64,000 nt of DNA from Octopus vulgaris. Taxonomy: Eukaryota. Each line of letters starts with the position of its first letter. Positions within the stretch are counted from its first letter, which is position 1. The position numbers and the translations under genes were made by a program. Of this stretch, positions 1-64,000 are shown one piece after another. The stretch covers positions 27,590,001 through 27,654,000 of the forward strand of contig OX597818.1 of NCBI GenBank assembly GCA_951406725.2, in the 5' to 3' direction. The notes below the pieces were generated by a model. That model did not search any database, was not told the origin of the DNA, and saw only the letters and a program-made list of their open reading frames with translations.

Positions 1-38
1 ATATTCCCCAGTCAAAAACAGAATTTTATAAAAGTCAA

Positions 39-817
39 CTAGCAGCATAGCCCAGGTATGTAAGAGCCCCTAGTAGGCAACGACTAATCCCAATCTAGTC
101 CTTTCCCTCTAGGGAACGAAGGCGCATGTGTAGGTTGCAATGTCTTCTCTTCACTCGAATACTTCTGTGTATACGATGTTCCTAGCTGTCCCTTTGGGCG
201 ATAAAAAGGTCGAGTTGCATCCCCTAGAGTGTCTGTGGTTTGTGTTTAATACACAAATCGGTTTGCTATGTGTGCCACATATGATTTAATTAACCGATTT
301 TTTCCAGTAATAAAGTATCCTATTGGAATAAAAAGGGCCATATAGTTTCTTGGAGCAGACATGATGCTCGCTGTGAATTAAAAAAAAAATTCCTGCCAAT
401 TTGTGAAAGATATTGTCGAAAAATATGTCATCTTGAATTTGAACGCGATTTCCCAAATGGCATGATTTTATCGATTTTTTCTGATGGTAAGGTATTGCAT
501 GGAAAACTAACGTCAGAATTAAGTTTCTTAGGGTAACATCACCATGAGTTTGATGAAAATCGATTGCAAGTTGCGAAAACTACAACAGAAAATGTGTTGC
601 ATATAAAAAGCTTAGATTCTCAACCCCATGTCAAATTTATCAATTCTTTTCAGAACTGGGGGAACTTTTCAAAATTTTCGCTGCGTTAGTTTTGAATTCT
701 GACATTGGGCTATGTGTGTGTCAAGTTTCATCAGAATTGGTTGAAAGCCGTGGTCAGGGTGAGGGTACAACCTGACAGACACACAGACAGACAAACTGCC
801 GTTTATATATAGAGAGA
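39..817 (-). mobile_element. Non-autonomous Helitron-like element (Lep1/HINE type)
   Basis: On the minus strand it starts A|TC (TCTCTCTATATATAAACGG..., followed by a (CTGT)n/(GT)n tract) and ends CTAG|T at 42-39. It sits between A and T with no TSD and has no ORF. Confidence 0.6.
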
Positions 818-1146
818 TGAACAAGGGAGAAGCACTGCAACACAAAGATGCACCATGTGGCAGTACAACCTCTCTAGATGATGCCAGTCAGCAGATTGAT
901 GCCTTAGGGCTGCATCAAGTGGTGGAAGCCCAAACTACAACAGGCTTGTCCTACAGAGAATGTTTCCGGTTACTTTTGGGTACCCCCTCGTATTTTTGTA
1001 TCCATTGATAGATTGTAGAATTTAATCATAAAAACTGTTGTTAAATCCTAAGGCTAGCACTGATCAAACAGAATTATGCTTATAGGTTTTGCATATGTGG
1101 GTATCTTGTATTATTCTTCCAGCTGCTGTGTATATGCACAGACATG

Positions 1147-1280
1147 GCAAGGTGCGAGCTGTGTGGTAAGGAGCCTGGTTCTCCATCATATGGTTTCAAG
1201 TTCAGTCTTACTCTATGAAACTTTGGATGAGAGTCTTCTACAATAGTCTTTGGATGAGAGTCTTCTACAATAGTCTTTGG
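1147..1280 (+). mobile_element. Degenerate tRNA-derived SINE head with a 27-bp tandem duplication
   Basis: GCTGTGTGGTAAG...GTTCAGTC resembles the SINE head at 11013-10950 (-). CTTTGGATGAGAGTCTTCTACAATAGT occurs twice. Confidence 0.5.
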
Positions 1281-1284
1281 CAGA

Positions 1285-1520
1285 CAGAAACAATATCATC
1301 ATGATAGCACTGACAACAGCTCCAACAACACCAATGATGATGACCATAACATCAACAGCAGCACCACCACTGTTGATGTCCCCTACACCAGTTGTAACAG
1401 TACCAACACCATTGTCACCTTCAGCGATGCCAATAACAACACCAACAGCATCCATACCAACAACAGCGGTAGCAGTAGCGTCAACACCAGCAGATACAAC
1501 ACCACCAACATCCACACACA
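1285..1520. repeat. Degenerate trinucleotide (ACC/AAC/AGC) low-complexity tract
   Basis: Trinucleotide periodicity; it generates the spurious Thr/Pro-rich and Val/Gly-rich ORFs. Confidence 0.7.
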
Positions 1521-1539
1521 GAGATACTTTGGATGCTCC

Positions 1540-2063
1540 AATAAAATGTTCAAGCAACATCTCTCCAACCACAGATCTTCTTTCAGGATACCGGAAAGGA
1601 AATATGCTATGTCATTAGCAAGCCATGTATGGCAGCTGAAGGACAAGGGAGTTCCACACGTAATATCATGGAGAATCCTAGAAAATTTATGCCCCTACAT
1701 AAACAGGACCAAGTGTTGTAAACTGTGCATAGATGAACAGGCAAGGATATTGAAGTACTCTCTCAACCCAGGGAACATCCTTGACTCCAAAATAGAAAGC
1801 TTTGAACTCTGTTTGCTCTTCAAGAAATTCCTGCAGGCATCCTGGGACCCACACGATAATAGAATCGGTTATGAATAACAGCCAAAAGGAGACAATCCCC
1901 TGTTGTTGACATAGAGTAATGAAATCTTTTTCCTCCTCCATTTCTAGAGAGGCCACTTACTATATAGGCCATGTACTAACAGGTTTTGGAGTCTGATGAT
2001 ACACTGATGATACATTTTATGGATGTGAAACCCAAAGTAATCCCATAAACCAGCCTTATCTAC

Positions 2064-2101
<38 letters not shown>

Positions 2102-2270
2102 TGGGGAAGGCCAGTTTATAGGATTACCTTAGGTTTCCTGCCCATAAAGGATTTAGCTTTAAGGCGTGTCATCAGATCCCAAAACCTGCTGGCCTGAGGC
2201 CTCTTAAGAATATTCCCGTAAACTGGCCTTCCACATTTTTAATATACACTGCACTATATCATAGGGTGTG
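1540..2270 (+). mobile_element. Penelope-like element 3' fragment (GIY-YIG C-terminus plus inverted pseudo-LTR copies)
   Basis: ORF 1546-1878 (FKQHLSNHRSSF...SLASHVWQLKD...ISWRIL...CKLCIDEQARIL...LDSKIE) matches the C-terminal half of the PLE GIY-YIG endonuclease. 1980-2058 (+) and 2105-2190 (-) are inverted copies around a (TA)n tract. Confidence 0.75.
2120..2180 (-). ncRNA. Type I hammerhead ribozyme motif (PLE-associated)
   Basis: Minus strand reads GGGAT-CTGATGA-[stem II gcct-taaag/cttta-t-gggc]-GAAACC-TAA-GGTA-ATCCT. The core, stem I and a short stem III are all present. Confidence 0.7.
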
Positions 2271-2624
2271 CTTCTTTTTCAGATTCATGTTTTATACAGA
2301 TGATATTTACACGCCCGTGCACGCACGCACACACACACACACACACACACATACACACATCATCATCATTTAATGTTCACCTTCCATGCTGGCATAAGTT
2401 GGACTTTTTGACAGAAGCTGTATCTGTTTTGGCATGGTTTTTACAACAAGAGACCCTTCCTAACATCATCCACACCGTATTGTGAACAAAGTGCTTTTAA
2501 TGTGGCACCAACACTTGCAGGGTCACCAAGTGACTTGCAGAGCAAAGATCTTTTGAGAGGAGAGGAAGCATTAGAGCAGGTGATCATGTGTCAGATGATG
2601 AAGGGTTCGACCCCACCACTGCTT

Positions 2625-2795
2625 TTCAACAGGTCTCAGTTTGTTTATATCCCTGAATCTTAGCAGTTTGATATAAGAGACTGATAGAATAAATACCAGG
2701 CATTTAAAAAAAGCACTGGGGTTGATTCATTCAGCTAAAACCTCTCAAGAAGGTCCTCCAGTATGGATGCAGACCAATGGCTGAACCAAGTAAAA
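2625..2795 (+). mobile_element. SINE 3' half
   Basis: Reverse-complement similarity to 7980-8160 (GATAGAATAAATACCAGGC...CCAGTATGG...CTGAACCAAGTAAAA). Confidence 0.6.
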
Positions 2796-2817
2796 ACATA
2801 CATACACAGACACACAT

Positions 2818-2874
<57 letters not shown>

Positions 2875-4309
2875 AATATATATGTATGTAGGTATTTGTG
2901 TGAGTTAATATTCTCCTCTTGCCTTCAAGTGTTTTCACTTCCTGGCTACAAACAATGACTCTTCTGATGGTGTTGTTTACTGGTAGTCCTCTGCAAAAGC
3001 ATAACTAGACATCTTAAATCATTGTGCAATCTTTGAGAAGAAAAGGCTCCTTCATATGCACTGTTTATTTCCAGTTCTCTGTGTAGACATGCCCCCCCCC
3101 AAATTATTACCTTGCCTGGAAACAAGTGGGGGTTAGTGGCAGAGAGGACATCCAGCCATAGAAAACACTGACTTGTACAAGCAGGCAAAAGTAAATGTTA
3201 AAAGGAAGATAATGACAATGATGATGGCGATGGTAACAACGATGATGGTGATGATGATATATTCTGCTGAATATAGAATTTGTAAGGAGATTAAAGCAAA
3301 ACAGAAAAAACATGAAAAATATTTTAAAACTTTCTATACAAATGTTTATAGGAAAAGATGTTGACTACTAGTTCTTGATGTCATTAGTTTATGAACGATC
3401 ATTACTATGATTAACTATATCAATAATGACTATTACTGAAATATATTACAAATTCTCAAAACTTCATTTTCTTTCATTAATTCTGTAATTAATTTTGTCA
3501 TAGTTACCAATCTTATAGTTCTATTGTTTGAAAACTCTGGTTGTAGGAAAAATAAAAATGCAGTGATGTAATTATCTCTAGTTTATTTCTATTGTTGATG
3601 TCTTAAGTTTTATCTTATATATTAGCAAAGTGAGGACTGAAAATATAGTCTTAGAAAGTTCTAATTATGTCAGTAAATATTTCGATTAATTTCTATCAGT
3701 GTTAATTTTTGGTAATGGTAAAAAAAAAATTATAAGCCTTTTAATATTTTAATTATCCTTCTTATCATTCAGTCCACTGCTAGTCTTCATGCAGATTTTA
3801 CCCTTTTAAATATGTTAAATAAAATCTTTCAAATTTTAAAAACTAAATGTGAATACAAATGCAGATATCACAGAAAATTTAATGAAATGTTAGTCAACAT
3901 GTAAGTACATTAGTAACTAACTGTATTTAGATAAAGTTCAGAGAATATTTAGATAAAGTTCAGGAATCAAATACCTTCTTACTATTATTCCTACTGATCA
4001 CAAGATACCATTTAAGTTACTATTTAAGTTATTGGCAGCAAGCTGATGCCTTAGGTATCATCTATGATATATAGATATGATTTCTACTTGGTTCCCAAAT
4101 TTTATTCTCTTTGAAATATCCTTTGTAACTCTGTTCGCATTTAATTCTTAATAACACATTAAAAGGAACTTTTCAATCAATCCTCATAATTTTGATTTAT
4201 TTGAAATTGTTGTTCTTCCATTAGAAAAATTACATCTTGGAATAACAAAGTAGTTATTAAACGGTATATAGATATATATATATATGTTTTATATTTTCAT
4301 TTCCTTTAG

Positions 4310-4588
4310 TTTCTTTTCAAACAAGTGATGGTGGTGTGAAATTTGTCAGGAAAAATCAAACAGTAACTTTTGAATGTCCTATTGCAAAAGAAGAAATTGT
4401 CATGTGGCAAATTGGATCTAAAAAAATTGAAAATTCTACTTGGTTACCTGTTGAAACTGAAGAGTTTAAAGCAAATGTGCTTTCTGAGGAAGTCAACATC
4501 TTAAACATCACACTTCTTTCAAATAATGATTTAAGATTTAGTTGTCAGAGCATTAACACGACAACATTTCTTGCAATACCAATATACA
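4310..4588 (+). CDS. Ig-superfamily membrane protein, Ig exon 1 in window (phase 1-1)
   Basis: Acceptor ttttcatttcctttAG, donor GTAAGT at 4589, 279 nt open: SFQTSDGGVKFVRKNQTVTFECP...VMWQIG...ILNITL...LRFSCQS (Ig C-W-C pattern, N-glycosylation sequons). Confidence 0.85.
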
Positions 4589-4995
4589 GTAAGTACCAAA
4601 TATAAATCATTTGTATGTATTTTCCTATTATCTATTATGATCATGAACATAATATGTTTCTGTAAACACTAACTTTGAGTTTCAGTCAATTCATAAAATC
4701 TGATAGTTGTAACAAATACTACCAATAATATTTTAATGCTTATGACCTTCTTCCTTACATTATTCCAGTATTATTGAAATAGCAATATTATGGTTGAGAT
4801 TATGTTTGATTTGCAGAAGAGAGACTTAGTTGCTAGCATGTGATCCATAAATTGTTCTTGGTTTGATGAAATTAACAAAATTAATAATTGTCCTAAAAAT
4901 CTGAGAAGTGTTATTGTTATTAAAAATGAACATTCTTTTAACCTCATCTTTAGAGTGTATACTTGAATATGCACTCACAAGCAGCACACACGTAT

Positions 4996-5130
4996 ATCAT
5001 CATCATCATCATCATCATCATCATCGTCATCGTCACCATCGTCATCATCGTCATCGTCACCATCATCATCATCGTCATCATCATCATCGTCATCACCATC
5101 ATTGTTGTTGTCGTCATCATCATCATCACC
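4996..5130. repeat. (CAT/CGT/CAC)n microsatellite
   Basis: Direct inspection; source of the poly-H, poly-I and poly-D ORFs. Confidence 0.95.
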
Positions 5131-5814
5131 AGAGTGTATTATGCTTATCAACATAGCCAAATCATTCAGAGTTTACTGCTTCTCATAATAACAGCATACA
5201 AATTAGCATATGAATTTTTCCAGATCTCTTCATTCATTACTAAAAAAATTAAATTATACAATGCACACCTTCAAATTTCTATGTCTTCCATCTTATATGC
5301 TCCTTAATTGTTAGCTCTTTTCTGCCATGCCATCAAAATGAAGACATTCTAATTTATCTCCACAAACAAGGGCTACAAAGAAAATTGCCTCTATTCATGC
5401 TCAAGAAAACTCACTTCAGCAATGCCCAAATGTACAATATTTCAAAACGATCCAACTCTCTCTCTATTTCCCTTTGGTCACTCTTTCTCTCTCTCTCTTT
5501 CTCTCCTCTTGTTTTTCCTCTGACTAGGTAACAAAATATCTCCTTTACATCATCATACTTGTTTCTGGCTGCTTTCTTGTACCTCTCTCACACTTTCTTC
5601 TCTCTCTCTTACCAAGTGCCTCCTCTATAGCAAGACACCTCTTTCTGTCTCTCTATTTTCCTGTTACATTCTAACCTTTCTTCATTTGATATTGGATCAC
5701 CTCCTCTAATGCCCCCTCTGCTTCTGTCTCTGTCTCCATGTCACACTCTAACCTTTTATCCCCTGACAAAGTTCCCCTCCTCAAATGCCATGCCCTTCTC
5801 ATAATTTCTTGTCT

Positions 5815-6112
5815 TGTGGGTTACTTGGTTACCCTGCCAGTGCTGGTGCCACATTAAAAGCATCCTGTCCACACTGTAATGTGGTTGGCGTTTGGAAGGG
5901 CATACAACTGTAAAAATCATGTTAAAACTAACCTCACTTGTGCTTAGTGCCACGTAAAAAGCACTGAGTCCACTCTGCAGAGTGGTTGGTGTTAGGAAAG
6001 GCATCCAGTTATAAAATCCCTGTCAAAACAGACACAGTAGCCTAGGGAAGTTTTTCTAACTGTCCTATCCATTCATGCATGTAAGATGAACGTTAAATGA
6101 TGATGGTGGTGA
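5815..6112 (+). mobile_element. RTE LINE 3' UTR-type repeat ending in (GAT)n
   Basis: GTGCTGGTGCCAC.TAAAAGCA...GAGTGGTTGG.GTTAGGAA.GGCATCCAG...CGTTAAATGATGATG; same family as 12790-13125, 14230-14645, 30230-30435 and 43100-43335. Confidence 0.7.
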
Positions 6113-6449
6113 TCAGGGACCCCATTTGTCTTTAAAATGTGACGGGGACAAACCAACATTTGTTGATTCTTAAAGGAGCATGTTACTATTGCTTATGGTG
6201 TCTTTCCCAGACCCAATCACATAAGCAAAATTTTATGCTAATTCAAATGAAGTTCAGATATATAAAAAAAAGATTAAAAAGAATTTATTATATCAAATAA
6301 AAAAATAAAATAAAGATGTTTGAATAAAAAATATAAAGTAAATTTATTGTCTTTTAAAATTTACCAAATGTATTATTTCTCAAATCATTGCTCTCAATAA
6401 CTAATTTAGCAACTTTTCCACGACTAATCTTTTTCAAAACATCTCTATG

Positions 6450-7160
6450 AACATGGCATATTAGAACACAATTCAAACTTTGCAGAGTCATGGTTGATCA
6501 CAGCCAAGTTTTGAGTCTTCACAAAGTACCAAAAGATCTTTCATCTTCACAAAAACTGGTTGGAAACAATAAAAATAGCCTGAACAATCGCTCAACATTT
6601 GCAAACATGTGACGGACTTCTGGTTGCATTTAACTGAATATTTTACAATGATCCCCGAGAGGTGATCCACTATGATGATTTCTATAAAAAAGTATTTTGT
6701 TCCTTAAAGAAAGTTCATGATCACTTCAACACAAAAATTTCCATTGCTCAGCTTTTCATAATCTGCTAAATCTTTTGAAAAAAAAAAATCTTTTAAGTTT
6801 GCTATTGCAGTATCCTCTACCTGCAAATACTGCACCCTGTAATGATCCAAAACAGTGCAGTGTTGATATTTTAATGCATTTTCTTCCTAGTATCTTTTAG
6901 GAACTTTTTGTTGCCTTGGTAGCTCTGAAGGAGAAATATTGAGTTGATAAATTAATTTTTCTGCTGTATTAAACAGTTTCTGAAATTTTTCTTCACTGCG
7001 TAGAATTTTTAGCTCTGCCTGTACCAGTTTGACACTATGCAACATGCCACCTAGATTGACAGTGGTACATTGAAAAGATTTGTTTAATCCTTCAAGGAGA
7101 TGAAGTAATGGAACTATAACATGCTCAGAATCCCCCTCCTTAACCCATTTCTCCATAAAA
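6450..7160 (-). pseudogene. hAT-family transposase remnant (C-terminal region)
   Basis: ORF 7156-6887 (LLHLLEGLNKSFQCTTVNLGGML...LKILRSEEKFQKLF...PRQQKVPKRY) is typical of ZMYM1-like hAT transposases; downstream frames are broken. Confidence 0.6.
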
Positions 7161-7385
7161 TATTTTTCAATGTGTTTTAACTGATTTTAATTTGTATTCT
7201 GCAGAATAAAAGAAACCGTTTTTTTACATGTAATATTTGTTTTATATTATCAATTTTTTTTTTCATACAAATGGAATACAATCAGACTTGTTTTGTTATA
7301 TTAAAAATGTTCTGTCATTTGGTGAATAATGCTTGATTTATTTTATAATAATGCTTGATTTATTTTGTTATAATTTGTCTTTTAG

Positions 7386-7697
7386 ATGACAGTGGGAATC
7401 TTTACCCAAGTTCTGAAACTCCAAATCCCATAAAGGATGAAATCTTCACATTGAAATGTAACACAGTTAATAGTGGTGCTACAGTAACTTGGTATACTGG
7501 AAATGGAACAGTAATTGCTAAATACAGTGGAACATGCAACGAAAATTATACTAAATATTTTGATAGCCGTCAAGAAACTAGTTGCCAAGAAAGAATCTGC
7601 ACATTGAATATAACCAATGTCAGTTTAGCTGAAGACAACATGAGCATCATTTGCAGTACTGGTTTCCACACAAGCTTGTTCAATATTAGAGTATTTT
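7386..7697 (+). CDS. Ig-superfamily membrane protein, Ig exon 2 (phase 1-1)
   Basis: Acceptor tttgtcttttAG, donor GTAAGT at 7698, 312 nt: DSGNLYPSS...FTLKCNT...VTWYTGN...CTLNITNVSLAEDNMSIICST...FNIRVF. Confidence 0.9.
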
Positions 7698-7979
7698 GTA
7701 AGTAATTATTTTTTGCACAGTTAAGCATGTAATTCTTTTCTATTATTCCTTTATTTATTTCAGTCATTGTACTGTGGTCATACTGGGGCACTACCTTGAA
7801 GGGTTTAGTCAATTAGATGGATTCAATACTTATCGTTTTAGTTTGGCACATTGTGCTATGTCTCTTTTAGTGAAATTGCTAGGCAAGTGAGTTGTAAACA
7901 AATCTACACTGGCTGTAAAGTGGTGAAAATCAAGCATAAAGATGCACACACACATACAGATAAGTATCTGTGTGTGTAT

Positions 7980-8224
7980 TCTCTTTTACTCTTTTACTTG
8001 TTTCAGTCATTTTGACTGCAGCCATGCTAGAGCACTGCCTTTAGTCGAGCAAGTCGACCCCAGGACTTAATTTTTCTAATTCTAGTACTTATTCTATTGG
8101 CCTCTTTTGCCGAACTGCTAAGTTACGGGGACGTAAACACACCAGCATCGGTTGTCAAGCGATGTTGGGGGGACAAACACAGACACACAAACATACACAC
8201 ACACATACATACACACACACACAC

Positions 8225-8279
<55 letters not shown>

Positions 8280-8440
8280 TACGATAGGCTTCTTTCAGTT
8301 TCCATCTACCAAATCCACTCACAAGGCTTTGGTTCACCTGAGGCTATAGTAGAAGACACTTGCCCAAGGTGCCACGCAGTGGGAATGAATCCGGAACCAT
8401 GTGGTTGGTAAGCAAGCTACTTACCACACAGCCATTCCTA
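7980..8440 (-). mobile_element. tRNA-derived SINE, near full length
   Basis: Minus strand has an A box (TGGCTGTGTGG), a B-box-like GGATTCATTCC, an internal (TA)/(TG) tract and a (GTAAAAGA)n tail; several copies in the window. Confidence 0.85.
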
Positions 8441-8442
8441 TC

Positions 8443-8660
8443 GTTTATTCTTTTACTTGTTTCAGTCATTTGAATGTGGCCATTCTGGGATACGCCTTTA
8501 GTCGAACAAATTGACCACAAGACTTATTCTTTGTAAGCCTAGTACTTATTGTATCAATCCCTTTTGCTGAACCACTAAGTTACAGGGACATAAACAGAAC
8601 AACATCGGTTGTCAAGTGATGGTGGAGCAACAAACAGAGACACATGAATGCATATATATA
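8443..8660 (-). mobile_element. SINE 3' half, tandem to the previous copy
   Basis: High similarity to 7980-8200. Confidence 0.8.
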
Positions 8661-9996
8661 TATATATATATATATACAGAACACTGTGATTAATGGACAG
8701 AGTCAACAACGATTGAAAAGGCTGCAAAACGCAACAAAAATTTTAGAAAAATAAAGAAGGAAATGAGTGGAAATTTTATCAGTGAGTGTGTTAAATTACA
8801 AGGTACTGAAAGAGAATGACTCTCCCCAGACAAAACATAATATGCTTCAACACACGAACTCGCACAAAGAAACTTGCAAACCAAATCCCAAAACGAAATA
8901 TATATATATATATATATATATAATCAAAATAAGCAACAAAGATATTCAGAGGTAATGCAGTATGATCGTTCCATTCGACTCCTTTTAATCAAACAATGCA
9001 AGTATTACAACAATTTTAAAACGTAGAGCAATCTTCAGCTGCATATAAATATAGAATTTAGTTAAATTTAAAAGATTCATTTTTATAGTTATTCCATTTA
9101 CCAAAGAGGGTAAGTAGGTAGACAGAGAAACAAGTTTCCTTAACAAAAACATGGTAGTAATTAATATTTTTTCATGAAGACACTGCTTATCATTGATTTT
9201 ACTTTGCTATTTAGATTTACTACTGGGGGAGGGGTTTAAGATTATTCTATCAGGTCTAGTGGAGAAAAAAACAAGAATCTATCTTTTATAGATAGAGAAA
9301 GAGACATCTTCCCCCACTCTCTCACATTTCTCTGTCTTTCTCACTTTGCACTCACAAGCCAATCCTTGGCCCGCACTCTTTCTTCTCCCCTCTTTAATTC
9401 CTTCTTTCTCTCTCTGCTCCCCCCTTTGTTGCCTTCGTCCCTCTTTTTCTCGCTCTCTTTGTTTCCTTTGCCCCCTTTCTTTTCTCTCTCTTCTCTCACA
9501 TGACCTGATCAAATCAGCCCTTTTGGCCTCCAACCACTGCCGTGAGAACATCATTGTCTTCGTCTGCCGATAAAGGCATTTTTTCCAAATACACCAGCAA
9601 AACTTGTACTGTTTATTAGTTGTAAGACACCTGCTGTTTTTGTCCTGTTTTTACCATTATTGTTTTTTGTATTTTATATTCGTGTGGCATCGTCTGTTTT
9701 TCTGTCCCTGTTTCGGATCCTTCTTCCAAGAAATCTAATGCTCGTAGCTTAGTTTTTCCTTGGGGATGGCTGGATCGGAGCGATCTCAAGATTAATCAGC
9801 CGAAATTGCTAGGATGATCCGGTTCTTGACTGAAGATTGAAGGCTTCAAATGTCCCGTCCGTGTTTTTTGTATCGTCTTCTAAATGTTTTACGTTCTTGT
9901 CCCAGTTTGTATTTTTCTACATATTATATATATATATATAAAAACACAGAACACAGTGTAAGTATATTTATATATAAATATCTAAATATCTATATA

Positions 9997-10163
9997 TATG
10001 ATGGGCTTCTTTCAGTTTCTGTCTACCAAATCCACTGACAAGGCTTTGGTCAGCCCAAGTCTATAGTAGAAGACACTTGTCCAAGGTGCTATGCAGTGGG
10101 ATTGAACCCAGAACCATGTGGTTTGGAAGTAAGCTTCATACCACTCAGGCACTCCTGCACCTA
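9997..10163 (-). mobile_element. SINE 5' half (tRNA-like head)
   Basis: Similar to 8280-8440. Confidence 0.8.
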
Positions 10164-10619
10164 TCCACAGGGCCAGCCTTAAGCTGATTAGAATGATTGC
10201 TCCCAGTCAGGCACCATGCCAAAGGGGGCCCTGCACTCAAGAGGGTCACATTCTATATGGCGATATTTCATAAGGGTTTTCTTCCTGAAGTCTTTTAAAA
10301 AAATCTACATGGTCTTTCAAAAGAAAAATAAAACATATTTTCTCTTTATTAGCATCAAAAGATATCAAAAGATAAACCCATTTATCCAAAACGGCTTGGG
10401 TCAGTCTCTGAATTTGAAGAAATTTATTGCATTTTTAGTGTAAGGGATCAATATGTATGTTTGTATGCGAATGTTTGGGAGTCTTTATGAGGATGTTTGT
10501 TTAAAATATTTGTGTCTGTAATAGTGTGTATGTGGGTGAATTGAATGTATATGTATGTGTGTGTGTGTCAGTCTATACAAACATATATATATATTATGTG
10601 TATATATACATGTATATAT

Positions 10620-11010
10620 ACTCTTTTACTCTTTTACTTGTTTTAGTCATTTGACTGCGGCCATGCTGGAGCACCGCCTTTTAGTCGAGCAAATCGACCC
10701 CGGGACTTATTCTTTGTAAGCCCAGTACTTATTCTATCAGTCTCTTTTGCCGAACCGCTAAGTAACGGGGACGTAAACACACCAGCATCGGTTGTCAAGC
10801 AATGCTAGGGGGACAAACACATACACACACATATATATATACATATATACGACAGGCGTCTTTCAGTTTCCGTCTACCAAATCCACTCACAAGGCATTAA
10901 TCGGCCCGGGGCTATAGCAGAAGACTCTTGCCCAAGATTCCACGCAGTGGGACTGAACCCGGGACCATGTGGTTGTTTAGCAAGCTACTTACCACACAGC
11001 CACTCCTGCA

Positions 11011-11013
<3 letters not shown>
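10620..11013 (-). mobile_element. tRNA-derived SINE, full length, CpG-rich (young)
   Basis: Minus strand AGGTGCAGGAGTGGCTGTGTGGTAAG...GGGTTCAGTCCC through the GTAAAAGAGTAAAAGAG tail. Confidence 0.88.
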
Positions 11014-11076
<63 letters not shown>

Positions 11077-11116
11077 ATGTATGTATGTATGTATTTATAT
11101 ATATATATGTGTGTGT

Positions 11117-11419
11117 GGAGGCACAATGGCCCAGTGGTTAGGGCAGCAGACTTGCGGTCATAGGATCGCGGTTTCGATTCCCAGACCGGGCATTGTGAGC
11201 GTTTATTGAGTGAAATCACCTATAGCTCCATGAGGCTCCAGCAGGGGGTCATGGCGATCCTTGCGGTACTCTTTTGCCACAACTTTCTCTCACTCTTTCT
11301 CCTGTTGGCCTGCTCACTTAGCGAATGGGGTGGTGTCATTTGAAGGCTAAAACAATGCAAAGCGCATTGTGACCAGCGATGTGTAGCAACATCTGATAGC
11401 CTGGTCGGTCACGTGATCA

Positions 11420-11422
<3 letters not shown>
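11117..11422 (+). mobile_element. Second tRNA-derived SINE family
   Basis: Head GGAGGCACAATGGCCCAGTGGTTAGG (A box)...GGTTTCGATTCC (B box), a tRNA-unrelated body, and a CACGTGATCATGAT tail. Confidence 0.75.
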
Positions 11423-11456
<34 letters not shown>

Positions 11457-11587
11457 ACACTTCATTGAAATAAAAAAGTTTCCCCAAAATTATACATATT
11501 GATAGAAACTGATACACACGAACATACACATACATATATACACTCAATTCACTGACATACACACTATTACAAACACAAATATATATA

Positions 11588-13125
11588 TGCCAGGCAGAAG
11601 CATCGCTGTTGCTATATTTCTGGTAAGGCAGCTGCAGGAGAAATATCTTGCCATAGATAAACCTCTGTACTTGGCGTTTGTTGACATGGAAAAGGCCTTT
11701 GACAGGGTCCCCGATCCCTTATCTGGTGGTCAATGTGGAAACTGGAGGTAGATGAGAGGTTGGTAAGAGTTGTACAAGCCTTGTACAGGGATGCTGTCTG
11801 TAAAGTGAGGGTTGGCAATGAGTATAGTGAAGAATTCTGAGTGAAGTAGGGGCTCAACTCCCTCTTATTCATTATAGTCCTCCAGGCAATAATAGAGGAA
11901 TTCGAAACAGGCTGCCTCTGGGAGCTCCTCTATGCTGATGACCTTGCTCTAATTGCTGAGTCACTGTAGAACCAGAGGCAAAGTTTAGGGTATAGAAGCA
12001 AAGGGCCTCAGGGTTAACCTAGCAAAAACCAAAGTCTTAGTAAGTAGGAAGACTGTTAAATCACAAACCCCTTCAGGTAGATAACCTGCTTGATTTGTAG
12101 AAAAGGCATGGGTAGAAACTCCATATGATGTAACTGATGTAAGCTATGGACACATAAAAGGTGCAGCAAAATCAAAGGAAGGTTAACCAGGAAGATAGTT
12201 TTTGTGTATGGCAGATGCACAGAGGCAATAAACACTGAAGAAGTACAGAAAGCAGATTCCATCACATGCCAGGTGGAGAAACTAGAAGTAGTTAATAGCT
12301 TCTGCTACATAGGTGACCAAGTCTGTAGTGAGGTTGGTTGCTCTGAGAGTGTAGTGGCTAGAATAAGAATAGCCTGGACAAAGTTCAGGGAGGTCCTACC
12401 TCTGCTGGCAACAAAGGTGTCTCGTTTAGGATGAAAGGTTGCCTGTATGATGCATGTGCACAAACTGCCATGCTACATGGCAGTGAAACATGGGCCATGA
12501 CTGCTAAGGACACGTGTAGGCTTGAAAGAAATGAAGCTAGTACGATCTGCTGGATGTGTAATGTCAGTGCACATACACAACAGAGTGTAAGGTCCCCGAG
12601 AGAAAAGTTGGGCATAAGAAGCATCAAATGTAGCATGCAAGAGAGAAAACTGCACTGGTATGATCATGTATTATGTATGGATGAAGCCAGCTGTGTGAGG
12701 AAGTGCCACTCCCTAACTGTGGAAGGAACCTGTGGAAGAGGTAGACCCAGGAAGATGAGGTGGTAAAGAATGACCTTCGAACATTGACCTTCACCTAATT
12801 GGCTCTCATGCTGGTGGCACATAAAAAGCACCATCCGAATGTGGCCAATGCCAGTACCCCCTTGCTGGCCCCCATGCCGGTGGCATGTAAAAATCACTAT
12901 CTGAATGTGATCGATGCCAGGCCCACCTGACTGGCTCCTGTGCTGCTGGCACATAAAAGGCACTCACTATACTCCCGGAGTGGTTAGCGTTAGGAAGGGC
13001 ATCCAGCTGTAGAAACATTATCAGATCAGATTGGAACCTGGTGCAGCCACTGGCTCTCCAGACCTCAGTCAAATCGTCCAACCCATGCTAACATGGAAAG
13101 CAGACATTAAACGATGATGATGATA
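11588..13125 (+). mobile_element. 5'-truncated RTE-clade LINE (degenerate RT, Cys-rich insert, 3' UTR with tandem units)
   Basis: Translates to FLVRQLQEKYL..KPLYLAFVDMEKAFDRVP, ELLYADDLALIA, LHGSETW, GRGRPRK. The 3' UTR has three ~65-bp units and a (GAT)n tail. Confidence 0.88.
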
Positions 13126-13127
13126 TG

Positions 13128-13205
<78 letters not shown>

Positions 13206-13909
13206 TGTATATATTTAATTTTGGGGAAACTTTATTATTTCAATAAAGTGTATTTTATTTATACATATTATGTATGTATGTATCAAAGAAAGCAAAAAAT
13301 GAAAAAGCAAAAGGCTAAATGGATGTGTATGTGTAAAAGAATTCAGTACTCAGTATTTTGGCTACAATAGTTGAAGGTTAAAAGTTCAATTATTTTTGAT
13401 AGTGGTTTGGTTGAGGTCTTTGTATTTATGTTATGATTGTATGTATATGTATTTTTATTTTATGGGAAATTATATACATATACACATGTATGCGCATGTA
13501 TGTGTGTATAATGGGAGAGAGAAAGATGGGGGAGGTGAGATAAAATCTCTTTGCAATGGCACCCATTCAGGCTTTGGATAAGCACAAATAAACAGACATA
13601 TACAGCCACACACACATGCACGAACACACACACATACACACATATGCACACAAATACACAAACACGGGGCTATAATAGGAGAATTTTCTTTTTCATAACC
13701 ATTACTGGTTGACACGCATGAATATGAGGGCAATTTTTCTCTTCACTTTTATCTGCATCATGTCATAGATTTATAATCCTTTGGTATTCTTCTGCTACTG
13801 CCTGCAGAGTTAATTTTTGGTCCTCTTCTAATTTTGTTAATATCAAGGAACTTATATCTGCATCTTTGCTTGCAGTTAGCCTTTGAACAAAAATTAAACA
13901 TCTGAACAT

Positions 13910-14645
13910 TCTGGGTAGGTGTAGGAGTCCACCAAGGATCTGTCCCCAGGCCCCTCTTATTCATCATAGTACTCCAGACAGGAACAGAGGAATTCAAGAC
14001 AGGAGGCCTCTGGGACTTCTCTAATGCTGATGACCTTGCTCTAATAGCTGAGTCACTATCAGAACTAGAGAAGTTTCAGGTGTGGAAGTAAGGTCTAGAA
14101 TCGAAGGGCCTAAGAGTCAATCTAGCAAAAACCAAAGTCTAAGTAAGTAAGAAGACTGACAAACCACAAATCCATTCAGGTAGATGGCCCTGCTCGATCT
14201 GTAGAGAAGGTGTAGGTAGGAATTCCATAAGTGCCACCTGATTGGCACCCGTGCTGGTAGTATATAAGAAACACCATTTGAGTGTGGTTGATGCCAGTGC
14301 CAGCTGACTGGTCACGTGCCAGTGGCATGTAAAAAGTACCATTTGAGCGTGGTTGTTGCCTGTGCCGTCTGACTGGCTCCCATGCCGGTGACACATAAAA
14401 TGCACCATTCAAGCATGGTTGATGCCAGTACTGCCTGAATGGCCCTTGTGCGATGGCATGTAAAAAGCAGCCACTACACTCTTGGAGTGGTTGGTGTTAG
14501 GAAGGGTATCCAGCTGTAGAAACTTTGTCAGATCGGATTGGAGTCTAGTGCAGCCTTCTGGCTTGCCAGCTCTCAGTCAAACTGTCCAACCCATACCAGC
14601 ATGGAAAGCAGACGTTAAACAATGATGATGATGATGATGATGTTG
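13910..14645 (+). mobile_element. RTE LINE fragment with internal deletion, joined to 3' UTR tandem units
   Basis: VGVHQGSV..PLLFIIV, ADDLALIA, GRWPCSICR, then four ~65-bp units and (GAT)n. Confidence 0.8.
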
Positions 14646-15340
14646 AACATGTTCGGAGTTAATTCATTTAATTTGAATTTTTCACACTTTCTGTTAACCA
14701 CTCCAGTATAGGTGACGAAATCTTCAACATCTTTTTTAACCAAATTCAAACACTACCAGCGAATATTGAACAGGGAATGTCTTTCATTGAAAATTTTTAA
14801 TAAAATATTAAATGTTTCATCAAAACGAATTTCACCTGTTTTCTTCGGCAGAATATAATTAACTGTATTTTTCATGTGTAGAAGGAGATAACTTTCTTAG
14901 AAGTAGTCATACTTTTTTCTCATCTGACCAGTTTTTACACTCTTCTTTGATGATTTTTCATATCTTCAAAAATATGCAGAGAACGTAATCCCTTCTGGTT
15001 TGTAGCTGAATTCTTAAACTGAATTTGCTATGCTGTCTAGCAAAAAAGAACCTGAAATTTTTTCAGACTTCTTCAACATTAATCCCAGTAAGTGTTGGTT
15101 TTGTTTTTATTGCTGTTGAAACTGCCCCACGAAAGCCAATAAGTCCTCCGTGTTAAACGATTTTTTTCTTTCATTTTGTACAAAAAAAAACAAAACATTT
15201 AAACATCCAATGCAAGTTTCGAACAATTTGTCACCCCTTATATATCCTGGTGTTTATAAGTTAATGAAGCAGGGGGAAAGAAAATACTCACACAATGCAC
15301 TATGATTACTATAGCACAAAATTAAATGCTTGCTGCCAAC
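14645..15340 (-). mobile_element. Decayed Ty3/Gypsy gag fragment
   Basis: Minus strand encodes EFSYKPEGITFSAYF.RYE...WSDEKKV.LLLRKL...NYILPKK...SLFNIRW.CLNLVK..EDFVTYTGVVNRKCEKF, with stops and frameshifts. Confidence 0.7.
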
Positions 15341-15449
15341 AGCTCACAGTGAACTGCTTACCTAATCAATAAGGCTGCCAGTTCTTTATTTTATAGCAAT
15401 GAGTCAGTCCACTTTTAGTCACTTGGGGGTGGTCAGAATCCTTCCACAA

Positions 15450-16790
15450 CAGTCAGAGTCTAATACTCCTAGATACTTATAACTTTCTCCTTTCACTGAT
15501 TGTAATGCCTGGCCATCTGGTAAATGAAGGCCTTCACTGCTGACTACTTGTCTCTTTCTTTATGACTAATGTTACACACTTATCTATGACAATTTCGATA
15601 TCTGTATCTTTGTTGAAAAATTTTACACTCTGTATTAAGGAATCCATCTCTTTTACATCCTTACTAAAAAGCTTCTGATCATCCATGTAGAGCAAATGGT
15701 GAATTTTTCCATTACTATCTCTAAACTGATATCCTACCTTTACCTTTCTTTATACTAAACTGAGGCAGATTAAACATAATGCAAAGGGGATAACTTTCCA
15801 TAAAGCTGTACCACCTGAGTTCAGATCTAATTTCCATCTTGTCATGCCATAGTTAATTAAGTTTCTGTTGTGTGCAATACTGAATATTCTGAAGCATTCA
15901 TTTATCCGTGAGTGTTGAATCATGCCATAGGGTTTCTTATAATCTATCCATGCTATTGCTAACTTTTCTTTTCTGGATTTCACTTCTTTTAGGACATCTT
16001 TGTCTATAATATATCATGCTTTTCTCTCCTCTAACCTTTCTGTTCTGGCCACAAATTCTGGTTATCTAGGTGTTCATAAATGCTCTCTGAGAGCATTCCT
16101 GTTAACAGCTTGCACACCAATGGTAAGCAGGTAATTGGTCTATAATTACTATCTATCATATATTGCCCTTATTTTGTTTTTAGGAAAAGTTCTATTCTCT
16201 TTCTAGTCATCCAACTGGGTACAACTCCTCTATTTAGGCTATCCTGAAGTTGTTCCTTCAGTCTTCTATGTAAGCTACTAAATTTATTTGAACAAAGTTT
16301 GGTCCTTGGTCTTCCAATTCAGCATTCTTTCTAGCACTTTGCTCATTATTTCACTAGTAAGTTTTAGTGCTTCTCACTCCTACTTTCTTTAACCATACTG
16401 CATCTCCATTATGATTAGCTGGCTTATCCTAAATATCACTCCAGAACTTTCTAGCCTTCTCTGCATAAGGAATTGCATCTTCATTAGTTTCTTCTACACC
16501 ATTTTATCATAAAATCTCCTCTTGTCTGTCTCAAACCATCATTTCTTTGATACTGATATATTCTTTTCTGATATCTGGAAAGCTTACCTGCTAGCTATTA
16601 CTATGATATACTGTGTCAGGTCTTCCATGAATATCCTAAATCCTTTCTCTTTGGCTAGGTATCTTTTCTGAAGAGAAGATTTTAATTTTTGTGTTTCCTT
16701 GCTAGTTCTATTTCCAGGCTACTGTTCTACTCAGATCTTGTCTTAAAGTTTTCACTTTATTTTCTAATAAGAGTATTTTGCTTTCCTTAT
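15450..16790 (-). mobile_element. R4/Dong-like non-LTR retrotransposon RT remnant
   Basis: LAIAWIDYKKPYGMIQHSRI and HHLLYMDD.KL motifs, plus RPITCLPL; many stops. Confidence 0.7.
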
Positions 16791-17659
16791 ATCTTTATCA
16801 CTCTTTCTCCATATGTCATATGATTCTTTTATTATTCCTATGTGTTTTGGGTATAGTGTTGCATTGTAGAATATAGCACTTCAATGTAGTCAACATATTT
16901 CCATCATTCTCTTTTGGTTTGGATTTCATTTCGTCGGTGACAATAGAGGATGAGTCCATCTGTCCAGTGTTAACTTTTTGACAGAGCACCTCTCTGGTGT
17001 GTGCTGAGGCTTCTTTTGTATCATGATTGCTCAAGGCTCACAGAATGAAATTCACCACTATTTCTCTATTTTTGATGTCGTTATCAGCAAGCACACTGTT
17101 TGAAAGCAAATTTGCTACAACTTTTGTTAAACTCATTTACATACTGTGCATTCAATGATCATTTGTTTTGTTCACGTATTTATATGTGAGTTGTATAAAC
17201 ATTATATTTGTTGATGTGTAAGCATAAAACAGCATTGTGCACACATGTAGTAATGAGAATACAAATGTGATTAATTCTAGTACTCACAGTGTTGTTCACA
17301 GTTCCATTTACAATAAATCTTCAGCTCCTCATAATTTTTACACTTTCTTGCATATGTTTCACTGTGGTATTCCATTAGTTTGACATTGCAGCTCTACATG
17401 TTTACAGCTTTGAGTAAAAGTCGTTCAGTTTCTTGAAATGACTTACATTAAAAAATATTTTGTTTCATTTCTTTTTTTTGTGATTTCTTAGATACTACTT
17501 GGTGATGATCTCAGATTCAGTCTTTCCTCCCAGACAGCTCGTTATGCATGTCAATGATGTTCATCATTCACTGCATTATTATTATTATTATTATTATTGT
17601 CCTCTTCCTCCTGATCATCATCATCATCATCATCATTATTATTATTGAGAAAGAGAGAG

Positions 17660-18220
17660 AGAGAGAGAGCAGTGCATGCCATCCAAGTGACACTGGAGTA
17701 CAAATATACTAAGCCCAATATACCCATCATGGCAATCCATCTGATAAGAGTACACCAGGCACATGCATCACAATCATATGTTCATGACAGAATGATTTCA
17801 TATCAAAATAAATAGCTCATACCTTGCAGGTAGGGTCCAGATAGAATTTTCTTCAGGTCAAGTGGCCCATTCCAGTCAAAAACCCCTGAATAAAGTTTGT
17901 TTAAGGATGAAGAACAAAACACTCATGTTTCCAGAAGTGAATTATTCAAATACCAAAGAATTCCTCTCAACACATGGCTATGATGCTTCCCCTCTGCTCC
18001 TGCTCTTGATTAGAGATGCACATGCTGTCAGCCACCAAGGGACATGCTCATGTGTTAAGGTGAAGCAAATACCAAGCAAATGTATGGTATTGAGCAAAAT
18101 ATTTTGTGTAGCCCATCTTTTATGTCAAAACAAAACATCTATATAACACTTCCAATCAGTTAACATCAGAAGACATAAGAACCAGTGCCTGGTAATGCAT
18201 CAGGGTATTTATTATTATTA
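17660..18220. mobile_element. Interspersed repeat (probable non-LTR 3' end), also present at 63880-63995 in the opposite orientation
   Basis: CCATCTGATAAGAGTACACCAGGCACATGCATCACA is the reverse complement of 63935-63980; flanked by (ATT)n tracts. Confidence 0.55.
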
Positions 18221-18419
18221 CTAGGGTACCCGTTAAACAATATGTAGTTTAATGTACAATTTTTTCTCATGTATACCCAAAATAATTTAAAGTATCAATC
18301 ACTGGTTTTACATTAAATTTACATAAATCACTCTCTATATATATGTATTATACAAGTTTATTAAATATTTCATACACACAGGATAATCCATGACAAAAAT
18401 TAAATAATAAATATAATGA

Positions 18420-18605
18420 TAAGCAACTGCTCAAGAACAATTGAATGTGTTTGCAGCCAGTGCAAAAATTGCTAATGAATACTTACTTTGATACTACTCT
18501 CCTGATCTCAAGCAGTTACTTTTAGAAACAAAATAGGAATAATCAGCAATATACTGCAACTGCTCAGGAACAATTGAGAGTGTTTGCCACCAGTGCAAAA
18601 TTTGT
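18420..18605. repeat. ~48-bp direct repeat pair
   Basis: GCAACTGCTCA(A/G)GAACAATTGA..GTGTTTGC..CCAGTGCAAAA at about 18423 and 18556. Confidence 0.7.
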
Positions 18606-19959
18606 TCTCTTGCTACTCTATGTTGTAGAAAGTCCTGTAGTAAAATTTTGGAGCATCATGTTTGGCTCAAGTTAGCCTGCGCTTCTCTTTGTCATGCAGC
18701 ATTTATGTCTCTTACAGCTTCTCATCAGTCACTGCTCAATCTTCTTCACCTCTCCTGTTGATGAAGTCTGGAAGCTTCTCTTCTATGGCTAGCAATATCA
18801 ATACTCATAATGGGGTTTGAATTGTTTCAAAAAATAAGAAAATGTGTGTTTAAGCATTGACTTCAAATTTATCAAAATAAAAGCGTAGCTCATTTATGGG
18901 ATTTTCAGTGCACGTAATTATTTTGAAACATCACTATATATTCTGGTTCGTATCCATTATTATAGTGTGGATTTTAATGAGCAAATGTTTTTTAAAACCT
19001 ACAGGTAATAATAAAATTAAATAGAATTACCTTCCAAATGTCCTTTAACTTTCAGACTTTGATATCCATGAACCTTTAAAGCTTTCGTATCTGTGGATCT
19101 CAAAAATGTTTAATACCTATCCACCTCCTTGTACTCCTAGCTTTATCGTATTTTAAATAGTTATTTTATTTCATTTTCTCTCATCTTCCTTCCTTTCCTA
19201 CCAATGGCGTTACCCTGCTGTCTTATTAAAATTCAATCACGTTGCCTGAGATACACTAACACAGGAGGGGAGATTTGGCTGTTTTTTGTCGCAAGTCGGG
19301 CGACTGCATAGATATTTTGTTGGAGTATCAATTGCTGAAAGAGCAACAGATAAGAGAAAAGAGTCCCCAATGTCCCCCACAGTTAAAATACTGCAATCTG
19401 ACTCTATGTATCTGTGTACCAACTATTTTTTTCATGTCATCTATGTATCTACTGTCTCTCTCACTTTCTCTCTCACGTTCCCTCTTTCTCTCTCCCTTTC
19501 TCTGTGTCCCTCCTCTCTCTTACTTTTAATTTAACAATGTGTGTATGTATCTACTTTTTTTTTATCTATGTATCTATTTTCTTTGTATGTATCAGTCTAC
19601 TCTGAAAATACTGATAAAAATTCTTCCTCTCTTCCTTTCAGTCACCACTCACTCTCTCTCTCTCTCTCTCTCTCTCACTCGTTCTCTTTCTCTCCCATTT
19701 AAACAGAATTATTTAATTTTAGTATATGTGATACCATTCTTTCAAGTTAACTGCTTGAATTTCTTCCAAAAACTACTTGAATTTCTTTCTATCTTAATAT
19801 TGAAGAAAAGTGTGACTGACGGATAGATAGAGAGACAGACAGATGGATGTGGCTCTTATCATAGTATTTTTATTTGATGAAAACTCTCAACTTATTTTGT
19901 TGGGTGTGATGGAAAATGTCAGCTGTCCACAACCAGCAGACTAAGGTGACACTTGTTTA

Positions 19960-20770
19960 CTGGTCATGCTTAAAAAAACTTGTGAAGATTTCTTGCAGTT
20001 CCAGGCAATGCTAATTTTTGTAGATGTTCTACCTTTACATTTGTACCAATCTTTTTGAGTCATGTTACCAATACCTCAAATGCACCAGTTACTATTGGTA
20101 TCGTGTCTACTCTCCTCATTGACCACAACCTTCATATTTCCCACTTCAAATCATTGTACTTGTTCAATACTTTTTTCTTACTCTTTGACCCTGTTGTCAC
20201 TGGGACATGCTATGTCAATTATCATGCATGTTCTTTCTTTTTTGTTCACCACGACAATGTCTAGTTTCTGTTATTTGGTCAGATGATCACACAGAATCAT
20301 TGCATCTCAGGATTTTTCAATTTTTCTTGCTCTTTGTAGGCTGTGATTTACACAGAGATCCCAATGTATCATTTTTGCCACATTGTCATGTCTTTTGTGT
20401 TTGCATTGTGCCAATTTTGGGCATTCACTATTGATGCGTCATACTATTTCATCCCTCTCACCACACATTCTGCATTTGTCACTGTTGATAGTGTTGTTGA
20501 TTCTGTACTTCACATAGTTTGTCCTTAACACTTGTTCTTGTGCTGCACATATAAGTGCTTCTGTCTATTTTCAGATCACTCCTCCTTATCCATAGCCATT
20601 GATCTTCTGTATCTGTCTTGGCATTCGTATCTCTTGCAAACTGACCGTAGATTTTCTTTTCCTCCTGCCAGGTTGTTTCTTTTTTTTTGCATTCTTTTCC
20701 TCTTTAAGTTTTTCTTTCTTTACACAACTATCAGTTTTAATGACACCGGACTTCTTTACTTGTCTCAACA
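19960..20770 (-). mobile_element. R4-like LINE C-terminal remnant
   Basis: Minus strand IPIVTGAFE...EHLQKLALPGTARNLHKF resembles the restriction-like endonuclease C-terminus (PIVIGALG...LQK.ALLGTARILR). Confidence 0.55.
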
Positions 20771-22072
20771 ATGGCTCTAATGTAGGGCAGAATTCATGAC
20801 AGACAAACTGTAGACAGGAAATTCACTGTGAGCTAGCTAGGGAGTTTGGTCTGCAGCGAAGTGGTATTCTGGAGAGAGAAGAGAAACACCATAATGTAAG
20901 CAGTGAGTGTTAAATGTTTAACTAAACAGAAATAATTGGTGACATAAGCCCTGATGTACGTTGAGTAATAAACCTTTGATAAATATCTGTTTAGTTGTGT
21001 ATAACTTAACAAAGCTATAACTGGTGACCCGGGCGATAGAACAACAGTCCTTGCTATCGAAACAAACATAGCAAGTGATAAAACAACACTGAGGCTACCG
21101 CAATTCTGGCCTAAGAGGGCTGAAATATGGTTCACACTGGTGGAAGCCCAATTCAATACAAACAAGGTAACGGCTGACCTAACGAAATATTTGTACGTAG
21201 TAGTGGCACTGGATGAAGATACAGCAACGAGGGTGCTGGACATTTTAACCCAGCCCCAACCAATGCACAAATACGCCATATTGAAAAACAGACTAGTGGA
21301 TATATTCCAACGCAGTGAATGAGAAGTGGCAGCCAAGATACTGGAGGAGGAATTAGGCGATTCTAAGCCTTCAGAACACTAGTCCCCCTCCCCAATGATG
21401 ACTCATTGACAACAACACATATGGTTCTGTGTCTCTGGCAACATCTGCACATGCTGCCCCCCACCGCGTAGTAACCGTTTCGCAGACCGAGGATGAATTC
21501 TCGAAGCTTCTTGCAAGTCACCTCAATCTCACTACTCTGACATTCTCCAAACCTACAGTCCACCATGAGGTGACACACCACATCTCCACCACCGCCCCCA
21601 GTGCATAACCGCACACGCAGTCTATCACCAGACAAACTTGTAATTGCAAAGGCCGAGTTCAACAATATGGGCATAGTTCACTGATCAAGCAGTCCCTGAT
21701 CGTCACCCCTGCATGTGGCCCCCCAATCCAATGGATGTTATCGACCCTGTGGAAATTACCACTGTCTCAACGTAGGTACGACACCTGACTGCTACCCTAT
21801 TCCACTTATACAGGATTTCTCAGCCCAGCTAGCTGGGTGCTCAGTTTTCTCGAAGGTTGACCTTATCCGAGGATACCACGACGATGTACTGAAAACTGCT
21901 GTGATGACTCCTTTCAGTCTGTACAAATTCCTACGGACACCCTTTGGGCTGAAAAATGCTTGATGGACACTGTGTGCAGAGGTTTCAATTTTGTTTTTGC
22001 ATACTTAGATGATATTCAAGCCAAAATACGGAGCTACATAAAAAGCACCTAGTGACTCTTTTTGATAGGCTG

Positions 22073-22319
22073 TGTTATGTAATCATCACAACAAACATGA
22101 ACAATTAACGTTGTCCATTGTCTCCCTTGATACAAGGACAATCAGTATGTTTCCCGCCACAACAAAGAAATACCTTGTACAACAACGCGCAGTCTAATAA
22201 AGTATCTCGTATCGTTAACACGTTTTTTCAGTCTCTCTCACTTTCTTAATCTTTCATACTAAGTACTCACTACTTCCTTTAATACTCAATACATTATATA
22301 TATATATATAACAACAACA
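22073..22319 (+). repeat. 5' LTR of the nested element
   Basis: 247 bp, TGTT...AACA with AATAAA; differs from the 3' LTR by two substitutions and one TA unit. Confidence 0.95.
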
Positions 22320-22397
22320 TGGTGTCAGAAAACTAAAAGAACCCAAAATACAGAAACCAAAAGAAAAAAGAAGTTGAAATCATACTTCAAAGACGAA

Positions 22398-24977
22398 ATG
22401 GAAAATTTACCGCATCCAAAAGACCTAGACTTTAATCAGGAAAATCTAGCCGCAGCATGGAAAAAGTGGGAAAAAGAATTCAATCTCTTTTTGATAGCAA
22501 CAGAAAGTGACATAAAGCCAGACAAAGTAAAAACTTCAATGTTTTTAACTTGCATCGGTTCCAAAGGCCGAGACATCCATTCCACTCTGGATTTCGATTC
22601 ACCCGACGAAGAAATGAACCTTCAAACAGTAATCCAAAAATTCGATACATATTGTGAACTCAGGAAAAACATAACTTTCCTGAGACACAAATTCTTCACA
22701 TGTGAACAAGCGGAACATCAAAAATTCGATGAGTACGTGGTAGAGTTGCGCCAAAAGGCACAACAGTGCGAATTCGGCAACCTCACAGACAGTCTCACCA
22801 GAGATATTCTGATATGTGGAATCAGAGACATGAGACTAAGAGAAAGATTATTGAGAGAACCAAATTTAGACTTACAAAACACAATTCAAGCAGGTCAGAG
22901 TGCAGAGCAAACACGACTCCAATCAAGGATGCTAAATGCCACATCCGAAACAAGAGATAACGAAATCTCGAGGGTATATAGTCAACACGACAGAAAAGGC
23001 GCCAAAACTCAAATAACTAGCCATATGCAATCCAGACATCAAAACGAACAAGGCGGATGTGACAGAAAGCCCGCGAAGTTTCAAGCGCCAAGTCAACACT
23101 ACGTCACTAACTGTCACTATTGTGGTTATAATCACAAAAGAAATAAATGCCCAGCATTTCACAAGACATGTGAAAAATGCAAGAAAAAAGGACACTATGC
23201 AAAAATGTGCAAATCAAGAAAATTTGTACATAAAGTAGAGATACATACCGACGATGAATCAGATGACGATACACATGCACTCGAAATGATCACTTCAAAT
23301 AATTCCCGCGTGCACAAAATCGAAAAGTTCAAGACTCCAAAAGACATTTGGACGGTCGAACTAAAAGTGAACAACTCGAATGTAACATTCAAAATTGATA
23401 CTGGAGCAGACGTAACCGTACTGCCATTCAGAGAATATAAAACTATAATTCCAAAACCACAACTGCAAAAAACCTCAACTCGGTTATCAGCTTACAATAA
23501 CACAGCTATAAAAGTGCTAGGAAAATGCACAGCAGTCATTAAATACAAAGAATTATCAAAACAAATAAAATTCATTGTTGCAAAAACAAACTCGCACGCA
23601 GTTATAGATGCAAAGACAGCTAAAGATCTGAACCTAATTCAGAGAATTTCAAAAATAAATTCGTCGAACACAAACGACATAATAGAAAAATGTGAAGAAT
23701 CAGTTGTTGCAGATACCCTATCACGTGCATACCTTAAGCAAAATACTCCAGAAGTATCAGACGAAGATATGAAATCGCACATACATGCAGTAATAAAAAA
23801 TTACCCCATAACCGACACTAAATTAAACGAGTACAAAGAAGCCACTGCAGACGACCCGTCACTACAGACACTCATCACATATACAAGAACAGAATGGTCC
23901 CCAAAAGACAAAATACCAATAAACATCAAACCATTCGTCTCCGTTCGTGATGAAATATCAATCGTCAATAGTCTCGTTCTAAAAGGTTCAAGAATAATTG
24001 TACCTAAGTCATTACGTAGAGAAGCTCTACAGGAAATACATACCGGACACATGGGTATCGAAAAATGCATAGAGAGAGCGAAGGAATGTATATACTGGCC
24101 CGGCATTAACGCTCAAATCAAAGACATGATTAACACATGCTCATACTGCATCGACTACAAAAACCAACAACCAGCCGAACCACTAATAAATCATGAAATA
24201 CCTACTATACCATGGACCAAAGTGGGTACAGACGTATTTCACCTGTCTGGAAATTCGTATGTCACAATTATTGACTATACAACAAGATTTTTTGATCTAC
24301 ACGAAATAAATGATTGCCAGTCAAAAACCGTAATCAAAAAATTAAAAGAAACTTTTGCTAAATTCGGAATTCCGCGAACAGTTGTAAGTGACAACGGTCC
24401 AGAATTCAATTCGGCTGAATTCAAAAAATTTGCAAAAAATTGGCATTTTCATCACACGAAGACAAGCCCGCATTATCATCAAGCGAATGGCATGGTTGAG
24501 AGAAATATACAGACAATAAAAAAGACGCTAAAAAAGGCATTCAAAAGTGGCGAAGAACCTCAGTTAGCGCTCTTAGCATTACGCACGACTAAATTACAAA
24601 ATGGTGCACCATCCCCTGCAAATCAAATAATGAATAGAACATTGCGAACAAATCTCCCAAACATACTACACGACAAAATTGGTATCAGGCCTCACGAAAA
24701 GAAGAAATCAAACATTACAACAGAACTCCCAGAGTTAAAACCACACGACACGGTTAGAATTAAGTTTAACAACAATTGGTTTAGAAGGGGCAAAATAATT
24801 AAAAAACTAGAGCAACCTCGTTCATACTTAGTAATAACAGAGGAAGGTAATACAGTCAAACGAAATAGACGACATATTCTTAAAACAAACGAACACGTTC
24901 GCATAACAGAAGAATTAGATTATGAAAATATATTTCCAAAGTCAACAAACACGCATGAAAAAACAAAAACAGCATAA
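22398..24977 (+). CDS. Gag-protease-integrase polyprotein without reverse transcriptase or RNase H
   Basis: Gag with zinc knuckles (CHYCGYNH...C; CEKCKKKGHYAKMC) and protease FKIDTGADVTVL, then NDIIEKCEES fused directly to VVADTLSRAYL. Integrase has HHCC (HTGH...CSYC) and D,D35E (GTD/SDNG/MVER). After the TAA the frame continues to TKSGRRIIIPCRYR* (25055). Confidence 0.9.
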   Translation: MENLPHPKDLDFNQENLAAAWKKWEKEFNLFLIATESDIKPDKVKTSMFLTCIGSKGRDIHSTLDFDSPDEEMNLQTVIQKFDTYCELRKNITFLRHKFFTCEQAEHQKFDEYVVELRQKAQQCEFGNLTDSLTRDILICGIRDMRLRERLLREPNLDLQNTIQAGQSAEQTRLQSRMLNATSETRDNEISRVYSQHDRKGAKTQITSHMQSRHQNEQGGCDRKPAKFQAPSQHYVTNCHYCGYNHKRNKCPAFHKTCEKCKKKGHYAKMCKSRKFVHKVEIHTDDESDDDTHALEMITSNNSRVHKIEKFKTPKDIWTVELKVNNSNVTFKIDTGADVTVLPFREYKTIIPKPQLQKTSTRLSAYNNTAIKVLGKCTAVIKYKELSKQIKFIVAKTNSHAVIDAKTAKDLNLIQRISKINSSNTNDIIEKCEESVVADTLSRAYLKQNTPEVSDEDMKSHIHAVIKNYPITDTKLNEYKEATADDPSLQTLITYTRTEWSPKDKIPINIKPFVSVRDEISIVNSLVLKGSRIIVPKSLRREALQEIHTGHMGIEKCIERAKECIYWPGINAQIKDMINTCSYCIDYKNQQPAEPLINHEIPTIPWTKVGTDVFHLSGNSYVTIIDYTTRFFDLHEINDCQSKTVIKKLKETFAKFGIPRTVVSDNGPEFNSAEFKKFAKNWHFHHTKTSPHYHQANGMVERNIQTIKKTLKKAFKSGEEPQLALLALRTTKLQNGAPSPANQIMNRTLRTNLPNILHDKIGIRPHEKKKSNITTELPELKPHDTVRIKFNNNWFRRGKIIKKLEQPRSYLVITEEGNTVKRNRRHILKTNEHVRITEELDYENIFPKSTNTHEKTKTA

Positions 24978-25079
24978 CTACAGAATTCAACACTACGAAA
25001 TAATAAAACAACAAAAAGTGGACGACGAATAATTATTCCCTGTAGATACAGATAAAAAAAAAATTAAAAAAAGGGAAGA

Positions 25080-25328
25080 TGTTATGTAATCATCACAACA
25101 AACATGAACAATTAACGTTGCCCATTGTCTCCCTTGATACAAGGACAATCAGTAAGTTTCCCGCCACAACAAAGAAATACCTTGTACAACAACGCGCAGT
25201 CTAATAAAGTATCTCGTATCGTTAACACGTTTTTTCAGTCTCTCTCACTTTCTTAATCTTTCATACTAAGTACTCACTACTTCCTTTAATACTCAATACA
25301 TTATATATATATATATATAACAACAACA
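25080..25328 (+). repeat. 3' LTR of the nested element
   Basis: Direct repeat of 22073-22319. Confidence 0.95.
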
Positions 25329-26617
25329 GGCTGGAACAGTATGGATTAGTAATCAACCCTGTCAAGTGCGTTTTTGGTGTTACAAAAATCAACTTCTTGG
25401 GACATTGAATCACAGGTGACGGCACTACACCCCTGCCAGAAAAAGTGAAAGCTATCCTATCCTTTCCATGCCCCACCACAAGCAAGGCTCTACACCAATT
25501 TGTGGGCATGGTAAACTTTTACCATCGTTTCATGCCTTCTGCAGTAATAATGATGAGACCCCTATACAAGCACTGTCAAAAGAGGGTTCAAAAAGACAGG
25601 TGGAGTGGGATAGTACAATGACTTCAGCCTTCAAATCCATAAAAGAAGTCCTGGCTAAAGCAACCATTTTGTCCCATCCCCATATGTCATCTTGAACTGC
25701 ACTCGCAGTTGACGCATCTGACACAGCCTTTGGGAGTGTTTTGGAACAACACATCAACAGCCAGTAGCAACCATTTGCCTTCTCCAGTCGACAATTACAA
25801 CGCCCTGAACAGAAATACAGTACTTTTGACAGGGAGCTACTGGCTGCCCGTCTAGGTGTCTGCCACTTTCGCTATTTCCTTGAATGCTGCACGTTTACAG
25901 GGTTCACAGCCCATAAACCACTCACCTTTGTTATGAGCAAGCTCTTGGAGACTTGGTCTGCACGCCAACAATGACAGCTATTGGCCATTTTTTAGTACAC
26001 CACAGACATCCAACACATAGCTGGCATGGGCAACCCAGTTACCAATGCACTCTCTCATGTTCCAACTTGCTCTCACACCTTCCTAGCCCCAATAATGGAA
26101 GGCGTAGATTATGAAGCTATGGCTGCAACCCAACAGACAAATGATGAGATCAGGGCCTACCACACTGCCATCACATCACCTTTTTTGCAGGATGTACACT
26201 TTGGCTCTAACGGCACAACCCTAATGTGTGACATATCCACTGGGAAGCCATGACCGATTGTCCCATCAGCCTGGCGCAAGAAAGTTTTTGATGTAATTTA
26301 CAGACTTTCCCACCCAGGTACTAAAGCCACACAGTGGCTGCTGTCAAGCAAATTTATCTGGCATGGTATGGCCAAGCAAATCGGAAACTAGATCAGGACC
26401 TGCATCCCCTGTCAACAAGCCAAGGTCCGTCAACACACCAAAGCACCTCTCGACAACTATGAACCACCTCAGGCCTGATTCAGCCATGTCAACATCGATC
26501 TTGTTGGCCCCCTACCACCTTCACAGGGTTGCTTGTATCTACTGACCTTGGTAGACCACTACACCCATTGGCGTGAGGCTATCCTTCTCCACAGCACGGA
26601 AACAAGAATTCTGCCGA

Positions 26618-27969
26618 TGCAGACAATAACTATTTTTATACAACTTCTAATGCTAAATTAATATAAACGTTTCAAATTTACCGGCAAAATTAGTTTAAGA
26701 CCATGTAATATGTATGCAAAATTTTTTGCCAAAATGCGTGGTTATACAACTAGCCTAACTGCACTATATAGTGTTATAATTTAACGTTTTTATACAATTG
26801 ATTAATAATGGGAAAACAATGTAACCTCAGTCCAGTCACAATAGCAAAAATCGTATTACTTCACCAGCAAAAAGTTTCCTTTTCGATCATCAGCATGCAA
26901 CTAAAGTTCAGTAAAACAGCTTGCGTGCAAGTGTGGAAGTTATACTCGGAGACTGGTCAATATAAAGATCGGCAAAGGACTGACACCCCATGAAAAACGA
27001 CGGCGCAGTTGGCCTGTCGAATCCACTGACTTTCAGAAGGCAACCGAATGCTGACAGCCATTGACATTTGTAAACAATTGTCCAACGAGAATGGTGTTAT
27101 TTTTACACCACAAACCGTCCACAACCGTTTGAGAGAATTTGGACTACATGGACGAATTGCTAGGAAAAAGCCAATAATATCCGAAAGAAATCGACTCAAA
27201 CACCTTAATTTCACAAAAAGCCACGCTCAATGGACTGCTGAAGATTGGTGAAGGGTCCTTTGGAGTGATGAGTCATGCTTCTGTATATTTGGATCAGATG
27301 GTAAAACATACGTCAGACATCGCCCAACCGAGAAATTCCATCCGAAATGCATGAAAAAGACGGCGCAAGTGAGGGTGGGGGTGTGATGGTGTGAGCGGCA
27401 TTTAGTAGCTTTGGTGTTAGCCCTCTAGTTAAAGTTGATGGAAAGCTAAATAGTATAGGTTATATGAATCTACTAAAGGATAATGTTGTGCCATATTTGA
27501 CTCAACAAATGCCTCCGGGGGCTATTTATCAGCAGGATTAGTCCTGTGCACAAAGCCAAAAAGGTTATGGAATTTTTTGATCACCATAATATTGACGTAA
27601 TTGAATGACCTCCCCAGAGCCCACACCTGAATCCAATCGAGAACTTGTGGAATTATGTTTCCAAAAACGTCCATGCCAAAAAACCATCTAATCTAAAACA
27701 ATTATTCTATCGTATCAATGAAATACGGCAAAACATTCCCATAGAATTTTGTAATCACTTAGTGAATTCAATGCCGAGGCGTTGTTCAGCCATTATTAAG
27801 AATAAAGGCTACGGCACAAAGTACTAATGTGTATTTCGTTCTTGTTGCTCAGCTTTAAATAAAATTATAATGATACGGTCTTAAACTAATTTTGCCAGTA
27901 AATTTGAAATGTTTATATTAATTTAGCATTAGAATTCTTCAAGTTGTATAAAAATAGTTATTGTCTGCA
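26618..27969 (+). mobile_element. Tc1-family DNA transposon, defective transposase, ~90-bp TIRs
   Basis: Inverted repeats 26618-26702 and 27877-27969 (TGCAGACAATAACTATTTTTATACAACTT...). Transposase 26808-27827 has ARKKP, WSDES, QQD, PQSPHLNPIENLW and KGYGTKY, with stops and frameshifts. Confidence 0.9.
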
Positions 27970-28749
27970 CCATTCGAAAGAGAAATAAATTCTGCATAAG
28001 GTGTAAAATATAAAAATAATTTGTATGGTGTTAGTAACAAAATATTTTGTAAGAAATAGAACTTTTATCATCAGTCTTAAATTTATTTTTGCCTTAAATT
28101 TATTTTTGCCAGTGTAGAAAATTTTAGAAAAAGCAAAAACTGAAGCTACTTGTAGTTGACTTAACTCTAAGTAATCATATAATGCTTCCATCTAACATGC
28201 TGTTGCTACCATATCCATTGTATTTACTCTGAGAATAATATTCATGACACCCATACTTTGCAATATTTTTGCTGTTCAGATTCAGAACTTCCTAAGATTA
28301 GGAAAATGATCTGTGAATGAACAAATGAATTAATAAATGGTTTGGGATTGTTGATACTTTATTTTACTGATAGAGTTATTGTGAACAACCTTCATATCAA
28401 TTTATCCAGTTCTGATGATTTCAGTATTTGTGGTTGTTCTGATCTTTAAAACCACCTTGTTTCTATTAGTATATTCTGTAAATATCTTTAACTGCCCAAT
28501 TTCTGCATATTGACATATCTTTTGATAGGTTTTAAATGGGAAAATTTAATTTCTCCTATAACTATTGATAGAGTTACTGATAGAGAAATAGTTGTCAAAT
28601 TAATGTTTTACAGAGACATCTTTAATTGAAACATCTCTCCTTAGAACAGAAACTTGAGAAATTAGATGTCTGAATGCATAATCTGTAAAAACATTTACTC
28701 ATCGAATTAAAAAAGTGGAAGATAATTTTACTGTTAGAAATGGAACACT

Positions 28750-28975
28750 TTAACGTTTTAGCTTTTAGATTACACTGTCAAATATAATGCTGAATTATTC
28801 ACATTCTTTTGAATTAATCATGTATTATCTTGTAGTTTCAAGATTTCAATGATGTGACTTTATTTTTAGAGAGACATTGTTGGGTTGGTGTGAGAGGCTT
28901 GATGTGGTCAGTTTGAACATAAAACATATAAATCATTTGGGCCAGATATGACTAGTTTAAATGTTAAAGGGTTAA
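28750..28975. mobile_element. piggyBac-like MITE
   Basis: TTAA-C(G)TTTTAGC ... GTTAAAGGG-TTAA: degenerate terminal inverted repeats bounded by TTAA. Confidence 0.5.
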
Positions 28976-29177
28976 ATCTCTGAAGAATGTGGCAATAAAA
29001 TGTACTGTTGTGCTTAGGTTACATGGTTGGCAACATCATTATTCCATTTTCAGAGTAACTAGGAAGAGATATTTACAGCTGAAAAATATATCAGCTTCCA
29101 CTAGAATCTGCCTCAGTTTGAGTTTCATCACTTGTATAGGGATAAGAAAAAATATTTACAATACACAAGCATGGTAG

Positions 29178-30435
29178 ATAAAACCATGAAGGATATGAAG
29201 ACCAGGAAAGCCCCTGGCCCATCAGGAATCGCCACTGATATGCTTAAAATATCAGGTTGTGTGGATTATGGTTTAGTCACCTATATAAGTTAACTAGGTT
29301 GTACATGAGGGAGTCATACGCAGTGACCGGTGTAACTGCATCATAGTCAACTGCAACAAAGTAAAGGTGACACCTGAGACAGAAATAATTACAGAGGTAT
29401 CATATTGTTGGATTAATTGATGAAGGTTATGCAAAGGGCCTTAGCCCAACTAATTAGGGAGAGGGTTAGTCTAAATGAGATGCAGTTTGGTTTTGTGCCA
29501 GGCAGAAGCACCACTGATTCTGTAATTCTGGTAAGGCAACTGCAGGGGAAATACGTAGCTAAAGATAAACCTCTGTACTTGGCTTTTGTTGACATGGAGA
29601 AAGTCTTTGACAGGATCACCTGATTCCTTATCTGGTGATCAATACGAAAACTAGGGGTATAAGAGTGGTTGGTGAGAGCTGTACAAGCCCTGTACAGGGA
29701 TGCTGTCAGTAAGGTGAGGGTTGGTAATGAGTATAGTGCAGAATTCAGTGATGTGCATAGGCAAGGATAGAAAAGAATTGTGAAAAGAAATGCTGATTGC
29801 TAACTGTGAGTGTTGGTAATGAGTATAGTGAAGAATTCAGTGATGTGCATAAGCAAGGATAGAAAAGAATTGTGAAAAGAAATGCTGATTGCTAACTGTG
29901 GAGGGAACCTGTGGAAGAGGTAAATCCAGAAAGACATGGGTGGTGAAGCCTGATCTTTGAATGTTGGGCCTAATGGAGATGATAACAAGTGATTGAGACA
30001 ATTGGCAATATGCAGTGCTTGAAAAGACTCATCACACAAAGTGAAATTGCAGTGTCAATGACACCTGGGAAATTGTAATTGTAGCCCTTCGCTGGTATCA
30101 TGATCTTCGAATGTTGAGCCTCACGGAGACGATAACAAAGGACTGAGACCTTTGGTGATATGCTGTGCTTGGAAAGTCTCATCAAGCCTAGTGAAATCTA
30201 AGTCATAGCTATTACTGATGTCATGTAAATGGCACCTGTGCTGGTGGCATGTAAAAGCACTCATTACACTCTTGGAGTAGTTGGTATTAAGAAGAGCATC
30301 CAGCCATAGAAACCATGCCAAATTAGACTGGAACTTGATGTAAGCCCTCTAGCTTACTAATTCCAGTCAAACAGTCTAACGCATGCCAGCATAGAAAGTA
30401 GACATTAAATGATGATGATGATGATGATGATGATG
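29178..30435 (+). mobile_element. RTE LINE fragment with internal deletion and a ~92-bp tandem duplication
   Basis: MKTRKAPGPSGI...EMQFGFVPGRSTTD...LAFVDMEKVFDR; 29714-29805 is repeated at 29806-29897; 3' UTR and (GAT)n tail. Confidence 0.82.
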
Positions 30436-30554
30436 AAAAGATTGGTAAATGAGCAGAGAAAATATAGGATTAAGAGGAATATTTAATGTTGTCTAGCCTA
30501 GAATATAAAAACTTCTCTAGTGTTAGTGCCACATTAAAATGCGCCCACTGATCA

Positions 30555-30990
30555 GTGATTACAGATGAAGGAGTAGATGAATGGCTTGTGAAAGCCATAC
30601 AAGACATATACAGGAGTGCTATCAACATGATGAGAATTAGCAATGAGTGATGAAGTTAGTGTGTAGGTAGGATACCATCAATGCTTAATTCCTTTATACT
30701 TATCAAAGGTGTCCAGGAGTGCTTAAGACTGAGTGTCCGTGGGAATTCTTTTATGATGATATCCCTTTTTTGTAGTTTTCCTTATTGCTTTGCTTAAGCT
30801 AGTAGGAGGAGAAAAAGTTACTGGTGTGAAAGCAAATCTTGAAATCAAAGGGCCTCACCGTTAACTTGACAACATTAAAGTTTTAATAAATCAGAAAACA
30901 TACAAGACTCTTTCTCCATCTGGAAAGTTGCATTGTTTGATATGTAAAATAGAATTGGGTGGAAATTTGATGCAGTGTACTCAGTGAAAG
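30555..30990 (+). mobile_element. Highly decayed RTE RT fragment
   Basis: GVDEWLVKAIQDIYRSA..., CPWEFFYDDI, KGLTVNL motifs. Confidence 0.55.
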
Positions 30991-31465
30991 TGCATCCCAC
31001 TGTAGTAGCCCTTGAAAATATGATGTTTCATTAGCTATAAGGTCAAGTTCATGCTGCTCCAAGATTATGGATTTGTAGTGGTTTAGATCCCTAACTGTGT
31101 CTTGCTGTGATTTTCTTAATAAGAAAACGAATTCAATGACAATCTTAGAATATGGAGACTTACAGGGTATGAACAAGAATATATTTTACAAAATAAAAGC
31201 ATAAAAAAATGGGAGAAAGAAAAAACAAACCTCAATGCAGTAGCAAGTGCTTCAATTGGTTGCATACCACAAGGTTCAGTGGAACCTACTGAAGCAAACC
31301 AGCACTCTTGTGGCATTACCATGGGCACATTCATGTATTACTATAACCATATTATTTATAAATTTATTTTTGAAATGTGTATGGAACTGAAATTTTGTAT
31401 TAATTTTTATTATATTTTCTAAACTGAAACTGCTTTCTGATTTTGTCTTTGTTATTTCTTTTAAG

Positions 31466-31717
31466 ATCCTCCTCAAGTAAACTTACATATTTCAAATAAG
31501 ACAAATAATATAACAATTAATTGCTCTGCATTTGATGGAAACCCAGACAATCATACATACAAACTGGAGCAAAAATGGGGAAATGTCACTAAGAATACTT
31601 ATGATATGAGAGTATTACCTATAAACAATTCTACATTAAATGATACTGGTACATGGAAGTGTCATGTAAGCAATGAATATTTTAACGTGAGTAAATCATC
31701 AAACTACAAAATTCAAG
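31466..31717 (+). CDS. Ig-superfamily membrane protein, Ig exon 3 (phase 1-1, GC donor)
   Basis: Acceptor ttatttcttttaAG; 252 nt (Y)PPQVNLHIS...TINCSAFDGNP...LNDTGTWKCHVSN...YKIQ. It ends AAG|GCAAGT, which joins the next exon in frame (G+TG=Val). Confidence 0.88.
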
Positions 31718-33653
31718 GCAAGTATTTTACAAAGTCACAATTTAATTTTAAAAACATATTTACAATCAGTTATTTATTTGATTTTATCCTATTAGAAGAT
31801 TGTTGGACTGTGTTTTTTTATGCATATCAATAAAACTGACAATTTGTAACTATAAAGTTTTAGGAATGGTTTGATATGTAAATAGTTAAGAATTCAATTC
31901 ATCTGATTTTCTCCAAAAGAAGTGAAGCGGTTTTCAAAAAAATTTTATACATTCATATTATTCAGTGAAATAGTTTCCCTATTGAATTTTCTTATTATTT
32001 AGTTTGTTCCATTTCAACCGTCTATTGTATACCTGTATAATGAATATACAGCAAATTAACTTATCAGGCAAGATCATCAAATATTTCTTGTTACAGTAAT
32101 TTAGTTTATAAAGATATACAATTTTGGCAAATAAATTATTTGTTTTCTAAATGTTACAATAGATCTTTCCAAAAACATTCCTAAAACTTTTAATAGTTAG
32201 TAATTTTCATTTAAATTTTATATTATGTTATATTTGTTAGCTTTAGAGAGAAAAGAAATATCTATATCATGTTTAGGTCTGTATGAAAGACACTGTGTAA
32301 CATAAACGGGATGGTTTATAGAATGTCTGCTACTTCTGATGTCTTGAGACTTAAGGTAATATAAGAACCGATGAATCAAGATTATCAGTATAATCTTAGA
32401 AATACTGATTGTTTCTGAGCTGCATTGGAGAGATTGTCTTTAATGGAGATGATACGCATTTTGGATTAAGTGATATTTGAGAATGATAAATTTCAAAACT
32501 TGTAAGGAATTAGTCAATTTTCAGGAACAATTTCAGTGTGATATCTAGGACAATATCAGATAATGTAAATTGCTTCCTACATTATCATAAATCTCAAAAT
32601 CTCTCAAGTGAGATCTAATACAGTTCCTTTGAAAATATTTCTTTTTATGTTACACATTGGCCACTTGTTTTTGATCAAATATATGAAAATAATCAGTAAG
32701 TGTTATCTATTTTTAGATAACATTTGAAATTATTAACTTGACTTGCTAGTTTTAAGTGATCAAAGGCTTTTTTGTACTTAAAAGCCAAAATGGTCACATC
32801 TTAAATAATGAGTAGTGTTGAAAACAAGTAACTGACTGAGCATTTGTTATGTATAGGAATATAATATAGGTAGCTAATATCACAGAATTGACTGCCATAT
32901 GCATATGTCCATATGATTGGACTGGTTAAAAAGTGGTGAATAAGACTCTTTCACAAAGTTGCCAGATGTCTAATAAGCAAAAATTTGTGGATTTGGAATT
33001 AAGAGTGATAAAATCTAATATTACATAAAGGTGTATTTTACTCTATTATTAATCTTGATAATGAAGACTTGTATGTATGAATGAATTTCTTTCAGGTAAT
33101 GTATTATTATTTATAGAACAGATTCCTGTAAATTACTCACTGGTAGTTAATCCACATGATTTAGTGATATGTTAAAATTGAGAGGGTCTTACACAAGAAT
33201 TAAAAATGTATTTGGCATTTGGCAGGTTATTCAGATATTTTACATACTTACTACAACAGATTGTTAGTGTAAGATTTAGAGAAATGCTGGCAGTTAGGTG
33301 ACTTGATCAAGTGGAATGTGATGAGACAACAATGTTAGAAGACCTTCTGGAACTATACACTGCAAAATATGTTATAGTTGCTGTAGAGGTTGTCATTGGA
33401 TGGGATGATTAGCTGAGTTTGTTTGAAATCTAGGGATGTTTAGAATTTTCAATGCAGATGTTTAGAATTTTCAATGTAGTATTTAGCATTAAATACTAGC
33501 TGAATTAGTCTGAAAGTAAATTTTTGTTATCAAATTACATAGTTTGTTTTATTATTTCATCTTATTTTTTTTTTGAAAACTTAGAAATCTTCTATTTCAA
33601 ATTTATAATATATATTGTTATTTTTCTCATTTAATATATTTTTTTTCCACCAG

Positions 33654-33962
33654 TGAAACCTACTTTCAGTTCATTATCAAATGGTTCAAAAATTAGAAAT
33701 GTTTCAAAGAAAGAAACTGTAATTTTCAAACAGTGTTTTTATTCACATCCAAAATCTGATGTAAAATGGCAGAAAAATGAGGAATTAATTGACTCAAACA
33801 AATATTTAATAACTGATTATTTACAAGATGAGTTTCCTTTCAAAGGAAGCTGTACTAGTTTAAAGAGAGAAGACATCAAAGATGATGATATTGGTACTTA
33901 TACCTTAACAGTGGAAAACTCCATAGGAAAAAAAACTGCTGTTTTTACTTTGAGATATAAGG
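33654..33962 (+). CDS. Ig-superfamily membrane protein, Ig exon 4 (phase 1-1)
   Basis: Acceptor tttttttccaccAG, donor G|GTAAGT at 33963; 309 nt KPTFS...KQCFYSHPKSDVKWQKN...DDIGTYTLTVENSIGKKTAVFTLRYK. Confidence 0.9.
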
Positions 33963-34949
33963 GTAAGTTGTTACATGCTTGTCATTATTCTTTAATCATT
34001 TAAAATATTGTTTCATGTTATATAGAAGTATTTAGATTTGATTAATTCATTATAAAGTACTTAAGGTTCTGCTATTTGTTCATGTGTTCAAATTAGCTTT
34101 ATGTTATAAAAATGGAGGGTTGATTTAAGCTTTGTTTCTCATTTAAATAGTTTCACATTTGTAAGTAGACATAATTTTCTTTTCTCAACTATTCTAGAAA
34201 ATTGCTCCTAGCAAAACTTTTACTGGAGAACCATTCCATGAACTCTGGTAATGAAGTTTTCTGGTCAATTAACTATTTATTTTTAGCTTATTTAAATATT
34301 TTATACATAATTAGAGTGGAGTTGATTTCCAGCTGAAATATGGAAACAATGAACTGATGAACTGATTTTATACTTTTTGGGGCCCTTTACGGGTCCAAAT
34401 TGGTTCAGTCTATTAAGTTATTTTCTTATAAGATTCCCATTACTTCCTTAAAGAATATTTAATAAATATGACAGTTGTAGACATATATTTGGATTGCTGT
34501 AGTATAGTGAGTTAAATGAAACCAAGTGACTGCAAAGCAACACTAAGGAGGAAAAGTTACAAAAATTCCATTAGAACCAGTCTGAGACAGGATAACATTG
34601 ATCACAGTAAGTTAGAAACAATTGTATTAGAGTAGATTACTTGAAGATTATGGTTCATCTGTGGTTTCATTAGTTAAAGAACAAGGTTGTTGAGAGCAGA
34701 ATTGGGGGAACCATTCAGTATGAAGAATGAATTGAGGTGTAAAGAATCTGTGGGGGACACCTATACTGAGTAAAATAATGAATCTTTAAATTTACAAATT
34801 GATAAATGTACTACGTATATTAAATTAACTTTTTGGTCTTAAGCTTAAGCTAATTTTTTTCTATATAGGCGTTTATAAACTTTGCTACAGAGTAATTTCA
34901 AAATTGAATGATGGTAAAGAGTTCCCTAACCCAGTCTAGAACATCATAC

Positions 34950-35150
34950 TTTAGTGTCCATTTTTGATACTTGCATGGGTTGGACAGGTTAACAGATTCT
35001 GCCAACCTGCAGATCTGTGTCAGACCCCAGCATCAGCTTTGGCATAGTTTCTACAGCTGGATGTCCTTCCTAATACCCATCACTTTATAGTGTGCCCTGG
35101 ATGCTTTTTTCATGATACCACCATGAGTGAGGTTACCAAGTAACATTCAA
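34950..35150 (-). mobile_element. RTE 3' UTR-type repeat fragment
   Basis: TTTCTACAGCTGGATGTCCTTCCTAAT is the reverse complement of the family core. Confidence 0.55.
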
Positions 35151-35559
35151 GACAAAGTAAAGAAAGAAAAAAGAAAAAGCTCCCTCAGCTGACTAGGGGT
35201 CTATTTCAGAGAAGGGGAAGTAGCTTTATGTGAGGTGTTGAAAGGTAAATTATGATACAGGGACAGATACAGGTGTCGTACTACAAAGAAGAATACAGAC
35301 CATAGATCAGGAGGGGAGGAATAGGTGAATAATTTTGTAAGCCTGTGTGAAGAGAATGATAGATGATTTGAGATTGGACTAGAGGTAGAGTGATGAAAAT
35401 TAAAAAGGTGTGATTGATGGTACATATCAGTATGGAGGAGGTGGTGAGAGAGATAAAAGTAGCTCAGGAAGATGGAGATGACCAGCAGCAACACAGGAAG
35501 TGTGGAGAACAGCAATATCATATATTTTTGGTTAGATCAGAAAGCAGGGAGATGTGATG

Positions 35560-36340
35560 CAGTTGCTCACTGTCTTGAACAATCTGCAGCTGTCATATTG
35601 GCTTTTAGGTTTTTACTTTCCAGATCTGTCTTTCAGATGTGAAACATTTATCACAATTCTTTAACAGATTCTACTATAAGAACTCAGCCAATTTTTTTAA
35701 GGAAAATAGTTCTGATATCGTGTTAAAATTCAATAACTATAGAAGGTGCAGGTAATAGGACCCTAGCAAACAACTGCATGTATACAAAATTCCAACATGA
35801 AATCCTACATTCCTCAGAAATAAAAAAGTCGCCACATCGGTTCGGGGGTTTGAAATCAAAAAACCTATCATTCTTACTGTGTCATCTCTGTTTATAATGC
35901 TGAACCATTCAACATTGCATTATATAATTGCAGTTAAGTCTGTGCAATCACAGAGAAGAGCAATTTGAAAAGTAGGGCCTTTGGTGCACTGAACAGTATC
36001 CACACAGTAGAAACATAAGTAGTGATGAATTCAATATCCTTAGGTTTTTGGTCGGCTCGCTAGAAGCAGTAGCCAAGTAGTTAAAATGATTAGTGCAAGT
36101 AGAATTAGATCTTGAATTATAACTTTGGAATACAAGAAGTTCTTCTCTTATTAAAAACAAAAGAATTTGTAGCTTCATATGAAAGGTAGAATACACAGTG
36201 CATTTGCGAGGAGTTGAAATGATGCATGGAAGAATTAAATGAACATGAGTTAGAAATGGAATTAATATCATTTGATGGATATGCAATACTAACATGTATC
36301 ATGACTGAGTGGATGCTGAGAAATTGATTTTTTTAGTATA
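35560..36340 (-). pseudogene. Possible PIF/Harbinger transposase remnant
   Basis: Weak, frameshifted motifs only (PYF...DCT; DRFF; RV.IVE.V...L). Confidence 0.3.
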
Positions 36341-36752
36341 TGTATAATGAAAAGGCATTCTTGTTGGATTAGATGTGTAATAGAGGGAAATGGAAATGGA
36401 ATGAAATGACGGTATAATAAAGACACCCCAAGGAAAAATATAAGCTTTTAGGTATGATCTGAAAACACTGAGCCCTATAATGTATTACTCTAATGTAATA
36501 TAGAACATATTATAGGGTTTTTTAGCTAACACTTTGTGTTACAATGACTGTAAACAAATTGTCTGTACAATAGCTGTGCTGATATAAAAAGGGTGTACAA
36601 CTCTGTGTGCATTTTTGTTTTTTGAAGTCTTCAGCAGCAACTGTGTACTCCAGTATCTACTGAAAATAGGACAGATAATTAGTGAAAAATTCTTTATAGC
36701 CCTTTATCTTTTTAATATATTAATGCAGGGTCTTTTTAATATATCGTTTCAG

Positions 36753-36851
36753 AAAATGTCTCTTTGGATGCAGTTATTGGTTGTACTGTAGGAAGTGTAT
36801 TATTATTAATAACTTTGGGGTTTCTTGCTTATAAATTCCACATTATAAGAG
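36753..36851 (+). CDS. Ig-superfamily membrane protein, transmembrane exon (phase 1-1)
   Basis: Acceptor atcgtttcAG; 99 nt (E)NVSLDAVIGCTVGSVLLLITLGFLAYKFHIIR, a ~21-aa hydrophobic helix followed by basic residues; donor AG|GTTGGT. Too short for the ORF track. Confidence 0.85.
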
Positions 36852-36959
36852 GTTGGTATATTTTACACATTAAGATTTGTTAATTACATTGAGATATATA
36901 TTCTTAAAACTCTCCTGCTTGACCAGGTACTGTAAAATAGATACTGAAATTTGTGCTTA

Positions 36960-37026
<67 letters not shown>

Positions 37027-37318
37027 ATGCATGTGAATATGTAAACCTACACACTCAGTGTTGACTGTTGGAGGTACTGTAGTAGAAATTGAATATACTT
37101 TTATTTTAGTCAAATCAGTCATGTGCTATTCTGGAGTTTTACCCCTGTGTTCACCGGGTCATCAGGTATGATGAATGTGTATATACATTGATGAAACTGT
37201 AGAATAGCTGGAGATGGACTCAACCAACATACATGATATATATATATATATATATATACATATATATGTATGTATGTATGTATGTATATATACACATATT
37301 ATATATATATATATATAT

Positions 37319-37364
<46 letters not shown>

Positions 37365-37512
37365 ATGATGTTTTTTAGTATAATAAAAGCAATTTTGCAT
37401 TCAATTGAAGGATTACACAATACATTTGATAAAGTATAAATTTATTATACTTTAATAAGACTTTGAAGTCACAGTCAGTACTATTCTTGTTAAAGAATAA
37501 TGTATAAATATA

Positions 37513-40500
37513 TTGTTGGCATCATTTTTGTCTCGGGAGTCAATGGAGTTGCGCATAAAATAGTCTAGTCCGGCTTTTACATTTCATGTCCTGATACATT
37601 TCCTGCTGTGGCTGTGTAGTCCTATCCTGGACAAACACTCCCTCTGGCAGGTGCCACATATGTAGCAAAGTCTGTTCCTGGCTGGTTGTAATGTCATAGT
37701 TTCTTGTTGACGTCTTTTCTTGTCTTTCCATTTCTCCTCACTCTCTCTGTCACTCCTTTGTATTCCCTCTTTTACGGTACGTCGCCAATCTCCACGGTTG
37801 CTGGCAATTGCTTCCCAACTGCTAATATTGATATTGCAGGCCTTCACGTCCCTTTTGCAAACATCCTTGTAAAGTAAGAACGGTCTACCCACAGACTTAG
37901 TACCCCTAGCAAGCTCTCTGTAGAGTATGTCCTTGGGGATTCTGCCATTTGATGTGGAGGATGTTTAGGCGACGCTCTTGGTGTGTGTATAGCGTCCAAG
38001 TCTCACTTCCATACAGTAGAGTGCTAAGTACACATGCCTGGTAGATCTTCATTTTCGTGGTCTTGGTCAGCTTATTGTTGTCCCATGCCCGTTTGGAGAG
38101 TTGGGCCATCACAGCAGCTGCCTTGCTAATGCGTATATTGAGCTCAGCATCAAGGGATGGGTTGTAGGTGACGGTAGAGCCAAGATAGGTAAACTTCTCC
38201 ACCTCCTGTAATCTGTGGTCTCCAATATGTATGTTTGGGATGTCCGATGTAGCCTGACCCATGATGTTGGTCTTCTTAAGGCTGATAGCTAAGCCAAAGT
38301 CGTTACATGCTTGCTCAAAACAGTTAATGAGCCTTTGGAGGGCTTCTTCTGTGTGTGATACCAGAGTGGCATCAGCAAATAGCATCTCCTTGATCAGGAC
38401 GTTTCTGATTTTGGTCTTGGCATGCAGGCGCGAGAGATTGAACAGTTTCCCTTCACTTCTACTGTGCAGAAACACTCCATCATCTGATGTCTGAAAGGCA
38501 TGTGAGAGCAAGAGCAAGAAGAAAATGCCAAATAATGTAGGAGCAAGGACACAACCTTACTTTACCCCGTTTTTTATTTGGAAGGCAGCTGATGTTGAAC
38601 CATTGTGCTGTATGGTCCCTTGCATATCATCATGGAAAGACTTGATGATCCTCAGCAGCTTTGGTGGACATCCGATTTTTTGGAGCAGGATGAAGAGGCC
38701 TTTTCTACTTACCGAGTCAAAGGCCTTTGTTAGTTCAATGAAGGCCATATATAATGGCATTTTCTGCTCTCTGGACTTCTCCTGAAGTTGGCGTATGGAG
38801 AATATCATATCAATAGTTGATCTGCTTCTTCTAAAGCCACACTGCGATTTCAGATAGATTCGAGAAGCAAGTAGTTGTAGCCTGGCCAGGATAATGCGAG
38901 CAAAGGTCTTTCCAACAGTGCTTAGAAGAGATATTCCACAGTAATTGTTACAATCACCACAGTCACCTTTGTTTTTGTAAAGCGTAATGATGTTAGCATC
39001 CCGCATATCCTGAGGGACTGTACCCTCTTCCCAGCACTGACACAGAAGCTCATGAAGGTGCCGAAGCAGGATGGTGTTTTTGCTGGCTTTGATGATCTCT
39101 GAGGAGATGCCATCTTTTCCCGGAGCCTCGTTTCTTGCTAGGGAGTCAATAGTCTTGGTGAGCTCTGCTATAGATGGCGGACTATCAAGTTTGCACATGA
39201 CTGGCAAGATCTTGACATTCTCGATTGCAGCCTCAGCTACTGTAGTCTCCCGTGAGTAGAGATCCTGGTTGTGCTCCACCCATCTATCCATTTGCTTGCT
39301 TTGATCCTTGATGAGATCTCCTGTAGTTGATTTCAGAGGTGCTGACTTGGTTGCGGATGGACTGAGAGCCTTCTTCAAACTGGCATACATCCCACGGGTG
39401 TCACCGCTGTCAGCAGCTGACTGGATGCTCTGACAGATTTCCTGCCAATACCTATTTGCACAGCGTCTGGCTGTCAGTTGGGTTTTATTTCTTGCCTTTC
39501 TGAGTTCTTTGAGTGACTTTGTAGAAGAATCACTCTTGTATTGCATCAGAGCTGCACACTTTGCTTCGATAACTGTTTCCAGCTCTGAGAGCCCAGCATT
39601 GAACCAATCTGGGTTTTGCCTTTCTCTCATGCTGAAAGCATCTATTGATGTGGTATACAAAGCTTCCCCGATATAATTCCACCTACTTTCAGTAGAGGAG
39701 GTTGAGCAGCTACTGAGGGCAACCTTGATAGAAGCAGCAAAACATTTTTGCGGTGTAGGGTCCGAGGTTCTGGCAGTGTTAATGCAAAGTCAGTCCACTT
39801 TCTTGGAGCGATGGACTTTTTTAGGCAGAATCCTCACGCTACTTCTAATTAGTGAATGATCTGTGTCACAATCCGCGCTGTGGTAACTGCGGGTCAATAG
39901 AACAGAATTCAGAAAGGATCTCCGTGTAATGATGAGATCCAGATGATGCCAGTGGTGAGATCTTGGATGTCTCCAAGATGCCTTGTGGGATGGCTTTTTG
40001 GTAAAGAATGTGTTTGTGATGCACAGGTTATGGTATGTGCAGAATTTGAGTAGTCTCTGACCATTGTCATTCATGTTGCCAATACCAAAGTGTCCAACAC
40101 AAATGGGCCACGAATCATGGTCAGATGCCACGCGAGCGTTAAAATCCCCTAGAAGGTAGATATTTTCAGTTGTTGGTATATTTTTTATGACACAGTTGAG
40201 ATCTTTGTAGAACTGGTCCTTGGTCTCCTCTGAGCTGTAGAGAGTGGGAGCATAGATGCTGAGTAGATTTACTGAGCCAGAAGAAGTTGAGAGGCGCAGT
40301 GAGAGGATACGCTCAGTGCCTCCTGATGGTGGTTCTATTGAGGAGAGTAATGAGTTTCTCACTGCAAAGCCAACGCCATGCTGACGAGGTTCTTCTGGAT
40401 CGCTTCCCTGCCAAAAGAAGGTGAAATCCTGTTCTTTGAGTTTGCCGTTTGAGGGAAGTCTTGTCTCCTGTAGCCCAGCAATGTCTATGTTAAGCCTCTT

Positions 40501-41223
40501 TAGTTCACGGTCAATGATGGCCGTTTTCCTTGTGTCTTCAACCCTGAGTAGATCATCAGATATTCCAGGGCACATGGTCCTGACATTCCAGCTTGCCAAC
40601 CGCAGCACTGGTGGTTTCTTGTCTTTTAGTTGTTTGCCTGGTGCAGAGGTTGCAGGCTGCTTTTCAAGTCATACTCTTAGCTCCAAGCACCCAATGAAGC
40701 AGGCGGCCTGTGGCGGGTCCGCACCTTATTAACTGGGGGCTGCCCAACTTGAGGTGGGCAGTAGCTAACCAATAGGACATGGAGGTCCCTCCCACCGTCA
40801 GAGGTAACCCGTAGCACCCATATTTTATGCCAATCTGAATGGACTTATCACTCATGACTGTTACCTCCCGTGTTGTTTCTGCAGCTTTTTACAGCAGCAC
40901 TGAAGTGTCCTCTCCAGTTTTGCGCAGGCCTGGGCTAGAGATAAGAAAGTCCTGGGTAGCTCAATCGTCAGGTTTCCTCTCTCGACCTTGCTGATGTAGT
41001 CCAAAGGAGTGCAGAGCATTACGTTTGGCACCAGCTTGGAAGAGTGTCGAGTCGAACACTAAACCGCCTTTGGGGCTCCACTCCGAAGGTTGTCTCCTTT
41101 CCGTAACCCTGGATAGGGGTCCATACCGGGTACTGTCAGCCGGAGCCAGCTGAGCCCGGAACTCGTGTCAGGCAGGGTCGTCACTCCCTGAAGTAGTGAA
41201 GAAGTTTGCTGCCCACTACCTTT
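37513..41223 (-). mobile_element. Near full-length RTE (BovB-like) LINE, frameshifted
   Basis: APE ORF 40608-39790 (SWNVRT, LQETR, GDFNAR, DTDHSL); RT 39660-37906 (PGKDGI, QCGFR, LTKAFDSV, MLFADA, LLYGSETW); C-terminal C2H2-like motif. Candidate TSD TATAAATATA(T) at 37503 and 41224. Confidence 0.92.
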
Positions 41224-41771
41224 TATAAATATATACACAGACATATATATAGACATATCTGTGTGTGTATGTGTGTGATATATATATATATATATATATC
41301 ATTCAACCACGGTAGTGGTTGAATATATTCTTAAGTCCACCATTTCCCCAATTGCAGCAGCATCCAGGTTTCACCACTAATTCAGTTCTCAACTAAATTG
41401 CAAACTGTTAACAGTTTTAAGGAGGGCACCTCCCCAGCTACACTTTGGCATAAGTAGTTTGAGATTTGGTTCAGTAGAAAAAACTTACATCAAAATATCT
41501 GCAGCCTCAAGGGGGGCAGTAAGACATCTATTCACCTTCAATTAACATAAACTGTTTAATTTTTTATTAAAAGTATATCTTTCTTAGGCTTAAATGATAG
41601 AAAAATGCATGAGGAATTCAGAATCATTAGTTGCATTGAACAAAATTTAGTTGAAAAAGAGTTATGAAGTAAAATATTACAAAATTTCCTGTCAGTAAGT
41701 AAGAGAGTTAGGAAGTAACACTTCAGCAATAAGAATAAAGAATATATTTCTAAAATCAATGTTTACTTTCT

Positions 41772-41878
41772 AAGGCAGTGAGCTGGCAGAAACGTTAGCG
41801 TGCCAGGTGAAATGCTTAGCTATATTTCATCTGTCTTTACATGTTTGAGTTCAAATTTCACTGAGATTGACTTTGACG
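41772..41878 (+). mobile_element. SINE head of a third family
   Basis: AAGGCAGTGAGCTGGCAGAAACGTTAG...GAGTTCAAATT (A- and B-box-like). Confidence 0.5.
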
Positions 41879-42446
41879 TGCAGATTATTTCATTAATTTT
41901 TTTTAACTAAACACTTTCAAACTTCCGATACTGGTAGTATGTGTCATATAGAAAAGGGTTTATTCTTAACGTTGTGGACAATGGAATTGTAACTAAAAAT
42001 TAAATTTAAGATTGTATGATTGATTTATGATTATTTAGGAACAAAATTCATAAATAAAAAAAAATTAACAAGAATATTTTCTTAAATTTGGAAATTAAAA
42101 ATGGGTTTTTGTTTATAAAATGGTTTTAACTTATGAAAAACCAAATGTTTACATAAAATTGATGGTACAATGATAGTAATTTTTTATTGCAAAATTAGGT
42201 TACTTAATGTGAGCCTGGTAACTGATGGTTTTGGGGTCTTGTTTGTAACTTTTGGTGAGCCATGGTGCAACCAACAACATAGTAAAAATCCCTGCCATTA
42301 ATTTGGTGTGGATGGGTAATATCAAATAATTCAATCACAACATATGTTTAAATTAAACATGTAAAAATCGAAATATTATCATCACTTATATGGAAAAATT
42401 GAAATATTAACTTTCAGTATTTTATAAGTGCCAAGAAAATTCATGG

Positions 42447-42951
42447 ATTACATGGAAAAAGGCAAGCATGAAAAGTAATATTCTTAAGATTATAAACCTG
42501 GAAAAGTACAGGAAAAGTACTGTAAAAGTATAGGACAAACTATTCAAGTAAAGTAAGGAATAAGAAACTTTTATTTAAAATATTGCAGCTAAAATTAAAA
42601 TTTGAATATTAAAAATTATTTTATTATAGTTTACAAACAACACTATACTTATTTAAGTAGAATTTGGCTAATTTACTACCTTAAATACAGACAAAAATGA
42701 CTAACTAGATAAACTTACAAATTAGCTGAACAGTTTTGTACAATAAATTTAAAGGATGAGAACTGTAAAGAGTGATAAATTAGAAGAACTGGCATTCTTT
42801 GCTGCAATATTTTAAGTAAAAAGTTTCTTATTCTTTACTTTACTTGAAGTAATAGTTTGTCCTGTACTTTTACAGGTGTTATAACTTGCCCTGTACTTTT
42901 CCAGGTTTGTAATCTTAAGAATATTACTTTACATGCTTGCATTTTTCCATG

Positions 42952-42955
<4 letters not shown>
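42447..42955. mobile_element. Foldback/MITE with ~145-bp terminal inverted repeats
   Basis: ATTACATGGAAAAA...AAAATATTGCAGC (42447-42590) is the reverse complement of GCTGCAATATTTT...TTTTTCCATGTAAT (42801-42955). Confidence 0.85.
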
Positions 42956-42994
<39 letters not shown>

Positions 42995-43420
42995 AGATAG
43001 ATAGATAGATAGTAAAAAAAATAAGGAAAACCCAAAGCCAAAGGGAAAGAACAACAAATGGGGCGTATTAGTTTGAAGTTTTGTGGGCTCATGGGTGCTG
43101 TTACCATGTAAAAAACACCCATGTTGGTGCCTTGTAAAAAGCACCCATGCTAGTGCCATGTATAAAGCTAGTACCACGTAAGTAGACTCTTTAAAGTGGT
43201 TGGCATTAGGAAGGGCATCCAGCTATCAAAACCATGCCAAAAGAAACAATTGAAGCCTGGTGCAGCTCTCTGGCTGGTTATCTCCTGTCAAATTGTCCAA
43301 CCTATGCCAGCATGAAAAATGCATGTTAAATGATGTTATTTCTTTCACCACATGGGCTAAAAATTGTGAAAAAGACCACCCACCAGGAGGTTTTCTACTA
43401 GCCCCATACTCTTTTTACCC

Positions 43421-43849
43421 TTTTATTCTTTTACTTGTTTCAGTCATTTGACTGTGGCCATGCTGGAGCACCACCTTTAGTCGAGCAAATTGACCCCAGG
43501 ACTTATTCTTTGTAAGCCTAGTACTTATTCTATCAGTCTTTTTTGCTGATCTGTTAAGTTACGGGGGTCATAAACACACCAGCATCAGTTGTCAAGCGAT
43601 GTTAGTGGGGGACAAACACAGACGCACAAACATATACACATACACACACTTATATATATATTTCTGTGTTTTTTCTCTGTGTATCTTTCTGTTGAAGAGC
43701 GTAGGCTCGAAACGTTAAAGACTTGTTTTATTTATATTTCCTGAGCGCCATACTAATACAATTGTTTGTTTGTATTCCACCTGCCTTCATCTTTTGTTTA
43801 TTTCCGTAAACCTGCCTTCGTCTTTTTTCAATTTTCATAAAGCTTCCTG

Positions 43850-43911
<62 letters not shown>

Positions 43912-44086
43912 ATACATATATATGACGGGCTTCTTTCAGTTTCCGACTACCTAATCCACTACAAAGGCTTTGGTTGGCCCGAGGCTATAGTAGAAGACAC
44001 TTGCCCTAGGTGCCACACAGTGGGACTGAACCCAGAACTATGTGGTTGGTAAGCAAGTTACTTACCACACAGCCACTCCTATGCCT
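43421..44086 (-). mobile_element. SINE interrupted in its (TA)n tract by a ~190-bp insert (43661-43850)
   Basis: The 3' half (43421-43660) and 5' half (43920-44086) match the 10620-11013 family. Confidence 0.82.
43684..43721 (+). ncRNA. Minimal hammerhead-like motif (core A6>U variant)
   Basis: TCTTT-CTGTTGA-A-GAGC-GTAG-GCTC-GAAACGTT-AAAGA: stem I TCTTT/AAAGA, stem II GAGC/GCTC, loopless palindromic stem III. Confidence 0.55.
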
Positions 44087-44332
44087 AAAATATTTTCACA
44101 TTTGATTCTCAATTCTAATAATTTTTATATTCTACATCTAATTATTTCTTTGTATAATAGTGATCACTTGCTTAGTAAATATTGCTTTCATTATTTTATC
44201 AGTCATAATCACTCTTTTTTAAACAAACATCATTGTAGTCCAACAACATAGGGAGAAGCAGTTTGTCAAGCTTTACTTTCCCTCAAAGCAACACCGAGAT
44301 TTCAATTCAGTAGCCCATCTGTAAGCTTTGCA

Positions 44333-44398
<66 letters not shown>

Positions 44399-45562
44399 AA
44401 GAGAGAGAGAGGGAGACAGAGAGAGGGAGTGAGTGAGAGAGAATATTGTAAACAATGAATGACATAAACATGAAGTGAAAATATTGTATAAATAAAAGAA
44501 CATTACTACAGATGTATATGCCCCCGAATTTGCTGCCTCATAGCATCCAGAAAAATAGATATTTTTTAATAAAATGTTCTACAAATACCGCTTAGATGTG
44601 GCTTCAGAGTATATTGGGATTCATGACAAAAAATTTTTCTGAAGGGGTAGAGAGAGGAGTTTCAGAAAATACACACAATCTGACTTTTTCCCTCATAACT
44701 TTCAGGAACATGAGTATCTTTTAAGGAAAATTTATACAAATACCTTTCAAGTGGCATACATTACGATTATAAAGAAATTTGTAGGGAAAAAGTTTTTCAA
44801 GGATTTTCCCATCTTTTTTAAACCACAGCCTTTGAAATGAGGGTTTTTTTTTTGGTGTGTGTGTGGATGGGGAGAGGTATCTTTGTATGAAAAAAGTTTT
44901 GAAAACTCTTTTTCGTTACACCCCTTCCTCATTATCCCACTGACCAACTATTTTTTGCACTTCAAAATCATGGGAAGAGCATTTTTTATAAAAAAAATAC
45001 ATTGCTAATATTTTCAGAGGGAAAAGTGAGTGATTTAAGGGCGATTTAGCTGTTGTTTCTAGCAACCTTTCCAATAGTTGTTAATTTTGTCCCTTATCCG
45101 AGCTGCGTTCTTTTTGTTTGTTTGTGTGCTTGTGTGTGTGTGTGTGTGTGTGTGAGTCCATGTGTCCTTGTGTGAAGTGAAGAGTGTGTGTATATGGTCA
45201 TGTGTTTCAGTCTTCATTTGTGTATGTGTGCTTGTCTGTTCATATTACCTCTGTATCTATCCATCTGTATGTCTGTTTACTTTCATTTGCCTACATACAT
45301 GTGCATATACATATACATACACACACACACCCACATATATACATCTACATAACAGCCCACTAACTATTCTACCTGTATATAAATATAAACTGTGCATACG
45401 GGGGTATGATTACCTACTATGTATATTTCCTATTTAGTACTGGGGATGTTTCATTTATAAGGACGTACTCCTGTATTTGTCTGAGGATTGGTTATTTTGG
45501 GTGCTTGGATAAAATGCAGATGTCAAATTGACCCAAATTGCCTCCATCTAGGTTCTTGGCAT

Positions 45563-46255
45563 GTTGGTAGAGTATGGAGGACTGTTCTTTGTCATCAAAC
45601 AACTAAACTACATTTCTACATCTCTTCTCTTCCTCACATCACCACTTCATGCACTATGCTTACCTCCTACTCTCCTATCCTGTCCTCTTGGCCTGTCTCA
45701 CTGCATCATTGCTATCTTCTAGCCCCAAACCTGTGTGTTGATGACTAAAAACAGTCCTCCACACTCTACCAAGTGTTAGAGCATACCTTTGAGGTTTGAA
45801 GGTCATAATATAAGTGGCAGGATACTGCCAAAGAAATGTGATTAGGAAGTGTGGATGGGAAGTGAGTGGTGAAAACCTGGGTATATATAGAGTTGGAGGG
45901 GGTCTACTGGAAAGCAATGGTACAGAGAAGCAGGGCCATGAGAACAGGATTTGGGAGTGAGAGGTTGGCATAGTGCATGAAGGAGGAAATGGGAGGAAGA
46001 GAAGAGATGTAGAGATGTAGATTGGTTTGATGGGGTAGGGTGTGTGAAAAGTTTTCTTGTTACATGTGGGTGGAACACACAGGTTGGGGGCTAGCAGATA
46101 GCAATGATGCAGTAAGACAGGTCAAGAGAACAAGATTGGAGAGTAGGAGGTAAGCATAATGCATGAAGTGGCAATGTGAGGAAGAGAAGAGACGGAGAGA
46201 TGTAGTTTAGTTTATTGTGGTAGGGAGTGTGAGAAGTTTTGTGGGTGGGACACAC
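45563..46255. repeat. Nested inverted and tandem repeat complex at a LINE 3' end
   Basis: 45600-45740 is the reverse complement of 46073-46212; 45563-45596 is inverted at 45740-45772; ~185-bp diverged tandem units at 45890-46255. Confidence 0.8.
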
Positions 46256-48223
46256 AACACTTCAAGAACTCAGTTTTGCTCACGTGAGCAGGTCTTGTGA
46301 AGAACCTCATATTGTTAGACATCTCAGTTTATTGTAATTTTCTCCGTGCGGCCCAACATCCTGAGATCAGTCCTTGCCATTTCATCCTACATCTTCCTGG
46401 GTTTCCCCTTCCATAGATACCATCCACTTTCTGTAGTCAGAACTTCTTTATGCAGCTGTCCTCATTCATACACATCACAAGTCCAAACCAACGTAGTCTT
46501 CTCTTTTGCATGCTACATTTGATTCCTCTTATGCCCAACATTTCTCTCAACACATTTGTACTATGTCCTCTATGTGTCCTAATGTTGCACATCCAATGGA
46601 GCATACTACCTTCATTTCTCTCCAGTTGATGCATGTCATCTGCATTCAGAGCCCATGTCTCACAACCATAGAGTAAAGCTGTTCGCACATAAGTACCACA
46701 CAGTATATCTTTCACTCTGAGAGAGAGTCCTTTTGTTGCCAACAGAGGTAATAGTTCTCTGAACTTTCTCCACCCTATTATTATTCTAAAAACAATACTT
46801 TTAGACCATCTTCCACCATTGCTAATTTGGTCACCTAGGTAACAGAAACTATCTACAAGAGATCCTCCTGGGCATTTGAGAGAATCTAAGTCTCATGTGT
46901 TGTTAGTGCTTATTGCACACCCGCCACATACAAAGATGACTTCATCTGTTATTCTACATTGTGATTCCATTGCAACTCTTATGTATCCATAGTTTACACT
47001 GGGTGTGGAAAATAGAATTTCTTCCAACTCCTTTCCTACATACTGAGCAGGGCCATTTACCTTACAGAAAGAGAGTTTTATCTTCTTTCTTACTAACAAC
47101 TTTAGTCTTTGCTAGGTTTAACTTTAAGGTCCTTTGATTCCAGGTTTTGTTTCCAAACCTGGAACTTCTTCTCTAATTCTGCTAAAGATTCTGCAATAAG
47201 AGCAAAGTCATCAGCATATAGCAGTTCTCATGGGCATCCAGTTTTGAATTCCTCTGTTATGGCCTGGAGAACTATAATGAATAAGAATGGGCTAAGAACT
47301 GAGCCATGTTGAACCTCTACTTGTACACTAAATTCATCAGCATATTCAAGGCCGGCTCTCATTTACTGACAGCACCACTGTACATGGCTTGTAGAACAGG
47401 CCACTCCTCTGCTCCTAACATCCTTAGAGACCACCATATAACAGAATAGGTAACTCTGTCAAAAGCTTTCTCCAGGTCAATGAAGCTAAGTACAATGGCT
47501 TACTTTTGGCCAAGTACTTTTCCTGCAGCTATGTCACTAGGAAGATGGTATCTGTGGTACACTTCCCAGGTATAAAACCAAACTGCATCTCAAGTAGTTT
47601 AATTCTGTTACTAATCAATTGAGCTATAACCCTCTCAGTAACTTTCATGACTTGGTCTAGCAGTTTAATATCTCTGTAGTTGTTTCTATCTAGAGCATCA
47701 CATTTAGCCTTGTAGCAGCTAACTATAATACTACTACACCAGTCATCAGGGAGGGTACCTTCCTGAATAATTTGATTAACTATACAGGTGACTAAGCTGT
47801 ATCCTACGCCACTGGAAATTTTAATCATCTCGGCAGTAATTCCTGATGGCCTAGGGACTTTGCCTGTCTTCATATCCTTAATTACCTCATCTATTATGCT
47901 GCTATCAACTGTGATGGCTGGTCCCTCAATTGGTTCAATATTTGGTAGACTCTCCTCCCATTCATTTTCCACATTTAGTAACCTTTCATAACATTTTCAT
48001 GCATCTTTCTTCTCTGAGTCACTACATGGAAGCATACCATTATCCATTCACATACATTTCTCACTCATCACATCTCTATTCTCTCTGATACACTGCTTTG
48101 TAATCCTAAATACTTCATGCATCTGATCCTCACTCTGTCGAGTATTTGCATATCTCTTAACTTCAGCTATTCTTTTTGCTATGTAAACCTGATGCCTGGC
48201 TGCCCTTTTAGCTACCTGATATA

Positions 48224-49516
48224 CGAGAGGCGTTCAATAAGTAATGCCTCTGGCCCACTTGCAGTTTTTTGATCTAGCTGAAATTTTGCATGTGCAATTA
48301 TTGATATTTCTATAGATTAAGTGGAAAATTACAGCTCTGAACTAATAGTGGTTTCTGATTTACAGGTGTTTGAACTGAGTCAAGTGTGAAATGGAGCCTG
48401 TTGAGTGTCGAACAGTGATCCGGTTTTTGTATTTGAAAGGACGCACACCACGGGAGACTTTTGATGAAATGAAAGTAACTTATGGTGATGATGCCCCATC
48501 ATATGACCTTGTAAAATGCTGGCATCGTGAATTCAAACATGGTCGGAACTCTGTGGAAACAGCTCCCAGATCTGGTCGCCCCACTTCTGCCGTTGATGAG
48601 GTATCTGTCCGTCAAGTTGAGGCTGCCATTTTGGAAGATCGACGCATAACTATTCGCCAAATAGTCCATGAGGTCAAGATTAGTACCGGGTCTGTGGAAA
48701 CTATCATTCATGACCATTTGCATATGCAAAAGGTGTCTGCCAGATGGATTCCCAGGTTGCTCACACCTTTCCAGAAGCAAGAACGCGTCGAGTGCTCGAG
48801 GATGAATTTGGAGATGTGCCAAGAAGATGAGTCAAACTTTTTCAAAAGACTGATTACACAGGATGAAACCTGGGTCCATCACTATGATCCAGAGACCAAA
48901 GCCCAGTCAATGCAGTGGAAGCACCGTGACTCACCTCCTCCAAAGAAGGCAAGTGTGCAGCCCTCCACTGGCAAGATCATGCTCACAATCTTCTGGGACC
49001 AGGACGGAGTAGTGATGACAGATTTCCTGGCAAAGGGTACCACAATTACAGGAGCCTATTATACTTCACTTTTGAGGAAATTAAGAGAAGCTATCAAAAT
49101 CAAGTTGCGGGGCAAGATCAGCAAAGGCATCCTCCTCCTGCAGGACAACGCTCCGGTCCACAACTCGCGTGTCACCAGATCAGAAGCACAGGCGTATGGC
49201 TATGAACTCCTCCCCCATCCTCCCTACTCTCCTGACCTTGCACCCTCTGATTTTCATCTCTTCCCAGTCATGAAGTTGTTTTTGAAAGGAAAGCGTTTCC
49301 CAGATGATGCAGCCTTGGTTTCTGAAGTTACGTCGTGGTTGGAGGACCAAGCTGGGGTCTTCTACAAAAACGGTCTCCAGAGCTGCATCAAACGAGGGGA
49401 GAAATGCGTAACTCTGGGTGGTTCCTATGTAGAAAAAGACTAATAACTGTGCCAAGTTTCGTTGCTCTACTGCTATGGGAAGTGGGTCAGGAGCATTACT
49501 TATTGAACGCCCCTCG
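48224..49516 (+). mobile_element. Full-length mariner transposon with TA TSD
   Basis: TA|CGAGAGGCGTTCAATAAGTAATGC ... GCATTACTTATTGAACGCCCCTCG|TA. Confidence 0.96.
48391..49443 (+). CDS. Mariner DD34D transposase, uninterrupted 350 aa (irritans-like by motif)
   Basis: HTH N-terminus, RSGRP, WIPRLL, TQDETW, QDNAPVH, YSPDLAPSD; 34 residues counted between the second and third Asp. Confidence 0.93.
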   Translation: MEPVECRTVIRFLYLKGRTPRETFDEMKVTYGDDAPSYDLVKCWHREFKHGRNSVETAPRSGRPTSAVDEVSVRQVEAAILEDRRITIRQIVHEVKISTGSVETIIHDHLHMQKVSARWIPRLLTPFQKQERVECSRMNLEMCQEDESNFFKRLITQDETWVHHYDPETKAQSMQWKHRDSPPPKKASVQPSTGKIMLTIFWDQDGVVMTDFLAKGTTITGAYYTSLLRKLREAIKIKLRGKISKGILLLQDNAPVHNSRVTRSEAQAYGYELLPHPPYSPDLAPSDFHLFPVMKLFLKGKRFPDDAALVSEVTSWLEDQAGVFYKNGLQSCIKRGEKCVTLGGSYVEKD

Positions 49517-50959
49517 TAATTTTCTGCTTCCACTGTTTTTCTATCCTTGGTCTAGCTAGGACTCTGCTCCAACCACAGATTTGTGTAACCTTCAGTAGAT
49601 TGTTCCACAGGAACTTTCAACTCTCCTCTAAGCTATATGTCTCCAACTCTTCCCTTTCGTCAGAAGCTTCTGTTAGGAAATCTCTGAATTTTTGTCTGTT
49701 TGCTGGGTCTTTGAGTATCCATAATCTTCTTTTCCAGATTGGTTTATTTCTCCAAATCTTTCTAGCTCTAATTCCGAAGGCATTAACTAGTAACCTATGT
49801 TGGGTTGTATACTCTTCACCTTGGAAAGACTTTGTACTTTTAAACATCCATCTATCTTGTTGCTTGGTGAGAAGGTAGTCAATCTGGCATATGTGCCCAC
49901 CAGACTGATAAGTGATTAGGTGGCTGGTTTGTTTTCTGAAGTTAGTATTGCAGATCACGAGATCATTTGAATCACAGAACTCCAGCAGTCTTGTTCCCTG
50001 CTCATTTCTAGGTCCAAAGTCATAGCTCCCATGCACTCCCTTGAATCCATGGGGATGCTGTCCAACATGTCCATTGAAGTCACCAGCCACAATAATGAAG
50101 TCTCTGTCAATTGTGTTTGAGGTAGACTGCAAAAGGACCTCATAGAATTGGTCCTTCTGTTCATCAGTCAACCCAGACTGAGGAGGATAGGCAGAGATAG
50201 ATGTAACTACTCATTTATATATGCTAAGTCTCATAATTACCCTATCACATACTCTGACTACTTCAATTACCTTTATCTACCCACTTTTCTGCTAACAGTA
50301 TGCCTACACCACCCACTCCATCCCTCTTGCCAACCCAGAAGAATTTGGATCTCTGTCTTTTCCCCATGAGGAATCTAGCTGAGACTCACCTCCATCTTAC
50401 TTTTTGCATACCACACATGAACATGGCATCGCTCCAACATTTTATTATGTCAGCATTGATGCTAGTGGCTCTGAGATTGAGTATTTGGGATTGTTGGTGG
50501 GAAGGTAATTCTGGAAATTTTTCATCATTTGAAAAGATCTGTGCAAACACTTGTCAGCTGACATTGGGCTCTGGTACATATTTTGCTCTGTGAATTACAA
50601 TGAATCACAGTTTCCCCCCATTGCATCTAATATTCAGAGCAAGAACCAACAAGAGATGAAGTGGGTATGAGAAAAGGGAATGTAAGTTGACCTGGAAGAG
50701 AGGATTAGGGTGGCTACATTGGACAGTTTAAGTATTACATGTCTAAATATTTATATATGAGATAGCTTTAACTGTGTATGGCACTTATCTGGGCACCTGT
50801 ATGAGGGTAGGGTATAAGGGTATAATCAAAATATGTACTCACACACACAGCACAGGGAGAATATATGAGTCACCAGGTGAAAAGGTTAATGCATAAATTA
50901 AAATGGTGGTGTTGGGTATAACAGGTGTGAAAATGAACACTGGGCACAGACCTTGTGCA

Positions 50960-51120
50960 AACTAAGATTATGCACCACATAGCTAGACGGACTTAGAAGA
51001 AAAGTCATAGTATTTAATTATTATTATCATTATTATTAAAATATTAAACTAAATTAATACACATGTACATTTTAATCGGCAAATTTATCACATAACCATT
51101 TTATATATATATACATACAC

Positions 51121-51171
<51 letters not shown>

Positions 51172-51477
51172 TACATATATACACACACCACATACACACA
51201 CGCACACACACACACACACACATACACACACACACACACACACACAAAGACACACACAAAGACACACCCAAACTCGCTCATACATATATACATATCTATA
51301 CACACACACACAGATACCTACGCATATATACGCGTAAACTAAGTCTACGCACCACATGGCTAGATGGGCTCAGAAGAAAAGTCCTTTTATTTAATTGTAA
51401 TTATTATTAAAATGTTAACTCTAAATTAATACACGTACATTTTAATCAGCAAATTTATTGTAAAAGAATTTTATATA
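50960..51477. repeat. Diverged ~140-bp direct repeats flanking a (TA)/(CA) tract
   Basis: AACTAAG...GCACCACAT.GCTAGA.GG.CT.AGAAGAAAAGTC...GTACATTTTAATC.GCAAATTTAT at 50960-51105 and 51337-51477. Confidence 0.8.
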
Positions 51478-51540
51478 CCCATGACCCACTGGGTCACCAG
51501 GAAACTCTGAGTTTCTCAGGAATAGAGTTTTGTTTTGTGG

Positions 51541-51650
51541 GTTGGCTGCTATTTCTTGCATGCCCTGCTACCATGTAACAGGTATTTCAGATCCTTTATT
51601 GCAAATAACTGTTACATGGTAGCAGGGCATAGTAGAAATAGCAACCAAAT
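51541..51650. repeat. Short hairpin/palindromic element
   Basis: GCTATTTCT...ATGCCCTGCTACCATGTAACAG pairs with CTGTTACATGGTAGCAGGGCAT...AGAAATAGC (22-bp perfect core). Confidence 0.85.
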
Positions 51651-52194
51651 CGTATTTCTAAAGTCATTTTCAATTTAGAATATTTTTTAAATATGCAAAA
51701 AAAAAATTTTAATGATATTCACTTGAAAATAATTTTAAAAACATAGAAATATTGTCTGTTTAAAGAAAACTAAGATATAGATATTTACTGTACAAACAAC
51801 TTAGGTTTTTGAAATACAAATTCAATTTAAAATATTTCAAAATGATTAAAATATTGTGTTTAACAAAAGTGAAAATAGAAATTATAGAAAAAAAAAAAAA
51901 ATTTTCGTTGTCAACTTACTGTCTAATAGAAAGATAAGAGTTTCTTCCCTTTCAGGATGAAGATTATATTTGGAACATTTTCCCCTTTGTGCACCGTTTT
52001 GGGTATTTATACCATGAAAATCTCTAATATCTTGAAAACTACTTTACTAATTTATGCGAAACTTGTTTTGTTTTATTTGTATTAACATTTGAGAGTAAAC
52101 TTAATTCATGGTATTGTCCTATTATGCACCAGTTTTGCTGAGTAACATTGCAAGCAAGCAAGATTGAAACTGACTTTTAATGTTTTATATATAC

Positions 52195-52248
<54 letters not shown>

Positions 52249-52614
52249 GCATAGGTTTAAGAGACAGAGCCACCTTCAAGCAACTCAATCAACATTGAAT
52301 GACATTATCTGTGATAGAGATATATAAAATTAAAATTTTCAAAATTTATATCTACAATTTTTATTCTGAATCCTATATTAAATTATATAGACTATGCGCA
52401 TTTTATGACAATATATCTATCAGTATCGCAGAAATAAATCTCAAAATTCAATACCATATAAATCCGACTATACTGCCAATCTTCAGGTCTGGATTATATA
52501 AAATTATTTTACTATTTACATCCTATAAAGACATGACAATCAAAATTATACAACTAGAAATCATCAAAATAATTTTTCATTACTAAATAAGGAAAAAAAT
52601 GTGTGTGTATATGT

Positions 52615-52663
<49 letters not shown>

Positions 52664-53934
52664 TATCATCATCATCATCGTTTAGTGTCCGTTTTCCATG
52701 CTGGCATGGGTTGGACGGTTTGACTGAAAGATGAGGGTTATTTTACTCTTTACACACTCTAACAAAATTGTAATCGTGCCACATGTATCCCATACTACTG
52801 AATTTTATGCACATATTCCAAAATTCCAGTCTTATTGAACCTGTTAAAACTATTTTGCTCCTGAAAAATGAAGGTCATGGAGCTCTAAAATGTGAGAGTT
52901 AAGGCCCCTGTTGGGGGTGGGCATCTTAATATCAACCAGAGAAGTTGAATTGTTGAGAATCTTTTTAACTTGGATCTTATATCTATTATTTGAATTTCTT
53001 TGAAATAGGAAATATATGTTCACTGGGTTTATAAAAGAGAGCAAAGCTACAGGAAAGCAAAAGACGAATGATCACTATAAGCAGTCAGTTACCCTACCCT
53101 AGTCGTCACCACTCCCAATGTAGGATTCCTCACCATCCAGGTGACAGGCACAGCTGTAAGATGCATTACGAATTTATAGCAATTGGAATGGCGTGACCCA
53201 ACTGAAATAAACATTAACAACTGTGTGACATGACGGCTAAGGAGGAATTAAAGTGTCACCTCTGGAGTTTGCAAATGACCACTATATTGATACGTAACTG
53301 GACAGAATAAATTTACAATCTATAAATGTCTTTGAATAACCAGTCACTCATCTGGGAAGGCCTTGAAATCAATGTTACCATCTGGGGACTATGTCTGACC
53401 GAGTGATAATAAAAAGACTGAAGGAAGGTCTGCAATCATATAACTTTACTCAACACTTTGCAACTGAATTAGTGGAGGCAAAGATGCCTCTCATTTATTT
53501 GACAATTTATGCACCACATTGCAGAAATCACAATGTAAGTGTATGTCAAAGCAAACTGTTACACTGTTGTACCATTGAATTAGAAATAATGCTCAACTTT
53601 TATGCTCGGGTAACCCTGCAGCTTCCAAGAGCACAATTGTATTCGTTTTTGCTTAGATAAAATGACAAAATTGTGGGTGTTAAGTCCCCATGGAGGGGTC
53701 TTTCTAACTTGTAAGAAGATGAAATTTTATAAATATTACTTCATTTGTGTCTAATATCTATGGTTAAAATTTCATCAGCAGCAAAAATATATGAATTGTC
53801 ATGGGGGTTATGGCCCTTATGCATAGAATATAATTTCCAAATTTCATAAAGATCCATTCAGTACTTTTGGCCTAGTTTTGGATCATAAAAGAAATGACTA
53901 AAGTTTGGGAGTTAAGGCTCCCATTAGGGTGTTT

Positions 53935-54009
<75 letters not shown>

Positions 54010-54310
54010 AGATATAGATATACACACACATACACATACAAAGATAAAATGATAGATACAACTGAGTGGGCAAACAAAAATATGAGACACAGCCTAGTGC
54101 TTTTTTTTATGTTGATAAGCCTGGTACTTATTCTATTAGTTTGTTATTGTGAAACCAGTAAGTTATGTGGATGTAAATAAATGAACAGCAATTGTGAAGC
54201 AGTGATGAGGGAGAAACACAGAGACAAAGACACACACATACACTTACACATATACATACATATATATGCGATTGATTTGTTTCAGTTCCTGTCTATGAAA
54301 TCCATATATA

Positions 54311-56172
54311 TTGTTTTTGGCATCCTTTTTTGTCTCGGGAGACAATGGTGTTGCGCATAAAATAATCTAGTCTGGCTTTTACATTTCATGTCCTAATACA
54401 TCTCCTGCTGTGGCTGTGTAGTTCTATCCTGGACAAACGCTCCCTCTGGCAGGTGTTGCAAATGTAGCGAAGACTTTGCCTGGCTGGTTGTAATGTCATA
54501 GTTTCTTGTTGATATCTTTTCTTGTCTTTCCATTTCTCCTCTCTCTCTATGTCACTCCTTTGTGTTCCCTCTTTTATGGTATGGCGCCAATCTCCACGGC
54601 TGCTGGCAACTGCTTTCCAATTGGTAATATTGATGTTGCTGGCATGCATGTCCCCTTTGCAAACATCTTTGTATCATAAAAATGGTCTTCCCACAGACCT
54701 AGTGCCCCTAGCAAGCATATCATCATGGAAAGATTTGATGATCCTCAGCAGCTTTGGTGGACATCTGATTTTTTGGAGCAGGATGAAGAGGCCTTTTCTG
54801 CTTACCAAGTCAAAGGCCTTTGTCAGATCAATGAAGGCCATATATAATGGCATTTTCTGCTTTCTGGACTTCTGAAGTTGGCACATGGAGAATATCATGT
54901 GAATAGTTGATCTGCTTCTTCTAAAGCCACACTGCAATTCTGGATAAATTTGAGAAGCAAGCAGTTGTAGCCTGGACAGGATAATGTGAGCCTTTCCAAC
55001 AGTGCTTAAAAGAGATATTCCACAGTAATTGTTACAATCACCACAGTCACCTTTGTTTTTGTAAAGCGTAATGAATTTAGCATCCCACATATCCTGAGGG
55101 ACTGTACCCTCTTCCCAGCGCTGACAGAGAAGCTCATGAAGGTGCCGAAGCTGGACGGTGTTTTTGCCGGTTTTGATGATCTCTAAGGAGATGCCATCTT
55201 TTCCCGGAGCCTTGTTACTTCCTAGGGAGTCAATAGCCTTGGTGAGCTCTGCTATAAAAGATAGATTGTCAAGTTTGCACATGACTGGCAAGATTTTGAC
55301 ACCCTCGATTGCAGCCTCAGCTACCGTGGTCTCCCATGAGTAGAGATCCTGGTAGTACTCCACCCATCTATCCATTTACTTCCTTTGGTCCTTGATGAGA
55401 TCTCCTGTAGTTGATTTCAGAGGGGCTGACTTGGTTGCAGATGGACCGAGGGCCTTCTTCAAACTGGCACACATCCCACGGGTGTCGCCCCTGTCAGCAG
55501 CTGACTGGATGCTCTGACAGATTTCCTGCCAATACCTATTTGCACAGCGTCTGGCTGTCAGTTGGGTTTTACTTCTTGCCTTTCTGAGTTCTTCGAGTGA
55601 CTTTGTAGAAGAATCACTCTTGTATTGCATCAGAGCTGCACACTTTGCTTCGATAACTGGCTCCAGCTCTGAGATCCCAACACTGAACCAATCTGGGTTT
55701 TACCTTTCTCTCATCCTGAAAGTATCTGTTGATGTGGTATACAAAGCTTCCCTGATATAATTTCACCTACTTTCAGCAGAGGAGGTTGAGCAGCTACTGA
55801 GGGCAACCTTGATAGAAACAGCAAAACATTTTCGCAGTGTAGGGTCTGAGGTTCTGGCAGTGTTAATGTGTGGTTAGCCCATTTTCTTGGAGTGATAGAC
55901 TTTTTTAGGCAGAATCCTCACCCTGCTTCTTATTAGTGAATGATCTGTGTCACAATCTGTGCTTTGGTAACTATGGGTCAGTTGAACAGAATTCAGAAAG
56001 GATCGTCATGTAATGATGATATCCAGCTGTTGCCAGTGGTGAGATCTTGGATGTCTCCAAGATGCCTTGTGGGATGTCTTGTTGGCAAAGAATGTGTTAA
56101 TGATGCACAGGTTATGGTATGTGCAAAATTCAAGTAGCATCTGACCATTGTCATTCATGTTGCCAATACTAA
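54311..56172 (-). mobile_element. Second copy of the BovB-like RTE, 5'-truncated with a ~700-bp internal deletion
   Basis: Aligns by eye to 37513-40090. At ~54716 it jumps from the equivalent of 37915 to that of 38623, removing the RT catalytic region. Confidence 0.9.
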
Positions 56173-56384
56173 AACACATGCACTTACATATATACATACA
56201 TATATACGATTGATTTGTTTCAGTTCCTGTCTACGAAATCCATATATATATATATATATATATATATGTATACACACACACACACACACACGCACATGCA
56301 CACACACACACACACACGCACACACATGCACAAAGATAAATTGATAGATACAACTGAGTGGGCAAACAAAAATATGAGACACTG

Positions 56385-56717
56385 CGTAGTGCTTTTTTAT
56401 ATTTTGATAAGCCTACTACTTATTCTATCAGTTTCTTCTTGTGAAACCAGTAAGTTTTGGGGATGTAAATAAACGAACAGCCGTTGTGAGGCAGTGATGA
56501 GGGAGAAACACAAAGACACACACATAGACTTACATATATACATACATATGCAAACAATTGATTTCTTTCAGTTTCTGTCTACAAAATCCACTGACAAGGC
56601 TTTGGTTGGTCTGAGGCTATAGCAGAAGACACATGCCAAGTTACCACACAGTGGGACTAAACTGAGGACCATGTGTTTTGGAACCAAGTTTGTTTCCACC
56701 CAGCCACACCTGCACCT
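56385..56717 (-). mobile_element. Older SINE copy; its 3' part is duplicated at 54090-54303
   Basis: Same family as 10620-11013, more diverged. Confidence 0.7.
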
Positions 56718-56929
56718 ATATATGTGTGTGTGTGTGGGTGGGTGTATGTGTGTATGGGTGTATATATATGTATGCATGTATATATGTGTATATATATGTG
56801 TACATATTACATGCACATCTATATATATATACATCTAGACATACATGTATACACATACATGTATATCTATAGAAATACATCTATACATATACATGTATAG
56901 AGATACAGCTATATATATACATCCATATA

Positions 56930-56997
<68 letters not shown>

Positions 56998-57094
56998 CAT
57001 CCATATACATAGAATAGAGAGATGTTTTTGTTTCACTTTTTAACACATAATACTGAAGTAGTGGAGAAGATATGATATTGCTGTGGGTTCGCCC

Positions 57095-57252
57095 TTGGCA
57101 AGAAGTTAAACATTTTTTTGCCCATGACACTACATTGACACTAAGTAAGGCATGTGTAAAATTTGAATGAAATTGGTTGCGTAGTTCTCAAGTTTTAGGG
57201 ATTCACACAGACAGACAGACACACACACATTCTCAGTTTTATATATATAGAT
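57095..57252 (-). mobile_element. Helitron-like 5' terminal fragment
   Basis: Minus strand A|TCTATATATATAAAACTGAGAATGTGTG...(CTGT)n; same architecture as 817-700. Confidence 0.5.
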
Positions 57253-57267
57253 ATATATGTATGTATG

Positions 57268-57362
<95 letters not shown>

Positions 57363-57717
57363 TGATTGATATGATTCTTTATTGGCCACACAGGGCTGAA
57401 CACAGAGGGAACAAAATACAAAGTAGAGCTTTTCTTTTTGGGAAGAAAAAATGGGGGTGGGGTGAGTAGAAATTTGATCAAAAGGGATTGGGGAAAAAAA
57501 GGCCGATCAGTAGGGATCATGTATCACAGAAATGTCATAATGTAGAAAGGGGAAACAGATTAGGTTTATCCATGGAAAGAAAAGCTTATGGAAAAGACCA
57601 CAGTAACCTCAGGCAATAATGTCATGCAAAAAGACACATTACAGTAAGTGACTCTTTTTTTCTTTCTTTTTTTGTTTCATCACATTTACACACACACACA
57701 CATGCACACATGAGGAG

Positions 57718-57762
<45 letters not shown>

Positions 57763-57922
57763 GAAATTTATCTGAAATTTATTTGAAACTTATGTTTGGT
57801 ATCCACAGCACAAAGGACAGGAAAGTGAAAATGCCAAGCAAATCATTATTTTGCACACTTTTATTGCTATATCTGTTCATATTCTGATTTTTGCTGCATC
57901 TCATTTTGCCGTATCCATTTGT

Positions 57923-57923
<1 letters not shown>

Positions 57924-57976
<53 letters not shown>

Positions 57977-57983
57977 CAGCAGC
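57924..57983. repeat. (AGT)n(AGC)n microsatellite
   Basis: Direct inspection. Confidence 0.95.
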
Positions 57984-58317
57984 ATAGGGGCATGGACTTT
58001 AATAGCACATCACAACATTCACAATTTGCTGTACAACAACCCTCTAATCAATGAGTCTATTTGGGCTGTAGTTACTGGTGAGGGTTTTGCAAATCCTACA
58101 CAGAGGAAATGTTGGGTCTATTCCTTGACATGCTAGTCCCAACACAGCGCTAAAACAATGTGAAATGAAGTGTTTTGTTCTAGAGCATAACGTGTCACCT
58201 GGTCCAGAAATTGAACCCATAATCTGGAGATTGTGAGTGCAACATTGACAAATAAGAAATCTAATTATTAAAACAATCTTCTGATAGAATATTATATTGT
58301 CCTTCATATATTAAGTT

Positions 58318-58510
58318 CATCATCATCATGCTGGCATGGATTGGATGGTTTGACAGGAGCTGGAAAGTCAGAAGATTACACCAAGCCCCACTATCTGCTT
58401 TGACATGGTTTCTATGGCTGGATGCCCTTCCTAATGCCAACCACTTTACAGAGTGTACTGAGTCCTTTCTAGCAACAGTGAGATCACCAAGTAGCTGGCA
58501 AGACAAGACC
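58318..58510 (-). mobile_element. RTE 3' UTR-type repeat
   Basis: CATCATCATGCTGGCATGG...GGCTGGATGCCCTTCCTAATGCCAACCACT. Confidence 0.65.
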
Positions 58511-59227
58511 CCTTCTGCTGTGGGGAGGAGTAATATTGAGGGAGGTAGCTTTGTGCCAGGTGATGAGAGGTTAGAGTATGAATGGTGTTACAGAAATAGG
58601 TGTTTTGTAGTAGAGGAGATACATTGGGTAACTCAGTTAGAGAGACATGTTGAAGATGTGATGGTGGGGGCCACTCAAAGTAGAAGGAGGTGTGTCTAAG
58701 TGACATGGAACCAAGGGTTGGATTGGGCAAGTGGGTAGGTAAGTTCACGAGAAGGCAGAAGGTAAGTTGGAGATGGAAGGGAAGAACTGTATTTCATGAG
58801 GGTGTGAAGGGAGAGTGGATGAGGTGTTTCTAAATATCAACATCATGGAAAATTGCTTCTGATAAAATTACTGCTGTAACTAATGGTAGTCTTGTTTGAT
58901 CGAGAAAATTATTACTATTTGTGGTGTGAACGATGAAAAGAGTACAACAGAAAAAGGGAGAATGGAAATGTAATTGGGTCTTACCTCGTCGGAGATGAAT
59001 TTGGATACCTCTTAGCCAACTCGATGCGTCTGGTGCCTTCGTCGTGTCTGCCGCAACTGCTCGATCCCACACGTGCGTTCTGCCTGTCGCTTCCACTTCC
59101 TTCCGCGCATGTGCCCTGCAAGCCCTGCTTCCACCCTGCGAGCCCTACTTCCGCTCTCCCCTATCCATCATACTCTCTCACCAACACCACACGCCCCCCT
59201 GATCTACAGATCACTGAACCGGCTTTC

Positions 59228-62137
59228 TCACTCGCTCCTGCACCTGAAACTGGTTTCATAATCAGCTAACCAGGGAGGAGGGTGCCGCTCCCTCTGTGGT
59301 CGCAGTGCGACCCTAGGACTTGTTCCTGGTGTGTTGCTGCCGGCCTCGTCATCCTGTCTGTTGTTTTCGTCTTGCCCACTGCTGCTGGTCCCATCCTCTG
59401 GGGCATGGACAATCCTCCGTATGTCCAAAACGTGGCATGGCATACCATCGACCAAGATGTTATTTTTTGAATTTACATCGGTTATTGTCCCCTTTCCCCA
59501 TTGCGATGTACACCGTGCGTTTGGGGGTTTTACCCAGACTTCCTCCCCGACCTGCACGAAGGCGTGCTCTTCCTCTGCCCCGGGTCGCATTGATGTAGTA
59601 CACGGATGCCTCCACTCATACCTGAATATTGCCCTGTGTGGCACCGACTCCTCAGCCTGTCCTGATCTGGGCGACATATTGTACCAAAACACGGCCTCAA
59701 CTGGTGAAATGTGACCCTCTCTGCCATGGCTTTGATGGTACGATGATGCCTTTCCACCACCCCGTTTCCACTTGGCTGGTATGCCGCCCTGAAGAAGCAG
59801 TTGACCTTCCACTCATCAAGCATTTCTCTCAGCACATCCGAGCAAAATGCAGTGCCGTTGTCCAGAAGCAGTTCATCCACGGGCCTCGTTCCAGGAATAT
59901 CTCATTCAACACTTTCACAATTTCTTCTGCGGTCCCCGACTTCATCTCCCTCCATATGGCCAACCGCCCCGGTCTGCAGTCAACCATTGAGAGGTATGTC
60001 CCCTGCTGGTAGTGTGTTATGTCCGCCGCCAGTCGTTTCCAGTCCTGGTCCACTGGAATACTTCCCGTTTCATGCACGACCGGAGCAGGGTCGATGGACT
60101 GGCACCTGTCACAACTACTAACCACTCTCTGCACGCTCTGTCTTGTTACGTCGGAGTCAACTTTTCTGGCTAGGAACAATGTTCTGTCCACACCCATGTG
60201 ATGCATGGTGTGCAGTCTCCGTAACTCCGAGTTGCTCAGACGGCATACTGCAGCTACAGCCTGCTTCGCATCCTCTGACACCTGCAACCAGGCTCACTTT
60301 ACCCTGGTCAGGACGTCTGACCTGTTCTTCTTGGAAGGCACAAAGATCACGTTCAGCTTCAGATTGAACTCAGTGGTTAGTTCACGCAGCATTCCTAATC
60401 GACGTTTTACCAGCATCTCTGCAGCCCCTTTGGTCTGCACCCTCCGCTCATCGGTGATGACTGCTGTCGCCCAACCAAGTACAGTGGCTGAATCAGTCCT
60501 GATTTCTATGGTGTGCAACCCCCACTTCAAGGCTAGGTTCACCCCCTTCAGCACGGCATCCAACTCCGCCACGTTGATATGATTGCAGTCATCCATCTTC
60601 CTGAGCCAGGCTGCATCTTCCACCATGACACCTCCCACTTCCAAGACAACCCCTATTGCGATGCTACTGGCGTCACACCATACAATCCCGCTCTTTGATC
60701 TGGGAACATACCAGCTGCCCCTCACTGGGTCCTCTGCTCCTACTCTGACCAAGACTTCCTGCATCATGTCGATCGTCCTCTCCCCCACTTTATCATTCCA
60801 CTTCACTCCTTCGGCTCGTCTCTTGATGAAGCTACATGCTGTCCGGAGCCAACCTGCAATCGGGTAGTGTCCCACCAGCTTCCCACACACAGAGAACAGT
60901 TCCCGTCTACTCATGCTGGCGCCCAGTTCAGGGACCTCATTCCCTCGCCGGAACACCAAGGCGCTGGCCTTGTCTCTCCATAGCTTGAGGCCCAGTGCAG
61001 CACCTCCCTCCATAGCCTCTGGCGGCTTGGCGATCAGTCCAAAACTCTTCAGGTGGCCTATGACCTCCGTTGCTGGTATCACGGTTTCATCCACCAGAAT
61101 GTCATCGATGTATGAATTGGTGGCCCTTTTTACTCTGTCCACCTTCCCCAGGATGGCCTTGAGAATTGTTGCCATAATCTTTGGCGCTGAATTCAGCCCG
61201 AATCCCAACCTGGTCAGACAGTACGTCCGGCCCCTATACCTGACGAGCTGGTACTTCCATAATTTCTCAGCCACATGCGCCTGTAGGTATGTCGACTTCA
61301 AATCAACAATCGTGGAGGCCCCCGTCGTCTGCCTCCACTCTCGCAAGGTGTCTCCGCAGACATCCGTGGCCTCGCTGCCTGTATGACACGACATGTGGTC
61401 ATTCAGCTCTCGGAAGTCAAGCACTGGCCTGACCTTATGCTTTGTGGGCTGTATCACCGCCATCAGTGGCAGGACTCCGCTCTCTTCTTTTCCCAAGGGA
61501 TCAGTATGCCCTCCTTAATCCACCGCTCCACCTCCCCCTCGAACTCACTTCTGGCACCTCCTTTTAGAGTATGCTGATAGCAGCCCACTTTATTCTTTAA
61601 CATCGGGGGCTCTCCCTTCCAGTGCCACTCCACTGTCCACTTCTTGCCATCAAAGACAGCCCGAAAATCCTGGTCTTCAATGGTGTGCGCCGCATCCTTT
61701 TCCTCACGGTTGTCGCCGGTGCACGGTCTCGCCCTACACGGTTTCCCCGCTAACCCAAACGTTACGCCAGCCTCGTTGACGGTGACACCTCCCAAGCGGG
61801 TGGTTGCATCCATCCCCATCACCACGTCAATCTCGTCCACCAAGTGACCAACCACAATCACTCGCAACGTCAGCTGTAGTCCCTGCACCACAATCTGCGC
61901 ATCCGTAACCCCTTCGCAGTGTACTTCTCTTCCGTCGACTGCCCTAACACTGCTTCCTCCACTCCACGTCTCTGCCACTTCTGTAGTCATCAGGGTCGTT
62001 GTACAGCCCGTGTCCACCAGGGCTCGCGACATCTTCCCCTTCACCAGAATGTCGACCACAGGTTGCGATGATAAACGCGCCGCTACTGATCCAAAGGGAC
62101 AACTACCGGCGCAGTAGTCTCCCGCAGTCCATTTCCC
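59228..62137 (-). pseudogene. pol (protease-RT-RNase H-integrase) with a few lesions
   Basis: ALVDTGCTT; RPVLDFRELN, VDLKSTYLQ, LGFGLNSAP, YIDDILV; CDASS, HINVAELDAV; HHMG...CDRC, ADITH, DNGTAF, GVVER. Frameshifts near 61485 and 59880; stops at 60294 and ~59712. Confidence 0.88.
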
Positions 62138-62841
62138 CGCAGACACTCGCTGGCTACATGCCCCGGCTCTTGACACCGGTAGCAAATCACTTCAGTCTTG
62201 GGCGACCCACAGTCACGCACCATGTGTGGACCTTGGCACCGGAAACACTGTCCTTTGAACGGTCGCACACGTTCTTTCCTCAGCCCCTCTCCGCTGCTCC
62301 TAGCTGGGCCACTTTTCGACATTGCAGTCGCTGCTACCGACGTCATCCTGCTGCATGAAACTAGTACACATGCCCGAGATATGATGTCGGCCATCGGCAT
62401 CGAACGCACGTTCGGGAGCTTCTGTAGCTCGACCGACATGATGTTGGGAAAGCCAGTCACGAACACCAACCTAACCGTCCGTTCTAGCGACTCTCCCTCA
62501 TAACCCGCCAATTTAGCCAGTCTTCTAAGCTCATTGGCAAACACGTCCATCTGTTGCCCAGTCCATCTCATTCTACCCAGGCGAGCGTATGCCTCGAACA
62601 TACCTTCCGCAAAGGCCTCCATCAGTCGGATTTCTACTTTATCTGCGCTAAGTTGGTCCGTCTCCTCCATCTCTAAATATAACGCCAACGCCGGGCCATC
62701 CAAGTACAGTGGCATGAAGCTCACCAGGTCACCTATACAATAGAGCTTCGCCACCAACTTCACTCTCTTCAACCAAGCGACCACATCAGTGTCGCCGCAA
62801 AACAGTGTTATAGGTTCGCGCGAAACCCAAGCACTCTGCAT
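62083..62841 (-). CDS. Gag with two zinc knuckles
   Basis: Open frame with CFRCQGPHMVRDC and CYRCQEPGHVASEC. It overlaps pol in the -1 frame with slippery G GGA AAT at 62137-62131. Confidence 0.85.
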   Translation of the reverse strand: MQSAWVSREPITLFCGDTDVVAWLKRVKLVAKLYCIGDLVSFMPLYLDGPALALYLEMEETDQLSADKVEIRLMEAFAEGMFEAYARLGRMRWTGQQMDVFANELRRLAKLAGYEGESLERTVRLVFVTGFPNIMSVELQKLPNVRSMPMADIISRACVLVSCSRMTSVAATAMSKSGPARSSGEGLRKERVRPFKGQCFRCQGPHMVRDCGSPKTEVICYRCQEPGHVASECLRGNGLRETTAPVVVPLDQ

Positions 62842-63240
62842 AATTTTTTTATTTTTATTTTTTATAAAACCGAGTGTTTATTTGCCGAAATAGCTTGTGG
62901 TGTGAACGATGAAAAGAGTACAACAGAAAAAGGGAGAATGGAAATGTAATTGGGTCTTACCTTGTCGGAGATGAATTCGGATACCTCTTAGCCAACTCGA
63001 TGCATCTGGTGCCTTCGTCGTGTCTGCCGCAACTGCTCGATCCCACACGTGCGTTCTGCCTGTCGCTTCCACTTCCTCCCGCGCATGTGCCCTGCAAGCC
63101 CTGCTTCCGCCCTGCGAGCCCTACTTCCGCTCTCCCCTATCCGTCATACTCTCTCACCAACACCACACTATTACTACTCTTACAAGAAATGTTTGATATT
63201 GAATAACATTTCTATACACATTACTTTTTTCTTTTATCAG

Positions 63241-63259
63241 GTGTCAAAAACAATAAAGA
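63241..63259 (+). CDS. Probable 19-nt juxtamembrane microexon of the Ig gene
   Basis: Strong acceptor ttactttttcttttatcAG and donor GA|GTAAGT; phase 1 entry continues the TM exon as G-V-K-N-N-K. Confidence 0.6.
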
Positions 63260-64000
63260 GTAAGTATATAACATTTTTATTTGTTGTTTATTTGAAAAGT
63301 AGAGAGAAAATTTTTATCAAAAGATTAACTTTTACCATTCATCAATTAGTGATTTTACCTTGTAATATACCTACTTTGGCAATTTACAGAAAGGTTGCAG
63401 CTTAGCTGAGGTTAAAATGCATCAGAAATTTTCTTCCATACATGTTGCTGAAAATGATATTAGCTATCAACCAATAATATTTTGTTTCTTAGTGCTTGAC
63501 TAAAAACACTTATGCATTTCAATGTTTTAATAATCAAATATGCTTTCAACTACAAATTCATTTACTTATTATCTTATAATAATTTATTTAACAATTATTT
63601 GTTTATTTAATTATCAACTGGATGGCATTTGGTTTGAATTTAATGAGTCAGTAATTCGTCTACTATGTCTTATATTATATTAGAAAAGCTCTTATTTAGT
63701 TTAAAATTTACTTTAGCTGCTTTTTCAATACAGCTTCTGCTTTAAGAACTTTTCATTGTTTTTTGGTATATATATTAAGACAAGAGTGAGAACTAACAAA
63801 TCTATTTTTTGGAAGTCCTTCCTGGCCAAAATATTGCCCAAGAAGAAGTGGAGAAATTGTCAAGCTACATTCTAACTGGGCCCTGCCTGCAAGGCCATGT
63901 GCTGTTTATCATGATATGAGATCACCGTGTCATGCACATGTGGTTGTGATGCATGAGTATGGTGTACCCTTATCAGATGGGTAGTCACGATAGATATATT

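Follow-up and report, generated by a model that had tools for sequence, protein, structure and literature searches.

The stretch analysed here, which we call the window, comprises 64,000 nt of the Octopus vulgaris genome, and it contains a Ty3/Gypsy element of 3,256 nt (window 22073-25328) flanked by 5-bp copies of GGCTG (Table 1). A sequence-only reading of the window had described this element as a retrotransposon with long terminal repeats (LTRs) and without reverse transcriptase (RT). Much of that description holds: the LTRs, which are two substitutions and one 2-nt gap apart, the polypurine tract, the 5-bp target-site duplication (TSD) and the 859-aa open reading frame were all found as it claimed. 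Its statement that every cis signal is intact applies to the LTRs, the polypurine tract and the TSD, but less strictly to the primer-binding site (PBS). Across the 22 nt spanning the LTR end and the PBS, a single base adjoining the PBS core is private to the window copy, and sets it apart from 99 of 99 others among the best 100 of 111 matches listed. The PBS presumably matches tRNA-Leu; no tRNA gene was found within the window.

Table 1. Features of the Ty3/Gypsy element and its flanks, in window positions
Feature	Positions	Strand	Basis
5' TSD, GGCTG	22068..22072	+	sequence
5' LTR, 247 nt, TG...CA, 'G-type' subfamily	22073..22319	+	sequence
Primer-binding site, begins TGG	22320..22330	+	sequence
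Single ORF, 859 aa, Gag-protease-integrase	22398..24977	+	translation
Gag zinc knuckle, aa 256-273	23163..23216	+	Pfam zf-CCHC, E 0.008, under curated cut-off
Aspartic protease with DTG, aa 320-397	23355..23588	+	Pfam, E 0.001, under curated cut-off
Deletion junction, 1,287 nt in-frame loss; AAGA microhomology 23695-23698	23692..23698	+	sibling comparison
Integrase H2C2 zinc-binding domain, aa 535-589	24000..24164	+	E 9e-15
Integrase core rve, aa 608-692; SDNG and GMVER motifs	24219..24473	+	E 1e-10
Polypurine tract	25066..25079	+	sequence
3' LTR, 249 nt	25080..25328	+	sequence
3' TSD, GGCTG	25329..25333	+	sequence

The frame passes through Gag, protease (PR) and integrase (IN), as had been proposed: zinc knuckle, protease, H2C2 and rve domains were all matched, and the 859-aa ORF gave no RT or RNase H (RH) profile match at E values up to 1. 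It is open across the junction, as claimed, but it is not complete at its end, where the stop (24975-24977) falls 26 codons ahead of the usual end in the family. One other copy has this early stop.

Relatives were sought in the octopus genome itself (G000, 2.8 Gb). The full-length partner to which the LTRs were expected to lead exists in numbers, for 98 copies with the same LTRs are uninterrupted across the 5' break point. Taken together, these 98, the junction copies, and those listed PBS matches that lack the 5' site form a set of 117 loci (two of which are halves of one copy), to which L153 and L154 are added; 11 of the 111 PBS matches and three of the 103 protease-end matches lie outside it. 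L049 is a natural full-length sibling. It encodes 1,314 aa in a single gag-pol frame with the pol order PR-RT-RH-IN, and matches the RVT_1 profile at aa 502-659 and the RT_RNaseH profile at aa 747-852. By comparison, the window copy is without 1,287 nt, or 429 codons (about aa 433-861), a loss that covers both of these matches entirely. The earlier remark that the cut lies at domain boundaries is therefore about right: the cut begins in the PR-RT linker and ends immediately past RNase H. By structure, pol order and source labels, the family is a Ty3/Gypsy LTR retrotransposon, which may belong to the Mag group. Its nearest named proteins, 95-96% identical, bear the source labels Octopus vulgaris and K02A2.6-like. 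Animal Ty3/Gypsy elements so labelled have a single PR-RT-RH-IN frame, as do the full-length siblings, and differ from the window copy, which has neither RT nor RNase H. The family is divided into two LTR subfamilies, A and G, that differ at ~10% of LTR sites.

Template jumps at short homologies during reverse transcription are the usual source of deletions of this kind. Inspection of the deleted interval for microhomology, a check that the sequence-only reading had called for, revealed one: the two ends of the 1,287-nt deletion have just the 4 nt AAGA in common. A single crossover cannot account for one junction base, which matches neither parent and is common to L001, L002, L003 and L035, four of the five deleted copies. 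These five were found genome-wide with a degenerate junction primer, the reversed control of which found none, and they make up 5 of the ~118 copies examined. They lie on four contigs, at four insertion sites, with flanks and substitutions of their own: the window copy (TSD GGCTG), a pair on C3 (ATATC), L071 on C1 (CTCTG), and a copy on C28 in which the 5' LTR is cut and the 3' flank is unrelated. The C3 pair might be taken for two insertions; we count it as one because its flanks are shared over several kb. The same junction thus recurs beside different TSDs, and a one-off deletion unique to this locus, the case that would have undone the earlier proposal, is rejected. Since the AAGA homology is one of ~41,900 pairs of equal strength, four independent uses of it are unlikely, and the odd junction base is common to three of the four sites. 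L071 has an A-type body, and its crossover lies a few bases upstream within the same 1,287-nt register. It carries G-type alleles at R281 and at R1601, the latter 9 nt before the junction, each of which occurs in one other A-type copy that is itself an A/G mosaic. This is the pattern expected if the junction came from a co-packaged deleted RNA.

The window-type junction is also present in contigs of two of four public runs, X1 and X6, which come from one study and may be RNA (none of 24 listed runs is recorded as an RNA holder); contigs, the form in which the runs were analysed, cannot show absence of the junction in the other two. The X1 junction contig, with 13 differences from L049 versus 17-33 in the four assembly copies, is not assignable to any one copy. 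Deleted copies and full-length partners have the same PBS and LTR termini, and were active in the same period as judged from LTR divergence (deleted copies whose two LTRs are both whole differ at 0-5 of 215 nt; subfamily medians are 0.005 and 0.009 in full-length copies). The deleted copies are 95-98% identical to these helpers. Common termini, a common period of activity, and multiple insertion sites of its own are the marks of a non-autonomous partner in the accessible text of PMC9744471, and all three were found here. Because the junction is shared among sites with different TSDs, because there are full-length partners carrying these LTRs, and because independent runs contain it, RT must come in trans, much as had been suggested at the outset; we regard re-copying of the deleted lineage in trans as very probable.

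The reading that we favour, with confidence a little above even, goes one step further. The window copy would be a member of a small deletion lineage without RT and RNase H that is re-copied by the RT of its siblings, and its open Gag-PR-IN frame would help its RNA into shared particles. A template jump at the 4-nt microhomology would have made the 1,287-nt deletion once; the shortened RNA would then have been co-packaged with full-length RNA, and recombination in mixed particles could have transferred the junction to the second LTR subfamily, in L071. The least certain step is the last, in which a translated, cleanly folded Gag-PR-IN polyprotein would confer an advantage in cis, as is reported of the mouse IAP 1-delta-1 element. 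Overall, we consider a cis role for the open frame to be marginally the better bet.

The 1,287-nt deletion is not the only one of its kind. There are 21 distinct internal junctions in the family in this genome, a count that leaves aside L064, L089, L109 and L141, which join to the 3' LTR or have long filler at the join. Three of the 21 take out RT and RNase H in full, or almost in full, without breaking the frame: the 1,287-nt deletion; a 1,260-nt deletion in L137, L142 and L153, at three sites whose TSDs differ and whose flanks are unrelated; and a 1,395-nt deletion at one site, in L139. The three start within ~15 nt of each other, and their 3' ends fall immediately past RNase H or in the linker preceding integrase. 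The 1,260-nt deletion sits on a strong, 13-of-15 homology, and the junction alleles are all that its copies have in common, so that they may have arisen independently. The class as a whole accounts for ~9 of 118 copies, and a primer at the protease end found no further members among the best 100 of 103 matches listed. Such deletions represent 0.2-0.6% of homology pairs versus three of 21 junctions; without the starting junction the figure is two of 20 (P 0.002-0.006), for a class defined after the data had been seen. A break-point hot spot would yield the same excess. Junctions present at more than one site number two of three in this class versus one of 18 elsewhere (Fisher P 0.04). All are in frame (three of nine in-frame junctions versus none of eight out-of-frame; P 0.21). 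Control searches found no second insertion site for the junctions of L046 or L136, and one for that of L138, in L154, so that this deletion occupies two sites and both LTR subfamilies. It retains gag and half of the protease, without integrase. One of three control junctions thus having a second site, the proposition that only deletions of RT and RNase H multiplied (P 0.014) was dropped.

A multiplied deletion without integrase is what one might expect if the lineage were merely carried along, and this is the most serious alternative, distinctly less probable than the reading we favour. The RNA would be re-copied solely through its LTRs, PBS, polypurine tract and packaging signals, the frame would be open simply because the microhomology is codon-phased, and the three neighbouring break points would be due to an acceptor hot spot in the PR-RT linker, which is A-rich. 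Frame keeping does not speak against this and is rejected as proof of selection, because codon-phased homology alone places 45-67% of 7-10-nt microhomologies in frame, a null that the 9 of 17 intra-ORF deletions in frame match. Open frames are not in excess: four of nine copies without RT and RNase H have Gag-PR as well as IN open, versus 28 of 76 full-length copies. Private changes in the five 1,287-nt copies look neutral, with a nonsynonymous to synonymous ratio of 51:21, compared with 129:55 and 190:66 in full-length copies. Among variants present in at least three copies, synonymous changes predominate (46:72), as one would expect in the active family; the deleted copies have almost no private substitutions in common, too few for a lineage dN/dS. 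The earlier idea of a semi-autonomous lineage that makes its own particle and integrase stands for the borrowing of RT; that Gag-PR-IN is made under selection is a supposition. Passive carriage leaves some things unaccounted for: the shared 3' ends would not follow from a hot spot at the 5' side alone, out-of-frame junctions are never multi-site (though not significantly so), and a pseudoscorpion family has parallel joins at multiple loci (see below). If it is nevertheless true, the family still offers a clean record from nature of jumping templates, codon-phased microhomology and free recombination between co-packaged RNAs.

Alternatively, there might have been no re-copying at all, with full-length copies deleted singly after insertion or the junction spread by gene conversion. 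The phylogenies are of some help to this idea. Although poorly resolved, the gag-protease and integrase trees do not join the deleted copies in one clade: full-length L062 nests among them in the gag-protease tree (97% bootstrap with L002/L003), L071 falls in the other subfamily from the remaining 1,287-nt copies, and the 1,260-nt copies lack common private alleles. We attribute the broken clade to recombination, which is rife in the family. No linkage is seen among 77 A-type copies (mean r2 0.015-0.02 beyond 100 nt), and four gametes occur at 285 of 465 site pairs; L003 and the mosaics L115 and L131 were left out of the linkage test, and L061 (a duplicate) and L147 (a half copy) out of the allele counts. 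Mosaic copies are to be expected in a family that is wholly in linkage equilibrium, and recombination as free as this fits what co-packaging with helpers predicts. Origin without re-copying would also require one 4-nt homology of the ~41,900 to have served at four sites, with the same odd base at three, and we consider it improbable.

Far less probable still is a retrotransposed spliced RNA, from which RT-RNase H would have been removed as an intron. This suggestion of the sequence-only reading is rejected on the end letters of the deletion: GT-AG, GC-AG and AT-AC ends are absent at every best-fitting cut of the 1,287-nt deletion on either strand, the 1,395-nt deletion has no best-fitting cut with splice ends, and a minus-strand GT...AT costs an extra mismatch. 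The 1,260-nt deletion can be read as AT...AC at one of five equally good cuts, an intron that would begin ATTAGA, unlike the minor-intron donor consensus. Collapse of the assembly, finally, which had been named as a possible undoing of the proposal, has next to nothing in its favour and is rejected, given the separate flanks and substitutions of the five copies on four contigs and the junction in X1 and X6, which therefore is no assembly error.

To our knowledge, those non-autonomous LTR elements that code for protein retain Gag (and protease) but have lost RT as well as integrase. No report of an RT-less class with an open integrase was found in the literature searched, which took in few subscription papers and no supplements. 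The closest counterpart is mouse IAP 1-delta-1. According to the accessible text of PMC6466679 and PMC7411935, it has a 1.9-kb gag-pol deletion, its fusion protein reportedly acts in cis, Gag and Pol are supplied in trans, and it accounts for most new insertions. The two are alike, as far as those papers describe the mouse element, in their internal deletion, their in-frame gag-pol fusion, and their need for full-length helpers in trans. They differ in that IAP is an endogenous retrovirus that loses parts of gag and pol, whereas the octopus Ty3/Gypsy copy retains gag, protease and integrase whole; and in that the octopus class amounts to ~9 of 118 copies, and its cis effect is a proposed one. 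Identity with IAP itself is rejected, as the relatives are labelled Ty3/Gypsy, K02A2.6-like. The semi-autonomous wheat elements RLG_Sabrina_SA and RLG_Quinta, as well as TR-GAG elements, in the accessible text of PMC9744471, PMC11302176 and PMC13570524, keep gag and are without RT and integrase; the last of these papers also describes families with partly decayed pol remnants, integrase among them, and what is accessible of PMC8220671 serves as background only. These elements resemble the octopus lineage, as they are there described, in keeping gag (with or without protease), in having the PBS and LTR ends of an autonomous partner, and in borrowing RT. They have lost integrase, are old, and number thousands of copies, whereas the octopus lineage is small, close to its helpers, and has an open integrase; the presence of H2C2 and rve rules out assignment to their type. 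The octopus group is a real, small, trans-mobilised deletion lineage that works like IAP 1-delta-1 and not like TR-GAG. The deletion of L138 and L154 is the TR-GAG-like form of the family.

RT-based censuses of retrotransposons miss elements such as these. If the integrase-keeping form is recurrent, it would show which enzymes can be borrowed within a shared particle, and also whether translation of an RNA is needed for its packaging, the cis rule that is reported of IAP 1-delta-1. It is possible, and we put it forward tentatively, that animal single-frame Ty3/Gypsy families repeatedly yield a selected, undescribed class of parasite from which exactly RT and RNase H are lost and in which a working Gag-PR-IN is kept. 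Under this reading, the three origins in the octopus, together with some five forms found at multiple loci in a pseudoscorpion family, might represent a convergent division of labour in mixed particles, a notion that we hold with equal reserve.

The pseudoscorpion forms came to light in a protein search over 1.84 billion representatives, which returned contiguous Gag-PR-IN matches, of which six bear a pseudoscorpion source label. We consider them a lead, as they are predicted proteins from chimeric gene models. With the junction as query, 121 proteins of the pseudoscorpion family were gathered (120 of 192 matches listed). Among the matches listed, 56 of 105 protease ends join the end of RNase H or the integrase linker within 200 aa, and five forms recur, 19, 14, 9, 6 and 3 times, on 12, 10, 7, 6 and 3 contigs, respectively. 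In the commonest form, 17 of 19 members among these matches carry Ile at the junction, compared with none of 31 RT-bearing members; a predicted intron would not give rise to this residue.

Deletions within the family of the Ty3/Gypsy element at window 22073-25328, which lacks RT and RNase H, take several forms (listed in the table with the other features). The 2,799-nt deletion is present at two sites, L138 and L154, which belong to different LTR subfamilies (A and G). This derivative, in the same family as the window element, resembles TR-GAG, the known non-autonomous type that keeps gag and has lost RT and integrase. At L136, both units of the pair carry an identical 3,389-nt deletion. L122 has identical LTRs and no private substitutions, and the protease end of this copy carries a 50-nt duplication. 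Two further family insertions are each doubled by segmental duplications on contig C3.

Features in the window and family loci in the Octopus vulgaris genome (G000)
Feature	Location	Strand	Description
Open frame	window 48379-49443	+	354 aa
Broken frames	window 37906-40668, 46437-50210, 54674-55375	-	
Second LTR retrotransposon	window 59114-63130	-	gag, protease, RT, RNase H and integrase fragments; unrelated to element 22073-25328
L138	G000:C4:61.56 Mb		2,799-nt deletion; gag and half of protease remain
L154	G000:C29:20.30 Mb		2,799-nt deletion as in L138; gag and half of protease remain
L136	G000:C1:192.37 Mb		head-to-tail pair, three LTRs, single TSD
L122	G000:C20:30.97 Mb		1,071-nt deletion, in frame; most of RT and all of RNase H gone
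Duplicated insertion, first pair	G000:C3:78.49-78.51 Mb and 78.98-79.00 Mb		
Duplicated insertion, second pair	G000:C3:59.83 and 60.00 Mb		

The family is shared by several organisms, through descent or transfer. Parts of window 23500-23900 are present in public sequencing runs from 8 organisms and 11 studies (shares 0.32-0.60), and run X2, from organism B, contains a near-full 4-kb copy that is ~97% alike. Among the predicted proteins from the junction-query search, P0223, P0254, P0275 and their kin represent a Ty3/Gypsy family from a pseudoscorpion, labelled by its source as Cordylochernes scorpioides; five protease-to-integrase joins recur in this family, each in 3-19 gene models. Similar-looking single protein records are P0219 (beetle), P0220 (butterfly) and P0101.

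The target of the window element is an older, decayed Gypsy-type pol; RT- and RNase H-like fragments flank the element at 21500-22072 and 25329-26250, and continue in reading across the insertion. Elsewhere in the window, the 354-aa frame looks like a mariner-type transposase, and the broken frames presumably represent LINE-type endonuclease and RT. The 20-nt repeats at 59114 and 63089 match each other, which suggests that they mark the LTRs of the second retrotransposon.
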